Source: Podarcis tiliguerta (lineage: Eukaryota). Taken from it: a stretch of 64,000 bases of DNA. The position numbers and the translations under genes were made by a program. The notes under the pieces are model-generated. The model made no database searches, was not told where the DNA came from, and worked only from the letters and a program-made list of their open reading frames with translations. The stretch lies in NCBI GenBank assembly GCA_965153285.1, contig OZ229116.1; one strand, 5' to 3'. Shown one piece after another: positions 1 through 64,000 of this stretch (positions are counted from its first letter, which is position 1; every line of letters begins with the position of its first letter).

Positions 1-570
1 GAATTCAAATTACAGAGTTACTTGCAAACAGATAAGGTTTCCTAAAACTGCAGATATAAGGCATACATTGCGACTTGTGCACATCCCTATAACCTGTCAT
101 GTATTTCCAGGGCATATATCTGCCATGTTTTAAATTGTTAGGAAATATGACAATGGCGACTGACTTCTCTTAAGATTTTATGGAAAAATAAAGGGGCAGA
201 TAAAAAAAAAAAAGATGCTAGTATTAGCCTTCCCTGTTTCTGCAAATAGGCAAATGATCACCAGAGTTGCATGGACATGCGTTCTGTGCAAGTAGCTATG
301 TTTGTGGCAGCCTCCTCCAGTTGTAGGAGTCTAAGGCTGCATACATATCAGGCATTTCCATCACCACCACCCCAAGAATCCTGGGAACTGTAGTTTATCC
401 CTTACAGAGCTTCCCAGCACCCTTAAGAAATTGCAGTTCCCAGGACTGTTCCATGTGTGTGGATGCACACGCTTTAAATGCATGTTGCTTATGCAGCCTA
501 GATGGATAGACACAAGTGTAGAAACAAAAATTAGTCTTCTGTGTTGATTTGTTACCCAGCTGCTTCTTAC

Positions 571-648
571 CTTTCTTCACAGTTTGGAATAGCGTCTGTT
601 CTGAGTTCATGGGATGCTGCTCTTTCATCTTGATTCCTAACAGTAAGA
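571..648 (-). CDS. RGS20: RGS20 shared coding exon (exon 4 of the long isoform), (C)LTVRNQDERAASHELRTDAIPNCEE(S)
   Basis: Minus strand ttgccttgcag|TCTTACTGTTAGG...GAAGAAAG|gtaaga. It is 78 bp, phase 2 to phase 2, and joins the cysteine-string exon in frame. Matches recalled human RGS20 CLTVRNQEDQR...SHELRADLPTWEES. Confidence 0.95.
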
Positions 649-764
649 CTGCAAGGCAACAAGCATAGTTTAATCAAGTGGAAATAAAGAAGTTTGCTGA
701 AGCTTTGAATTTGTTCCTCTCATTTTCAAACCTGAACATATGTTCAAAGAAGTTCGCCCCAGTA

Positions 765-985
765 CAGTGGTACCTTGGTTTACAACCATAATCCGTTCCG
801 GAGGTCCGTTTGTAAACCAAAACAGGTTGTAATCCAGTGGGGCCTCCAAAATTTTTTTGTTCATAATCCAAAAAAATGGGTTGTAATCCAAAAAAAGGTT
901 GCAAACCGGGACACACACTTCTGGGTTTGCTGTGTTTGTAATCCAAAATGTATGCAAACCAAGACGTATGCAAACCAAGGCTCTG
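765..985. mobile_element. Tc1/mariner (Tigger-like) MITE, degenerate right end
   Basis: TA-CAGTGGTACCTTGGTTT...AAACCAAGGCTCTG-TA; same TIR type as the copies at 10132, 47299 and 54100. Confidence 0.75.
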
Positions 986-1314
986 TATAACCAATTGTTC
1001 TGTATAAGAACAATGCACTCCTACACCAAAATATTTCTCTTGAATTGTGTATATTGAATAGGACATTTCACAGCAGAATTTAGCTCTATGACCTTGTCTG
1101 TCTTATCTGGAAAATGTGGGGAAAGCAAAGCTCTTCTGGTGCATGAAGCTGCTTCTCGGAAAACATAGTATGAAATAGTGTACCAAGTGTGGTACACTAA
1201 CCTAAAAAATCTTTAGCACACCTGAAAACACCTAATGCCACAATTGCTTCCTGTCTTGTGTCTTCTTTCTTGTGATTTTGAAAGCAGAACAAAAACCCAA
1301 CTTTATCCTGCTCC

Positions 1315-1315
1315 A

Positions 1316-1367
<52 letters not shown>
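1315..1367. repeat. (TA)n microsatellite
   Basis: Visible TA dinucleotide run. Confidence 0.95.
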
Positions 1368-1372
<5 letters not shown>

Positions 1373-1590
1373 TATTTGATTTTATAAGTATAAAATTATA
1401 ACAATACAGCCATAGACATTCACATTCACATTTAAAGATTCCTCCAAATCTCTGGACTTCCCACCTTCCCCTCTGTGGGTCCTATTATTGGCCTTTTCTA
1501 CTGCATCTTTTTCAATAACCCATATTTTATACAACCCCATTATCTCCGTAGTACTTACTACATTACAACTGTTATTGCATATACTCCTTT
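1368..1590 (-). mobile_element. L1 3'UTR fragment (old, 5'-truncated)
   Basis: T-rich end with tttatt, plus GGACTTCCCACCTTCCC resembling the 3'UTR motif of the full-length L1 at 2412-2430. Boundaries approximate. Confidence 0.5.
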
Positions 1591-2664
1591 TTTAAAAAAA
1601 TAATAATCTGCTGAATGGTGAACCATTGGCTGCCCTGCTGCCTTTTGTTTGATTGCATTTAATTGCATTGTTACATTGTTTGTCTAAACATTATATATAA
1701 AAGACATCCTGGGAATGGAAATACTGAAGGGTGGGATACAAATGAAAGAAAATTGTTCAACAAGACTATCTGTACCACCACTAACAAAGCTTATCTGGAC
1801 AAAAATAAATTCTATGCAAAACAGTGTAGGAGACCATGTTCCTTCTCTGCTTTTGTATTTCTCATGCTTCTCAAAAAGACAGCTGTGGCCTTTTAATTTT
1901 AAGCCACCTAAGAGAGACCATTCACCATAATTGCTTGGCTAAAAGTATAATTGATCCTGAATTGCTGATGAAAAGATGGAGCATAAGTTATGACTTCAGC
2001 CAACAAAAGCCCATCTGGTGACTGTTCTTTCTCCTAAGTTTCTCTAAAATGGTTAATTCCAACCCCACAAGAGCTTTCAGTATTGGAGATTTTGTAACTT
2101 GGGGTACTATTTCTGTTCCTATTCATATTTTTCTTTTTCTTTGCAGCCCATTCAGGTTATTTGAGGAAATCCTTTCTATAAACAAGGATTATAAATAGAG
2201 CCTTGAATCGCCGTTTTTCACATTTCTCCTAACTTGAAAACAGTAATTTTGAAGAAGTATATAATTTTGATGGTAGAGCGAGCTTTTTATTTTTTTTTTT
2301 ATAAATTTTTTTATTGCGTTTCTTTCCATAATTTTATAGGTTTATAAACAAATAAAGTAGTTACAAGAAACAAATTTTCTCTTTTTTAACAACAAAAACA
2401 AAATAAAACTTGGACTTCCCCACCCCTTCCGATTCTGCGTTCTTTGCATTAACAATGTCAGCATTTTGTTACCTTATTTCATACCTTGTTGTAACTTTCG
2501 AATGTTATGTATCCAAATACAATATATTATATCTCAATTTCAATACCTTTAAAATAAACATAACATATTCAATTTAAATTGTCTCCTTTTCTCTTTTGTC
2601 ACTAATTTTACCATTTACTTAATCATATTCGCAGAAGCTTAACGTTTCCTAATCATGCACTTTC

Positions 2665-5600
2665 TTAGGATTCATACAGCTTATAATATTTTTTCAGATA
2701 ATCTTTAAATTTTCCCCAGTCCTCCTCAATTGTTTCTTTATCCAAATCTCGGATTCTGCCGGTCAGTTCAGCTATCTCCATGTAGTCCATCAACTGCGTC
2801 TGCCAGTCCTCCAGCGTGGGCAAATCTTGTGTCTTCCAACTCTTTGCAATGAGTATTCTTGCTGCTGTGCTAGCGTACATAAACAAAGTTCTATCTTTCT
2901 TTGACATTTTCTGGTCCACCATGCCCAACAGGAAGGCCTCTGGTTTCTTAGGAAAGGTATACCTAAATACCTTTTTCAATTCATTATAAATCATTTCCCA
3001 GAAGGCCTTCACTTTTGGGCAGGTCCACCAGAGATGGAAGAAAGTCCCCTCTGCTTCCTTACACTTCCAACATTTGTTGTCAGACAGGTGATGCATCTTG
3101 GCTAGCCTGACTGGGGTCATGTACCACCGGTATATCATTTTCATAATGTTTTCCTTCAAGGCACTAGATGCCGTGAATTTCATTCCGGTGTTCCATACCC
3201 TTTCCCAGTCTTCAAACATAATATTATGTCCAACATCCTGTGCCCATTTTATCATAGCAGATTTAACTGTCTCATCCTGTGTGTTCCACATAAGCAGCAA
3301 GTTATACATTCTAGATAAAATCTTGGTCTTTGGTTCTAACAATTCTGTCTCTAGTTTCGATTTCCCCTCCTGGAAACCAACCTTTTTATCCATTTTAAAA
3401 ACCTCTTGAATTTGAGCATAATGTAACCAATCTCGCACCTTGTTTTTTAATTTGTCCTGGCTCTGCAACTTCCAACCGTCTCCAATTTTTTCAATTAATT
3501 CCCAATATTTCGGCCAATAGGCCTCCATATTGGGTCTTTTTCGAGCTTTGGCCTCCACCGGTGATAGCCACCTCGGTGTTTTACTCTCTAATAAGTCTTT
3601 ATATTTCATCCAGACTGCAAAAATCGCTTTTCTGACAATATGGCTTTTAAACAATTTGTGAACTTTAACCTTGTCATACCATAGATATGCATGCCAACCA
3701 AATGCATTATCAAAACCTTCCAGATCTAGGACGTCGGTGTTTTCTAGCAAAAACCAATCTTTCAGCCAGCAGAAGGCTGCAGCTTCATAGTACAACCTCA
3801 AATCCGGCAGGGCAAACCCCCCTCTTTCTTTTGAATCAGTTAATATTTTATACTTTATTCGGGGCTTTTTGCCCTGCCAGACAAACTTAGATATATCCTT
3901 CTGCCATTTTCCAAAACATTCCTCTCTGTCCACGATCTGTAGGGTTTGAAACAAGAATAACATTTTCGGCAATACATTCATTTTAATTGCTGCAATCCTT
4001 CCCAACAAGGAAAGTTTCAATCTTGACCAAATTTCTAAATCCTTCTTTACTTCCAACCAGCATTTTTCATAATTGTCCTTAAATAAATTCAAATTTTTGG
4101 AAGACAAATAGATCCCTAGGTATTTCACTTTCTTTACCACATTTAATTCTGTTTCTCTCTGAAACCCCTCTGTTTCTGTAAGTGTCAAATTCTTGGTCAA
4201 AACCTTGGTTTTTTGTTTGTTCAACTTAAACCCCGCCACCTGACCAAACTCAGATATAAGTTCAAGAACTCTTTTTGTACTGGATTCTGGCTCCTGCAAT
4301 GTCAAAACTAGGTCATCTGCAAAAGCTTTAAGTTTATATTGTTTCACTCCGACCTCTATCCCTTGTACCAGCCGGTCCTCCCTTATCATGTTCAATAGCA
4401 CCTCCAGGACTGAAATGAATAAAAGAGGGGATAGAGGGCACCCTTGTCGTGTCCCTTTTTCAATTTTGAACTCCTCCGTCACCACATTGTTCACTATTAA
4501 TTTGGCCTTTTGCTCTGAATAAATTGCTCGTAACCCATTTTCAAACCCCCGCCCCACTCCCATCCCTTCCAAGTTTTTCTTCATGAACATCCAAGATATA
4601 TTGTCAAATGCTTTCTCCGCATCAACAAAAATTAACACCGCCCTTGTGTTCCTGTTAGTTTGTAAAAGTTCCAAAATATCGATGATGTTTCTGGTATTCT
4701 CATATAAATGTCTACCAGGGAGAAAGCCTGCTTGGTCTTTGTGAATTACTTCAATTAAAACTTTTTTAAGTCTACTTGCCAAAATGTCTGCAAATATTTT
4801 GTAATCCACATTCAGGAGTGAGATGGGGCGGTAGTTCTTGAGTTGAGTCTTTTCAGATTCTATCTTAGGTATCAATGTGATGAACGCTTCTTTCCACGTT
4901 TCTGGTGCCCTCTTCCCATCCATGATCTGGTTGCATACCTCCAACAAGGGTTGTGTTAAATAGTCTTTCAAAGTCTTGTAGTATTTGGAGGTAAGCCCAT
5001 CCGGGCCTGGAGATTTGCCTAGTTGCATGTTCTGAATGGCACTTTCAATTTCCTGGGTGGTTATTGTAGAGTTCAAGATTGATCTTTTATCTTGAGTTAT
5101 TTTTGATAGTCCATTTGTCTTTAAAAAATGATCTATCTCTGATTCTTTCTGAGGCCCCTGTACATAAAGTTCTTTAAAATATCTGTGGAAGCACTTCCTA
5201 ATTTCCTCTGGTTTCTGCACCGTTCTTCCTTCAATCTCTAGATTTGTAACTGTATTCAACTTTTGTCTTTTTTTCAGCTGCCAAGCTAGCAGCTTTCCAC
5301 ATTTATTTGCTGATTCAAAGGATCTTTGCTTCATCTGTTTTATTTTCCATTCAATCTCCTGATTAATCAATTTTGAATATTCTGCTTGATGGAATTTAAT
5401 TTCTCTCAACAGATCCTTTGACTTTGGTTTAGTTCTCAATTTTTTCTCTCCTTGATGTATTTTCTCCAGTATTTTATCTTTCTTTCCATTCCAGAGCTTC
5501 TTCTTAATTGTATTCTGTTGTATCAGAAACCCCCTCATGACAGCTTTGCTTGCGTCCCAGATCGTTCTTTTTTCTACTGTAGTATTCAAATTTATCTCAA

Positions 5601-6405
5601 AATAGTCCTTTAATGTTTTTTGGGCCTTTTTCACAATCTCTTGATCTCTTAAAAGAGTGTCATTCATTCTCCATCTGAAGGAACCGGTTTGAGTAAGTCT
5701 GAGATCTAATTTCAGAGCGTTGTGGTCGGAGCATGTTTTTGGGCAGATTTCCACCTTTTTAGTCTTGGGTGCCAGCCCCCTGGAGGTCCAGATTTGGTCG
5801 ATCCTTGACCAGGACAGGTGGGCCTCAGAGAAGAAAGTTCCTTCTTTACCTAGGGGGTTCTTTGTCCTCCATATATCAATCAAATCCAGATTGTCAGTCA
5901 TTTCAAAAAAAGTTTTAGGCAGTCTGCCGTCTGATGTTAGATTTTGGTTATAAGACTTATCCATATGTGTAGACACCACTCCATTCATGTCTCCCATCAT
6001 TATGATGTTAGCATAGTCCAGATAGTCCAGCAGCGTCTCATGCAGCTTCTTGAAAAATTCTGATTTCCCGTCGTTTGGAGCATAAATTCCTAGTATCAAT
6101 ATTTTTTCTCCTTGGGTCTGGATTTCAATTGCCAGAATTCTTCCATATTCATCTTTGAATAAAAATTTAGGTATCAGGCTCTCCTTAGCATAAATCACCA
6201 CTCCTCTTTTCTTTACCTTGTCTGAGGAAATAAACTCTTGGCCTAGTCTTTTGTTGACCAAAACTTTCCTGTGGAGCCTGGTCACATGGGTTTCTTGTAA
6301 ACAAATAATATCCAATTGTTCTTTCTTCAATATATGAAACAGTTTCCTTCTTTTCTCCGGGGAATTTCCGCCATTTATATTCCAACTGAGTAGCTGCAGA
6401 GACAT
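2665..6405 (-). CDS. L1 ORF2p: APE endonuclease, reverse transcriptase and C-terminal CCHC (1246 aa)
   Basis: EN motifs SWNING, LQETH, GDMN, RID, SDH. RT motifs PGPDG, YRPISLLN, DAEKAFD, GTRQGCPLSP, FADD. Zinc knuckle CWKC-x8-H-x4-C. No internal stops. Confidence 0.97.
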   Translation of the reverse strand: MSLQLLSWNINGGNSPEKRRKLFHILKKEQLDIICLQETHVTRLHRKVLVNKRLGQEFISSDKVKKRGVVIYAKESLIPKFLFKDEYGRILAIEIQTQGEKILILGIYAPNDGKSEFFKKLHETLLDYLDYANIIMMGDMNGVVSTHMDKSYNQNLTSDGRLPKTFFEMTDNLDLIDIWRTKNPLGKEGTFFSEAHLSWSRIDQIWTSRGLAPKTKKVEICPKTCSDHNALKLDLRLTQTGSFRWRMNDTLLRDQEIVKKAQKTLKDYFEINLNTTVEKRTIWDASKAVMRGFLIQQNTIKKKLWNGKKDKILEKIHQGEKKLRTKPKSKDLLREIKFHQAEYSKLINQEIEWKIKQMKQRSFESANKCGKLLAWQLKKRQKLNTVTNLEIEGRTVQKPEEIRKCFHRYFKELYVQGPQKESEIDHFLKTNGLSKITQDKRSILNSTITTQEIESAIQNMQLGKSPGPDGLTSKYYKTLKDYLTQPLLEVCNQIMDGKRAPETWKEAFITLIPKIESEKTQLKNYRPISLLNVDYKIFADILASRLKKVLIEVIHKDQAGFLPGRHLYENTRNIIDILELLQTNRNTRAVLIFVDAEKAFDNISWMFMKKNLEGMGVGRGFENGLRAIYSEQKAKLIVNNVVTEEFKIEKGTRQGCPLSPLLFISVLEVLLNMIREDRLVQGIEVGVKQYKLKAFADDLVLTLQEPESSTKRVLELISEFGQVAGFKLNKQKTKVLTKNLTLTETEGFQRETELNVVKKVKYLGIYLSSKNLNLFKDNYEKCWLEVKKDLEIWSRLKLSLLGRIAAIKMNVLPKMLFLFQTLQIVDREECFGKWQKDISKFVWQGKKPRIKYKILTDSKERGGFALPDLRLYYEAAAFCWLKDWFLLENTDVLDLEGFDNAFGWHAYLWYDKVKVHKLFKSHIVRKAIFAVWMKYKDLLESKTPRWLSPVEAKARKRPNMEAYWPKYWELIEKIGDGWKLQSQDKLKNKVRDWLHYAQIQEVFKMDKKVGFQEGKSKLETELLEPKTKILSRMYNLLLMWNTQDETVKSAMIKWAQDVGHNIMFEDWERVWNTGMKFTASSALKENIMKMIYRWYMTPVRLAKMHHLSDNKCWKCKEAEGTFFHLWWTCPKVKAFWEMIYNELKKVFRYTFPKKPEAFLLGMVDQKMSKKDRTLFMYASTAARILIAKSWKTQDLPTLEDWQTQLMDYMEIAELTGRIRDLDKETIEEDWGKFKDYLKKYYKLYES

Positions 6406-6425
6406 CCTGAACTATTCTGTTACAC

Positions 6426-7508
6426 CTAGAGCGGTGTATCTTCTTTTTCCTCTAATTCCGAGGGTTTAGGCGTCCCTCCGCCTGCTGGCAGAGTGGGTCC
6501 TGGTTTAAGTATAGGCCAAAGGGCTGCTGCTTCTTTTTGGAGATCTTCTCCGTGGTCGTGCTGGAACTTTTGTAGATCCTCTGGTAATCTTATTCTAACC
6601 TTCTTCTGTTTGTAAGTAAATGATAGTCCTTGTGGGAACTCCCACCTATAAGGGATTGAGTTAAGTCTCAACAACTTAGCCAATTCTGAATAGGTGGCTC
6701 TCAGATCCAATAGCTGTTTAGGAATGTCTCGGTAGATTTCCACCCTTTTCTCTTGTATCTCAATTGAGTTTTTGAAGTGTAGGCCTAATATTTTGTCTCT
6801 CTCCTCTCTTGATCTCAAAGCTATTAGACAGTCTCTAGATCTATCTTTTCTTACCAATCTTCCCAGTCGAAAAGCCGATACTATTTTAAAATCACTTTCT
6901 TCTTTTAAGCCCCAGAACTTTGAAAATTCTGTTGTCAAAAATCCAATCAAATCTTCTTGTTCGATTTCTGGGACCGCCCTAAGCCTAAGATTAGTCTCCC
7001 GGTTTTTCAGTTCCACCAAAGAGAGATAGGTTTGTTGGTCCCCTATCTGTTTATGCAGAGGCTTGACTTCTGCTTTAACTTCCTCAACCTCTTTTTTAGC
7101 TGATGTTGCAATTTCAACGGCTTCCCCTGCCAATTTACGGTTCTCTTCCGTTGCTCCTTGCAATTTTTCAATTGCTTGGGTGTGTTGGGAAACCTGATCT
7201 GTCAATTTCTGGATCGAGGATGTAGCTTGGTCAATTTTTGTTGATTGGTTATCAATTTTTTGATTTAATGTTGACAATTGTTCCAAAACTTGTTTCAGTG
7301 CTGCCTCTGCTCCTCCTGATGCCATATCTTCCTCTTCAGATTTTTCAGGCTTTTCACTTTCTACTTTTTGTGTTGCAAGCACAGCAGGCACTGATAGTCT
7401 ACGTCCCTGAGTTAAAGTTGTTTGCAAAAGCTGTGCCTGCTTTTTTGCTTTTTCTTTTTCCTTAGCTTCCTTAGCTTTGGCTGCTCTTGTCTTTCCTGTA
7501 CCACTCAT
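6426..7508 (-). CDS. L1 ORF1p: coiled-coil, RRM-like and C-terminal domain (360 aa)
   Basis: Basic N-terminus, heptad-rich helical region and NLRLRAVPE motif typical of L1 ORF1. Lies 20 nt upstream of the ORF2 ATG. Confidence 0.92.
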   Translation of the reverse strand: MSGTGKTRAAKAKEAKEKEKAKKQAQLLQTTLTQGRRLSVPAVLATQKVESEKPEKSEEEDMASGGAEAALKQVLEQLSTLNQKIDNQSTKIDQATSSIQKLTDQVSQHTQAIEKLQGATEENRKLAGEAVEIATSAKKEVEEVKAEVKPLHKQIGDQQTYLSLVELKNRETNLRLRAVPEIEQEDLIGFLTTEFSKFWGLKEESDFKIVSAFRLGRLVRKDRSRDCLIALRSREERDKILGLHFKNSIEIQEKRVEIYRDIPKQLLDLRATYSELAKLLRLNSIPYRWEFPQGLSFTYKQKKVRIRLPEDLQKFQHDHGEDLQKEAAALWPILKPGPTLPAGGGTPKPSELEEKEDTPL

Positions 7509-8229
7509 CAGTCAATGTTCAAGGTCAGATGTTGTAATCCCATGGGAAAGACAAGTCCAAATTTATAAACAGTCTGGAGAAAGAAAGTAAGCAAAAAAAC
7601 TTTTCCCAGGCCTTTGTTATCCAATGTCCTCTAGGGGGAGTGCCACCAAAAGTTAGTAAGAAGAAGGTAACTTTTCCGCCATTAAAGTTTCCGTTTTCAA
7701 AAACAATTTTAAAAGCAAGTTAGTTCCAAAACACTAAGAAAAAAGTCCTGCAGAGCACTTTAAAACGTTTAACAATGTTCCAACAAGGTGCCTGCAATTG
7801 TATCCACTCAAACTAAGTAAGCCCAAAAGTTGCACTTCAGTTACAAAAGTATCTGGAAGTTTGTAACAGTTCCGCAGTCAAGCAACTTCACCCGGCCACC
7901 CGAAGATTTGGGGTTAGAGTCTTCCCTCGCCCCATGGGGGACCGCTCCAAGTCCAATTTAAACTGTATTTTTTCTTCCTTTAAGAATAGAATTTCAAGTG
8001 TGCACGAAAGTCCCACTTTAAAGCCTTAAAGCTTCCCTGTTCACAGCGCTTTCCGCTCTTTAAACAGTCTGCTTTGATCTTATAAGCAGTGCCGGAAGAC
8101 GGACTTCCTCTTTCTCGTCTCCCGGTTTCAGCCAAATTTCTTCAAGTTATTGTAACAAATCTTAAGTCCTTACTCACGGGTTTGCTGTTTCAGAGTAGTA
8201 TTTTTTGGAAGAAAGGTCAGCGCTCATCC

Positions 8230-8500
8230 GTGACAGCCGCGCGGCTTCGCCTCCGCAGAAAGAGCGATGAACTCACAGCACCGCTCCCCCTCCTTCACTC
8301 CGGAGCCCCTTACGGGGTCCCTTCCGCGAATTTGGGGTCGCTCCAGGTGCCCGCCGAGTCCCACGGCCACGGACTCTCTCTGTCCGTGGTTTTTCTTGAT
8401 GGGTTGCCGCTGCGCCGTAGCGAAACAACCCTTTTCTGCGGTGCCCCTCTTCAGAGCTCGAAGAGGTCCGCCATCACGGTTTCGCGCCGCCTCCGGAAGT
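8230..8500 (-). promoter_or_regulatory. L1 internal CpG-rich promoter with ETS-like (CCGGAAGT, 8493-8500) and YY1-like (CCGCCATC, 8468-8475) motifs
   Basis: Motifs and undepleted CpGs at the extreme 5' end. A YY1 site near +1 is known from mammalian L1 promoters; function here is inferred. Confidence 0.6.
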
Positions 8501-9414
8501 TGATGGTAGAGCGAGCTTTTTACTTGGGCAGGATGCTATTAAGTGCAAGTAATATTTTTAAGAGTCATGAATATAAATTAATTTAAACCCTCCAACAGAG
8601 CAATTTTTGTTTTTTTTTTTTACTTTCATTATATATTTTTCAATGGGATTAAAAAGAAAATGGAATAAAATGACTGTGAACTTTATATCCAAACTAAAGA
8701 CAGTGAGACAAAAGTATGCCTGTCGTGCAAAAACCCATTGTGCTTTTATTTCCTTCTGTAATAGTTGAAATTTGAAAGGTGATACTCTAATATTGCAGAA
8801 GTGGTTACACTAGAAAATATTTTCAGCAGTAAGCTCTTGAAGTGAGCAACTACCGGTATTTCCCAGGGGGTCGGGTGCAGCCAGCTTTTATCGGCCAAGG
8901 GTGGACTGGGGTGAAGCCTGGTCTGGTCTGCTTTCAAGTCCCTCTACTTACCCTGGCCAAATTGGCCAGGGTTCAAACAACTGGGTGGTGGGAAAGCCCG
9001 CCAATCAGAGTGGCCAGCCCAGGGATTTTTCACTGCCTGCCCCAGCGTTGCTCCCTGGGAATCTGAGGTGACGGGCAGCAATCGCTGCCCATCCCTTGAC
9101 AGGGTAAGCAGCCATTTCTCCCCTGCATCTGTCCAAGCTAGTCTCATGTTTCTGTAGCAATCCCACCCAATATGGATGACCCCTTTATGCATGCTTGAAA
9201 GAGTATTTGATATGTATGTTTTGTAGTCAGACAAAAGGAGTAACTTTCCAGATTGATTGTATTTGAATACTGCTTTTCCTTCAAATGAACCCAAAGCAGC
9301 TTGTAAACAACAAATAGCAATAACATAATTATTTTATAGTTATGCTGTATTTGTGGTGTTCTATTAACAGATCATCAATAATGTAATCTATAAAATGCTG
9401 TTAACAAAGCAGCA

Positions 9415-9495
9415 ACTAAAGTGAGATGAGCGCCGCAACCCCAGAGTCGTCCGCGACTGGACCTAACGGTCAGAGTTCCCTTTAACTTTACCTTA
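9415..9495 (+). mobile_element. Sauria SINE (Squam1) 3' fragment
   Basis: gagatgagcgccgcaaccccagag...ggacctaacggtcag...tttacctt, nearly identical to the 3' end of the copy at 56803-57145. Confidence 0.85.
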
Positions 9496-9691
9496 AACTA
9501 AGCTAAGCTAAGCACATTCTCCACACACCCATGACTCATAATCTTTCACCCTATTCAGTTCATTAAAATAAACATTTTGATTGAGAGATACTTGATGTTA
9601 TACTGACAGAAGTGTGGTAGTGTATGGTCATCCATTTCATTGTGCATTCATGATTTGTGTTTGTGATAGGATCAGGGGAGTTATTTATACA

Positions 9692-9926
9692 CAGTCGAAC
9701 CTTGGATCCGAAACGCCTCCGTTTTGGAACATTTCGGCTCCCGAACGCTGAAAACATGGAAGTAAAGGCTCCTGTTTTCAAACGTTTTTCGGAAGCCGAA
9801 CATCCGACGTGGCTTGAGTGCAGGAAGCTCCTGCAACAAACTGAAAGCTGTGCCTTGGTTGTCGAACATTACAGAAGCCGTATGGGCTTCCCGAACAGAT
9901 TATGTTTGACAAGCGAGATTTGACTG
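9692..9926. mobile_element. Tc1/mariner-type MITE
   Basis: CAGTCGAACCTTGG...CGAGATTTGACTG-TA; internal sequence resembles the copy at 46483-46719. Confidence 0.7.
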
Positions 9927-10131
9927 TACATACATACATAATTGTTGTTTCTCTACCACCAGGCCTTGGGCTGATTAAACATTCTAATATCTTTATAAAT
10001 GAGTTTGTGGGAGGGGAGGTTAATGGTCTGTTTTTATTTTGTTATGCATTTTGTGTTCTCATTTTGTATTTTTATGTTGTGAACTGCCCTGTGATCTTCA
10101 GATAAAGGGCAGTATACAAATTTAACAAATA

Positions 10132-10389
10132 CAGTGGTACCTCGGGTTAAGTACTTAATTCGTTCTGGAGGTCCGTTCTTAACCTGAAACTCTTCTTAAC
10201 CTGAAGCACCACTTTAGCTAATGGGGCCTCCTGCTGTGGCCGAACCACTGCTGCACGATTTCTGTTCTCATCCTGAAGCAAAGTTCTTAACCCGAGGTAC
10301 TATTTCTGGGTTAGCAGAGTCAGTAACCTGAAGCGAATGTAACCTAAAGCGTATGTAACCTGAAGCGTATGTAACCCGAGGTACCACTG
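10132..10389. mobile_element. Tc1/mariner (Tigger-like) MITE with perfect 18-bp TIRs and TA TSD
   Basis: TA-CAGTGGTACCTCGGGTTA...TAACCCGAGGTACCACTG-TA; inserted in the A-rich tail of an older LINE 3' end. Confidence 0.92.
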
Positions 10390-11168
10390 TAAATAAATGA
10401 ATGAATAATAATTGATCCTGTTTGTACCTCAGAAGTTCTGGGGCAGATGTACTGCTTTATTTGCAATTGGTGAATGTTCCATAGCTTCCTGCTGTAAACC
10501 TATAGTTTTTTATACAACAAATGTTCTGGCTTATTTTATGTCCTGCTTTTGTTGTGCTATAGTGCAGGAGTGTTCCTCTAGATGTCAATAATGCAACTGG
10601 GGAAGCATAGCAGAACAATGAATAAACTGAAATGATGTGTGGATTGATCTGGTATAAATCTACCACATATACACTATTATTGCATTAATGACATGTTGTA
10701 GAATGCACCCATGCACAAAAACTAGCCAGAGGAGGGGCAAAGTACACCGTTCAGTTCTAGCTGTCCATCTGTTTCTCAAATAAAAATCCTTAACGTGGGC
10801 ATGACCTTGGGTTATAGGCTACAGGTTGCTTACTGAAAGCAGCAACAAAAACTTTTAAAATCAGAACTCAATGAGATGATTCTGAAGTGATCCCTATACA
10901 CCAGTTTGCCTATTCTGTGCCGCCCTGATTGCTTGCAATGGGGAACTGGATTATATAGAAAATCATTATGTTCCATGCTGAATCCTGTGAGTCCCAGATA
11001 TGTCAGCATATGCATTTTAAAGATCCCTGCTAAGAATTATGCTGTTCAGAAGCTTTTCTTTTGAAGATTATATGTGCTACTTTGTTCCTTTTCTCTTTGT
11101 TGCAGTGTCTAGGTTTAGTAGATAGCACACAGGATAGCGAAACTAGCTGTAGAGTGAGGTTGTATCCT

Positions 11169-11305
11169 CAGTGCTGTTTTTCTAGAAAAAGAGGTGCTGG
11201 AACTCGCCCTGAACGCTTCTCTTGTTCTCTTGTAATGGCAATGGTGCCCACCTGAGAGGTGCTGGAACCGAGTTCCAGTGAGTTCCAGCTGGAAAAAAAG
11301 CCCTG
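11169..11305. mobile_element. Short hAT-type MITE (same family as 35416-35544)
   Basis: CAGTGCTGTTTTT...AAAAAAAGCCCTG termini; body is reverse-complement similar to 35416-35544. Confidence 0.7.
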
Positions 11306-11755
11306 CACACCTTCAAATTATCAGCGTTTTCTTGGTTTCTCTGGAATGGTGACTGGGTATCTACTCTTCTGTTTCTTTCAGCAATAGCTGTTTCATAGTA
11401 CTTTTAGAAGTATGTGGTCCATTGAAGTTAGAGCCTCTGGGTATGGCCCTCTGAAATGCTTCCTTCCTTAAATAATGGAATCCACACATTGCTGATTATT
11501 ATGAAGAGCTGTCCCCCATTAGCCATTGATCCAACTAGCCCTGCTAGGTGAGATTCTCTGGAGATACCTGGGACTTAATATATGTGAAGCATTTGTTCTG
11601 CTGATAAGCTGCACCCCTTCCTAGACTATCCTTTCCCAAACTGGTCCCTGGCCGATATCGATAGATTTCAACTTACATCAGCCTCAGCCAGTGTGGTCAA
11701 TGGTAAGGAGTGATGGGTATTGGAGCCCAAAGCATCTGACTGGGCTCAGCTGTTC

Positions 11756-11902
11756 TAGAATCATAAGAGCTGGAAGAGACCCTGAGGATCATCTAGTTCA
11801 ACCCCCTGCAATGCAGGAATATGCAGCTGTCCCGTACGGGAATCGAACCTGCAACCTCGGCGTTACCAGCACCACACTTTAACCAACTGATCTATTCAGG
11901 CT
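11756..11902 (-). mobile_element. tRNA-derived SINE with CR1-derived tail (Squam2-like)
   Basis: Minus strand has a tRNA-like head with A box and GGTTCGATTCCC B box. It is followed by a CR1 3' end (GGGTTGAACTAGATGATC...ATGATTCTA) like that at 55035. Confidence 0.75.
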
Positions 11903-12166
11903 AAACATGTTCCTGCATTGACCTGCAGCTGAGAAACACATAAGGTCTGAATGGCTCCAGCTCTGCTTGCATCTTTATGTATTTCCAGAAGATTTAAAGA
12001 ACTGGAAGGAATGTTGTTTGGTGTTTTCATCTATGGAAAAGTAGGCAACAGCTGCATCTCCTTTCCTCCGCCCCTTGTAAAACTCATCTGATTACTCAAG
12101 GGCATACATGGTGTCATCTTTTCCCCTTCTTCCCCCAAGAGGTTTGAAAATGGTTTAAAGGCATAC

Positions 12167-12315
12167 CAGGAGCAGCTGCAACAACAGCACCAACAGAAGC
12201 AGCAGGCGTTGGACCCACGGTTTTCAATCCCTGGCTGTGGCTGTACAGAGCTCGGTGTCTCCTGGGTCACAGATGCTTGCCTTTTGCGCATCTCCATCCG
12301 CTCGGATCCCATGGG
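12167..12315 (-). CDS. RGS20: RGS20 cysteine-string exon, PMGSERMEMRKRQ...GSNACCFCWCCCCSCS(C)
   Basis: tttttcctcatgcag|CCCATGGGA...TCCTG|gtatgc; 149 bp, phase 0 to phase 2. RZ-family cysteine string with the MGSERMEMRKRQ start typical of RGS20. Adjacent to ATP6V1H as in human. Confidence 0.96.
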
Positions 12316-12748
12316 CTGCATGAGGAAAAAACAGGAAGGTTAGGCTCTGTGGAAAAAGCCCAGGCATCAGGTTTACTGCTTCACTCATAGTCTTGGCACC
12401 CAGTAGCTTTCCTAATTGTTGCTAATAGGTGAAGTGGCCTGTGGAGCAGTCAGAAGAAACTGCTTCCTTAATTCATGGTCCTAATCAGATGAGGAATTCT
12501 GGGCCAGTAATGTCTTTAAACCCACCGTGACTGTTTGTCATTGATTTTTAATTTGCCAAGTGTTTTACGGTCTTCGTTTCCTCCACAGAACAATGCAGCA
12601 AAGTTTTTGAAAGAGCAGGGGAAGTAGGAAAGATTCCCAGGGCCCCACTCAGCAAAATGAGCAGGAGGGACCCCCACACCACCCCAAGAGCAACAGGGCT
12701 CTACTCCGCCCTGTTGCAGATGCAGGTAATACACATCACTATCTAAAT

Positions 12749-13364
12749 TGGGGTCAGCAAACTGTCCCTCAGACCTTGTGGGGGGCCGGACAATACCCTG
12801 CAAGCTAGTCCCATAGCTGCCTCTGGACCTGGAGAAGGAATGCACTTGGCACGCACTCAGGAGCGTGTCTTGAACCACCCGCCCACCGGCGTTGTTGATG
12901 AGCAGCAGCCGCTCCATCGGCCTGTCCCCATGGAGCTCCCAGGTGGTGTGAACCACATGCTGCAGCCCATCATACGAGGCCAGGTTGGTGGGCAGGCTGC
13001 GAATGAGGAGCACCGGGCAGGCTGCCACAGCTCGCCCTCCAGCTGTTCCAGTGTGGCCGCTGAGTGCGCCACCAGCAGCAGCGCTGAGCTGGGCACCAGG
13101 CATGGGGCAAGCAGGCGTGCCAAGGTGTGGCTGAAGCCCCACGATGCGCCCATCACAATGCCCATGGTGCGGCCCAGACCACAGGCCCACCTGCCAGCCT
13201 CTCGGTCCATGGCCTAGCCGAGTTTACCTCAGCGTGTGGGCAGCAAGGCTTCGGATTGGCTGCAGGGACTTCTTTTCAAGGAAACGCAGTGCCACGCCAG
13301 TTTAGCTCAGCAGGGGACTGCCCAAGCAGGCAGCAGGGTCCATGGGCAAGTCTGCCGACCCCCG
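12749..13364. mobile_element. hAT-type TIR element carrying captured host DNA (Pack-TIR)
   Basis: Left end TGGGGTCAGCAAACT and right end AGTCTGCCGACCCCCG are imperfect inverted repeats of Charlie type. Flanked by ATCTAAAT (12741-12748) and ATTGAAAT (13365-13372), a 6/8 match. Confidence 0.75.
12887..13210 (-). pseudogene. SPR: Captured sepiapterin reductase exon 1 copy (frameshifted, CpG-decayed)
   Basis: GLGRTMGIVMGASWGFSHTLARLLAPCLVPSSALLLVAHSAATLEQLEGEL, then in another frame LPTNLASYDGLQHVV...MERLLLINNAG. Aligns with recalled human SPR [51 protein letters not shown]...LQRLLLINNAG. Homology stops at NNAG/G|GT, the SPR exon 1 boundary. Confidence 0.9.
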
Positions 13365-13579
13365 ATTGAAATGTTGACCATTTAAGTCTAAAATGACCTC
13401 ATTGCAACACTGCCCAGGGTGCCTTTCTCAGGGGGCTCAGACACCTTTCTGAATGTCTTCATCCTGCCTCCCCTGCCCCAAAAGTTGAGCTGGGAAACAG
13501 AGAAAAGGTCACAGCGAGAATGCTTCTTGTTTTAGAGAGCTTGAGGCAGAAGCAACAACAGGTGCCTCCTCATCTCAGG

Positions 13580-13745
13580 CTGCCATGTCTATCTAGCCAG
13601 CATTGCCCATTATGACTAGCAGTAGCTCTCCAGAGTCTCAGCCGGAGGTGTTTCCCATTGGCAGCTACCTAATCCTTTCAAGGAAAGATGCTAGAGATTG
13701 AATCTGGGGTCTTTGGTATTCAACACAGGCACTATCCCCATGCTT
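13580..13745 (-). mobile_element. Degenerate Squam3-like tRNA-derived SINE
   Basis: ctagccagcattg...agtagctctccagagtctcag...gagattgaatctggggtc resembles 61474-61620. Confidence 0.55.
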
Positions 13746-16700
13746 TTATCTGAAGGAGCACATGAGAATACATCACAATCCTAAACATGTCTACACAGAA
13801 GAGCACTGAACCAGTGCTTTTGCCTGGCTGGAATGCGTCCTTGAACTCTGATAACAACTCTTGGTTCCCTGGTTGAAGGATCAAGAAGTGTGGGTGACCA
13901 TGTGTAGAAACTAGCCTGCTAGGTAAACTTTGCATTCGTTGCTCTGCCTACTTTTGCTTCTGGCCTTGTCTGCCACTTGCACGTGCCCAGATGGCCTTCA
14001 GTTGGCAAAAAGTTTTCCCATCCTTGTTAAACACCCCGTGTTTATTATACATACAGCCATTTCAAATGGTCACAGGGATTATTTTGGGTTTAGGTAATCG
14101 TGCTCACCCTCTGACCTCACTCTCCTGCATTCTCCCCTTCCCACTGCCAACCACATGTACCTCTGCTTGCTGATTTCGGATGACACTTCATGCATATAGT
14201 GAAGTGGAGTATAATCCACAAAAGTTTATGCCACAATGAATTTGTTTGGTCTTTAAGCCACCGCAAGAATTCTCACTGGGACACATTTAACAGGATTCCC
14301 CCACCGGATATGTTTATAAGAAGTGATCTATACATCAGAAGATGCCATGCGAAAGTGAACAAAGAGGAGAATAGCACTTTTTAACAACAAACCCGTCCAT
14401 TCTTATGCAGCAACACAGGACCCTGCACACTTACTATAGGTAGTATATCAGTGTAATTGGACCACTGTGGTGTAGCTGACAGTGAGTTGGACTTGGACTG
14501 GGGAGACCCAGGTTCAAATCTCTGTTCAGTCAACCAGCAAGCTCCTGGAAGACCTTGGGCCTGTTACTGTCTCTCAACCTGCTTCTATGATTAAATTAAT
14601 GAGCTTAGCAAACAGCCCTGTGAAATGAAAACAGTGAGGATTCTGTTAGAGATTTGTTGCGCCCCTTGCAAAAGCATTTTTATAGACCACTGTCCGATCA
14701 GGTGTTAATTGTGGAAAAAATAACCTGAAACGTCAAAAAGGGAAAGAGAAGAAAATCAATTTGATCTCAAACAAAGGCCCACATTTCTCTGTTGGTTCTC
14801 TCCTTGTTCCATGTTAGGCCCTTTGTGGAGAGAGGGTTCTGTGAATGGAGCATACGCAGAGCCTGCTGAAGCTGAAAAGGGCCGTGTGTGTTCAAGACTG
14901 ACAAGATGATTGGCCTGGCCTTTATTTTCAATTGTACTTTGGCTCTCGCAGCAAACGAGAGCTATAATAAAGCAGATGGTATATTGTTCGATGTGGCTTT
15001 ATTCCTGCTTACTTTTGTTCCTAAATTAAGCAGGAACTGGTCTTGCATACATATTCAGGGAGCACAGGTTTTTGGAGGAAATGGAGGGGGAAATACTGTT
15101 CAGGTCATGTGCCTCTTTTGTGTCCTAAATAAATGAAGTTTGCATACCTTCCTTGCTATTGTTGCTGTGGTTCAGGCTGAGGTTTCCTTTCTGTATCTGA
15201 CAAAGGCACACTTTAAATAACTGTACTGCAAGGCGAAATTCAGTAGCTGCAACTTATGATCAGCCTGCACAGCAGAAGACCATTGTCTGCTTATGAAATT
15301 TCATTTCCATTTCACTTTTAATTTGTATACTGCCTTTCTATATTGCTATACACAAGGCAGTTTACAAGCTGTAGAAAGAACAAAATATACAGTTCAACAA
15401 AAACCATACTGGATCCTGCCTAGCTTGACAAATATGCTAGCAGCTAAGTCACGAAAAACTAGGACTTTAAAATAGACAACTTACATCAAATAGAGTGATA
15501 TTCAATACTCCATGTATTATGCAATAAAACTAACTTTCAAATGGCAAGCTAGAACACATATCCAAAGCATAATTATATTTAACTAGCCATAAATCAGGGA
15601 TGGGGAACAAACAAGCAAACAAATAATATTCATACCCAGCCACTCTGGATGGCTTCCAAATGTTGTGCTACAATCCCCATCATTCCTGACCATTGAGCCG
15701 GAGTCCAACAATGTCTGGAGGGCCACAGATTCCCCACCCCTGCCAAAGATACAATTTTCTGTTGCACACTTCATTTCAGGTAGATGCTGGTGTGAGACAC
15801 TAGAATCTTGTCCTGAATCCATATATTTGTGGATATTGACTCCTGCATCCCCTTTGAATGAGAACACATCCCTTGTTGTCTTTCTGGGCCCCTGTTGCTC
15901 CCTAACGTACCTTCAAGCAAATGTACAGAAAAGTAGACAGAAGTATACAGGTTGGCAGAAATGGGCGAATGAGTGGAAACGAAGGAGAAAACAAAAGCAA
16001 AGCCAGAAGAAGCACAGCTCAGCAGAGAGATTTGGGGTTGGTCACATTGTGCAGCTTGCCAATCTCTCCACAGGCAAGGCATCCTGTTAGAAGCAGAATT
16101 TTGCAGAGATCACTTTACCTCATGAGCTTTACCTCCCTTGCTTGATCAAGATGCCAGACCATTTGAAAAGAAGAAGAACCTATGATAATGTGTGTATTAA
16201 CAAATGGTAAACTCGTTGAGGAGTTAGGAGCGCTTCTTTGTCTCTGAAGCTCTTGTTTATTACACTCACAAACATCATGTTTCCTTTTATTCCCTAAAGC
16301 CAAATCAGCAAATCACAAAGGCAGATGCTTACACTGGAAAAATTGGTCTAATTTAATTGCCAGCACTTGTCACTACTTGATAATTAAAAGGAAGGATGTG
16401 GTTAATTGGCTGCACTGGCTGCCATTTCGTTTCTGGGCTGAATGCAAGGCGATCACCTTAGAGTTCAAAGTCCCAAATATCCGAAAGACTGCCTCCTTCC
16501 CTCCAGACCCTGCTAGATGTTAAGATCGGGGGGGGGGGGCGACTCTTGGAAGTTCTACCTCCCTCAAGCAGTGGGGGTGGCCTGGGAGAGGATATTCTCT
16601 GGGGCAACCCCTAGGTTGTACATTTCCCTCCCCACAGAGGAGTGTCTGGCTTCATGATACTGAACAACTTTTAGTGAATGCCGAAGAACACCTGAGTTGT

Positions 16701-17611
16701 GGGTTTTTGCAGTCCATCTTATTCCTGTGATTCTAAAATGCTTTAACTGCTTTTAGTTTTAAATTTCAAATTGCTGTAACTTGCCTTGGTTCCTTACTGG
16801 TCAATGTGATGCTGAATTTGCTAGGTTAAGATCTGTGTGCATCATTTGCTTCCTCTGAATCCATAAGGTTGAGGCAGACTTTGAAGGTCCTCAGTGGCAC
16901 CCTGTGCAAGGTGAAAATTTGGCAGCCTCGCCTCCTGCCTCCCATTCTACTCACACAATGCCGCTGACCAGAGCATATATTACAGTAGCCCAAGTTAAGA
17001 CACTGGTATTACCAGTGAATGAAATTACCAAGACTGAGGCTCCCTTCTGCAGCTACTCCTACTGTCCAGATACAAGGAAGCTGACTGCATGATGCACAAA
17101 GGAACACTATTTATTCATTTTTATCTATGTATGTCATTTACTTTTTACCACTCTTCATCAAAATTCATCCCAGGGCAGGGGTTGTTGTTTTTTAAAGTAA
17201 AAATATAGTGAACTAAAATAATACAGATAATTAATAAAGCAGCAGCTAAAAGAACAAGCTTTAATAGCCTGGGTGAATGTTAAAAGGGTGTTTGCTGGGG
17301 TATAAAATGGGGGTGGGAATAACATGTCTTCCTTCAGTTCTTGTCGGACCCCAATTCCCATCAGCTCCAGCTCACATGACAATGGTTAGGGGTAATAAGA
17401 GTCATAGTACAACAATATTCAGAGAGCCACAGGTTCCCCATCCACAATGAAAGCAACAGGCAAGCCTTCTTGGTAAGTGTTGCCCAATCAGACAGTCACA
17501 GCTGGAAAGGCTCAGCTGTGCTGGTCAGAAAAGGGCCTGACAACCTAAGGCCATTGGCAGGTTGACATGGGAGATGCTTCTTCTTAAGGGTGCCTGTGTC
17601 CCAAGAGGTTT

Positions 17612-17745
17612 AGATAGGGAGGGAGAAGCTGTGGACCTCCAGATATTGTTAGACTCCATCAGCCTCGGCCAGCAAGGCCAATGGGCAGGGATGGTGGGAA
17701 CTGGAGTTCCAGAACAACTGGAGGGCCACAAGTTCACACCCTTGA
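17612..17745. mobile_element. Palindromic hAT-derived MITE
   Basis: gctgtggacctccagatattg...caactggagggccacaag foldback; same family as 40849-40985. Confidence 0.65.
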
Positions 17746-19654
17746 TATAGGGTCTTAAAGATAAGTATTATTAGCATTCTGAATTAGGCTTGGAAGGGCA
17801 CAGGAGGCTCAAGAAGTTCTTTCAAATCTGGCAAAGTGGGAGTTGAATGACTGGTCCCCACTAAAATCCTCACTGCTGTATCCTGTGCAAATTGTAGCTT
17901 CTGAATAATCCTTGAAGGTAGTTGCACACACCAGTGCTGTCAGGAGACTGCCAGAACATAAATGACTGTGGCCAGTCTATTCCCTATCAAGGAATTTTGT
18001 GCAAGACTCGGTACCACAGACCAAGCAGTTGGAAACTGTGATTCATGGTGGAAGAGAAATCTTCAGTTCAGTACAAATATGGAAGCCTCATATTAAAAAG
18101 TTATAGAATACCAGAAACTAGGTTGCCTACGCCCAAGTATGATGTTTTTAGCTCTGAAAAGCTTTGTTCTTCTGCAGGCATTATAAGCATTGCTTTACAT
18201 TTCAAAGGCAATGCTAGTCAGAACTGCAACACCCACCCACACAGTCACAACAAGAGGTACACTGCCCTATTCACTAATAAGCTCAAGCTTGCATTCAATT
18301 TATCCACGATCTATTTGACAGCAATCTGACAGCATGAAGAGGGTTTAAATGGGGACAATTATGTGTTCAAATGTAGGCTGCTTTGGAAAACTGGCTAATG
18401 TAGATACTAACTCCGAACCTTCAAGTTCTTAACTTTATTGGAACTATACATATATTTATATTTTTACTATTTGAAGGTCAGAATGCAAAATTAAAATGAC
18501 GTCCTTAGGTACATAGGCTACTTCTAGATGACCTGTTTATTGAGCATTTATGCTGATTTGTTTGCACAAAGTTTGCAGGGATGTTAGATGACATTGGCCA
18601 AGATTATCCTCAGTGGTCTGGGGTGCAAGCTTCAAACCCATAGCTATTTATTGAGCATTCATTCTTTTTTGCTTATAGGGAGGTTAAATGGCATTGCTTC
18701 AAGCAAGTGTTATCATACACTTTCCACTGTATTTCTTCATCACTTTCCTTACAGCACAAAAAAATCCAGTGCTGAAGGGGAAGTGGGCTTGTTGTGCAAG
18801 AGCAGCAAATCAGGTTTAATTGTGCAACCTGTATTTGCTCGTAGTTGATTGAATCACACCCAAAAATGGCAGCAGCTTGACGCACCTGTGTGTGTGTGTG
18901 TGTTTAAGGAACTCTAAATGCAGAAAAATCATTAGCTAGTTTGTCAGTCACTAAAATAGTTACATCTGAGTGTACTGCTTTAGTTAAACTCACTTTGAGT
19001 GGGTGGGTGTGGGCATGTGTGGGTATGATATATATATATATTGCTGAATAGATTTATTTTGTGATTCTATGAGCCACTTGATAATTAACAAAATGGAGCT
19101 GAGCAGACAGCTGCTGAAGCCAATGTTCTCAACTGACTCCTGTCAAGGTCTAATTCAATGAGCATTCTGTTCCCCAGGCTTTCTTATGAATGGCCTCAAC
19201 AAAGCCAATTTCACTGTAGTATGTTGTGATTCACACCAAGGAATCTGACAGCTCATAGTGGGTGCTGAAATCATGTGGCAGTGTATGAGCCATGACTCAG
19301 ATTTTATTGTATTAAGTGCTGAAATCTGACTCTGATCAAATAGAAACTGACACTGTATTGGTCAGCATGGTGGTTTGCCTCAGGGTGACTCATCATGGAG
19401 TGCACAATCATTGATTCATATTCATTTGCCTTTTGAGTTGGAATCCTCTGTTGGAATCCTCATACTTCTATGCTAGGGTATGAGTCCACAGGTGAATCCT
19501 AAATTGCATGGGGGACCAGGTATCCTGTGTCCAATCCAGCTTGCCTAATGGCAAGGCATGACTCCCCTAAACACAAAGGAGATGCTGATGTGCATTTGTT
19601 ATGACATCAACACCTGATTGGCAATTATGCAAAGGATGTTAGTGCCATATACAC

Positions 19655-19777
19655 TAAGGTTACCAGACGTCCCCATTTCCCGGGGACAGTCCCTGGATTT
19701 ACAAATCAGTCCCCATACAAAATCCATTGAAGTTGAAAAGTGTCCCCGGTTTCATTGAAAAAAATCTGGTAACCTTA
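19655..19777. mobile_element. hAT MITE (123 bp)
   Basis: Perfect 13-bp TIR TAAGGTTACCAGA/TCTGGTAACCTTA; flanks ATATACAC/ACATACGC match 6/8. Confidence 0.8.
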
Positions 19778-20536
19778 ACATACGCTCTCCACATATGCTC
19801 TTGTCCCAGCTGCCATGAAGGGTGCCAACTGCCTAAGCTGAAATGCCACATGGGGCAGAGCCAAGGAGAGAAAGCCCTAGATCAGATCCAAAGGTCTCAC
19901 AGACTGTATCTTGCAAATGGGCTGCCAGGTCCCCACCCATGGACTGCCCCCAATGATCATTTGAAGGCTTTTGCGGGGTCCCCAAAACTGGCCAAGTGGA
20001 GCTTCAGGAGAAAGCCTGAAGGAAGTGTGTTTTGCAAAGCTGAGACATCTAAAAGAGCCAGTTACTGTCATAATAAAACAGAAAATAAGAAAGATGGCCA
20101 GGTAGGATAATCTCTGTTTATCTGTTTTCAACAGCATGTTATAGTATGACAAAATAAAGCAACCTCTACAGTTCCACTAATATTATCCTGCTGGTGTTTT
20201 CAATGCCGTGTTTTAAAATGAGTTTAGATTAAAATCAGCGGCACAATCCAAACTTTAGCTATTCCAAGGACCACATTAGACATGTGGTGGAAGATATCAA
20301 CAGCAGCCGAGCAATTGTTCTTTGGATCCGGGTCATGGATCCAAGATACGAGTTCACCCTTTTCTTCTGCACCATTTCCCCAATCTGGATATTCTGACTT
20401 GTGCGAACAGGATTCCTGCTGGACTAGATGGGCCTTTGGCCTGATACGGCAGAGCTCTTCTTATATTCTTAGTGCCATCTTTGTTTGGGTTCTAAGCCTA
20501 TTGATTTCAGCATGTTTATTTCTTTGGTTAAAATCA

Positions 20537-20577
<41 letters not shown>

Positions 20578-20578
20578 C
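20537..20578. repeat. (TG)n/(CG) microsatellite
   Basis: Visible dinucleotide run. Confidence 0.9.
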
Positions 20579-22699
20579 GAATGATGACAAATTCATGGAG
20601 AATAAGGCTATCAATGGCTGCTCATCACGATGCATTAACAGATGGTGTGACATTGCTATCTCAGCTTCCCAACACTGTGCATCACTGACGCTTGCTGAGA
20701 GAGGTTGGGACAAGGCGGGGGAGGGGGGCTCGGTGTGGGTGCAGGGTCAGGAGCATCAGATTGTCTCCACCACTGTGCCCACACCATGCAGAACTCTCAG
20801 CTGCCTTGCCCCTCCCCTTCGGTCACCTGCTTGTCATTTCTACCATGATGGCTATGTTCTTCTTCCACTGTGTTATAATCAGAATAGACCCATCGAAATT
20901 AGTATACCTTAAGCGTTATATCCATTAATTTCAGTGGATCTGCCCTGAGTAGCACTGACACTGGATGCAATCTATTGCAAGTGCATTTTTCTGTGAATGA
21001 TTTGGAAGCATAATGCTCCTGCTGTCATTATGAAGCTAAAGAAGCCTACTATATATATATATGAAGTTATTTTTGCTCTAATCTGCCTTGGTTAGGATTT
21101 GCCCCAGGAGGTGGCATAAAAGGACTTTCAATAAATATCAGAAAAATCCACGTTAGGAAAATGTTTGTGTCTGAATATTTCCAACAGAGTGTATAATAGT
21201 ACTTCAATGTGTGGTTGTAGCACATATTGCAGTAATATATAAAACGATTCCAATTACTATAAAAAACCCCTGCATCTTTCTAATATCCTCCAGCCTTCTA
21301 TTAGGTAGGCAAGATTCCCCATAAAAAGACTTGTTCAGAACTTTTAAAACGATTTAGGCTCATCATCTTTTTTCTGCTATTTGGAAATTTTAACTCTCAA
21401 GGTTATTAAAAGGTTATCTGTTATTCCTATTTTTGTATTGGAACTATGATGATGTGTAGCGTAGTGACAGCCCTTTAGGAGCAAGTTTATTCTACAATTT
21501 ATTTTTTAATACAAGACTCCAAAATGAAGAAAATCATTAGTGGGCCAGTAATATTCTTGATGCAACTCACGTTCATAATTGTATTTGAATGAAATACTGT
21601 ATTGTAGTTCAGCTGCTGGAACATCAGCAATTTAGCTGCAGAATTGACTTTTTAAAAATACCCACTAGGTACTCTTTTCACTATGGGGTAATGGACAGTT
21701 TCCCTGCAACGTGACGCTGTATAATTCATGATTTACATCATAAAAAACAGCATAACCTCCAAAGTATTGGAGTGGGAATAGAAGAATGGAGCAGCTTTAA
21801 GACATGCTATGTTATATTACCAGTTTTTCAATTGTCGAGGTTCCACTGCAATAACTGGCCAACTGGTTGAGCTGTGCCCAAACCCCAGATTGTGTATGCG
21901 CCAGTATATAGTCAGAAAACTTCTGACCTCCAAGCCTATTGCATTCATACAACTAGACAGACAACATAGAACCACTTGGTGTTGGACTAGGACCAGGAGA
22001 CCAGGGTTCAAATGCCCACTCACTTGGACCAGTCACTATCATTCAGGCTAACCTTCCTCATAGGGTTGTTCTGAGGATGCAATGGGAAGGGGGAGAAGTG
22101 TGTGTGGCAACTTAAGCTCTTTGGAGAAAATGTGGGATATAAATGTGCATATGTATGAGATATATATAGTATCAGCCATAGATTGTATTGTATGGCTAGT
22201 GGTTTGCATTTCACTCTGGCTTATGCTGTGTTGCATACTTCGGATATTATCTACTAATACTGAAACTAATGAATGGGTTTTGACACTGTAGGCGTGATCC
22301 AGAGCTAGCTGAATATATGTAAGTCCCACTAAGGTCAATGTTCTCAGCTGAGGATCATGCCAACCCCAAGTTGGCCACTGAGGGCATAAGCTTGACAGAG
22401 AGCTGCAGCCAGTTTGGTTCCATGATGGATGTATTTGTATGATGCAAAACCTTTACAAACCTATGCTTTACATTTTAGATGTATACTTTAAAGACGTAGG
22501 CAGATACCCCCCATGGCCATGATTCATATGCAGACAAGGTGTTAATATATGACTAGTCATGTGAGAATGACAATAGCTAAACTATCCTTCAGCATTTAAG
22601 AGCCTAGATAATAGGGATGTGCAGTTAAATGAACTTATTCCTGCAATTATGAATCCACCCAGTGATTGATGTATGTGAGCCTGTCTATATGCATTACTC

Positions 22700-25560
22700 T
22701 GCTTAGCTTGGGGTTTTTGCGCTGCGTGTTTCTGCGTCCAAAATACTCCATATAAACTAATTTTAACAGGCAAGGAGGGGTCCCTGCGGCCTCTTTCCAA
22801 ACGGCGCCCCCTGGCGTTCGGTTCCAAGGGACTTTGTCGGAAGAAGCGAGCAAATATCTGGCTATGGGTTCGCTTACTGCTTGTCCTTTTGCTCCTTAAC
22901 TTTAGAAAAGGGGCAGTTAAGATCATGTGCTGGCGAAAACAAGCCTGCCATTCCCCCTTCAGCGAAAAAGCAAAGCCGAACAGGATGAAATTGACTCGGC
23001 GCCAATCTAGACCGAAAGCCTTCCCGGAAAGAAGCCGACAGGTAAGGCGGGAACCGGGAAGGAGGCAGTTTCCACGCGAGGGCGGAACTGCTACCCGCTG
23101 TGCAGGAAAGGCGGATGGAAAGGAAAAAAAGAGACCTTCGCTTTCTCAACCTTTCACGCCCGGCTAAGTATATGTGAATATACATGGACATAACCAGGAG
23201 ACTTTTCCAATCCGCTCCATTCCCAGCCCTTTTGCGCGTTCACGAGGATCGCCCGCAGACCTGACTCTCGCTCAGGCGGCTTCTCCTTTAGCCTTGAGGA
23301 CAGGCTCTCTTGCAGGGCTGGATGGACGGAGAGCCCTTTGCTGACCTAGGAAGGATCCAGTCGAGTACTTGGTGTTTGGAGGACTCTTGGGTTGGTGGAC
23401 GGGGGAAAATGCCAAGCCAAGCGCCCTGGGGTCACCGAGCCTCCACCATCCAAGCTCCCGTAGCGGGGATCCAGACTGCCTTCTACCTGGCCAGGGATTT
23501 GGATCCCTCTCCATCTACCCTTCCTCATGGTAGAGCTCACTCCTAAACCGCTTTCCCCGTTCCTCAGCACCAAGGATGACAGAGCACCTGTTTCCAATGG
23601 CCATGCCCAGCAATGCTCCCCATCCCGCAGCTGCTTTCCAGTTGAGCCTACCCCCCACCCCTCAGGAGGAGATGCCGACACGAAGCCCCCTCTCCAACCC
23701 CGGAGACACTCCACTTGGCCTGCTTCTCTTCCCGGAGGGACACCCCGTCGGAAAAATTACTCCACCCTGGCACCCTCCCTCCCCAGAACGGATATCTTCC
23801 TCCGGGCAGAGCCTCCAGGTCCCAAGAACCTCAAACACCTGTGGCTGGGCGACTCACCTGTGAGCGCCTGACTGAAAAGCTCCGGAAGCCCACACCAGCC
23901 CAAGTGGTAGGCGAGGGAAGTCGCCCCTGCAAGCTTTACTTACCGGGGGCTTCTACCAGTGTACCAGAAACACACACACACATCATTCAGGCAGCTGAGT
24001 CTGAGGCAGCTGAGCCCGCCCAGGCGAGCCTGAGCAGCTCCCCGTCCAGTCTCGGTGCAAAGTCCGAGGGGCTGCCGGGTACTTACAATTTCCCCTTCGA
24101 TCTCCGGAGCCGGGTGCAAATCTTTGCATTGCTCACATCCGTTCGCAGCGGGCTCTTCAGCCGGGGAAGGCAGCTCGCCCGCCATGCGCATGCGTCTCTC
24201 TGCTTCTCCTAGGAAGCCCGGGCTGCTGGAGCGTCCACACCCGGGCTCGGTCCCCAACTTCCTTTCTTCTCAGGCACCACAATGTCCAGGTGGCCGCCTA
24301 TCCTCCACCCCAGCGCCTTTCTGGTGAACGTGGAGGGGAAGACTGGAGAGGCCGGGAAACGGAGCCCGGGGACCCCAGAGACAGACCGTTCTCGGCCAAG
24401 CAAGCGCCTGCTCGCCTTCGCTGGCGCGATTCAGCACCCTGGACAGCTCCCGGCCAAGCGCTCTCTGCAGCGCGCCGTCATTTTCCCGCCTCCCTCGCCG
24501 GCTCCCCCCTCTGCCCGCCCCCGGAGAAGCGCCCTGGCTGTTGAAAACACCACACACGGGCACGTGCCCGCGCGGATGCCAGCCCAGGCAACGGACATCT
24601 GGAGCCACAAACATCTGCAGCAAACACATTGTGAAAACAGATGGGTGGGAGGGAGGGAGGGAGGGGAGGCGGGTAGCGAAGAGGGAGGCTCCGGCTTTGC
24701 TTCGGATCTCCCTCGGGGAGGAGAAATGGAGGGGTAAACAAGGTGTTTGTGCAGGAGAGATGAAAAGGCAGAGGCATTCATTTTGCCTGTCACAGCCACC
24801 CGCTCCCCTCTGACATCCTGACCGCTTTATCAGACGATCTAAACGGACGGAAGAACCCTTTTGGATACGGGCAGGGACGTCTCCATTCACTAAACCTCAT
24901 GAGGGCTTATTTTCTCTGTTAAAGAAGAAGAAATCAAATGCAATGTGGAAGAAATCGCGGCATAAATTGGATCTGGAGAAAAAGCCTCGCCTACCCACCC
25001 CTCTCCCTACAGCACGCTAGGTAGGCTTAAGTGCTAAACGGAACCCTTAAGAGCCTCTGTAAGGGAAACGCGCGGTTGCAAGGGAAAGCCCTGCCCCAGA
25101 TTTGTTTGCGGAGGCGAGGCGAGCAAAAGCGCCTTGCGAAGAGGCTGGCATGGAAGCGATCAGGTGATGCAGCTCTGCCAGGAGTCGGCTTTCAGGCACT
25201 GCCTTTCCTGCCTCTCTTTCCAGGGCTTCCTGGCTGGCGCTCGGAGAGGGCGAGAGAGCAGCGCTGTTCTCCCCAAAACTGAAATTGATTCGATGCATAA
25301 ATAACCTGGGCGTCACTTCCTCCTGCTTCTCGGGAGCTTGAATCAGGGCTCCCTGGTTACCGGCAGAGGCGAGCGCGTTCATCAAGGCAGCCGCGGCGAC
25401 CACGACAGCTCGCATCCTGTTTGGATTGGCTCGGAAACCCGAGATTCCGAGGAGGAAAAAAAGCACCGCCGCCACCAGCTTCTCGTCCCCACCGCTTCCT
25501 AGTCTCACGCCTAGCTCAGAAGCCGCGCTGCCCTTCCAGCTCTGGAAGGTCTCAAAGCTG
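22700..25560. promoter_or_regulatory. CpG island / promoter region of the RGS20 short isoform
   Basis: High GC and CpG density around the first exon at 24087-24191; NRF1-like TGCGCATGCG at 24185-24194. Confidence 0.8.
24087..24191 (-). CDS. RGS20: RGS20 short-isoform first coding exon, MRMAGELPSPAEEPAANGCEQCKDLHPAPEIEGEI
   Basis: ATG at 24191, 35 codons, then a consensus donor ATT|GTAAGT. Phase 0 matches the acceptor at 12315. Start resembles recalled human MRTADGGEPAG; lies in the CpG island. Confidence 0.8.
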
Positions 25561-25987
25561 ACCCCCACCTCCCTAAATCAGCTGCTGGGACTCGGGACTT
25601 ATTTACAAGCACATTTCGGATCCGGGTATCATGATATCATTGTTGCTCCACTCCATACACTTTTACTCCATGCCCTGAAGTTGCAACAAACCAAAAAGTG
25701 CTTCTGAACATGCCTTTCCTCTGAGGAACACAGCCCCTGATACAAAACACGGGGGATAATTGGGAGGCCCTTTGTGGTAGAGGAAAGGGTTAAAGCCAAG
25801 CAAAAACTTCCCTCTATAACCAGGCCTTTGGCCTTTAACTATCTGTGTGGCCTTTTGGAAGTGGGCGGGATGCTTATACTGTATTTCTTTCTTTTCTTGG
25901 TTTCAGTCTATCTGTTTGGGTTTTTTTTCCTGTTCGTTTTGTTGTTTGTAGGTCGTTTCGTAAGCCAGAAGAAAAAGAAAGACTAAC

Positions 25988-25989
<2 letters not shown>

Positions 25990-26030
<41 letters not shown>
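25990..26030. repeat. (AAT)n microsatellite
   Basis: Visible trinucleotide run. Confidence 0.95.
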
Positions 26031-26031
<1 letters not shown>

Positions 26032-26745
26032 GAAGAGCCTGGGCTCAGAACCTGGTTTACTTAAGAGTCATGTGCAAAGAGCCTTTAGCTGCTCACTGAG
26101 GCTGGCTCCTGTATTGCCTCAGTGGGGTGCTGCAGCAAATGTTGGGCTCATGACGTTTCCTCATACCATAATCGTAACCTTGATTCTAAGTCTACGCAAG
26201 CAGGCCCCACTTCTGGATCACCCCATTTATTCATTTATTATTCAATAATTATAGCAAATGGATTGTGTGAACATCTCTCAAACAAATGTACGTACATAGT
26301 CCCAGTTCACATTTAAGGTTATATGTACGGTGAGCAAAGGCACATAATCACCTGTTTCCACATCTCAATGTGTGTACATGAAGCCTATGCTCTGAGACTA
26401 TGTGTGATACTAACAGTCAATCGTCGCAGCCAGCTCCATGCAGCCAGCAGCCGGTTGAGGCCAGTGAGTGAATTCTAGTCAGGCTTGAGCACCATTGCCT
26501 TTCTGTTTTCGAAAACCAGCTTCATCTTCTGGGGCTGTATACTTCTGAATGCAAATATGTTTGAGGACAAGCAAAGGTGAAGGCTAATGAATCAGAGTGT
26601 TTTGTTCCATATGTTCTTACGGGCAAGTTTTCCTATTTAGAAACAAGTGTGTTGCACACAACCTCCTTAAAAAGAGGGGATTGGGATGTGGATGAGCTGC
26701 TCCTATTTCCCCCAGGGGGATCCTGTTCAAGCAAGTGGTACTCAC

Positions 26746-27054
26746 ATCACTGTGCTGTTTTGAGAAAGTCTTGTGTGTCCTGAATGCTGCTTCTTTACAT
26801 TTAGAGCATCTCAGGGGCTCCGAGGAGCTGCAGCTGCGTAAGGCCAGCTCTGCCAAGAGGCCTCCTAGTAAGGCGTCGAGCGGACCCAGAGCTGCCGCTT
26901 CCCTCCGGAGCAGAGTCCCTGTTCGGAAGGGTGAGATGTTAGAGAAAGGGGCAGCTGGCAGGGATGGAAGGCATGAGTGGTAGGCTAAAGGTTGAAAGCG
27001 TGGTCTGGACAAGAGAGGGAAGCTGGGAAGGAGGACAGAGAGGGATTGGAGAAT
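26746..27054 (-). CDS. RGS20: RGS20 long-isoform exon 2 (103 codons), ILQSLSVLLPSFP...LDALLGGLLAELALRSCSSSEPLR...KQHSD
   Basis: Long pyrimidine tract with ctag| acceptor and GAT|GTGAGT donor; 309 bp, open, phase 0 to phase 0. Weak similarity to recalled human exon 2 (LPALPAA...LSLLLGAALAL...GRPLR) at an equivalent position. Confidence 0.7.
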
Positions 27055-28993
27055 CTAGGGAGTTGGGTGAAAACATGGACAGAGCGGGGAAGGAAAGAGA
27101 GAGAAATACAAAACAAAAATTACCAAGATGCCCAGCTAGCTTGATCCAAGTTGCTTGGCTTTAACAGTACAAGCCTAACCATACCTACTCCCTGCAAAAA
27201 TATGAGAGGCCCCATCAGTATTGGCATTCCACAGGCTCTTGAGGACACAGCTGCTTAGGCCAGCATTCCCTGAACTTGAACTTTCTGATCTAATTGTTTT
27301 TAAACTGTTTTAAATATTATGCTTTACACTGGCATGTTTTACTGTTTATTTTAGTTATGGATGTTTTTAATGTGTTGATGGAACTGTTTAACTGTGTATT
27401 TCAATTATGCATGGATCTTACAATTGATCTTATACTTGTAAACTGCTAAGAAGCCGTTTTGGCATGCAAGAAGTAAACATATGTCAGGATCCTCTTTCAG
27501 TTTAAGGAAGAGGGTCAGGTACTGGAATAAACTGTGTTTGTTTAAACAAGAATCATGTTAATATAAAGCATGATAAACCAGCATCAACACTTCTCCTGAT
27601 CACTTCTAGGACACTTCTGCATCCTATCTTTTGCATCTCCTATTTCCAGATGTGGGCTTTAGAACTCAGATGGAAATTTAGAACAAGTCCTAAGAAAAAG
27701 AACGTACAAAATGGCCAGCCTCTTGTATCAAAAATTATGCGACTTCATGTGCTGGTTGGCTCTGTCATTGTTGCCCTCTGCTGGGCATATGTCTGGCTTG
27801 ATCTGATGGTGCCTAGGCATGTGTGCTGGTGTGACTATATTTTACTGAAAACCACCCAAGGAGCTTCATGCTGATTCATCCAAACTGTGTCGACAGAATC
27901 TTCAATCCCAGCTACAGTGCATATGTATAGCCATCAGCTCGTGTTTAAAATATTTTTTAAAAATGGAACTTGCATTCAATTGCTTCAGTTTAAGGATACC
28001 TAAAAGATCACCCCCCCCCTTGTATATCCAGACAATCACTGTTCTCTGCAAGTGAGGGCAACCTACAGATGCCATCTTATCAGGAGGTCTGCTCTCAAGT
28101 CTTTACAATGTAGAAACTGGGCATTTCGTGTTGTGGCACCTATCCTCTGAAATTTCCTCCCCTCAAATATTAGACAGGTGTCATCTCTGTTGTCTTTTCA
28201 TTGCTTACTGAAGACCTTCCTCTTTCAATAAGACTTTTTAGTCACGATCTTTCCCAGTCTGCATCTGTATTGGAATTATTTTAAATATATTTCAAATATA
28301 TTTTACCACTGGTTGTTTGCCACCCTAGATTGCTTTGGGAGGACAGGAGGGCTATTAATAAGTATAAAATAAAATAACTATATTGATTACAACGTAGACA
28401 ATGCCTGTTTTCTGCTGCCTACAACTTTAGAACTTTCCATCCAAATGTCGTTCATTTTTCAGGTATTGTACTACTCCCCTACGTCATCAGACATGCCACG
28501 TTTCAGGCCTGCCATGTTATCTTTATGTGATGGAGGTCCCCATGTTATAAGCGGCTAGAAACTTGTAGTATCTTCTTAGCTTCAATTTCCTTTCAGTGAA
28601 CACTTGTAATGTTGACATTGTCTATCTAAATGGCCTTAAATGTGCAATCACTGTGCTACTCCCCAAAGGCATAAAACCTCACAAGTTTCATATTGTTTTA
28701 TGCCTCAGATTGGAGTTTTCATTTCTTCTCATTTTTAAGAACACTCATCGATTGCCTCTACAGACTGAATTCAGTGTGTATCAATTCACAGTGCTTCTTG
28801 GGGGCTTTTTGCATATTTTTGAGCTAATTTACCTGTGCTTTCGTTGGACAGTTTAAATGTCTTGTCACTTTCAGAGCACACCAAGACCCCTTCTCCATCC
28901 TACAGAATGTTCCTGGATGCAACAGTATGCATCAGTTTGATAAGAAATGCAATGCAGCACCTCTTGTCAGTTTCAGGAACCAGTCCTATAAGA

Positions 28994-29125
28994 CAGGGCT
29001 TCACAAACTTTCCCTCACCATGGTCCACTTGAAAACTGCTGAGGATATAAGTAACAGTACACAGACCACATGAATGAAGCTCACAGACAACTGGTGGTCC
29101 ACGGACCACAGCTTGGGAGCCCCTG
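28994..29125. mobile_element. hAT (Charlie-like) MITE
   Basis: CAGGG...CCCTG termini with perfect 8-bp TSD CTATAAGA (28986-28993 and 29126-29133). Confidence 0.88.
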
Positions 29126-30423
29126 CTATAAGAAAGAGATGGGAGAAATGAAGGAAAATGATTCTATCCATTTCTTACAGAAAAACAAATTGTAGCACAA
29201 TCTGAACCCAAGATCCTCCAGGATGAGTGAATTTGGAGCACACAGACCCCTGGCTGGGCCAGCCAAGTCTGGGCTCAATGGGGCTATGCCAGTTAAGTCC
29301 TTCATGGCCATATACGTAGGGGGAAGTTCCCCATCCTTGGCTCAGCTGAGTCTCAGCTGGTGCTGGTCCTGGTCCTTGAAAGAGGGTGTTCCAGTGCTAT
29401 GGTGGAAGCAACCTTATATCCACAGGATCCAAAACTCCTTAATTCCAAGAGGTACCAAGATTGGGCACAGGGGCACCAACTCCTAGGAGCCCAGTTTGTT
29501 TGACCCCCTTCTATATATTTTTTTGGGTGGCTCCCTAGTGTTAAAAAAAGCAGGGGGCTATCCTGGAAAATGGCAGGACTGGGTATCTGGAATCCCGAAC
29601 AGAAGCACTCCACACTGCTTTTCTTTTTTGGTTACTATCCCACTTTTGATTTCCAATTCCATGTTGATTAATATGTCATGCATAACGCTTTTTGAAATAT
29701 TATTCTGTTTCATAGAATTGTAGAGTTGGAAGAGTTTAAATGAAACTTTAACACATGGCATGATAAAAGTCTGTATTTTTATCAGGACAAGTCACTTGTT
29801 TTTGTTTTTTTACTGTTGTAGCAATTGTTTTCTCAAAATTTATCTTCTGTACTACGAAAATAAATAAAAACAGTTTAAAAATTGATAGGGTACATTTTAA
29901 CATTTTCAAGGCAATCAGAAATCTTCACGTTTGGGAAAGCTACATCTGTTGCCTATCTTGGAGATATTAATGGTAAATGAATCACCGTGAGCTTTAAAAA
30001 ATGTGGCTAACTCCAACCTTGATTGGTTGCCTGGCTCCTAAATTGTAAACCCTTTCACTAGGAAATAGGAGCTTATAATGGAACCTGGCTTTATTTGAGG
30101 CTGAGAATTGGCCATCTGATGAAGAGTTCTGTATTGTAAGAGTCTTAATAATATTCCTCCATAAACAAAAGGAAATATGCATTTGCAGGTGATTGTGATG
30201 AAGAGCTTCCCCTTCTCTTTATTGTGCTTTTAAGGAGAATAAGAAGGTTCCATTATGGTTGCAATTCTAGGGACACTTAGGAGGAAGTAAACAGCACTGA
30301 AGAGAAGCAGAAAGGCATAGAAAAGGGCTGCATTTATACACTTAGGCTACAATGCTAAGTGCCAGGGGGATGGGGAACCAGAGGTGCTTGAACTCCCTTA
30401 TCCAGAAACAATTTCCATCCCAT

Positions 30424-30572
30424 TAAGAACTTAGAACCAAGGAAGCAGCCTTATACTGAGCCAGACCATTAGTCCATGGTGGTGGTTCACCAGCGGTCCT
30501 AGCCCTTCCTGGACATGCTGGACATTGAGCCTGGGGCCTTCTGCATGCAAAACAGATGCCACAACCCTTCCC
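30424..30572 (-). mobile_element. Squam3-like SINE (partial)
   Basis: ggaagcagccttatactgagccagaccatt...attgagcctggggccttctgcatgcaaaacagatg. Confidence 0.65.
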
Positions 30573-31995
30573 CAAAGGGAGAGAATTTCATTATGTCAGA
30601 TCCAAGGATGGTCCAGTTTTCTCCCTCACTTGGAGGCAGACTAAGAGACTGGGAAAACCTTTGGATCCATGCCATGCTCTGGTACACATCAATCCACTCC
30701 CTGGTACCACTTTTGTGGCCCTACTATCTATGTTGGATTTCCGGCATCAGTAGGGCAAGAGCCACAGAGGTGGTGGGGAGGAGGCACCTGAAACCAAATC
30801 TCCATCTTTGAGGTTGGACCCTCTTTCTCTGCCATTGGGAGAGGCAATTGTCAGATATAGCTATGGAGTCACCTTCGCAACACAGGAGATGCTACAACCT
30901 ACTTGGATGGGGATAGGGTTGCGGCAGGGCAGGGTGGCCCCAAAGGAAGGGCAACATGGACACCCCAGCAGTCAATCCAGCACTTCCACTGGTGTGCCGG
31001 TGCAGAACTGCCCTCCCTGCCCTCTCTAGGTATGCTGTAGCGAGCCCTGTGTTGGGAAGGTAGCTCCATGGCTCTGATCCACCACTCTGGCTGCTACTGC
31101 TGTAGGCCATAGGGCTGTAGGGTTGCAAAGCTACTTTCTGGAGGCCCCAGCTTTCTGGTAGTTCAAGACAGCCCTCCAAAATGTACCTCTTCACACAACA
31201 CATAATGTATGGAATTTACTGCAAAAGGATGTCTGATGGCCACTTGCTTGTGTGGCTTCAACAGGGATTAAACAAGTTCATGGGAGACAGAGCCATAGCT
31301 ATGAGAACCTCTAGGTTCAGAACCAGTAGGCTATAGAATAATAGCTACTAGGGAGCAAAAATGAGGCAAGGCTATTGACTCCACACCTTGCAGATTTCCC
31401 AGAAGCACTTTGTTGGCCTCTGTAGAGAGCAGGATGCTGGACCTTTGCTCTGATCCAGCCAAGCTCATGTTTGTTGAAAAAATGAAGCTATTATTTGTTA
31501 TATTTATCTTTTTAATATCACCTGTTTCCTATTTGCTTTTAAAGCACACACACATATAATGCCTTTAGGTCTCTGAGCATTATATAGGCCCCCAAAGTGC
31601 TTACTTTTAATCCGTGTTTCCAAAGTCCATATACTGCTGAATGAAGCAGTTAACAACAATTCAGTAAGATTTACTCTCCTGTCCTTTTCTGCTCCTTATA
31701 ACATTTTGTGCTTAAAAAAGAAGAAGAAGGTATAACACATCCAGTATATATAAAATGGGCATCAGGACAAAAAAGTACGCCCTGAAAAAGAACCATACAA
31801 AAACATGGAAAACAAAATCGTTAACAAGCGAAACTATGATAAGGGTACCTACAACTAATACTAGTGGCAGAGCAAAAATAGGGCGGGGGGAGTTTGAAGA
31901 GCACAAGGTCCAAATAAGTTTAATAATTCTTCTAAATGAATAACCCACTTGGCTAGAACAAGGCAATCCATGGTGTGAGTGTTGATATTCATTAA

Positions 31996-31998
31996 GAG

Positions 31999-32034
<36 letters not shown>

Positions 32035-32054
32035 TGAGAGAGAGAGAGAGAGAG
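31996..32054. repeat. Compound (GT)n(GA)n microsatellite
   Basis: Visible runs. Confidence 0.92.
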
Positions 32055-35000
32055 AATGATACCCATATGGTCACAAAATATTGTGCATGGCAAAACCCTT
32101 GGTGCCTTTAAATTTATGAGTTAGCATCTTCAAGGAAACCGTATTTTTATACCACATGCCCATTATAATGGTCAAGGAACCTTCCAGCCCTGGGTTGTAG
32201 TTAAATGGGGTGTGATTAGGAGGAACATAATCAATGGTTTGATTAGTAGGGTGTTTTTGTCTCCTTCATATATGGAGAGCAGACATAACTTTGGCTCTTT
32301 AACTGCCTGTTTACCAATTATGGATGTAATTTTCTCCATCCTTCAAACCCAGAAAACAGAAACAAAATGACAGCCCCAGAACATAAGCCGATAAGCACTC
32401 TTATCTGGGCAGTCTCACCAACAGCAATTAGAGCAAGCCTGGGCAGTGCGTGCGACCACAGATGCACCACTTTGAGAGAGTTCTGCATATTGGCAAAAGC
32501 TGAGAAGGGCTTGGTAGACCAGACCTCCCCACCATAAAGCTGGGCCTAGAGTTTCCCCCAGGTCTTCCACCCACACCACCTTCAAACTGTCAAATGAGGG
32601 GAACTGGCTTCTCAAAAGCAATTGATTAAAAGCAGAAGCCAGCTTCTTATGAGTTTTAATGTCTATATGAACCCGCTGGATGATGTCATTTGGGGATTTG
32701 GGTTTAAGTGTCACCAGTAGGTTGATGACACTCAACTCTCAACCTTTTAATATTAATCATCTAACCCTAGAGAAGTACTGGAAATTCTGAATGGGTGTCT
32801 GGAAGACAAACAATTGAAGATTCTTCTGCTCTTGGTGGAGGTTTGCAACTAATTTTGATTGGGATTGTATTCTCCCCTGAATTATCAAGTTCATTTGGGG
32901 GTTCCTGTACCTCACTTTGCCCCTGGATGGCCAGGTAATGTCAGTGGCCAGTTATTTGGAGAGGGCCTTCTTGGTGATGATTCTGTAGATATGTGTCAAA
33001 TTCTCTCACGGGGCAGGGATTGTGGTTCATCCAACAAACTAATTCCTCTTTGTGCTGTTAGGCAGATGTTGAAACCCCTTTTATTAATTCCAGAAGACAT
33101 TTTATAATTGAGCTCTACTGTCCTCATTTTATATCCTTTGGCTTTCATGCTTATGTGCTTTTAATCGGTTTCATTTATTTTGTTTTTTAAAACTATTTTT
33201 GCATTATCAGATTTGTCATTTTCTACTTATATAAGCCATTTTTGTAGGTGGGGGAGTGTTTTTTTTAAAGCAGGGCATCTTAAAAAAATAAATATAAGGT
33301 ACCACTTGAAATTACAACCAGAATGAGGTTCTGTGTTTGCAATTCAATTATACCACTTCTAACCACAACAAAAACAACTTTTAGTTTGAATGAATTTCCT
33401 GGAAGCTGGAAAATATTCTGTTTACAGAACAGACAGAGCTATCATGTACCTAATTACGACATTGTCTTATGCATTTTAATTTTCAGTTCATTCCCTCTGA
33501 AAGTACAGTTTAATGTGCATATGACTAATGCCTGTTTGGAGTTCATGTTGCTGAGGCATACCAGATTTTCACATGTCAGAAATTCCTTATTCATTTTAAC
33601 TAATAAGGAAAGAAGGAGAGAAACTCATCACTAACCTTAAGGAGAAATAGGGAAGGGAGAAATGTGTCTTTCTGGAACATCCTGTTGACTAAATGATGTT
33701 GGATTAAAGACTTAAAAGTATTGTTCCATTAATTTACTTTATAGCTGTTGAAACATCTACTGAAAAGTTTGTCTTGGAACTCTCTTGGAACTGAAATTAA
33801 GGAATGCCAAGAGCAGCATTTCTGGGAAAGGACTCATACCTCATGAGCTTAACGTATGTGCATTGAAGAAGTAGCTATTGCAGTTCTGGCAGCTGGGATT
33901 TGCAGTGTAGAATGCCACAGTTCAGGGCTCCAGACAGCAGGCGACTCCAATCCCTATTCTTCTCCCTATTTACCGCTTTTTCCTCCTGTACAGTCAATTA
34001 ACATTTCATGCCCACTGAGCATACTCAGCCCTCATTAGGCTGCAGCATTTTTGGACCTTGCATTGGTTCATTCCTCTAAACCATTTCTCTAATTCTTCAC
34101 ATCTTGGGGTTCCCACAAGCCTGTTAATAGCTTTTTCTTGGACCTGGGTGGTGTCATTCTGATCACATAAGAACAGGCATTTGCAAGATGAGGAAGTAGT
34201 GGGTAGCAGTGAGGAAGAGAGGTGCCCACTGTGGGCAACTTGCCCTTGGGCCCCTCAAAATCTTGAACTGGCAACTCAAGATAGTGTGCAACAGAGATGC
34301 ACTCTCCAACAGTTTGAATGTAGCATGACACATTTGCCCAAAAAAGTTGGCAAATCTTGAAATAAGGCAGGGCAGGGAACCTTCCCTGGCCAGTGGGCCA
34401 GATCTTTATCTCAAAACCTCTGTCGGTTCAAATTTGACATTCCCAATGGTTAGGACTTTGAAGACCCTTTTGCAAGCAGTGCTGTGCTGCTCTTTGCATA
34501 TCCAGTTTTTAAGGCTTCAAAGAGCAGCATTGGGAGAGAGAAATGGTTTCCGCTGAAGGTGCTGATAAAATGACATTTCTCCTTCATTTTAGCAGATGCT
34601 CTACCATTGAGCTATGGTTTCCCCCCTGAACTTGCCGCTCCTTACAGCCCTAAAAACACCATGTGTGCAGCACATATCGATCTGGTCCTTTGGTCACACT
34701 GGTTGCGGTAAGATTTTTCCAAATGATAATCTGAAGGCAATGTGAAATTTTGCATTACTGAATTAAAATCCTCCAGCAGGTGTCACTGTAGGCATAGTCA
34801 AAGTAAGCAGAATCATTATGGCAAAGACAATAGCAGAAATGTTTCCTGTCCTGGAGCATTTTCGTATGCAGGGCTTATACTGCCTTTGGGACTTCTCAAG
34901 TCATCTGTGTGAGCACCTGATCATATTCATAAGTGGAAGAGGATCAGAAGCGAGCAATTTGCAATACAAATCAGCATTCCAGCTAATGGAACGTTTATAC

Positions 35001-35415
35001 TCCAAACTGACTAGAGCAAGAACTGCCTGAAAACACAAATAGTCCCCTTCCTGCTTTTGAGCACCTGTATTTCAAACATAAATACATTTACTTAGAACTA
35101 AGTCCCACAGATGCTGTATCCACACAAGGGCATCAGTGAATACGGCGGTAAAGTTTTTCTGTGCGTGCTTTCGTCAATGCACAAGCACTTTCAATTGTAT
35201 TCCCCCAATATCTATCTTGATGTTTCCTGACCTGTCCAAACTAGTGGGCAGTACTTGATGGGATGTATTTCTGCTGTGTGTTGTTGTAGCGAAAGGGGAA
35301 GCTCTGGTGATTGGCTATAGTGTGCATTCTTATAGGGCAAAAATGAATCCCTATGAGAGAAGCACAAAGGAAATTTGATGATATGGCTAAACCTTAACTG
35401 CTGGTCACCTAAAAT

Positions 35416-35544
35416 CAAGGCTTTTTTTAACAGCTGGAACTCAGTTCCAGCACCTCTCAGGTGGGTGCCGTTGCTATTCTAAGAGAATGAGGGAGGTGTT
35501 CATGGTGAGTTTCGGCACCTATTTTTCTAGAAAAAACCGTACTG
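35416..35544. mobile_element. hAT-type MITE
   Basis: Flanked by CCTAAAAT/CTTAAAAT (7/8 TSD); reverse-complement similar to 11169-11305. Confidence 0.75.
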
Positions 35545-35721
35545 CTTAAAATTAATCACAAGATCATATAGGTTTTATTTAGGGCAGCCACTTGCATATC
35601 ACAAACAGATGAGGCTACATATTTGCATAAATTTGCAGGTGCTAACTGACATGCATAGCTTCAGATTGAGAAATCACTGCTGAAATTTAACAATCCATCT
35701 CATTATTGGGGAGAAGACTGT

Positions 35722-35947
35722 GAGGGTTTGTCCACACTTCTGCTTGTCTGGTGCGTAGAAAACATGGGTCCAAGTAGTTTTCCTGTTGCCCTGGTCCTTT
35801 CCCAGGGAAAACTCGCTCTTCAGTGCTAAATCAGAGCAAATGTCAATCTGGAGAATATTTGAACTGCCATTTGCTCCTATTGAGCACTAAAGAGCAGTTT
35901 TCCCCAAGGGAAAGCAACAGGGATGAGAGGAAGTGTGGGTAAGCCCT
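35722..35947. mobile_element. Foldback MITE (possibly PIF/Harbinger-like)
   Basis: AGGGTTTGTCCACACTT...AAGTGTGGGTAAGCCCT termini and internal inverted arms. Superfamily is a guess. Confidence 0.6.
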
Positions 35948-37595
35948 GGGTGTGATCAGGTAACCTGTGTGCCTGCTCCATCTGCTTGCCCAGGCAACTT
36001 CAAAGATTCTGCTCTCCCTGCTTATGGGCATTTTTTCTTAAACCATGCAACTCTTCACATAGAAGATTGTTCTCTGACTGTCAGATAGAGCACTGTCTCT
36101 GTAAAGCATTTGAGCACTCTGCTGAGGTCTCTGGGTGGAACGGCTGTAGGAAAGTCTGTTACAGCTGCCTCCTATATAGATTCTAATAACCCGGCAGATT
36201 AAAAGTTGAGTCTCAAAAAACACTGCTGGTATTCAGGCACATGGCTGACTCACATATTGATCTTTGTGCTGGGGAGGCAGCCAAGCTAATCCATACAAAA
36301 TCCCTCAAGGAGCTTGATCTCAACCAAGACAGATGTTATTTGCTTCTTGCTTAGGGTCAAGCTCAAAGTGATATGCTAGGAAAGAACAGCTTGCTAATTG
36401 GACCATTGAAATCATTAGTGTTACTGTTTAAGGCCGTGAGCTGCCAGGAAGGAAAGGCAGCAGAAAGGAAAGTGGATGGTTCTGTGAAGCCTCATTAATT
36501 GCTTCCTTTAGGTTGGAACTTGCTCTATACAGTCTTCATGCTTAATAAACATGAAGCCCTCCCTCTGGGGTCGCTAACCACTGGGCAGAACTGAAGGTTA
36601 GTCTGAAGTTCCTCAGACCACAGGTAATTATGTTAAACAATGGGGGAAGGTCACAATAGGATTAAATTAGGTTTCTCTCATATTTGCTGATACTGGGACC
36701 TCTTCAAAATGGTGGAGAGGTACTACATGGAAGACAGCATACTCTGGCCTCTGCCATCAGCCAGGGAACCTCAAATCACAATCCCTTTCCCTTTTGCATC
36801 ATTTCTTTTAGATTATAAGCATGAAGGTAGGGAAAGTGTTATTACTGATCATTCTAAAGCATTCTAGGAGCTTTTTCACAGGCTGAAGAGTAGGGTAAAC
36901 AAATAAAAATTAGCAACATCAAAGCTTACATTTTCGTACTTCAGTACAAACAATACAACTCCAGATTTTAAATATGTAAGTGTGGCTGCTCTGAGCCAAC
37001 CTCAGCTTGATTTGTTGGACCCTCATTTGGGCATTAATGTGGAAACATTTGCCTACCTGCTATATAGTAGCTACTTAATGGCTTTCTTATGGTGGGTGTA
37101 GATACCATAGTCTCTACCCTAGGCTGTACTCTGAGCTTTACCAAGCTTTCCTGAATACTTAGCAATGACATGAGGCTGGTCATAGAATCATAGCACTGTA
37201 GAGCTGGAATAATGCAATGAAGGAATAACCTCAGGTGTTGGAGGCTACAGTCAGAAGGCACCTCTCAACAGTTGTAGTTACCACATACTAAGGTATTAAG
37301 TGGCTACTGTGTCTTCTGTATGCAGCCTATTCCCATTCAGCATTCACAGAGATAGTACTGATTCATGCAAAATCTTAATACCTTGAACAGGGACTGGTAG
37401 TTCACTGGCTATGTGATCCCACCTCACTGCCCCAGGTGGTAAGTAGTAGACAGAATCTTCTGTTTTTCAATTGCATTTCCCAGTCAGGAGGGTTTTTATA
37501 CTCAGGACTTTTTTAGACATCCATTTATTGAGCTTTGATCTTGAGTGGTTTGTAGGGAGATTAGATGTTGGCTACTTGATGAGTATTCACTCTGC

Positions 37596-38439
37596 TGTCT
37601 GAAAGACCTACATTGGTTCCCAGTACATTTCCGAGCACAATTCAAAGCATTGGTGCTGACCTTTAAAGCCCTAAATGGCCTCGGCCCAGTATACCTGAAG
37701 GCGCGTCTCCATCCCCATTGTTCAGCCTGGACACTGAGGTTCAGCTCTGAGGGCCTTTTGGTGGTTCCCTCACTACAAGAAGTGTTAGGTTTCTATTCCC
37801 CCACTGCACCACAGATATGTGGGACTGTTAACCATCACATATCTGTGTACATTCTAACACTAGCTGTTGGAGCACGAGAATGGATGTTTTGCTTTTCACT
37901 GTTCCGTTTTCGTATTGCTGTTGTTCCCTTCTCTCTGAGAGCAAGAAGGAGAGGAGACATGTTCCCTTTTGTTGTGAACTGTAAATAATAAAGTAGCTTT
38001 AGTGCCCCCTCCCCGGGCCTGGCTTCTGCTGATGTTTTGTTTACTCTGCTAATGTGTGCCCTAGTGTCGGAAGACATCGGTCACGGAGTCCAGTCAGAAA
38101 GGAGGCAGATGATTTCTCTGGATAGCACGCAGGAGGGAGAACCAGGCAGGCATGCGTAATGGCATTTGGCTGGATGCCCACCCTTCGGTTTGGACAGTAT
38201 CCTGACAGTAAGGTTAAAGGGAACCAGACAGAGGGTCTTCTTGGTAGTGGCGCCCGCACTGTGGAAAGCCCTCCTATCAGATGTCAAGGAAATAAACAAC
38301 TAACTGACTTTTAGAAGACATCTGAAGGTAGCCCTGTATCAGGAAATTTTTAATTTCTGATGTTTTTACATTTTTTCATATGCTGTAAGGTGCCCAGAGT
38401 GGCTGGGGAAATCCAGCCAGATGGGTGGGGTATAAATTT

Positions 38440-38473
<34 letters not shown>

Positions 38474-38475
38474 GT
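37596..38475 (+). mobile_element. L2 LINE 3' fragment ending in (ATC)n, interrupted by an insertion at 37783-38207
   Basis: LKDLHWFPVHFRAQFKALVLTFKALNGLGPVYL is a typical L2 ORF2 C-terminus; the sequence resumes after 38207. Confidence 0.8.
37783..38207 (+). mobile_element. Probable solo LTR (425 bp)
   Basis: TGTTAGG...CCTGACA termini (TG...CA, inverted) and internal AATAAA at 37987. It splits the L2, but no clean TSD is visible. Confidence 0.65.
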
Positions 38476-39286
38476 CATCTTATGTGTTTTCGTGGAGGTT
38501 AGTTGACATTGCTTCAAAGCAAGCATTAACCCACACTTGCCAGTGCATTTTCTTGTCACTTTCTTTATCTCAAAAAGGTCTGATCTTTTGGGGAAGTGGG
38601 TTTGTTGTGTAAGAGCTCCAAATCAACTTTCTTTGCACAACCTAAATTTGTTGGGATGTGACTGAATTCCACCGCAAAATAGTGACAATCTGGAAGTATC
38701 CTAGTCCCCACCCCCCCTTGAAGGTGCTGGGATTATCAGCAGTCTGATATATAGACAGGCTATAGCACTGGAAATTAAATTCTGTGCAGGAAAAAACACC
38801 ATGATATATATTTGGCCATACTGTCATACGCATAATGGAGAGAGGCAATTTCCTTTATATTGGAGTCCACATACTTGTATTTGTTCCCTAAAGCAAAGGG
38901 GAACATTATGTTCTCCTGCCTCCCATCAACTCCTGCAAAGTCCCAAAAGGAAACCTTGAATAGAAAAGATTGGCTGTGATACCAAGGAACAACGCTGAGC
39001 CAAGCAAAACTGCATTGCTGGGGATGCAGAATATGGCGACACATGACCAACCCTGATATCTTTAAAATGAGGCTAGCAATGACTGTGAATCATGACAGAC
39101 ACATACTATCTGAACTCCAGTGAAAGGGATTTGAGCTGGCCCCACAACTGTGGAATTCAATCATTTTGAAGATTACACAGGCCCTTTCTATGGTGGTTTT
39201 TAAGCAGGCCCCGAAGACCTCCCTCTTCTTATACATGGAGGTCCCACTATCCAAACACAAGACATTCTAAGGAAATTGTTTGTTAG

Positions 39287-39654
39287 GTTAAGGTAAAGGT
39301 AAAGGTACCCCTGACCGTTAGGTCCAGTCGCGGACGACCCTGGGGTTGCGGCGCTCATCTCGCTCTATAGGCCGAGGGAGCCGGCGTTTGTCCGCAGACA
39401 GCTTCTAGGTCATGTGGCCAGCATGACTAAGCTGCTTCTGGCCATCCAGAGCAGTGCACGGAAACGCCGTTTACCTTCCCGCCGGAGCGGTATCTATTTA
39501 TCTACTTGCACTTGATGTGCTTTCGAACTGCTAGGTGGGCAGGAGCTGGGACCAAATCACAGGAGCTCACCCCGTCGTGGGGATTCGAACCACCAACCTT
39601 CTGATTGGCAAGCCCTAGGCTCTGTGGCTTGGACCACAGCGCCACCCGCGTCCC
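39287..39654 (-). mobile_element. Sauria SINE (Squam1), full-length
   Basis: Reverse complement of the GGGACGCGGGTGGCGCTGTGG head and (ACCTTT)n tail; CpGs well preserved. Confidence 0.92.
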
Positions 39655-40549
39655 ATGGTAGTTTGGTTAGTATCTGCATAATGAGTTGACAATTCCCCTT
39701 GATTCCTATGGAGAAATTTCTAATCTGTTTCTGACCGTGGAATTTTGACCTGAAAATGATGGGAAAAAACTAGGAAAACCCTCTGAATCCTTGTGAAAGG
39801 CAAACAAAGAAAGGAAAAATGCTCTCTTATTTGTCTCATGGTTTCTGGCAAAACAGCTGCTGTAGACCAGCAAAACACAAAAATGAAGGTTTGTTTAAAG
39901 CGGCTGGTTTGCTTACACAGGTCTGGCTGTTTGGATATCTGAATCTGAAGTGTGTATAGTGAGGTTTGGGTACTATTTTTTCTTGTTTGAATAAGTGAAA
40001 TTTCATATAACAAGCATCGGGATAGAGAGACCTGCTTGTAAATCATTTCACTAATAAATGAATGCATCAAAAGCTCCAGAATCAGAGGCAGCATTCTGAA
40101 TGCCAGTTGGTGGGGAATAAGAAAAGGAGAAGCCAGTTCCCATAGACATCTGGTTGGTCACTATGAACAACAGGAAGCTGGGCTAGACAGGTTGTTGGTC
40201 TGATCCGGTGGGGATCCTCTTATTGCCACTTGCTGCCTTTCCCCCAACACTTCACTGCTGGCTTCTAATTTCCTCTTGTCAACAGAAGTGGGAAGATTTA
40301 GCTGTTTCATGTACCATATTTAGAAGCCTTATTCCATTTAGGGCAAATGGAAACTATTAGGCTGCCACTTCCCCCTGCCTTTAACACTTAACAGGCGCAT
40401 GACCACTAGCCATTCAGTATGAGCAGTCTTCAGTGCATCTCCTTGCCAGGAAACACAGAACCTCAGTCAGTGTGGGAGGAGAGATCTCAATAATAGGTAC
40501 AATCCACAGCTGAACATGTGCAATTTCTATTTATTTCAATGAGGATGTA

Positions 40550-41250
40550 CAGGAAGAGATTCCATCGGCTTTGGCCGCAGACATTCCTGGGCTGGGATAG
40601 CTTGACCATAGCAGTCCAGGCCTTGGTAACTTCATGACTGGAATGCTGCCATGCACTCTCTGTGGGCCTCCCCTTGTGGCTGGTGCAGAAGCTGCAGTTA
40701 GTGCACAATGCTGCAGCATGATTGGTGACAGCATATTAAAACTTCTGCTCAAAGACCTGCATCAGCTGCTGATCTGCTACAAGGTACTCTGATGAGCATA
40801 TAGATCCTGATCAGCTTGGGCCCAGTATACTTGGGGAATCATCTTACCCAGGCTTCCTCAACCTTGGCCCTCCAGTTGCTTTTGGCCTACAACTCCCATG
40901 ATCCCTAGCTAGCAGGACCAGTGATCAGGGATGATGGGAATTGTAGTCCCAAAAACATATGGAGGGCTGAGGTTGAGGAAGCCTGATCTTACCCCTATTT
41001 GACTGCTTTCATCTGCAGAGCTAGCAATTTGGTATCTGTGAGGAGTTCATCTTTAGTGTAGCAGCACATGTGCTCTGGCCTTCCTGGTCTATGAACACTG
41101 AGCAGGAATTGCTCTTCTATTGTTTTAGACCCAGCAAAAATGTTTTTATTTCAGCCAACTTGTTCAAACTTGTAATTTAGTTATGTAGACTTGTGTTTTT
41201 TTACCTTTTGCTGATTGTATTTGTTTATTGTTGATAATTTGTATATTACT
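40550..41250 (+). mobile_element. Degenerate L2 fragment hosting a hAT MITE
   Basis: gcagaagctgcagttagtgcacaatgctgcagc (QKLQLVHNAAA) is an L2 RT C-terminal motif. Boundaries approximate. Confidence 0.6.
40849..40985. mobile_element. Palindromic hAT MITE (137 bp)
   Basis: CAGGCTTCCTCAACCT/AGGTTGAGGAAGCCTG perfect 16-bp TIR; perfect 8-bp TSD ATCTTACC. Confidence 0.93.
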
Positions 41251-41267
41251 GATGCATTGCTGAATAC

Positions 41268-41357
41268 CATAGCTGTCAACTTTCCCCTTTGTTTAAGGGA
41301 AATTCCCTTATTCCGAATAGGATTCCTCACAAGAAAAGGGAAATGTTGACAGCTATG
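41268..41357. mobile_element. Minimal hAT MITE (90 bp)
   Basis: Perfect 13-bp TIR CATAGCTGTCAAC/GTTGACAGCTATG; perfect 8-bp TSD CTGAATAC. Confidence 0.92.
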
Positions 41358-44225
41358 CTGAATACAGAGGAGAGTCCAAAATGATTCAGGACACAATCTA
41401 ATGTTAAGTTCAGCTATCAAAGAGGTTATAGAATACTATGCTGGAGTGCCAGCTATATTGCCATTGTGACAGATATGTTCAAACTGTTTAAATATTGTGA
41501 TTTAATTGTTGTAATCCACTCTGGGACCTTAGGTTGAAGGGCAGGTTAATAACAGCAATAATATGGTGGCAACATGTGCCAAATACACTAGGTGTATTTG
41601 TAACAAAGCTACACTGAGGGAATAGTTGAAATGGGGGGTGGGGTGGGGCAGAGTTGTGGGGAAGACATGGGCAACACAGGGTGAAGCACCATTATTAGCC
41701 TGTCTGCAATGTACACATCTCAGATTAACCATGGCTTATATCTTCAAATGATATGGAAGCTGGCCTGAGGGCGAACACATCAAACAGTAGTAGAAGCCAC
41801 ATATGAATTGTTGCTAATGTCATATGTAAAGTACTTTGCTTCAAACACCAGCAGTGGTAATGCACTGAATGGCAATGCGCACATAGCCTAAGGCAAAACC
41901 AGGAACCTTGGGCAAGGATTAAAGGGTTGATTCAGAGTCTGTATTCTAGGGCCACAGTTAATGACAGTGGGCTCCCTTGAGTGAACCTGTTATAGCAAGA
42001 TAGAATATGCACTACTGTACAAATAATAATGTAGCAGCAAAACACCTGCACAATATGAAATGGTTCACATTCAAGACATTCACCAATTATCTATAGAGAA
42101 AATTATCAAATTCTGCTTTTAATTTCACTTAAAATAAACTCAGAAGAGAAAAGGAAAATGCTACAAGAAGTCACTTACACTGTAAAATTATAAACAGAAA
42201 AAATGGAAGTGTGTGGTATTTATTCCCCAAACTATATCCTGGCATATAATAAATGCAAAACAGAAATGCCAAAATAATACTGGATTGTTCTTTCATAGAC
42301 TGCGGTAATAAACTCTGCTTAGTATGAATTAGGCCAAACAAAACAACAAAGCTATTTTTTTAACTGACCTATTTTAACCTCACCAGCATTTGCAAATAAA
42401 AGCTAGATGTAACCGACTCAAAGAGCTAAACTAAATCTCATGATGAATATTTTAAAAGGTCTTTAAATGTCACCTAGTAAGGCTTAAAATATTTCTTTAG
42501 CAATTTAGATTGTGGAAATGTGAATAAGCATACAGTATATGTAAATTTACCTAATGAAAGGATAAAAATCCTTCTGTTTATGTAGGGATTTAAAGCTATT
42601 GATCCAGCTACTCTATCTCTGTGGGTAAAATACTAAGATGGAGAAGAAAAAGGGAAATGGAGTCTGGGGAAGGGAGAATAAGTCCAATAGGAACCTGGCC
42701 AAGGGGTCAGTACCAGAGAGGATTAACCTAGAAACTAATAAAGTAAAGTCATTGTCGGATAGCAAAGAACGAGGTTAGGATTAAGTAAAATAAACTAGAA
42801 GCAAAAACAATTTCAGGCTGCTAGAATCCAAGTCCAGGAGTCTTGGTAGGACCTAGACTGTCAAGTAGACAATAGGCAGTTAATGTCCTGTAGAAGTATT
42901 AGAAAGCAACAGGAAGAGGCTTCAGGATCTAATAGAGGCTTAGAGTGTCCTAAAGCGGAAGGAAGGAAGTAGGTTATAAGGTGAAGCAAGGGCAGTGAAT
43001 GTTTACATGGACAGAGAATTACTGCAAGAACATCACTACAGTCCAGACATTCTGTACTACTTCCTTGCCCCACCTCTTCTGCACCCATAAAACAAAATAA
43101 TTCAACTGGATTGACTGATTTAAATGTGGCAAATTAGCTTCTTTGAATATAGTTCTCTCCTTGATAAAATAAAGAATGTCAGAGGAAACGGTTGAAGGGA
43201 TTCCTTTTAGGGCAGTTTTATACAGAGGAGTGGGGTTGCTTTCTAGAGGCAGGGTGTGTGTGCATAGAGTAGAGAAGTCCTTACTTTTGGCCACCGGAAA
43301 ACCCCATCAAAATGACTCTCCACTCCAGTAGTACCACTTCTTAAATTTATTAAATTCCTTTCTGTAGCAATGAGGACTAGAAATGTGCAGTTTAAAAACA
43401 AAAGGTGAAGTCCTTAGGAATTGGTGACATATAAGCACTCTTGATTGGAAGGGAGAGCCAGTGATTTAAGGCGCGCCTGGTGTCACACAAAAGCTGTGTT
43501 GTGGGCTTGCTGTCTGATTTTTGTGAACAGGTCTGCCACTGTGGTTTTTGAAAAAAAAAAAGTTTCCAGATGGATGCTGAGATTTGACGAAAGAACATCA
43601 GTGTTCCTTGAATGGTTGTGGATGATCTCCTGAATGAGCAATGCACCTGTAGTGCAGGACTCAGAGAGATGCTTAGCAGATAACTGGGTGGGGGAAAGGA
43701 AGAATTAAATATAGTAACAGGAAAGTGGTGAAGAATGCTACAGTGTTTGAAATTTACAGCACTACTTCTCTTTCTTAAGCACTGCAGCTTTTAAATTGTT
43801 TTATCATGACTTCAAAGGTGGAGAAACTGACACAGCAGCAGCTTCCTAAACTTTGTACTCATGGCAAAATAAAATTATTGTGTTTGACTTAGGAATCAAT
43901 TGAGAGCACATGCATTACTCCCTTTAACAGTAAACTCAGTGCTTCTGTAAGGACTGACATGGAGCTAAAATGAGATCACCGAGAACTAAGAAAATCAAGT
44001 TTTAAAAGGCACTACTGGATTCATTTTCCATGCTGGCGAAAGACCTGAACAGGGCCCTAACTATACATTATCATTTTGCAGCAATCTTTTTTATTGCTGT
44101 TATCACTTATAGGAGAAATCACATTGTAGGCATTGCCACCTCTCTCTGAACCAAGCATTAGTGATGCAACAGCATTAATTTAACTCATTGTCCCTCTCTT
44201 TTCATTATTCCAAACTTTTTCTTAC

Positions 44226-44336
44226 CTTGAAAAAGAGCTGAGCTGTGGTGTCTTCATTTTCACCTTCTGTATTTGTGCTCTGTGTCCTGAAGGAAAATAG
44301 ATATTGCCTCCACACTGATAGGTCATAAAAGGGCAT
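44226..44336 (-). CDS. RGS20: RGS20 long-isoform (Ret-RGS-like) first coding exon, MPFYDLSVWRQYLFSFRTQSTNTEGENEDTTAQLFFK
   Basis: ATG preceded by an in-frame TGA, 37 codons, AAG|GTAAGA donor, phase 0. Similar to recalled human PSIWTQFLPLFRAQRYNTD...ENEGD...K. Confidence 0.82.
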
Positions 44337-44387
44337 ATTTCTAAATCCAATTCCACACTCCGTTTTCTTTGGAAAATGTCAGGTTTT

Positions 44388-44394
44388 TTTTATA
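44388..44394 (-). promoter_or_regulatory. Candidate TATA box of the RGS20 distal promoter
   Basis: TATAAAA on the minus strand, 58 nt upstream of the ATG at 44336. Confidence 0.45.
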
Positions 44395-46482
44395 GAAAAT
44401 ATACTTCAAATCCAGACACGGAAGCAAATGAAAGCAGCATAAGATTAACTTCTCCTTGCATCAATGGGAAAAGTATCTGATTCTCTTGAAGTTTATTCAA
44501 TCTTTCCTGCACTGCTTACAGCTGGGAGGGCAAACAGGATTATCTGTTGTCTGTGCAGCTCCTTTGAATTCCACAAAGTATTAGTCCAAGTATTAGTGGA
44601 TTGCTTTAGCTTGGTGATTGCAAGTTGATAAAGATTCTAAAACAACAACAAGAAGAAAAATGAATCCTGATACAGAATATCTGATGAAGCATCTAAACTC
44701 ATTGTAGCCGTGACAATTAACACTGAGAGCAAAGCAGCATTGTTCAGTGAATTGGTTTTTACGTGTAGTCCTGTACAGAAAAGATTAGGCATAAGGATGA
44801 CACAGTTCCACAGGGATTGGAACGTGACACTGAACTGCTGAGTACAACTTAGACCAGTGGTATTTGTCATTCAGAGTAGCCAACAGATTTAACTAATCCT
44901 TCCTGTCTAAATGAAAATGTGACTTTAGCGATATAGGTGAACACTGAGAAACTTCAGGTAGCTTATTAATAGGTCTTTGATCCTAGCTTAAATAGCACAG
45001 AAATAATTTCTCTCTCTCTCTCTACAAATAAGACCTGATTAACCGGTTGCATTAAACCACACCATTTAAATTATATGTATCCATCATCCATTCTGCCTAA
45101 AGGTGGGAGAAGACTACAGAATGAAAACCAGGTTAAATTGTCATAATGGATTCATTCATTAGAACCTGTTAACGATATGACCACTTTAGTCTGTCAGCAA
45201 TACTTTCATAATTATATTTGTGACAAATTGGTGCCCTTTGGTTTCGCTCTGTTCTGTGCTTGCTATAATCTAATTACAGCAGCACAGTCTTTCGCAGACA
45301 TTATGTTTTGCAGAACAAAATCCCTGTTAGCTCAGCTTTTGAGAGTGATTTATATATTTGGTGCGTTTTTATGTATTATGTTGTACAGGAGGCTGCATGG
45401 TAGTGTGTGGGTTGTGTTGGACTTAGACCAAAGAGAGAGAGACAGGCTACCCTGTGGCCTATCAAATATTGTTGGGCTCCAAGCCAGCATGCCATTGGGT
45501 CAAGGATGGTGGGAGCTGTAGTCTAGTGACTCCTAGAGAGCCACAAGTTCCATATCCTTGCATAAGTCAAGTCTGTTGCCACCCTTAACACAATGAAGGG
45601 TGGGGACTAACAGTTAGATGGGCTGACCCCAAGTTATTTTATACATTCTGGGTGAGATCCAAGATCCCACCAGCAAAAGTGACCTGTTTTGCCCTTCCTC
45701 TCCTTTTCAGCCTTCTCCCCATACTTTGCTCTAGAGGGCCGCCAACTTCCTGGAGCAGATTCGGAGACTGAACAGCTGGCTGCAAGAGTGGAGAAGAAGG
45801 GGAAGTCTTGTTTGCACAAGCAGATCAGTTGCACAAGTGGGGATTACCCTCAAGGCCCTGTCTATCCCCCAATAACACACGTGGGAGGAAGAGATGTGGA
45901 AGAACATGTGCATGCAGGAAAGATTGGAATTTAGGGGCAGTAGGTTTATAGCAAGCCAGACAACCCAAGTGATTGTCATTCCAGGAAGTAAAACACCTGC
46001 AGCTACAGCAGCAAAATGAAGCTTGAAAACTGTTGATGTTTTGTCATATACTGTAATCAAATAAAAACATATGAAGGCATACATCAGGAAATACGGAATA
46101 TTGTTTCATCTCATTAAATTGCAATTTGTGTTTGGTGAAAGTATTTGAACTTTTGCTTTCGCTGTAATAAGAATAATAAATTATCATATTATTGAGTTTT
46201 GTTCCATATGTTAGCAGTTCCCACCGGAGGGTGTGCCGTTGGTTTACATTACATAAAACTGAAATATGTCATTCGAAGACTGATACTCTGTCTGATCGCA
46301 ACCCTGTACCTGGCAATTAGTCTCACTGAATTAGGTGCAATCCAAAGAAACAGAGAGGGAGCTCTTTGTGTATTGTGGGCCTTTTATCTCCAATTTGAAC
46401 ATTTACTTCCCAAAATGCACAAGAGGGATTGTTATTATTATTATTACTTGAAATAATGGGATGCACAGCTATAATAATAATG

Positions 46483-46719
46483 CAGTGGTACCTCGGTTCA
46501 TGAACTTAATCCGTTCCAGAAGTCCGTTTGACTTCTAAAATGTTCAAAAATCAACGTGCGGCTTCCGATTGGTACAGGTGCCCCAGAAACAACAGCCAAC
46601 ACGCGTATTGGAAATTCGGCTTCTGAAAAACGTTCGAAAACCGGAACACTTCCAGGTTTTCAGTGTTTGGGAGTTGATTTGTTTGTCAACTAAGCCGTTC
46701 GAGAACCAAGGTTCCACTG
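46483..46719. mobile_element. Tc1/mariner MITE
   Basis: CAGTGGTACCTCGGTTC...GAACCAAGGTTCCACTG-TA. Confidence 0.82.
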
Positions 46720-47134
46720 TAATAACAATTTTTTTATTTATTCCCCACCCATGTGGCTGGATTGTCATCTCACCACCACACTTACCATCCCCCCCACATT
46801 AACCCTCTAGAATAATAATTTAATAATTTATTATTTATACCCCGCCCATCTGGCTGAGTTTCCCCAGCCACCCAAGGTACCACTGTATCCTACTTTTAAA
46901 AGACATCTGAAGGCAGCCCTGTTTAGGGAAGTTTTTAATGTTTAATGCTGTATTGTGTTTTTAATATTTGATTGGGAGCTGCCCAGAGTGGTAATAAATT
47001 ATTATTATTATTACTATTATTATTATTCCTACTCAAATTGAAATACTGCCCCTCAATGAGGCCAAACTTAGATTCACAAAATGTTTAGGGGTATGCGTCC
47101 CCCTGCGTCCCCCCAGAAAAAAGCACTGACTACA

Positions 47135-48365
47135 GGAGTTTGCGGATATAATCTCAGAGCCATTGTCTATAACCTTTGAGAATTCTTTGAGAACAGGTGA
47201 GGTCCCTGCAGATTGGAGACAGGTAAATGTTGTCCCATCTTCCAAAAGGGGGAAAAGAAAACCCAAGTAACTACCAACCAGTTAGCTTGATGTCAATACA
47301 GTGGTACCTCGGATTAAGAACTTAATTCATTCTGGAGGTCCGTTCTTAACCTGAAACTGTTCTTAACTTGAAGCACCACTTTAGCTAATGGGGCCTCTTG
47401 CTGCCGCCACACGATTTCTGTTCTCATCCTGAAGCAAAGTTCTTAACCCGAGGTACTATTTCTGGGTTAGCGGAGTCTGTAACCTGAAGCATATGTAACC
47501 TGAAGCGTCTGTAACCCGAGGTACCACTGTACCAGGAAAGGTCCTAGAACAGATCTGTATATGAGCACTCTGAAAAGAATGCTGTGATTACTACAACTCA
47601 GCATGGGTTTCTCAAAAACAAGTCATGCTAGACGAATCTCATTTCTTTTTTGATAGAATTACAAGCTTGGTGAATCAGGGAATGCTGGGGATGTAGTGTA
47701 TCTTTTTAACAAAGTCCCCCGTGATCTTCTTGCAGAGAAGCTGGTAAAATGTAGTCTGAACAATGTAACTGTTGGGTGGATTTTTAGCTGCTTGACTGAC
47801 CAAAACCCAAAGAGTACTCCACTGATGGAGAAAAAAGTGACAAGTGAGATGCTTGCTATTGTTCAACGTCTTTATAAATGACTTGGAAGAAGGAATTGAG
47901 GGGGTGCTCATCAAATTTGCAGATGATACCAAAATGGGAGGAGGAGCTCCCATTTCTGTCTGCCGCAGAAGGCAGAATTGGGATTCCAAATGACCTTAAC
48001 AGATTGGAGAACAAGACCCAAACTAACAAAATGAATATCACTAGGGGAAAATGTCAGGTTTTAAGCCGCTGCACAAATATAAGATGGGGGACCCCTGGCT
48101 TGTCAGTAGGCGGCGTGAAAAGGATCTAGGGGTCTTAATAGACCACAAGATGAACACGAGTCAACAGTGTGATGCAGCAACAGCAAAGTAAGCTAATGTT
48201 CTTCTAGGCTGCATCAACAGAAGAAACAGTAAGAGATCAAGGGAAGTAACAGTACCACTCTTCTGCCTTGGTCAGACCACACCTGGAATGCTGTGTCCAG
48301 CTCTGGGCACCACAATTTAAGAAGGATATGGACAAGCTGGAACTTGTGCAGATGATCAAAGTTCT
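47135..48365 (+). mobile_element. CR1 LINE RT fragment (degenerate), interrupted by a MITE
   Basis: Recognisable CR1 RT remnants (ADIISEPLSI...[41 protein letters not shown]) with frameshifts. Confidence 0.88.
47299..47529. mobile_element. Tc1/mariner MITE nested in CR1 (same family as 10132-10389)
   Basis: TA-CAGTGGTACCTCGG...CCGAGGTACCACTG-TA; body nearly identical to 10132-10389. Confidence 0.92.
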
Positions 48366-48721
48366 ATGTTTGTGTACGTGCGCGCGCTGCGGGGAGGGCG
48401 AGTGCATTGGAGGTCATTGCGTTACTAAACTTGCCACGGACCAGGCTATATGATTGTTTTATCACAGCTGCCTGCAAAGGCTCTCTTCAAACTCTCCCAT
48501 TAACCCTCCAATAACGTTAGAAAATAAAAAGAAAAGCGTTCTGTGACGCTGAAAATAAAAGTTGCGTCTACACAGCGCTCTAACGTACCGGCCCAGCACG
48601 CTCGCCCTCGCCGCGTCCCCCGCCTCCTCTTTTGGCTAACATTTCCCGCTTCGCGAACGGAGCCTTCCGGGGACCCGTAGCGTCGCCCTATCTCGGCCGC
48701 TGTTGTTGTCAGCTGAGCGCA

Positions 48722-48731
48722 GTCACATGAC
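48722..48731. promoter_or_regulatory. CLEAR/M-box element GTCACATGAC (MiT/TFE site)
   Basis: 9/10 match to the CLEAR consensus GTCACGTGAC near the TSS; ATP6V1H is an established TFEB target in mammals. Confidence 0.75.
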
Positions 48732-48834
48732 CGTGAGTCTCGGCTGTCCCTCTTCTGCTTAGCTGCTGAGTCTGGGTCACCCGTTGCCGCTGCGGATTCC
48801 GGGGACTTCATCTCCGGCCTACGAAGCGAAGGAG
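48730..48834 (+). other. ATP6V1H: ATP6V1H non-coding exon 1 (start approximate)
   Basis: Consensus donor GAG|GTAAGT after 48834, inside the CpG island. Confidence 0.75.
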
Positions 48835-50714
48835 GTAAGTGAAGTCTGCAACCCCGGGAGCGGGACAGGGGCTGGAGCGGAAGTACTTGGGGTGGGGCTG
48901 GTGGGCACCGGGAAGGGACAGGCGCTGCGCCCGTTTGCCTTCGGGCGAGCATCGCTGGCAAGGAATCTGCGCGCTGCCCAGGGGACTCAGCTGGAACTCA
49001 GGGAAGGCCGCCCCGTTCTCGCCTCCCGGGCTACCCACGTACCCGCTGCACGCAAAATACTCTCAGCTAGGAAAGCTCTTGCGGATTCCCAGCATCTGTT
49101 TAAGCGGCGAGTGATTATCGCGATACCGCAGGGAAGGTCACAAGCAGAGCAGGGTGGTTCTCTATTATCTCCAGGCTCTGGGAGGAATTACTGAGGTTCT
49201 GGCTTTGTAAGCCCCTTGCTGTTGTGGCTCATCCCAGCCTTTGCTAGTCTTGGAATCCATGAATTTGATTGCTCTGCTGCACTCTCAGCTATAGGGCTAG
49301 ATGTTCTTTAAGTGGTGCAGAAAGGCGACTAAAATAAGTGCCAAGATGGAGATGCTGCTGTGCATATTTTAAAAAAGCAAAACAGCACAGGGCCACTCTG
49401 ATCTCTGGATGGGTATTGTCTAGTTATTTCAGTCTTTCTGTAAGAGCTTTGTTTTTCTGAATCTTGCTGTCCTTGAGTTTACTGAACCATTAGGTTTTCT
49501 CTCACCACTCCGTTAAATGTTTGTGCTCCTTGTAGTCAAACCAGTATCTTGGTACTGCTAATGACTTTTGGAGTACATATAGGTGAAGTTGGGTTGTATG
49601 CTAGAATGAAAAATGGTTGTTCAACTGCCTTCATCTGAGGTAAGACTTGATCTTGTTGACACCAACACAGAGGGCAGAAGGAGATGTTTCATCCAATAAC
49701 AGTCATTGCATGTTTCCAGTGGAAGGGAGGAAACAGTTTATATGGTTTTTGTGTGTAGGCAAATGGTCCTGATGAAGTTTGAACAGGTTCAGTCAGGCTG
49801 AGTTATCTGATGTTTATGGAGAGTTCTGCCCCAACAATGATTTAATGCATTAAAAACTCAGGCAGCTTGTTTTGGCATCAGAGTTGGACTAGGCCAGACA
49901 CCCCCTAAGAAAGTAGAAAGCAGAAGTGGTGAAGGTCATTCATTCTGGCATTCAAACTATACTTCCATTCTGTAAAAATAAATAAAAATGTGTCACTTTA
50001 GGATAATGTGCAGTGCAATCTTGTTCATGCAGTGCAATCTTGTTCATGCTTGAACATGTGCTTACAGCTAGAAAGTGTGTATAGGGTTGACAAATTGAAA
50101 AGTTACCCCTTAGCTGGAAAGGGGAAGTGACATTGGTTATAGGTCACAGGAAGTAGAACTCAAGTTAATTCTTAGCATCTGGGCAAAATTACTTGCTGCC
50201 TGAACCAGAAACTGTTTGTCTCAAAAATGAAACTGAGTTTGGTTAGCAGCCTGAACCTTATTTGGCAACAAATCTACAATCTCAGATGTGCAGATCCTTT
50301 TTGGAACAATGCCCATGTCACATAACACTGAATAGTTTATGATAAATGAAAGGGCATACTGCACATTTTTTCTTGTGTTGTTGTTGATTTATTTATTTAC
50401 TTACTACTTTTCTAAAATGAATGAGCACTATCAAAGTAAATATAAAAGTGTGATAAGCCCCACCCCATCCTAATACAATCATAAAAAAAATACCCAGCAT
50501 CAGAGGAGCTATATCCTACTGGGAGGATTTTTTGAATTAATTGTATTAGCTTGGTTGGAATAATTGTTCAAGAAATAAAGAGGTGAACAAACTTTTCTAA
50601 GTAGAGTGTTCCACAAAGTAGCTGCTACCTCGGGGGGGGGGGGGGGGAATTGCCCTGAGCCAGAGCTGATAGAATGTGAGAAGTGAGAACACTCTTTCTC
50701 TCCAGGCTGTCTGT

Positions 50715-50717
<3 letters not shown>

Positions 50718-50750
<33 letters not shown>

Positions 50751-50768
50751 TGAGTGAGAGAGAGAGAG
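50718..50768. repeat. (GT)n(GA)n microsatellite
   Basis: Visible runs. Confidence 0.92.
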
Positions 50769-50784
50769 AATATCTAGAGTATGT

Positions 50785-51510
50785 GTGTTCCTGACTCTGG
50801 GAGTAGGGATTCTTCTGGTTTACTGTCTGTCTTGTTGCCCAGCAGTCTCCCTGGCTGAACTGATAGAGCTGATCTTGGAGGTTATGCTGAGGACTCCCAG
50901 ATTGCTGGTGTTGGGGGACTTCAACATCCATGTTGAAGCTGTCAGCTCTGGGGTGGATCAGGACTCCATGGCTGCCATGACGACCATGGGGCTGCCCCAA
51001 CGCTTGTGGCAGGTCACACTCTGGTCCCTGCTTTCTTGGCTGAGCAGGAAGAAGGTGATCTGATATTGACATCACTTCCTTGTCGGGTCAGATCACTTCC
51101 TGTTGAGATTTAGGCTTTCCATTGCATCCTCATTGTGCTGTCCAACAGAGCTTTTCCTGGTAGTGCAGGGCCTTTTACAGTCTGGCCCAAAGGAGGTGAT
51201 AGACCTGATGGCAGCTTGCTGTGACTTGTTTGCAAAACATCGCTTTTGGGATCTTGACTCCACTATTACAGCAGATAACCCTTAAGGGGTGTCCAGAGCA
51301 CTGTCCAGTCCTGTTGTTTTGGATGACTTTTAGTTGGTAAGGCTTGAGGACATTGACCAGGTGCTTGGATTGGTCAGAACGCCTGCTTGTACTCTGGACC
51401 CCTGCTCCCCCCCATCCCGGCTGATGAAAAACTAGCAGAGAGGGGACAACTGGCTGGGCCAGGGAGCGGATTAATACCTTGTTGTGGGAGGGGGTGGTTC
51501 CTGCCCGCCA
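50785..51510 (+). mobile_element. L2-type LINE ORF2 fragment (endonuclease region, deleted and degenerate)
   Basis: GILLVY...PRLLVLGDFNIHVEA APE motif, followed by SDH-like and LDPC-like remnants. Confidence 0.75.
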
Positions 51511-52085
51511 TCTCCTATATCATATAGGTATGGGAAGTTATGTGGATTGCCAAAAAAACCAGCCTAAGTTTGGATTATAGTTCTGTTTTATTCAAAACTG
51601 CTTTATGTATTGCATGGAAATCTTTTCAGAGCTAATCATGTTGTATATATTACTGTAATATTTCTGCAACTGTGTGGGCCTTTGACTTAAAAAGAAAATC
51701 GTTACAGGATGCTTGATTCCAAATCAGTGTACAGTCAGGATAGCATAATACATAATTCCTGGAAAATTGAGGTGTATGCAGAATAGGTTTTCAGTGAGCA
51801 ACTGTAGAAAATAAGCAAATAATAAGGTATGCAAATGCCTGCACCTGGAACAATCCCATGGAACGTACAGACTTGTAAGCCTCATTAATTTCAGTGTTAA
51901 AAAGTTAAGTACATGCTTAATTCTTTTTTTAAATCAGTGGGGTTTAAACTTTTGGATGAAGTATAGTCACTTCTCATATGTTTAGCAGCTTTATAAACAC
52001 AATTTCGAACTCTTGAAATCACTTTGTTCAATGTAAACTGATAGCAGCCTTTATTTTCTTAACAGGTTTTGAAATCAACATAAAA

Positions 52086-52189
52086 ATGGATATCCGGGGT
52101 GCTGTAGATGCTGCTGTCCCCACCAATATCATTGCTGCCAAAGCTGCCGAGGTTCGGGCCAACAAAGTGAATTGGCAGTCATATCTCCA
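52086..52189 (+). CDS. ATP6V1H: ATP6V1H exon 2 coding part (exon starts at 52066), MDIRGAVDAAVPTNIIAAKAAEVRANKVNWQSYL(Q)
   Basis: aacag| acceptor and CA|gtaagt donor; matches the recalled V-ATPase subunit H N-terminus. Confidence 0.98.
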
Positions 52190-53419
52190 GTAAGTTAGTA
52201 TCTGGGCACAGGTTCCCAGAAGGAGCATATATCTCTAGGCTTCTAAACTAGTTACAGTTTTTATGCTCATGGAAGGTCTTGCATGCTATTAGGAGAGCTG
52301 GAAAAATACTGAGTTAGTGAAAATTAACTGTTATTAAGAGAAATGATATTTTGTTAAAACAAATAAGGGTAGGGTTCCATGGATGGGTATGATTGATAGA
52401 AATATTTTTTCCTAACAGTTTTCATAAACTTTTTCAGAAGTCTGGCAAAGTCCAGGTTTTAAAATGCCAATTTGTTGAGGAATTCCACTATCCTTAAGAT
52501 TGCTTTCTGCCATTTACCGGTAACTACATAATTAACTACACACAAAAAAGCCTCCCAGAGCTCCATTGCCCATAAGTGCATGTTGGTTTGTAGAAGAGAT
52601 AAATAGAGATCACAAAGAAGAATTTAACCAGCACAAAAGAACATTGCCAGGTCAAAGGGTGGGCTGGAATGTCTAAATAGCTGTGGCCACATTCACTTAC
52701 TATCGCCCCGCCCCCCCAATTTGATTCATTAATTCACAAACAATACCAGTGAAATTCACAGGAAAGCAAACACCTAATATTCGCCAGGCTCTTTCTGATG
52801 AAATAGTTATAGAATTGGAACAATACTATGTAGTACAATAATAGTAATGAGATTACAGCCTGATCAAATGCAATATTGCAAAGAAATTAAAAAAAAATGA
52901 CTGTTACTACTTCATGTGAACAGAAGAACTGCACTTCTTGCAAGGAAAATCTATAATTAAAAGGAAAACTTAATCACAAGCTACTGTGTCACTGACTGAC
53001 TGCAAGAGGGCTTTTTTTAATGAATAACATCACTTAGGACATGCTCTTTATCCCTAATCAGCAGCTGTTTTTCCTCATGGCCTTGGAATTATGTCGGTCT
53101 GTCATTGGAAAGTTGTCAGAGTGTTGGGGAACCGAAACATGTAGGACTGCTTTCTAAGAATCTTTATTTATTTATTGGCACCAGTGCCCAGGAGTGGTTA
53201 CTATTCTGAAATGGTAGGAATGAATATTATCTTGCAATTTAAAAACATATATTTTTAATAAGGCTTTTTTCTTTGGGCTTGATAATCTTTTCTAAGCAGT
53301 GTGCTGATTAACTCTAAATTTAAGGGAAGGTAAAATAGTACAGTACATTGAAATTCACAATCAATAGATGATTTCCTGTGGTTTACCCACTACGTGTTAA
53401 TGCTACATAGAAATACACT

Positions 53420-54000
53420 GAATCGTTTATTTATTTATAAAAATATGTTACAGTGGTTTACAACAATGTATAAATGTAAAATGAAACAATAACATTTAAG
53501 AACAAGTTAAGAGCAAAAGAGAAATTAAAAGCACACATCAATTGACCATTGTGGACGATGTACTCTAACTGCCTGCATAGGCCTTCTGGAACTGAAAGGT
53601 TTTCAGCAGGCGTTTAAAAGTTGGCCCAGAAGGTGCCCACTGAACTATTTGGCAGGATTTCCCACAGGACTGGTGGAAACTAAAGGCTCAGTTTCTCATT
53701 GTTGTCAGATGAGCCTCACGAACTCAGGGAATGACCAAAGATGCTCCTGTAGATGATCTTGGTGATGGAGCTGGGATACAAGGTTTCAGGAGATCCCTGA
53801 GGTATCCAGGATTCAAGTTGTAAATCAATACGTGAACCTTGAACCAGGCTCAGTAGCAGATGGGCAGCCATTGCAGCTGTTTTAACAATGGTGTCAAGTA
53901 TTCTTAACCAGAAAAGGGAAAAAGTAATCTGGCTGCTGCAGTCTACAATAGCTGGAGCTTCCAAATCAACCCCAAGGGTATAAAGACTTGAAAACAGTTT
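53420..54000 (-). mobile_element. Degenerate L2 3' fragment
   Basis: (TTTA)n tail followed by reverse-complement L2-like sequence. Boundaries approximate. Confidence 0.5.
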
Positions 54001-54099
54001 ACTCAAAACATGGTCAACTTTATGCTGTTCTTGTAGACTGTACAAGAGTATTTGGCCTGATTCAACAGGCCTGTTCTTAAGTTCTTATGACACTAAGTA

Positions 54100-54323
54100 C
54101 AGTGGTACCTCTGGTTACAAACACTTCTGGTTACAAATGCTTCAGGTTACGAGCTCCGCTAACCCGGAAGTAGCTGCTCCTGGTTGCGAACTTTGCCCCA
54201 GGATGCGAACAGAAATTGCGCACCAGAGGTGCCATTAGTGAAAGCACACCTCAGGATAAGAATGGTTTCAGCTTAAGAATGGACCTACGGAACAAATTAA
54301 GTTTGTAACAAGAGGTACCACTG
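54100..54323. mobile_element. Tc1/mariner MITE (inverted relative to 10132 and 47299)
   Basis: TA-CAGTGGTACCTCT...AGAGGTACCACTG-TA. Confidence 0.88.
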
Positions 54324-54707
54324 TAGACCTTTCAAAAGCAGTTTATGATTAGGCATGGAGTTGGGGTTTACTGCTTCAAGGGAAAAAAAGTCAAAAATTC
54401 CATTAGCCTTGGCTCCATAGAAGCTTTTGAATCATCAAAGATACACTGGGGTCTTCACTGCCCTTTTCCTTGCAAGATAATGGCTTTGGACAGCATCCAT
54501 GCTCTTGGGCTAAACACAGTACATGCTCCAAATTTATTTAATATGTTTGGAAAGGGAAGTGTGCTCACTAAACAGTCACTGTAGGAAATTATTACATTAG
54601 CACCTCGGGAAATTTTTTTTTTAACAGCAGGATATATTCTGTTAAATCTACAAGCAGTAAAACAATGATAGCACAGGAAGTCCTTAAAGCTTTGTTTTCC
54701 TTGCTAG

Positions 54708-54810
54708 AGGGCAGATGATTTCAGCAGAAGACTGTGAATTTATTCAAAGATTCGAGCAGAAAAGGAGCCCAGAAGAGAAACAAGAATTGATTAAAAATGA
54801 AGGCAGCCAG
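54708..54810 (+). CDS. ATP6V1H: ATP6V1H exon 3, (Q)GQMISAEDCEFIQRFEQKRSPEEKQELIKNEGSQ
   Basis: ctag|...CAG|gtaacc; 103 bp; in frame with exon 2. Confidence 0.98.
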
Positions 54811-55034
54811 GTAACCCAGCATCTCTTTGGGGCAATCTCCTGTTCTAGGAACAGCCAATGTGTGTGGTTGTTTGTCTTTGGCATTCTGGTTTTAAAAGTT
54901 TGGCATCTATATTTCTGCTTCTGTGCCAGCTTTCCTCATAGATCATTTGTGAAAATGTCCTGGTGAATTAACCGTATGCCTTCTGTACTTTCTACCATTG
55001 AGTATGATGACAAGAAGCATAAATAATGCAAGCC

Positions 55035-55555
55035 AGAATTGAAGAGTTGAAAGGGACCCCAAGGGTCATCTAGTCCAACCCCCTGCAATGCAGGAATCTC
55101 AACTAAAGCATCCATGGCAGATGGCCATCCAACCTCTGCTGAAAAACCTCCAAGGAAGGAGAGCCCACAACTTCCTGAGGGAGACCGTTCCATGGTCAAT
55201 TAGCTCATACTGTTGGAAAGTTTTCCCGATGTTTAGTTGGAATCTCCTGTCTTGTAACTTGAAGGCATTGGTTCGAGTCCTACCCTCCAGAGCAGGAGAA
55301 ATCAAGCTTATTCCCTCTGCCATATGAAGCCCTTGAGATATAGGAAGATGGCTATCATATCTCCTCTCAGTCTCCTCTTTTCCAGGCTAAACATACCCAA
55401 CTCCTTCAACTGTTCCATATAAACCTTGGTTTCCAGACCCTTGCTCATCTTGGTTGCCCTCCTCTGCACACCTTCCAGCTTGTCAACATCCTTCTTAAAT
55501 TGTTGTGCCCAGAATTGGACACAGTATTCCAGGTGTGGTTTGCCAAAGGCAGACT
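55035..55555 (-). mobile_element. CR1 LINE 3' fragment
   Basis: Reverse-complement CR1 3' end and RT C-terminus (GRTRTNAFKLQDRRFQLNIGKTF). Confidence 0.88.
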
Positions 55556-56157
55556 AAATCATGGAAGTTTCACCAGAGTCCATAGGTCATGTTAGAATGC
55601 CTTAGACCACTGTTTGAATATGCAGCTCTCCTTTTGAGCATTTTATGGGTTCTGCTATTGCAGTCAGATTTTTGTGTGCAACTGATCCAAAAGTGTAGTT
55701 GAACTGCTTGCCATTTGCATGCTAGTGTGAATCACACTTGGTGCTTAGAGAATGTGCTTAGGGTGCCATAGAGCACTGGGTTATACTGCCTTATACTGAG
55801 CCGCAACATCGGTCCATCTGGTTCACTGTTGTCTACACTGACTGGTAACAGCTCTACAGGGTTTCAGGCAGAGTTTCCCAGCCTTGCCTGGTGATTTGCC
55901 ACCTCCTTTGTTGCAACTCTCTTCTTTCTTTGCCCCACCCCATACTGTTCGAGAGGGTGCCTTGACTTTGCAGAGCAGCTTTGGGGGAAGTTGGGGCTGC
56001 AGTGAGAAGGAAACAACTCAAAAACCTTCTTGCACAAGTATACTGACACTTGTACATATCTGGCTACAGCCATTGTAAATATTATTTAAAAGTTGCTTGT
56101 TAAAATATAGGCACACTTTGTATAAGTACTCCTCTTAATGCAGTAATGGTTGTTGGA

Positions 56158-56367
56158 TAGGGTTGCCATATTTTGAAAATGACCTTCCCGGACACTTCCT
56201 GCCCTCTTCCACGCTTTGGTGGCATGCATGTGTCCCTCCAACCCCTCCCCCAATAAATATCCCTCCCCCCAAAATCCGGACATTTCAAGTACAGTGCCAA
56301 ATTCTGCCTGGAGAGGCCCCCCCAAAACAGGACATGTCTGGGAAATTCCGGACATAGGGCAACCCTA
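56158..56367. mobile_element. hAT MITE (TAGGGTTGCC TIR)
   Basis: TAGGGTTGCC/GGCAACCCTA termini flanked by a TGTTGGA direct repeat. Confidence 0.82.
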
Positions 56368-56802
56368 TGTTGGAGCACTTGCCCTATGAATATGTCTTCT
56401 CCTGTTCAGACTAGGAACAAAATCAATCTCCCCCACTCCCATATTAGTTAATTTTGAAAAGTCTAACGGGCAGTTTTTCACATTTTTGTTGAAGTTAGTG
56501 ATGTTCAGCATGCAGAAATGTCTTCATCATTGCCTCCCCTTTGTGCCTGTTAGAAACCATAGTAGACCTTAACTTCAGGTGTGGGGAGCTTTTTGTCCTC
56601 CTGATGCTACTGAACTAAAACTCCCATCAGGCCCAGCAAGCATGACCAATGGACAGGGATTATGGGAGATACCATTTAGCAGCAGCTGGAAGGACAAAGG
56701 TTATTACCACCTGCTTTATTTTATGGGATTGTGTCTTGTTCTCTTAATCTGTGGCCTTGTGTCTACAGGGCATGCATTAAACACAGCATACCTTTATATT
56801 CT

Positions 56803-57145
56803 GGGATGCGCGTCGCGCTGTGGGTTAAACCACCGAGCCTAGGACTTGCCGATCAGAAGGGGTGATGGGGTGAGCTCCCGTAGCTCGGTCCCTGCTCCTG
56901 CCAACCTAGCAGTTCGAAAGCATGTCAAAGTGCAAGTAGATAAATAGGTACCTTTCCGGCGGGAAGGTAAACGGCGTTTCTGTGCGCTGCTCTGGTTCAC
57001 CAGAAGCGGCTTAGTCATGCTGGCCACATGACCCAGAAGCTGTACGCCGGCTCCCTTGGCCAATAAAGCGAGATGAGCGCCGCAACCCCAGAGTTGGCCA
57101 CGACTGGACCTAATGGTCAGGGGTCCCTTTACCTTTACCTTACCT
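56803..57145 (+). mobile_element. Sauria SINE (Squam1) with 14-bp TSD
   Basis: Head GGGATGCGCGTCGCGCTGTGGGTTAAACC and ACCTTT tail; TACCTTTATATTCT repeated at 56789-56802 and 57141-57154. Confidence 0.92.
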
Positions 57146-57400
57146 TTATATTCTAGAGAAAAAAGTCAAGAAATCATTGCCAAATTCGGCTTGGACTGCT
57201 GATTAAATGAATGCAGCCAGTGCAATAGTAGTAGGCTGGGGAGGAGTTTCCCAATACTTGTGTTTATTACAGTGAAGCAACTTTGGATTGTTTCAGTGTT
57301 CCTCACACAGGCTGTGCTTGCAAAATTGCCAAATGAAAATAAGAATGAAAACACTTGCGAATAATTCTAACTTACTTTGGATTACTTCTTTCCTCCCTAG

Positions 57401-57490
57401 TGCGCTAAAACGTTCATAAACCTCATGACTCACATCTCCAAGGAACAAACAGTTCAGTACATTTTAACAATGGTGGATGATATGCTGCAG
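57401..57490 (+). CDS. ATP6V1H: ATP6V1H exon 4, [30 protein letters not shown]
   Basis: ccctag|...CAG|gtaagt; 90 bp. Confidence 0.98.
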
Positions 57491-58936
57491 GTAAGTTAAT
57501 TGGTTTTCCCCCCATTTCCAGTGCTTGTTGGTATGTGGGTATCTTATTTCAGTGCAGACAGCTTTCTGCTTGCTGCCCACTTTAAATTGGTTTGCAAGGC
57601 TAGAGCCTATGCACCAAGTGGCCTTTAGTGATTTTAGTGGAGCTTGTGTGCTTTATCTGCTGAAATGATCAGCGGTGGCCGAGCAGCAATGCCTTGTGGA
57701 ATAAGCTTTCTGTGATCAACATCTGCTAGGTTCTGCCTACACTCCGTACTTTGTGGAAAGTACCTTTGATACAGTTAGTAAGATTGCATTTGCAGCTGGG
57801 AACAAGTGTGGCTGAAACCATCAATAGATGAATCAGTTAACCTTTTTCAAAAATAAAATAAAAAACCCCTCAGAGATATGCATTTATTTTTATTAACATT
57901 CCCGACTACATCCTACAGAACAGCACTTTATCCATTGCATATAGTGTAAATTGTATAAGATCATCGTTAATCAAATATAAATAATGAGCCCACTTATCCA
58001 TTTTATCTTGAACAGTCAAATATTAGGGGAGTAACTTTTCATTTTATTGCTGTTTTAAGTTTGTCTGTTGACACTCAGCCTTTTCTTAGGCTGTCCGTAG
58101 TTATTTGTTTATGATATTCATTTTGTGGATTAATATTTTAATTCTGCCTATTTCTTGAATTCTGTTAGTTGCTTTGATTGCCTCTGTAAGGAGGGGAGTA
58201 GCAGGGTAATAAAACATTGTGGTTCATGTGGTCAGGGAAGCTGTGGTTGGTGGTGATGCTATTGTCACAGGTATGCTGTATATTTGCTGATGTGTTTCTC
58301 CCCTTCAAAGGAAGTAAGAAAAATACATTTTGCATGAAATGTGCAAAGCATTTCTCACTGGACATATGCATAACTTCTTTGATTTCCATGTACATGCGCA
58401 AGCCAGTTCTGTCTGCTTGGCAACAAATCTTTTATCGGCCCAATGACCTCCTTGATTTTATTGCGTTTTTTTAACAATACATTTTGTTCTGAATAGTTCA
58501 AAACTACCTTAATGTGTTCTAATATTTTAGATTTGTAGCAATTACATTTTTAAAATAAGACATGCTTAGCACGAATCATGGTGATTATACAAGCTCAGGC
58601 AGCATCTCTTAAGTGCACTTACAGGCAGATCTTGGGCTGCTGTACCAAATTACTTTTAAATTAACACATTGTGCTGATATTCTGGGCAAGCATACCACCT
58701 GAAAAGTTTAAGCTGAGAGTGAAAGAATCATAATGAGTCAGAACAGGTAGGGGCCTCAAATCTCCTGCCAGAAGCATGAATCCTCTCCAAAGCAGGGGGA
58801 ACAAAAGACTGGCTTGCAAAATCAAACAACGATCCATCTAGTCCAGCATCTAGTTTTGTTTGCTTACAACATTTAAAGACCGCTTTTCAACAGAAGTCTG
58901 TTCGTGAAGCAGCTTCAACAACAATGTACATATGCA

Positions 58937-59957
58937 TTGGCAGACAATGGGGGACTTACAGGGAACTGCTGGATTTTACAGGGGGGGACGACCCCAAAAT
59001 GAAATCAGTGGAAAACTTAAGGAGCCAACTTATGGGTTGGTTGCAATATCACCAGATATACAACATGTTTAAATTAGATAGAAAGAATGGATTTCTGGAC
59101 CAAGGCTCGCAATATGAAAAAGAACTCCTACAAACTAAGAATAAACTTCTGTCTTGTTAAAACTTCAGTGGCACACTGGGCAATAGATATAGGACACAAT
59201 ATAGATCTTAATCTCTGGAATAAACTTTGCAAAAGTGACCTGAAATTTACTGCATGTTATTCATTGGAAGAGAATTATTTGAAAATGTTTCATAGGTGGT
59301 ATTTAATTCCGAGTAGGTTGGCTAAGATTTATAAAACAGAATCAGATACGTGTTGGAAGTGTAAAGAAACTAAGGGAACCTTTTTCACATGTGGACATGT
59401 AAAAAGGTAAAAGTTTATTGGGAAATGATTTATAATGAATTGAAAAAAATGTTTAAAACTACTCCCCCCCAACCCCCTCCCCTAGTCCTGTTTGACATAA
59501 ATTCCTAGGTGTCAGAAAAGGTTATTTATGTATGCAACAACTGCGGCCTGTGTTTTGTTATCCCCAAAATGGAAGGTGAGCAAGGTCCCGACTAAAGAGC
59601 ACTGGCAACTTAAGTTGACAGAATATGCAGAACTTGCAGATTTAACACATAGAATAAGAGAGCAAGTAGAACATATATTTTAAAAAGAGTGGAAAACATT
59701 TATTGAATATATGGAAAATAACTGTATACAGCTGAGAATGCTGGCAGCACTAAGATAAATTCAACAGAGTAAATAATTTTTAATGGATCTAAAAATGGAA
59801 AACTGATTTGAATGGTTATAGTAAAATATGCAGGAATATATAATATGTAAAAGGAGCCATGGACGGAGAAGGGAAGTCAATGAATATTTTAAAGTTTGTA
59901 AAATGCTTATTTTGAAATGTAAAATTGAAAACTTAATAAAAATTATTATTTAAAAAT
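58937..59957 (+). mobile_element. 5'-truncated L1 (ORF2 C-terminus and 3'UTR) with 16-bp TSD
   Basis: LKFTACYSLEENYLKMFHRWY...CWKCKETKGTFF is homologous to ORF2 at 2665-6405. AATAAA tail. ACAATGTACATATGCA at 58921-58936 and 59958-59973. Confidence 0.92.
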
Positions 59958-60138
59958 ACAATGTACATATGCAAGTGAAAACAATCCATACAGAATAGAA
60001 CTGTGTTTATATAGAACTATGTTTCAACTATGTTTGTAAAATTAAGCCTCAAGAGTCTCAGCTGATCTCCAAGTGCCCCAAGGATAAAACTGTCTCCATC
60101 TGTTTTCTGTGTTTCCTTTCCATTTATGCTGCTTGCAG

Positions 60139-60252
60139 GAAAACCACCAACGTGTTAGTATTTTCTTTGACTATGCAAAACGCGGCAAGAACACTGCATG
60201 GTCCTATTTCCTTCCTATGTTGAATCGTCAAGATCTTTTCACTGTGCACATG
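60139..60252 (+). CDS. ATP6V1H: ATP6V1H exon 5, ENHQRVSIFFDYAKRGKNTAWSYFLPMLNRQDLFTVHM
   Basis: ttgcag|...ATG|gtaagc; 114 bp. Confidence 0.98.
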
Positions 60253-61051
60253 GTAAGCTTTCCGATCAGTCAAATAGCCTAGGTTTGAGAGGGGACCTTT
60301 GGTTGCAAAACTTAGGACAGATTTATTAGACCTTCAATATCAATGTCCTGTCAGCACTTTATAATTAAGGGTTATATAAATTGTCCATTAACAACACTAC
60401 AGCTTTATTTAAAGTATGGTATTTAAGTTTTTCATGGAAGGAAGGCATTCCTAGCAGTATTCCTGCATTATCTGACTATAAAATTTTCAGAGACCAAGCC
60501 AGAGTACAATATGGACGTGCTGTATGACCCCTCAGTGTCACCTTGTTTGAAGTGTTGATTTAAACAGGACCAGGGTAAAGGACTTAGTTTTATATGAACA
60601 TTATTAGATTTAGCTGTAATGCTCAGCCTCTCTCTTTCCCCAAACCTTTAGAATGGGACAGTTCATAAATATAAACTAATGACTAGGTTTTCTTTCTTTT
60701 TAAACTGCTAGCCTTTTCTTCTAATGCCCCTTTTCACGCCTCTCTTTTATGCTGTTGCTCCTCAGGTTGGCAAGAGGCTCCAAATGTTTAGCTAATCAAA
60801 AGCCAGCGATTAAATACATTTTAAGACAGCCATATATTATTATCAGTAAAGATCTTGAACCAGCCGGATTAGTAAGAGAGATGATGTGGTAGAGGGATTA
60901 TGCTATTTGATTGTCTTCTCACAAGAGTCTAGTGGCTCTTAAAGACTAACAAATTTACTATGGCATAAGTGTTTGTGAACTGCAGCCCTCTTCCTTGGAT
61001 GCAACTAAGGTTCTTAGATTGTAACACTCCTGTTTAAAAGGTATTAATATT

Positions 61052-61620
61052 TAGGAACATAGAAAACTGCCTTATACAGAGTCAGACTGCTGGTAAAAAG
61101 GTAAAGGACCCTTGGATGGTTAAGTCCAGGCAAAAGCAACTATGGGGTTGTGGCACTCATCTCACTTTCAAGCCAAGGGAGCCAGTGTTTGACCACAGAC
61201 AGCTTTCTGGGTCATGTGGCCAGCATGACTAAACCACTTCTGGTGCAACAGAACCGCATGACGGAAACCAGAGCACATGGAAACACCATTTACCTTCCCG
61301 CTGCAGCAGTACCTATTTATCTACTTGCACTGGCGTGCTTTTGAACTGCTAGGTTGGCAGGAGCTGGGAAAGAGCAACGGGAGCTCACCCCTTCGTGAGG
61401 ATTTGAACATCCAACCTTCTGGTCGGCAAGCCCAAGAGGCTCAGTGGTTTAGACCACAGCGCCACCCGCATCCATAGCTTAGTACTGTCTTGACACTGAC
61501 TGCCAGTGGTTCTCTAGTGTTTCAAAAGAGTCTTTCCCATCTCTGCTTTGAGATGTAGGAAGTTGAACACAGGACCTTTTACATGCAAGGTGTATGTGCT
61601 ACCGCTGAACAATGGCTCCT
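61052..61620 (-). mobile_element. Squam3-like SINE split by a nested Sauria SINE
   Basis: taggaacatagaaaactgccttatacagagtcagac...tggt [insert] ccatagcttagtactgtc...tRNA-like head. Confidence 0.75.
61092..61473 (-). mobile_element. Sauria SINE (Squam1), full-length, more diverged
   Basis: Colinear with 39287-39654. Confidence 0.9.
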
Positions 61621-61700
61621 CTGCTGTATCCATTGATGATGTTATTGCAAATTCTATGATAATATGTGTCTGAGTTTATGTTTTCTGCACTTTCTTTCAG

Positions 61701-61805
61701 GCAGCCAGAATTATTGCCAAGCTAGCAGCTTGGGGAAGAGAACTGATGGAAGGCAGCGATTTAAATTATTATTTCAATTGGATAAAGACCCAGCTTAGTT
61801 CGCAG
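61701..61805 (+). CDS. ATP6V1H: ATP6V1H exon 6, [35 protein letters not shown]
   Basis: tttcag|...CAG|gtaatt; 105 bp. Confidence 0.98.
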
Positions 61806-62705
61806 GTAATTATATTATAGTCTAGTGCAGCTCCCCTTGGTCAACAGCTGGGGATGATGATAGTTGTACGGCAAAACACTTGGAGGTCACCAGGTTGGGA
61901 TCTGGTGATATTGCAGTGCTTATAAACAGGTATATTTGGCAGATCTACAATTCGACTACTTGTATTTAATCATGATTTTAGCTCATTCTCCACAACAAAC
62001 TTCTCCTGTGCAAGCCCCAATGAGCCCTTAAATTCAAATCAGTAAATGCATTTAAATCTGAATTATTTTTGTGAGTAGTAGTGTGTGTAGCTGCAGTGGG
62101 GAATTGTACATACTAAGTTATTGGAACTTTTTCCTACAGTGTGTATTACAGTGGCCAGGTTCTTGGGGCAGGATATATTTTTGCTGCTTTGTGTGGTACC
62201 AGGTATATATTGACAGAGCTAAATTCCCTATTACTTGAAATATACATTTTATTGAAACACTCGGCCAATTAAGCATTTTTCAAGTTCATTAATGCAAGAG
62301 GATTAAATACTTGAAATGTGCAGAATATCTAAATGTACTGAAGCGTAGCAATGTACAGAAAATGTTAATTACTTGGCTTGAAATGTTGGTACTTTGTGGC
62401 TATGCTCTGAGTCAAATGTGGGAGGTGCTGAAAGAGAATAAAGCATTTCCCCTTTTGGATAGTGGGAGCAAATGTGCCACGGCCAACCATTTGGAAGCAG
62501 AATAGGAGTCACCCCAGATGTGTGACTAACTGCCACCCTTGTGAGCAATATTTAGGGGATGGTCGGAAATTTATTTCCAATGCAGTCACACGTAGGAAAA
62601 TAAATATATGTATATCTCTCTCTCATTAGGCTACATGTTTAGATTTGTACATAAGGGCTGTCTTGTTGCGAATCTTTAAATGTAACTTTCTCCTTTCCAT
62701 GCTAG

Positions 62706-62747
62706 AAACTACGCAGCAGTGGTAGTGCTAATGATCCTGGAACAGAT
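62706..62747 (+). CDS. ATP6V1H: ATP6V1H exon 7 (alternative cassette), KLRSSGSANDPGTD
   Basis: gctag|AAACTACGC...GAT|gtaagt; 42 bp, phase 0 to phase 0. Corresponds to the recalled human KLRGSGVAVETGTVSSSD insert. Confidence 0.88.
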
Positions 62748-64000
62748 GTAAGTATCTCTGCATAACTTGTTAATCTTTCTCTTGATACAGTGGGCTAGAA
62801 ACACTCAAATTAGTGGGAGATGTTGGCCCCGACTACCATTTCAAAGGAACTAAAGCATGACTAACTTAAACTGCAGTCCTAACTCCATATATCTCGGAGT
62901 GTGCCCCGTGGACTTCATAGGACTTACTTCTGCGTAGACATCGTTAGGATTGCACTGTCTGGATCCAGCCCAGAGTATTGTTTCTTGTGGGACACTGATG
63001 CTAGGAAGGCTCGTGCAGTAACCGGGATTGAAATGTATTTTCCAAATATATTGATGTAGAAGATTTGTACTCTCAAGGCAGTTTACAAACAATGGGTGAT
63101 ACCCATAAACTCAGAGTTCACTGGGACGTGCACACCAACCCACAATTCAGCAGCCCTTAGTTTTCTGGCTGATGGATGGGGCCAGACCATGCACCTCTTT
63201 GGTTCTACAGTCCTAGGGCAGCTGGCACTTGGAGCAGAATGTTTTCTGGGAGGGAAAGATTCATGCAGCTGTTCTATCTCTGACCAATAGATTGGTCTTC
63301 CCCATGCCGTGATGTTCTTCCTGGGAGGCTGGGCAATAGGCTTTAGCTTCCCAAGGTCCTTTGACTCTCTGGCCAATAAAGCAATAGAGACTTTGAATAA
63401 TATATCAAATCCAACTAGCTTCTGAGGTTGAGGTTTCTTCCCAGGATCCCTCTGTCTTGTAAATCTCTGCAGCCAGCTCCTCGATCATTTACGGCTGGGA
63501 TGAGGAGCTTGTGGTCCTCCCAGATGTTGCTGGATTCCAACTTCATCAACCCCAGTCAGTTGTGATTTATAATCCAGCAACATCTGGAGGGCCAGATGTT
63601 TATGGCATGATTGTTTTCAGGGTGATCCTAAGCATGCGGCACTGTCAGATCCCACAGGAATATTATCCATCTTTGCACTTTTGGACAATCACTACGATAT
63701 GATGGCATTGAAATGGGTGAAACTATATGTGCAGTAATATCTTATCCTTTATGAAGATCTTATTTGTTTAGCTTATATTTTGATAAGAGAGCAGTCCCAC
63801 AGTTGTGGGGTGGTTGTTTTTAAAGTAATGAAACCAGGCATAGGTTTGGCTCACTCTCTGGGTATCTGTACTGTAAAACTGCAACCTGTGATCCCCAGCC
63901 TCGCCCAACCTGTTTAGCCTTCGCAGGTTACTATTCTGTTGTTGATGATATTGCAGGAAGTTTTTGTGAGATTTGATCTGGAGAAGACAGTTCTGTAGTT

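Follow-up and report, generated by a model that had tools for sequence, protein, structure and literature searches.

A dispersed hAT-like element carrying unspliced sepiapterin reductase exon 1 sequence in an RGS20 intron of a wall lizard

The 64-kb stretch of Podarcis tiliguerta DNA analysed here (hereafter the window) contains, in an intron of RGS20, a decayed hAT-type element of 616 bases (12749-13364) whose interior carries sequence from the sepiapterin reductase gene (SPR) and still keeps an exon-intron boundary. Its ends are hAT-like, and it is one of several copies of a family that share a common stem. We consider it quite likely that it is an old, immobile, non-autonomous Charlie-type hAT copy, filled with an unspliced genomic piece of lacertid SPR. 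A first-pass annotation of the same DNA had proposed a hAT element with a captured SPR exon 1, a proposal supported by the cargo, the unspliced structure and the Charlie-type ends; its GC-rich insert of about 615 bp measures 616 bases, with a GC content of 0.64 as against 0.48-0.50 in the flanking DNA. No transposase was found in the 616-base element, and self-comparison of the element and its flanks within the 64-kb window revealed neither a second copy nor a paralogous empty site.

Read on the minus strand, the interior opens with 138 bases lying 5' of an ATG (13211-13348), which we interpret from sequence reading only as presumed SPR 5' UTR and proximal promoter, and which include a CCAAT motif about 45 bases 5' of the ATG. 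A decayed copy of SPR coding exon 1 follows (12887-13210), which begins at the start codon of the native gene and stops with the NNA(G) of the exon end, delimited with SPR structures and with residues 1-108 of P. muralis SPR. The last part of the interior (12779-12886) starts with GT, is common to family copies, and is interpreted as the beginning of SPR intron 1.

The identity of the exon was established from solved structures and from the native protein, both of which bear out the SPR assignment made on first reading. Compared with solved structures, 13001-13210 (minus strand) matched sepiapterin reductase chains only (E 1.4e-7, query 9-62 corresponding to chain 4-57), while 12885-13010 (minus strand) matched residues 67-104 of the same SPR chains, with LLLINNAG at the end (E 0.05). 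The two pieces are colinear but stand in different frames, since a G run at about 13025-13026 has lost one G, a deletion located by the frame change between two tblastn pieces and by codon reading on the minus strand. Native Podarcis muralis SPR (P0037) aligns from Met1 to residue 108 over 13210-12888, with 66% identity across residues 1-66; its N-terminus MDGEAG appears as MDREAG in the copy, and its ...ELRAACPAL... as ELW-AACPVL once the frameshift is corrected. The cargo is from a lacertid SPR rather than from just any SDR. The ATG at 13210, previously noted for its good Kozak context (ggccATGG), coincides with the native SPR Met1. The whole of exon 1 to LLLINNAG is indeed present, as had been claimed, but it is not uninterrupted coding sequence, the 1-base deletion near 13025 having been overlooked. 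Pfam returned no domain in any translated piece, the pieces being too short and too decayed.

The cofactor motif TGASRGFG of the native enzyme has become MGASWGFS, a change that had been described as consistent with CpG transitions. The motif is present as described, and 25 of the 38 residue differences from native SPR fit single CpG-type transitions (as counted in the first alignment, with the frameshift uncorrected). In the exon part, the observed/expected ratio is 0.45 for CpG and 1.96 for TG+CA. Since only exon 1 of a protein of about 265 residues is present, the glycine motif TGxxxGxG is altered and one frameshift breaks the frame, the copy encodes no enzyme, and the earlier description of it as dead in this respect holds.

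The structure at the end of the exon supports a DNA-level copy rather than a retrocopy. SPR protein homology extends up to ...AAC AAC GCC G, the exon ends as G|GT at 12887/12886, and GT comes next (12886-12885). Native SPR continues after exon 1 with SLGDVSK (exon 2), to which nothing similar occurs in the 64 kb, and neither exon 2 nor exon 3 was detected anywhere in it. The continuation that is present instead, which is not exon 2, is common to the window copy and three other family copies: residues 106-144 of P0021 match 12870-12772 (64% identity, E 1e-9) and residues 94-108 of P0015 match 12870-12826, both as intron-derived tails, and the shared tail extends to 12772, inside the left arm. 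Because this continuation is common to other copies, the unspliced structure is a property of the family. Read-through genomic ORFs from many other vertebrates all diverge at the same boundary, at G-E (GT GAG). These observations agree with two suggestions of the first-pass annotation, namely that non-SPR sequence starting with GT follows the exon and that this argues for genomic capture and not for retrocopying. That the stretch is a processed retrocopy, or the native or a duplicated SPR gene itself, has next to no chance of being correct; such a reading draws on the SPR similarity and nothing more, whereas exons 2 and 3 are absent from the 64 kb, the post-exon GT sequence recurs in other copies, there is no poly(A) and the frame is interrupted. 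The missing exons, the GT after the exon and the shared tail thus rule out a retrocopy, the native gene and a full duplicate alike.

Whether the element is one of several copies had been left as a question, which can now be answered positively. When the first piece was used as query in a full HMMER scan covering 1.84 billion representative proteins, it recovered five short wall lizard gene models that are copies of this family, two of them from P. muralis and three from P. lilfordi. The three P. lilfordi models are placed on separate chromosome-sized records (119.7, 136.9 and 71.8 Mb), and the five models from the two species occupy at least three chromosomes. All five share with the window copy the GASWGFS-type changes, ASDD for ATDD and the W in ..WEL; shared derived states include GFG to GFS as well as the non-CpG change PLE to PME. 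The other family copies are known here as proteins only. A maximum-likelihood tree was inferred from exon-1 peptides, the window pieces being joined with an X at the frameshift for alignment and tree. In this tree all six copies from lacertids fall into a single clade (98/99) on a stem of 0.18, sister to native P. muralis SPR (96/90). This topology fits one capture in the lacertid lineage, after which a master copy other than the native gene would have given rise to the dispersed ones.

At the ends of the element lies the longest inverted pair of the region, joining 12750-12778 with 13334-13362, with a local alignment score equalled by 0.2% of random pairs in the window. The left hAT terminal inverted repeat (TIR; 12749-12778, plus strand) has its core at 12748/12749-12763 and shows weaker complementarity up to 12778; the right TIR core (13349-13364), recognised from the inverted pair and from pattern matches, reads CGGGGGTCGGCAGACT on the minus strand. 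Each end (12748-12763 and 13349-13364) agrees at 12 of 16 positions with the TIR CAGGGGTCCYCAAACT that Table 1 of Novick et al. 2011 gives for the Anolis Charlie-type hAT-HT2 and hAT-N4 (PMC3014272), in line with the imperfect Charlie-type TIRs reported on first reading. The left end, 12748-12763, has 2 mismatches to CAGGGGTCNNCAAACT. At up to 2 mismatches, CAGGGGTCNNCAAACT has four matches in the 64-kb window as against 0.48 expected, and two of the four are exactly the element ends, in inverted orientation (the left on the plus strand and the right on the minus strand). Between the two arms the differences are A/G transitions, of which one affects a CpG, and we infer CAGGGGTCGGCAAACT as the original TIR. 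Short Charlie-type TIRs (CAGGGGTC..CAAACT) are thus found inverted at both ends, as in hAT elements, although their CAG tips are mutated, both tips being degenerate with TTG and CGG in place of CAG.

Putative 8-bp target site duplications (TSDs) abut these termini, though imperfectly. The left copy, ATCTAAAT (12741-12748), and the right copy, ATTGAAAT (13365-13372), agree at 6 of 8 positions, as had been noted before (p 0.006 at fixed offset), an agreement that requires a 1-base offset, with the left TIR one base shorter than the right. Published target patterns for hAT-HT2/hAT-N4 are NTCTAGAN, NYYTARRN or NTNTANAN (PMC3014272). The left 8-mer fits NYYTARRN / NTNTANAN fully (p 0.005) and the right one with one mismatch, so that the palindromic target preference of this hAT family (NTCTAGAN / NYYTARRN) is seen in the left 8-mer. 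A Helitron was also considered and is ruled out by the TIRs and the 8-bp duplication, and by the lack of 5'-TC or CTRR-3' ends.

The window contains other hAT-related sequences. One hAT MITE of 132 bases (28994-29125) has TIRs CAGGGCTTCACAAACT and CAGGGGCTCCCAAGCT and a perfect 8-bp TSD, CTATAAGA; another, of 137 bases (40849-40985), has identical TIRs, CAGGCTTCCTCAACCT, and a perfect 8-bp TSD, ATCTTACC, and resembles the 135-base hAT-N1_AC type of Anolis. The perfect TSDs of these two MITEs, which served as internal controls, indicate that hAT elements have been active in this genome. A solitary Charlie-type TIR match, CAGGGGTCCCCCATCT, occurs at 48082-48097 (minus strand).

The course of events that we favour, in which both the capture mechanism and mobilisation by a hAT transposase are inferred, would be as follows. 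An internally deleted hAT element may have taken up a piece of SPR once, in the lacertid lineage, via gap repair or template switching, two capture models discussed in PMC8277862. This piece would have replaced the interior beyond some 16-30 bases at each end, and would have consisted of the entire coding exon 1 together with 5' flank and UTR (about 125-140 bases) on one side and intron 1 (about 100 bases) on the other. A hAT transposase acting in trans would then have moved the chimeric element to several chromosomes, in which case the other copies presumably carry the same ends, and one copy would have inserted in sense orientation into the RGS20 intron, duplicating a ATCTAAAT-like target. 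All copies, methylated and under no selection, would since have been eroded by CpG transitions and small indels. Counted against the hAT reading are the roughly 16-30 hAT-like bases per end, which are short for a mobilisable element, the loss of CAG from both tips, and a TSD that agrees at only 6 of 8 positions with its 1-base offset; nor was an autonomous partner seen.

Part of this evidence could also be accommodated by gap filling at the present site, whereby a resident hAT element in the RGS20 intron was broken and repaired from an ectopic SPR template, so that the window copy is the founder or a separate capture and not a transposed copy. Most animal Pack-TIRs are reported to arise in this way (PMC8277862) and only short hAT ends are left here, yet the window copy is nested in the Podarcis copy clade, and the derived changes that it shares with that clade exclude a separate capture, although it may be the family founder. 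On balance we give gap filling at this site a slight chance. The imperfect TSD and the degenerate TIR tips would likewise suit a small duplication, ectopic or segmental, in which the 5' end of SPR was copied without any transposon, the inverted ends and the 8-mers being there by chance. Such a plain duplication has a slim chance of explaining the data: two matches to the published TIR fall exactly at the ends and are inverted, where 0.48 are expected in 64 kb, the left 8-mer fits the hAT target pattern, and at least five further short copies lie on different chromosomes. A very slim chance is left for the native SPR locus as the master, with an exon 1 flanked by transposase-recognisable ends that seeded copies in each lineage. 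Independent lineage-specific copies in Lacertidae, Rhineura and Phrynocephalus (see below) do call for a locus-specific cause, but the lacertid copies share an enzyme-breaking derived stem that is absent from native SPR, which points to a non-native master. A single capture by a hAT element, with later transposition of the chimera, is thus the reading that we retain.

The same protein scan also found exon-1-only SPR models in Rhineura floridana and Phrynocephalus forsythii. The two Rhineura floridana models (XP_061468803 and XP_061482088) are on chromosomes other than that of native SPR. In the latter (P0016), which carries the NCBI model name 'proto-oncogene Mas-like', 55 residues of a decayed SPR exon-1 copy are spliced onto a receptor body, so that the annotated model is a chimera that starts from a dispersed SPR first exon. 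Five models were found in Phrynocephalus forsythii (P0003, P0013, P0017, P0046 and P0050; the copies include KAJ7319857, KAJ7320350 and KAJ7341911), on at least four records, one copy being on the chromosome of native SPR; P0046 and P0050 have the same intron 1 read-through, NNAGER..TGRRE. In the exon-1 peptide tree, the Rhineura and Phrynocephalus sets each group with their own species' SPR. A single ancient capture for all three lineages is rejected by the AU test (p 0.00095 for one clade of all copies), as is one clade of lacertid and Rhineura copies (p 0.022). Own-species grouping and these rejections together indicate that SPR exon 1 was copied and dispersed independently at least three times.

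Taken jointly, these data allow the tentative suggestion, which we put forward with more doubt than confidence, that the SPR 5' end is a recurrent capture target in squamates with a locus-specific propensity, that separate families arose from the respective SPR genes of lacertids, of Rhineura (a worm lizard) and of Phrynocephalus (an agamid), and that the element described here belongs to a wider hAT wave. The propensity might come, for example, from ends that a transposase can recognise, from a hAT element inserted at the native locus, or from a germline-open CpG island serving as a repeated repair template. This lizard's element may in that case be part of a wider wave in which hAT elements distribute CpG-island promoters, along with first exons, among other genes. 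Such a wave, if real, would supply alternative first exons, examples being the Rhineura SPR-Mas-like model and the in-phase SPR-RGS20 arrangement described below. The three independent squamate families in any case pose a testable question, namely why SPR has been copied repeatedly.

In plants, the capture of gene fragments by cut-and-paste transposons is one of the main ways in which new exons and chimeric genes arise; in vertebrates it is thinly documented. The Pack-MULEs of rice and other plants are TIR elements that take up and amplify pieces of genes, copied at the DNA level together with their introns, and they favour GC-rich 5' ends. They differ from the present element in belonging to the Mutator superfamily, with 9-11 bp TSDs, long TIRs and plant hosts. 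The Helitrons of vesper bats disperse a promoter, first exon and splice donor together and can seed chimeric transcripts; unlike the element studied here, with its TIRs and 8-bp duplication, they have neither TIRs nor TSD and insert between A and T.

The 616-base element can be classed as a Pack-TIR, one that is notable for being multi-copy, for its complete first coding exon with donor, and for a parent gene of relevance to colour morphs. Its interior is homologous to a host gene whose parental locus lies elsewhere (the window is in RGS20 and holds no other SPR exon), the capture took place at the DNA level (G|GT followed by shared sequence that is not exon 2), and a transposase is absent. 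An animal survey by Tan et al. 2021 listed 370 Pack-TIRs in 100 genomes, 208 of them hAT, of which four among the 370 were multi-copy; none was found in the sole squamate, anoCar2, and 4 of 5 multi-copy Pack-TIRs had GC-rich cargo (PMC8277862). Closest in kind is Pack-hAT-N8_XT of the western clawed frog, likewise a non-autonomous hAT element with the 5' end of a gene captured at the DNA level inside it, GC-rich cargo and several copies on different chromosomes (PMC8277862). The surveyed Pack-TIRs (PMC8277862) differ from the element reported here, which holds the whole of a coding first exon, start codon and splice donor included, and which has at least six diverged copies across lacertids. 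As regards the ends, the closest counterparts are hAT-HT2_AC and the 'orphan' hAT-N4_AC of Anolis carolinensis, which likewise have a 16-base TIR, CAGGGGTC..CAAACT, and an 8-bp TSD fitting NYYTARRN / NTCTAGAN (PMC3014272). TIR positions 9-10 are GG (or AG) in our lacertid element, however, in place of CC/CY in hAT-HT2_AC and hAT-N4_AC. Non-autonomous families of Anolis share only the TIR with the autonomous element, and incorporation of extraneous DNA was reported by Novick et al. 2011, with no host exon named (PMC3014272).

The parent gene adds to the interest of the family. SPR is on Chr9 in P. muralis, and its upstream region controls orange coloration in wall lizards (PMC6431182). Because the orange colour morph is controlled from that region, anyone who maps reads, designs PCR or studies regulation at the SPR locus has to reckon with dispersed look-alikes of its 5' end. 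With its promoter-proximal region, start codon and splice donor, a multi-copy family of this kind is also a ready-made alternative first exon for other genes.

The position of the window copy illustrates this last point. The element is in sense orientation, 433 bases upstream of the host RGS20 coding exon (12167-12315, minus strand), which encodes MGSERMEM... with the cysteine string, has a TG|GT donor, and starts as cag|CCC ATG GGA, a phase-0 acceptor. Owing to the 1-base deletion, the frame of the ATG at 13210 meets the SPR donor (12887|12886) in phase 0 as well, and with a phase-0 donor and a phase-0 acceptor a spliced transcript would read through into RGS20. In the predicted product, RGS20 would be preceded in frame by about 108 residues, partly junk and partly SPR-like. 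The window copy has a weakened donor, GTGGGC, as against GTGAG in other copies.
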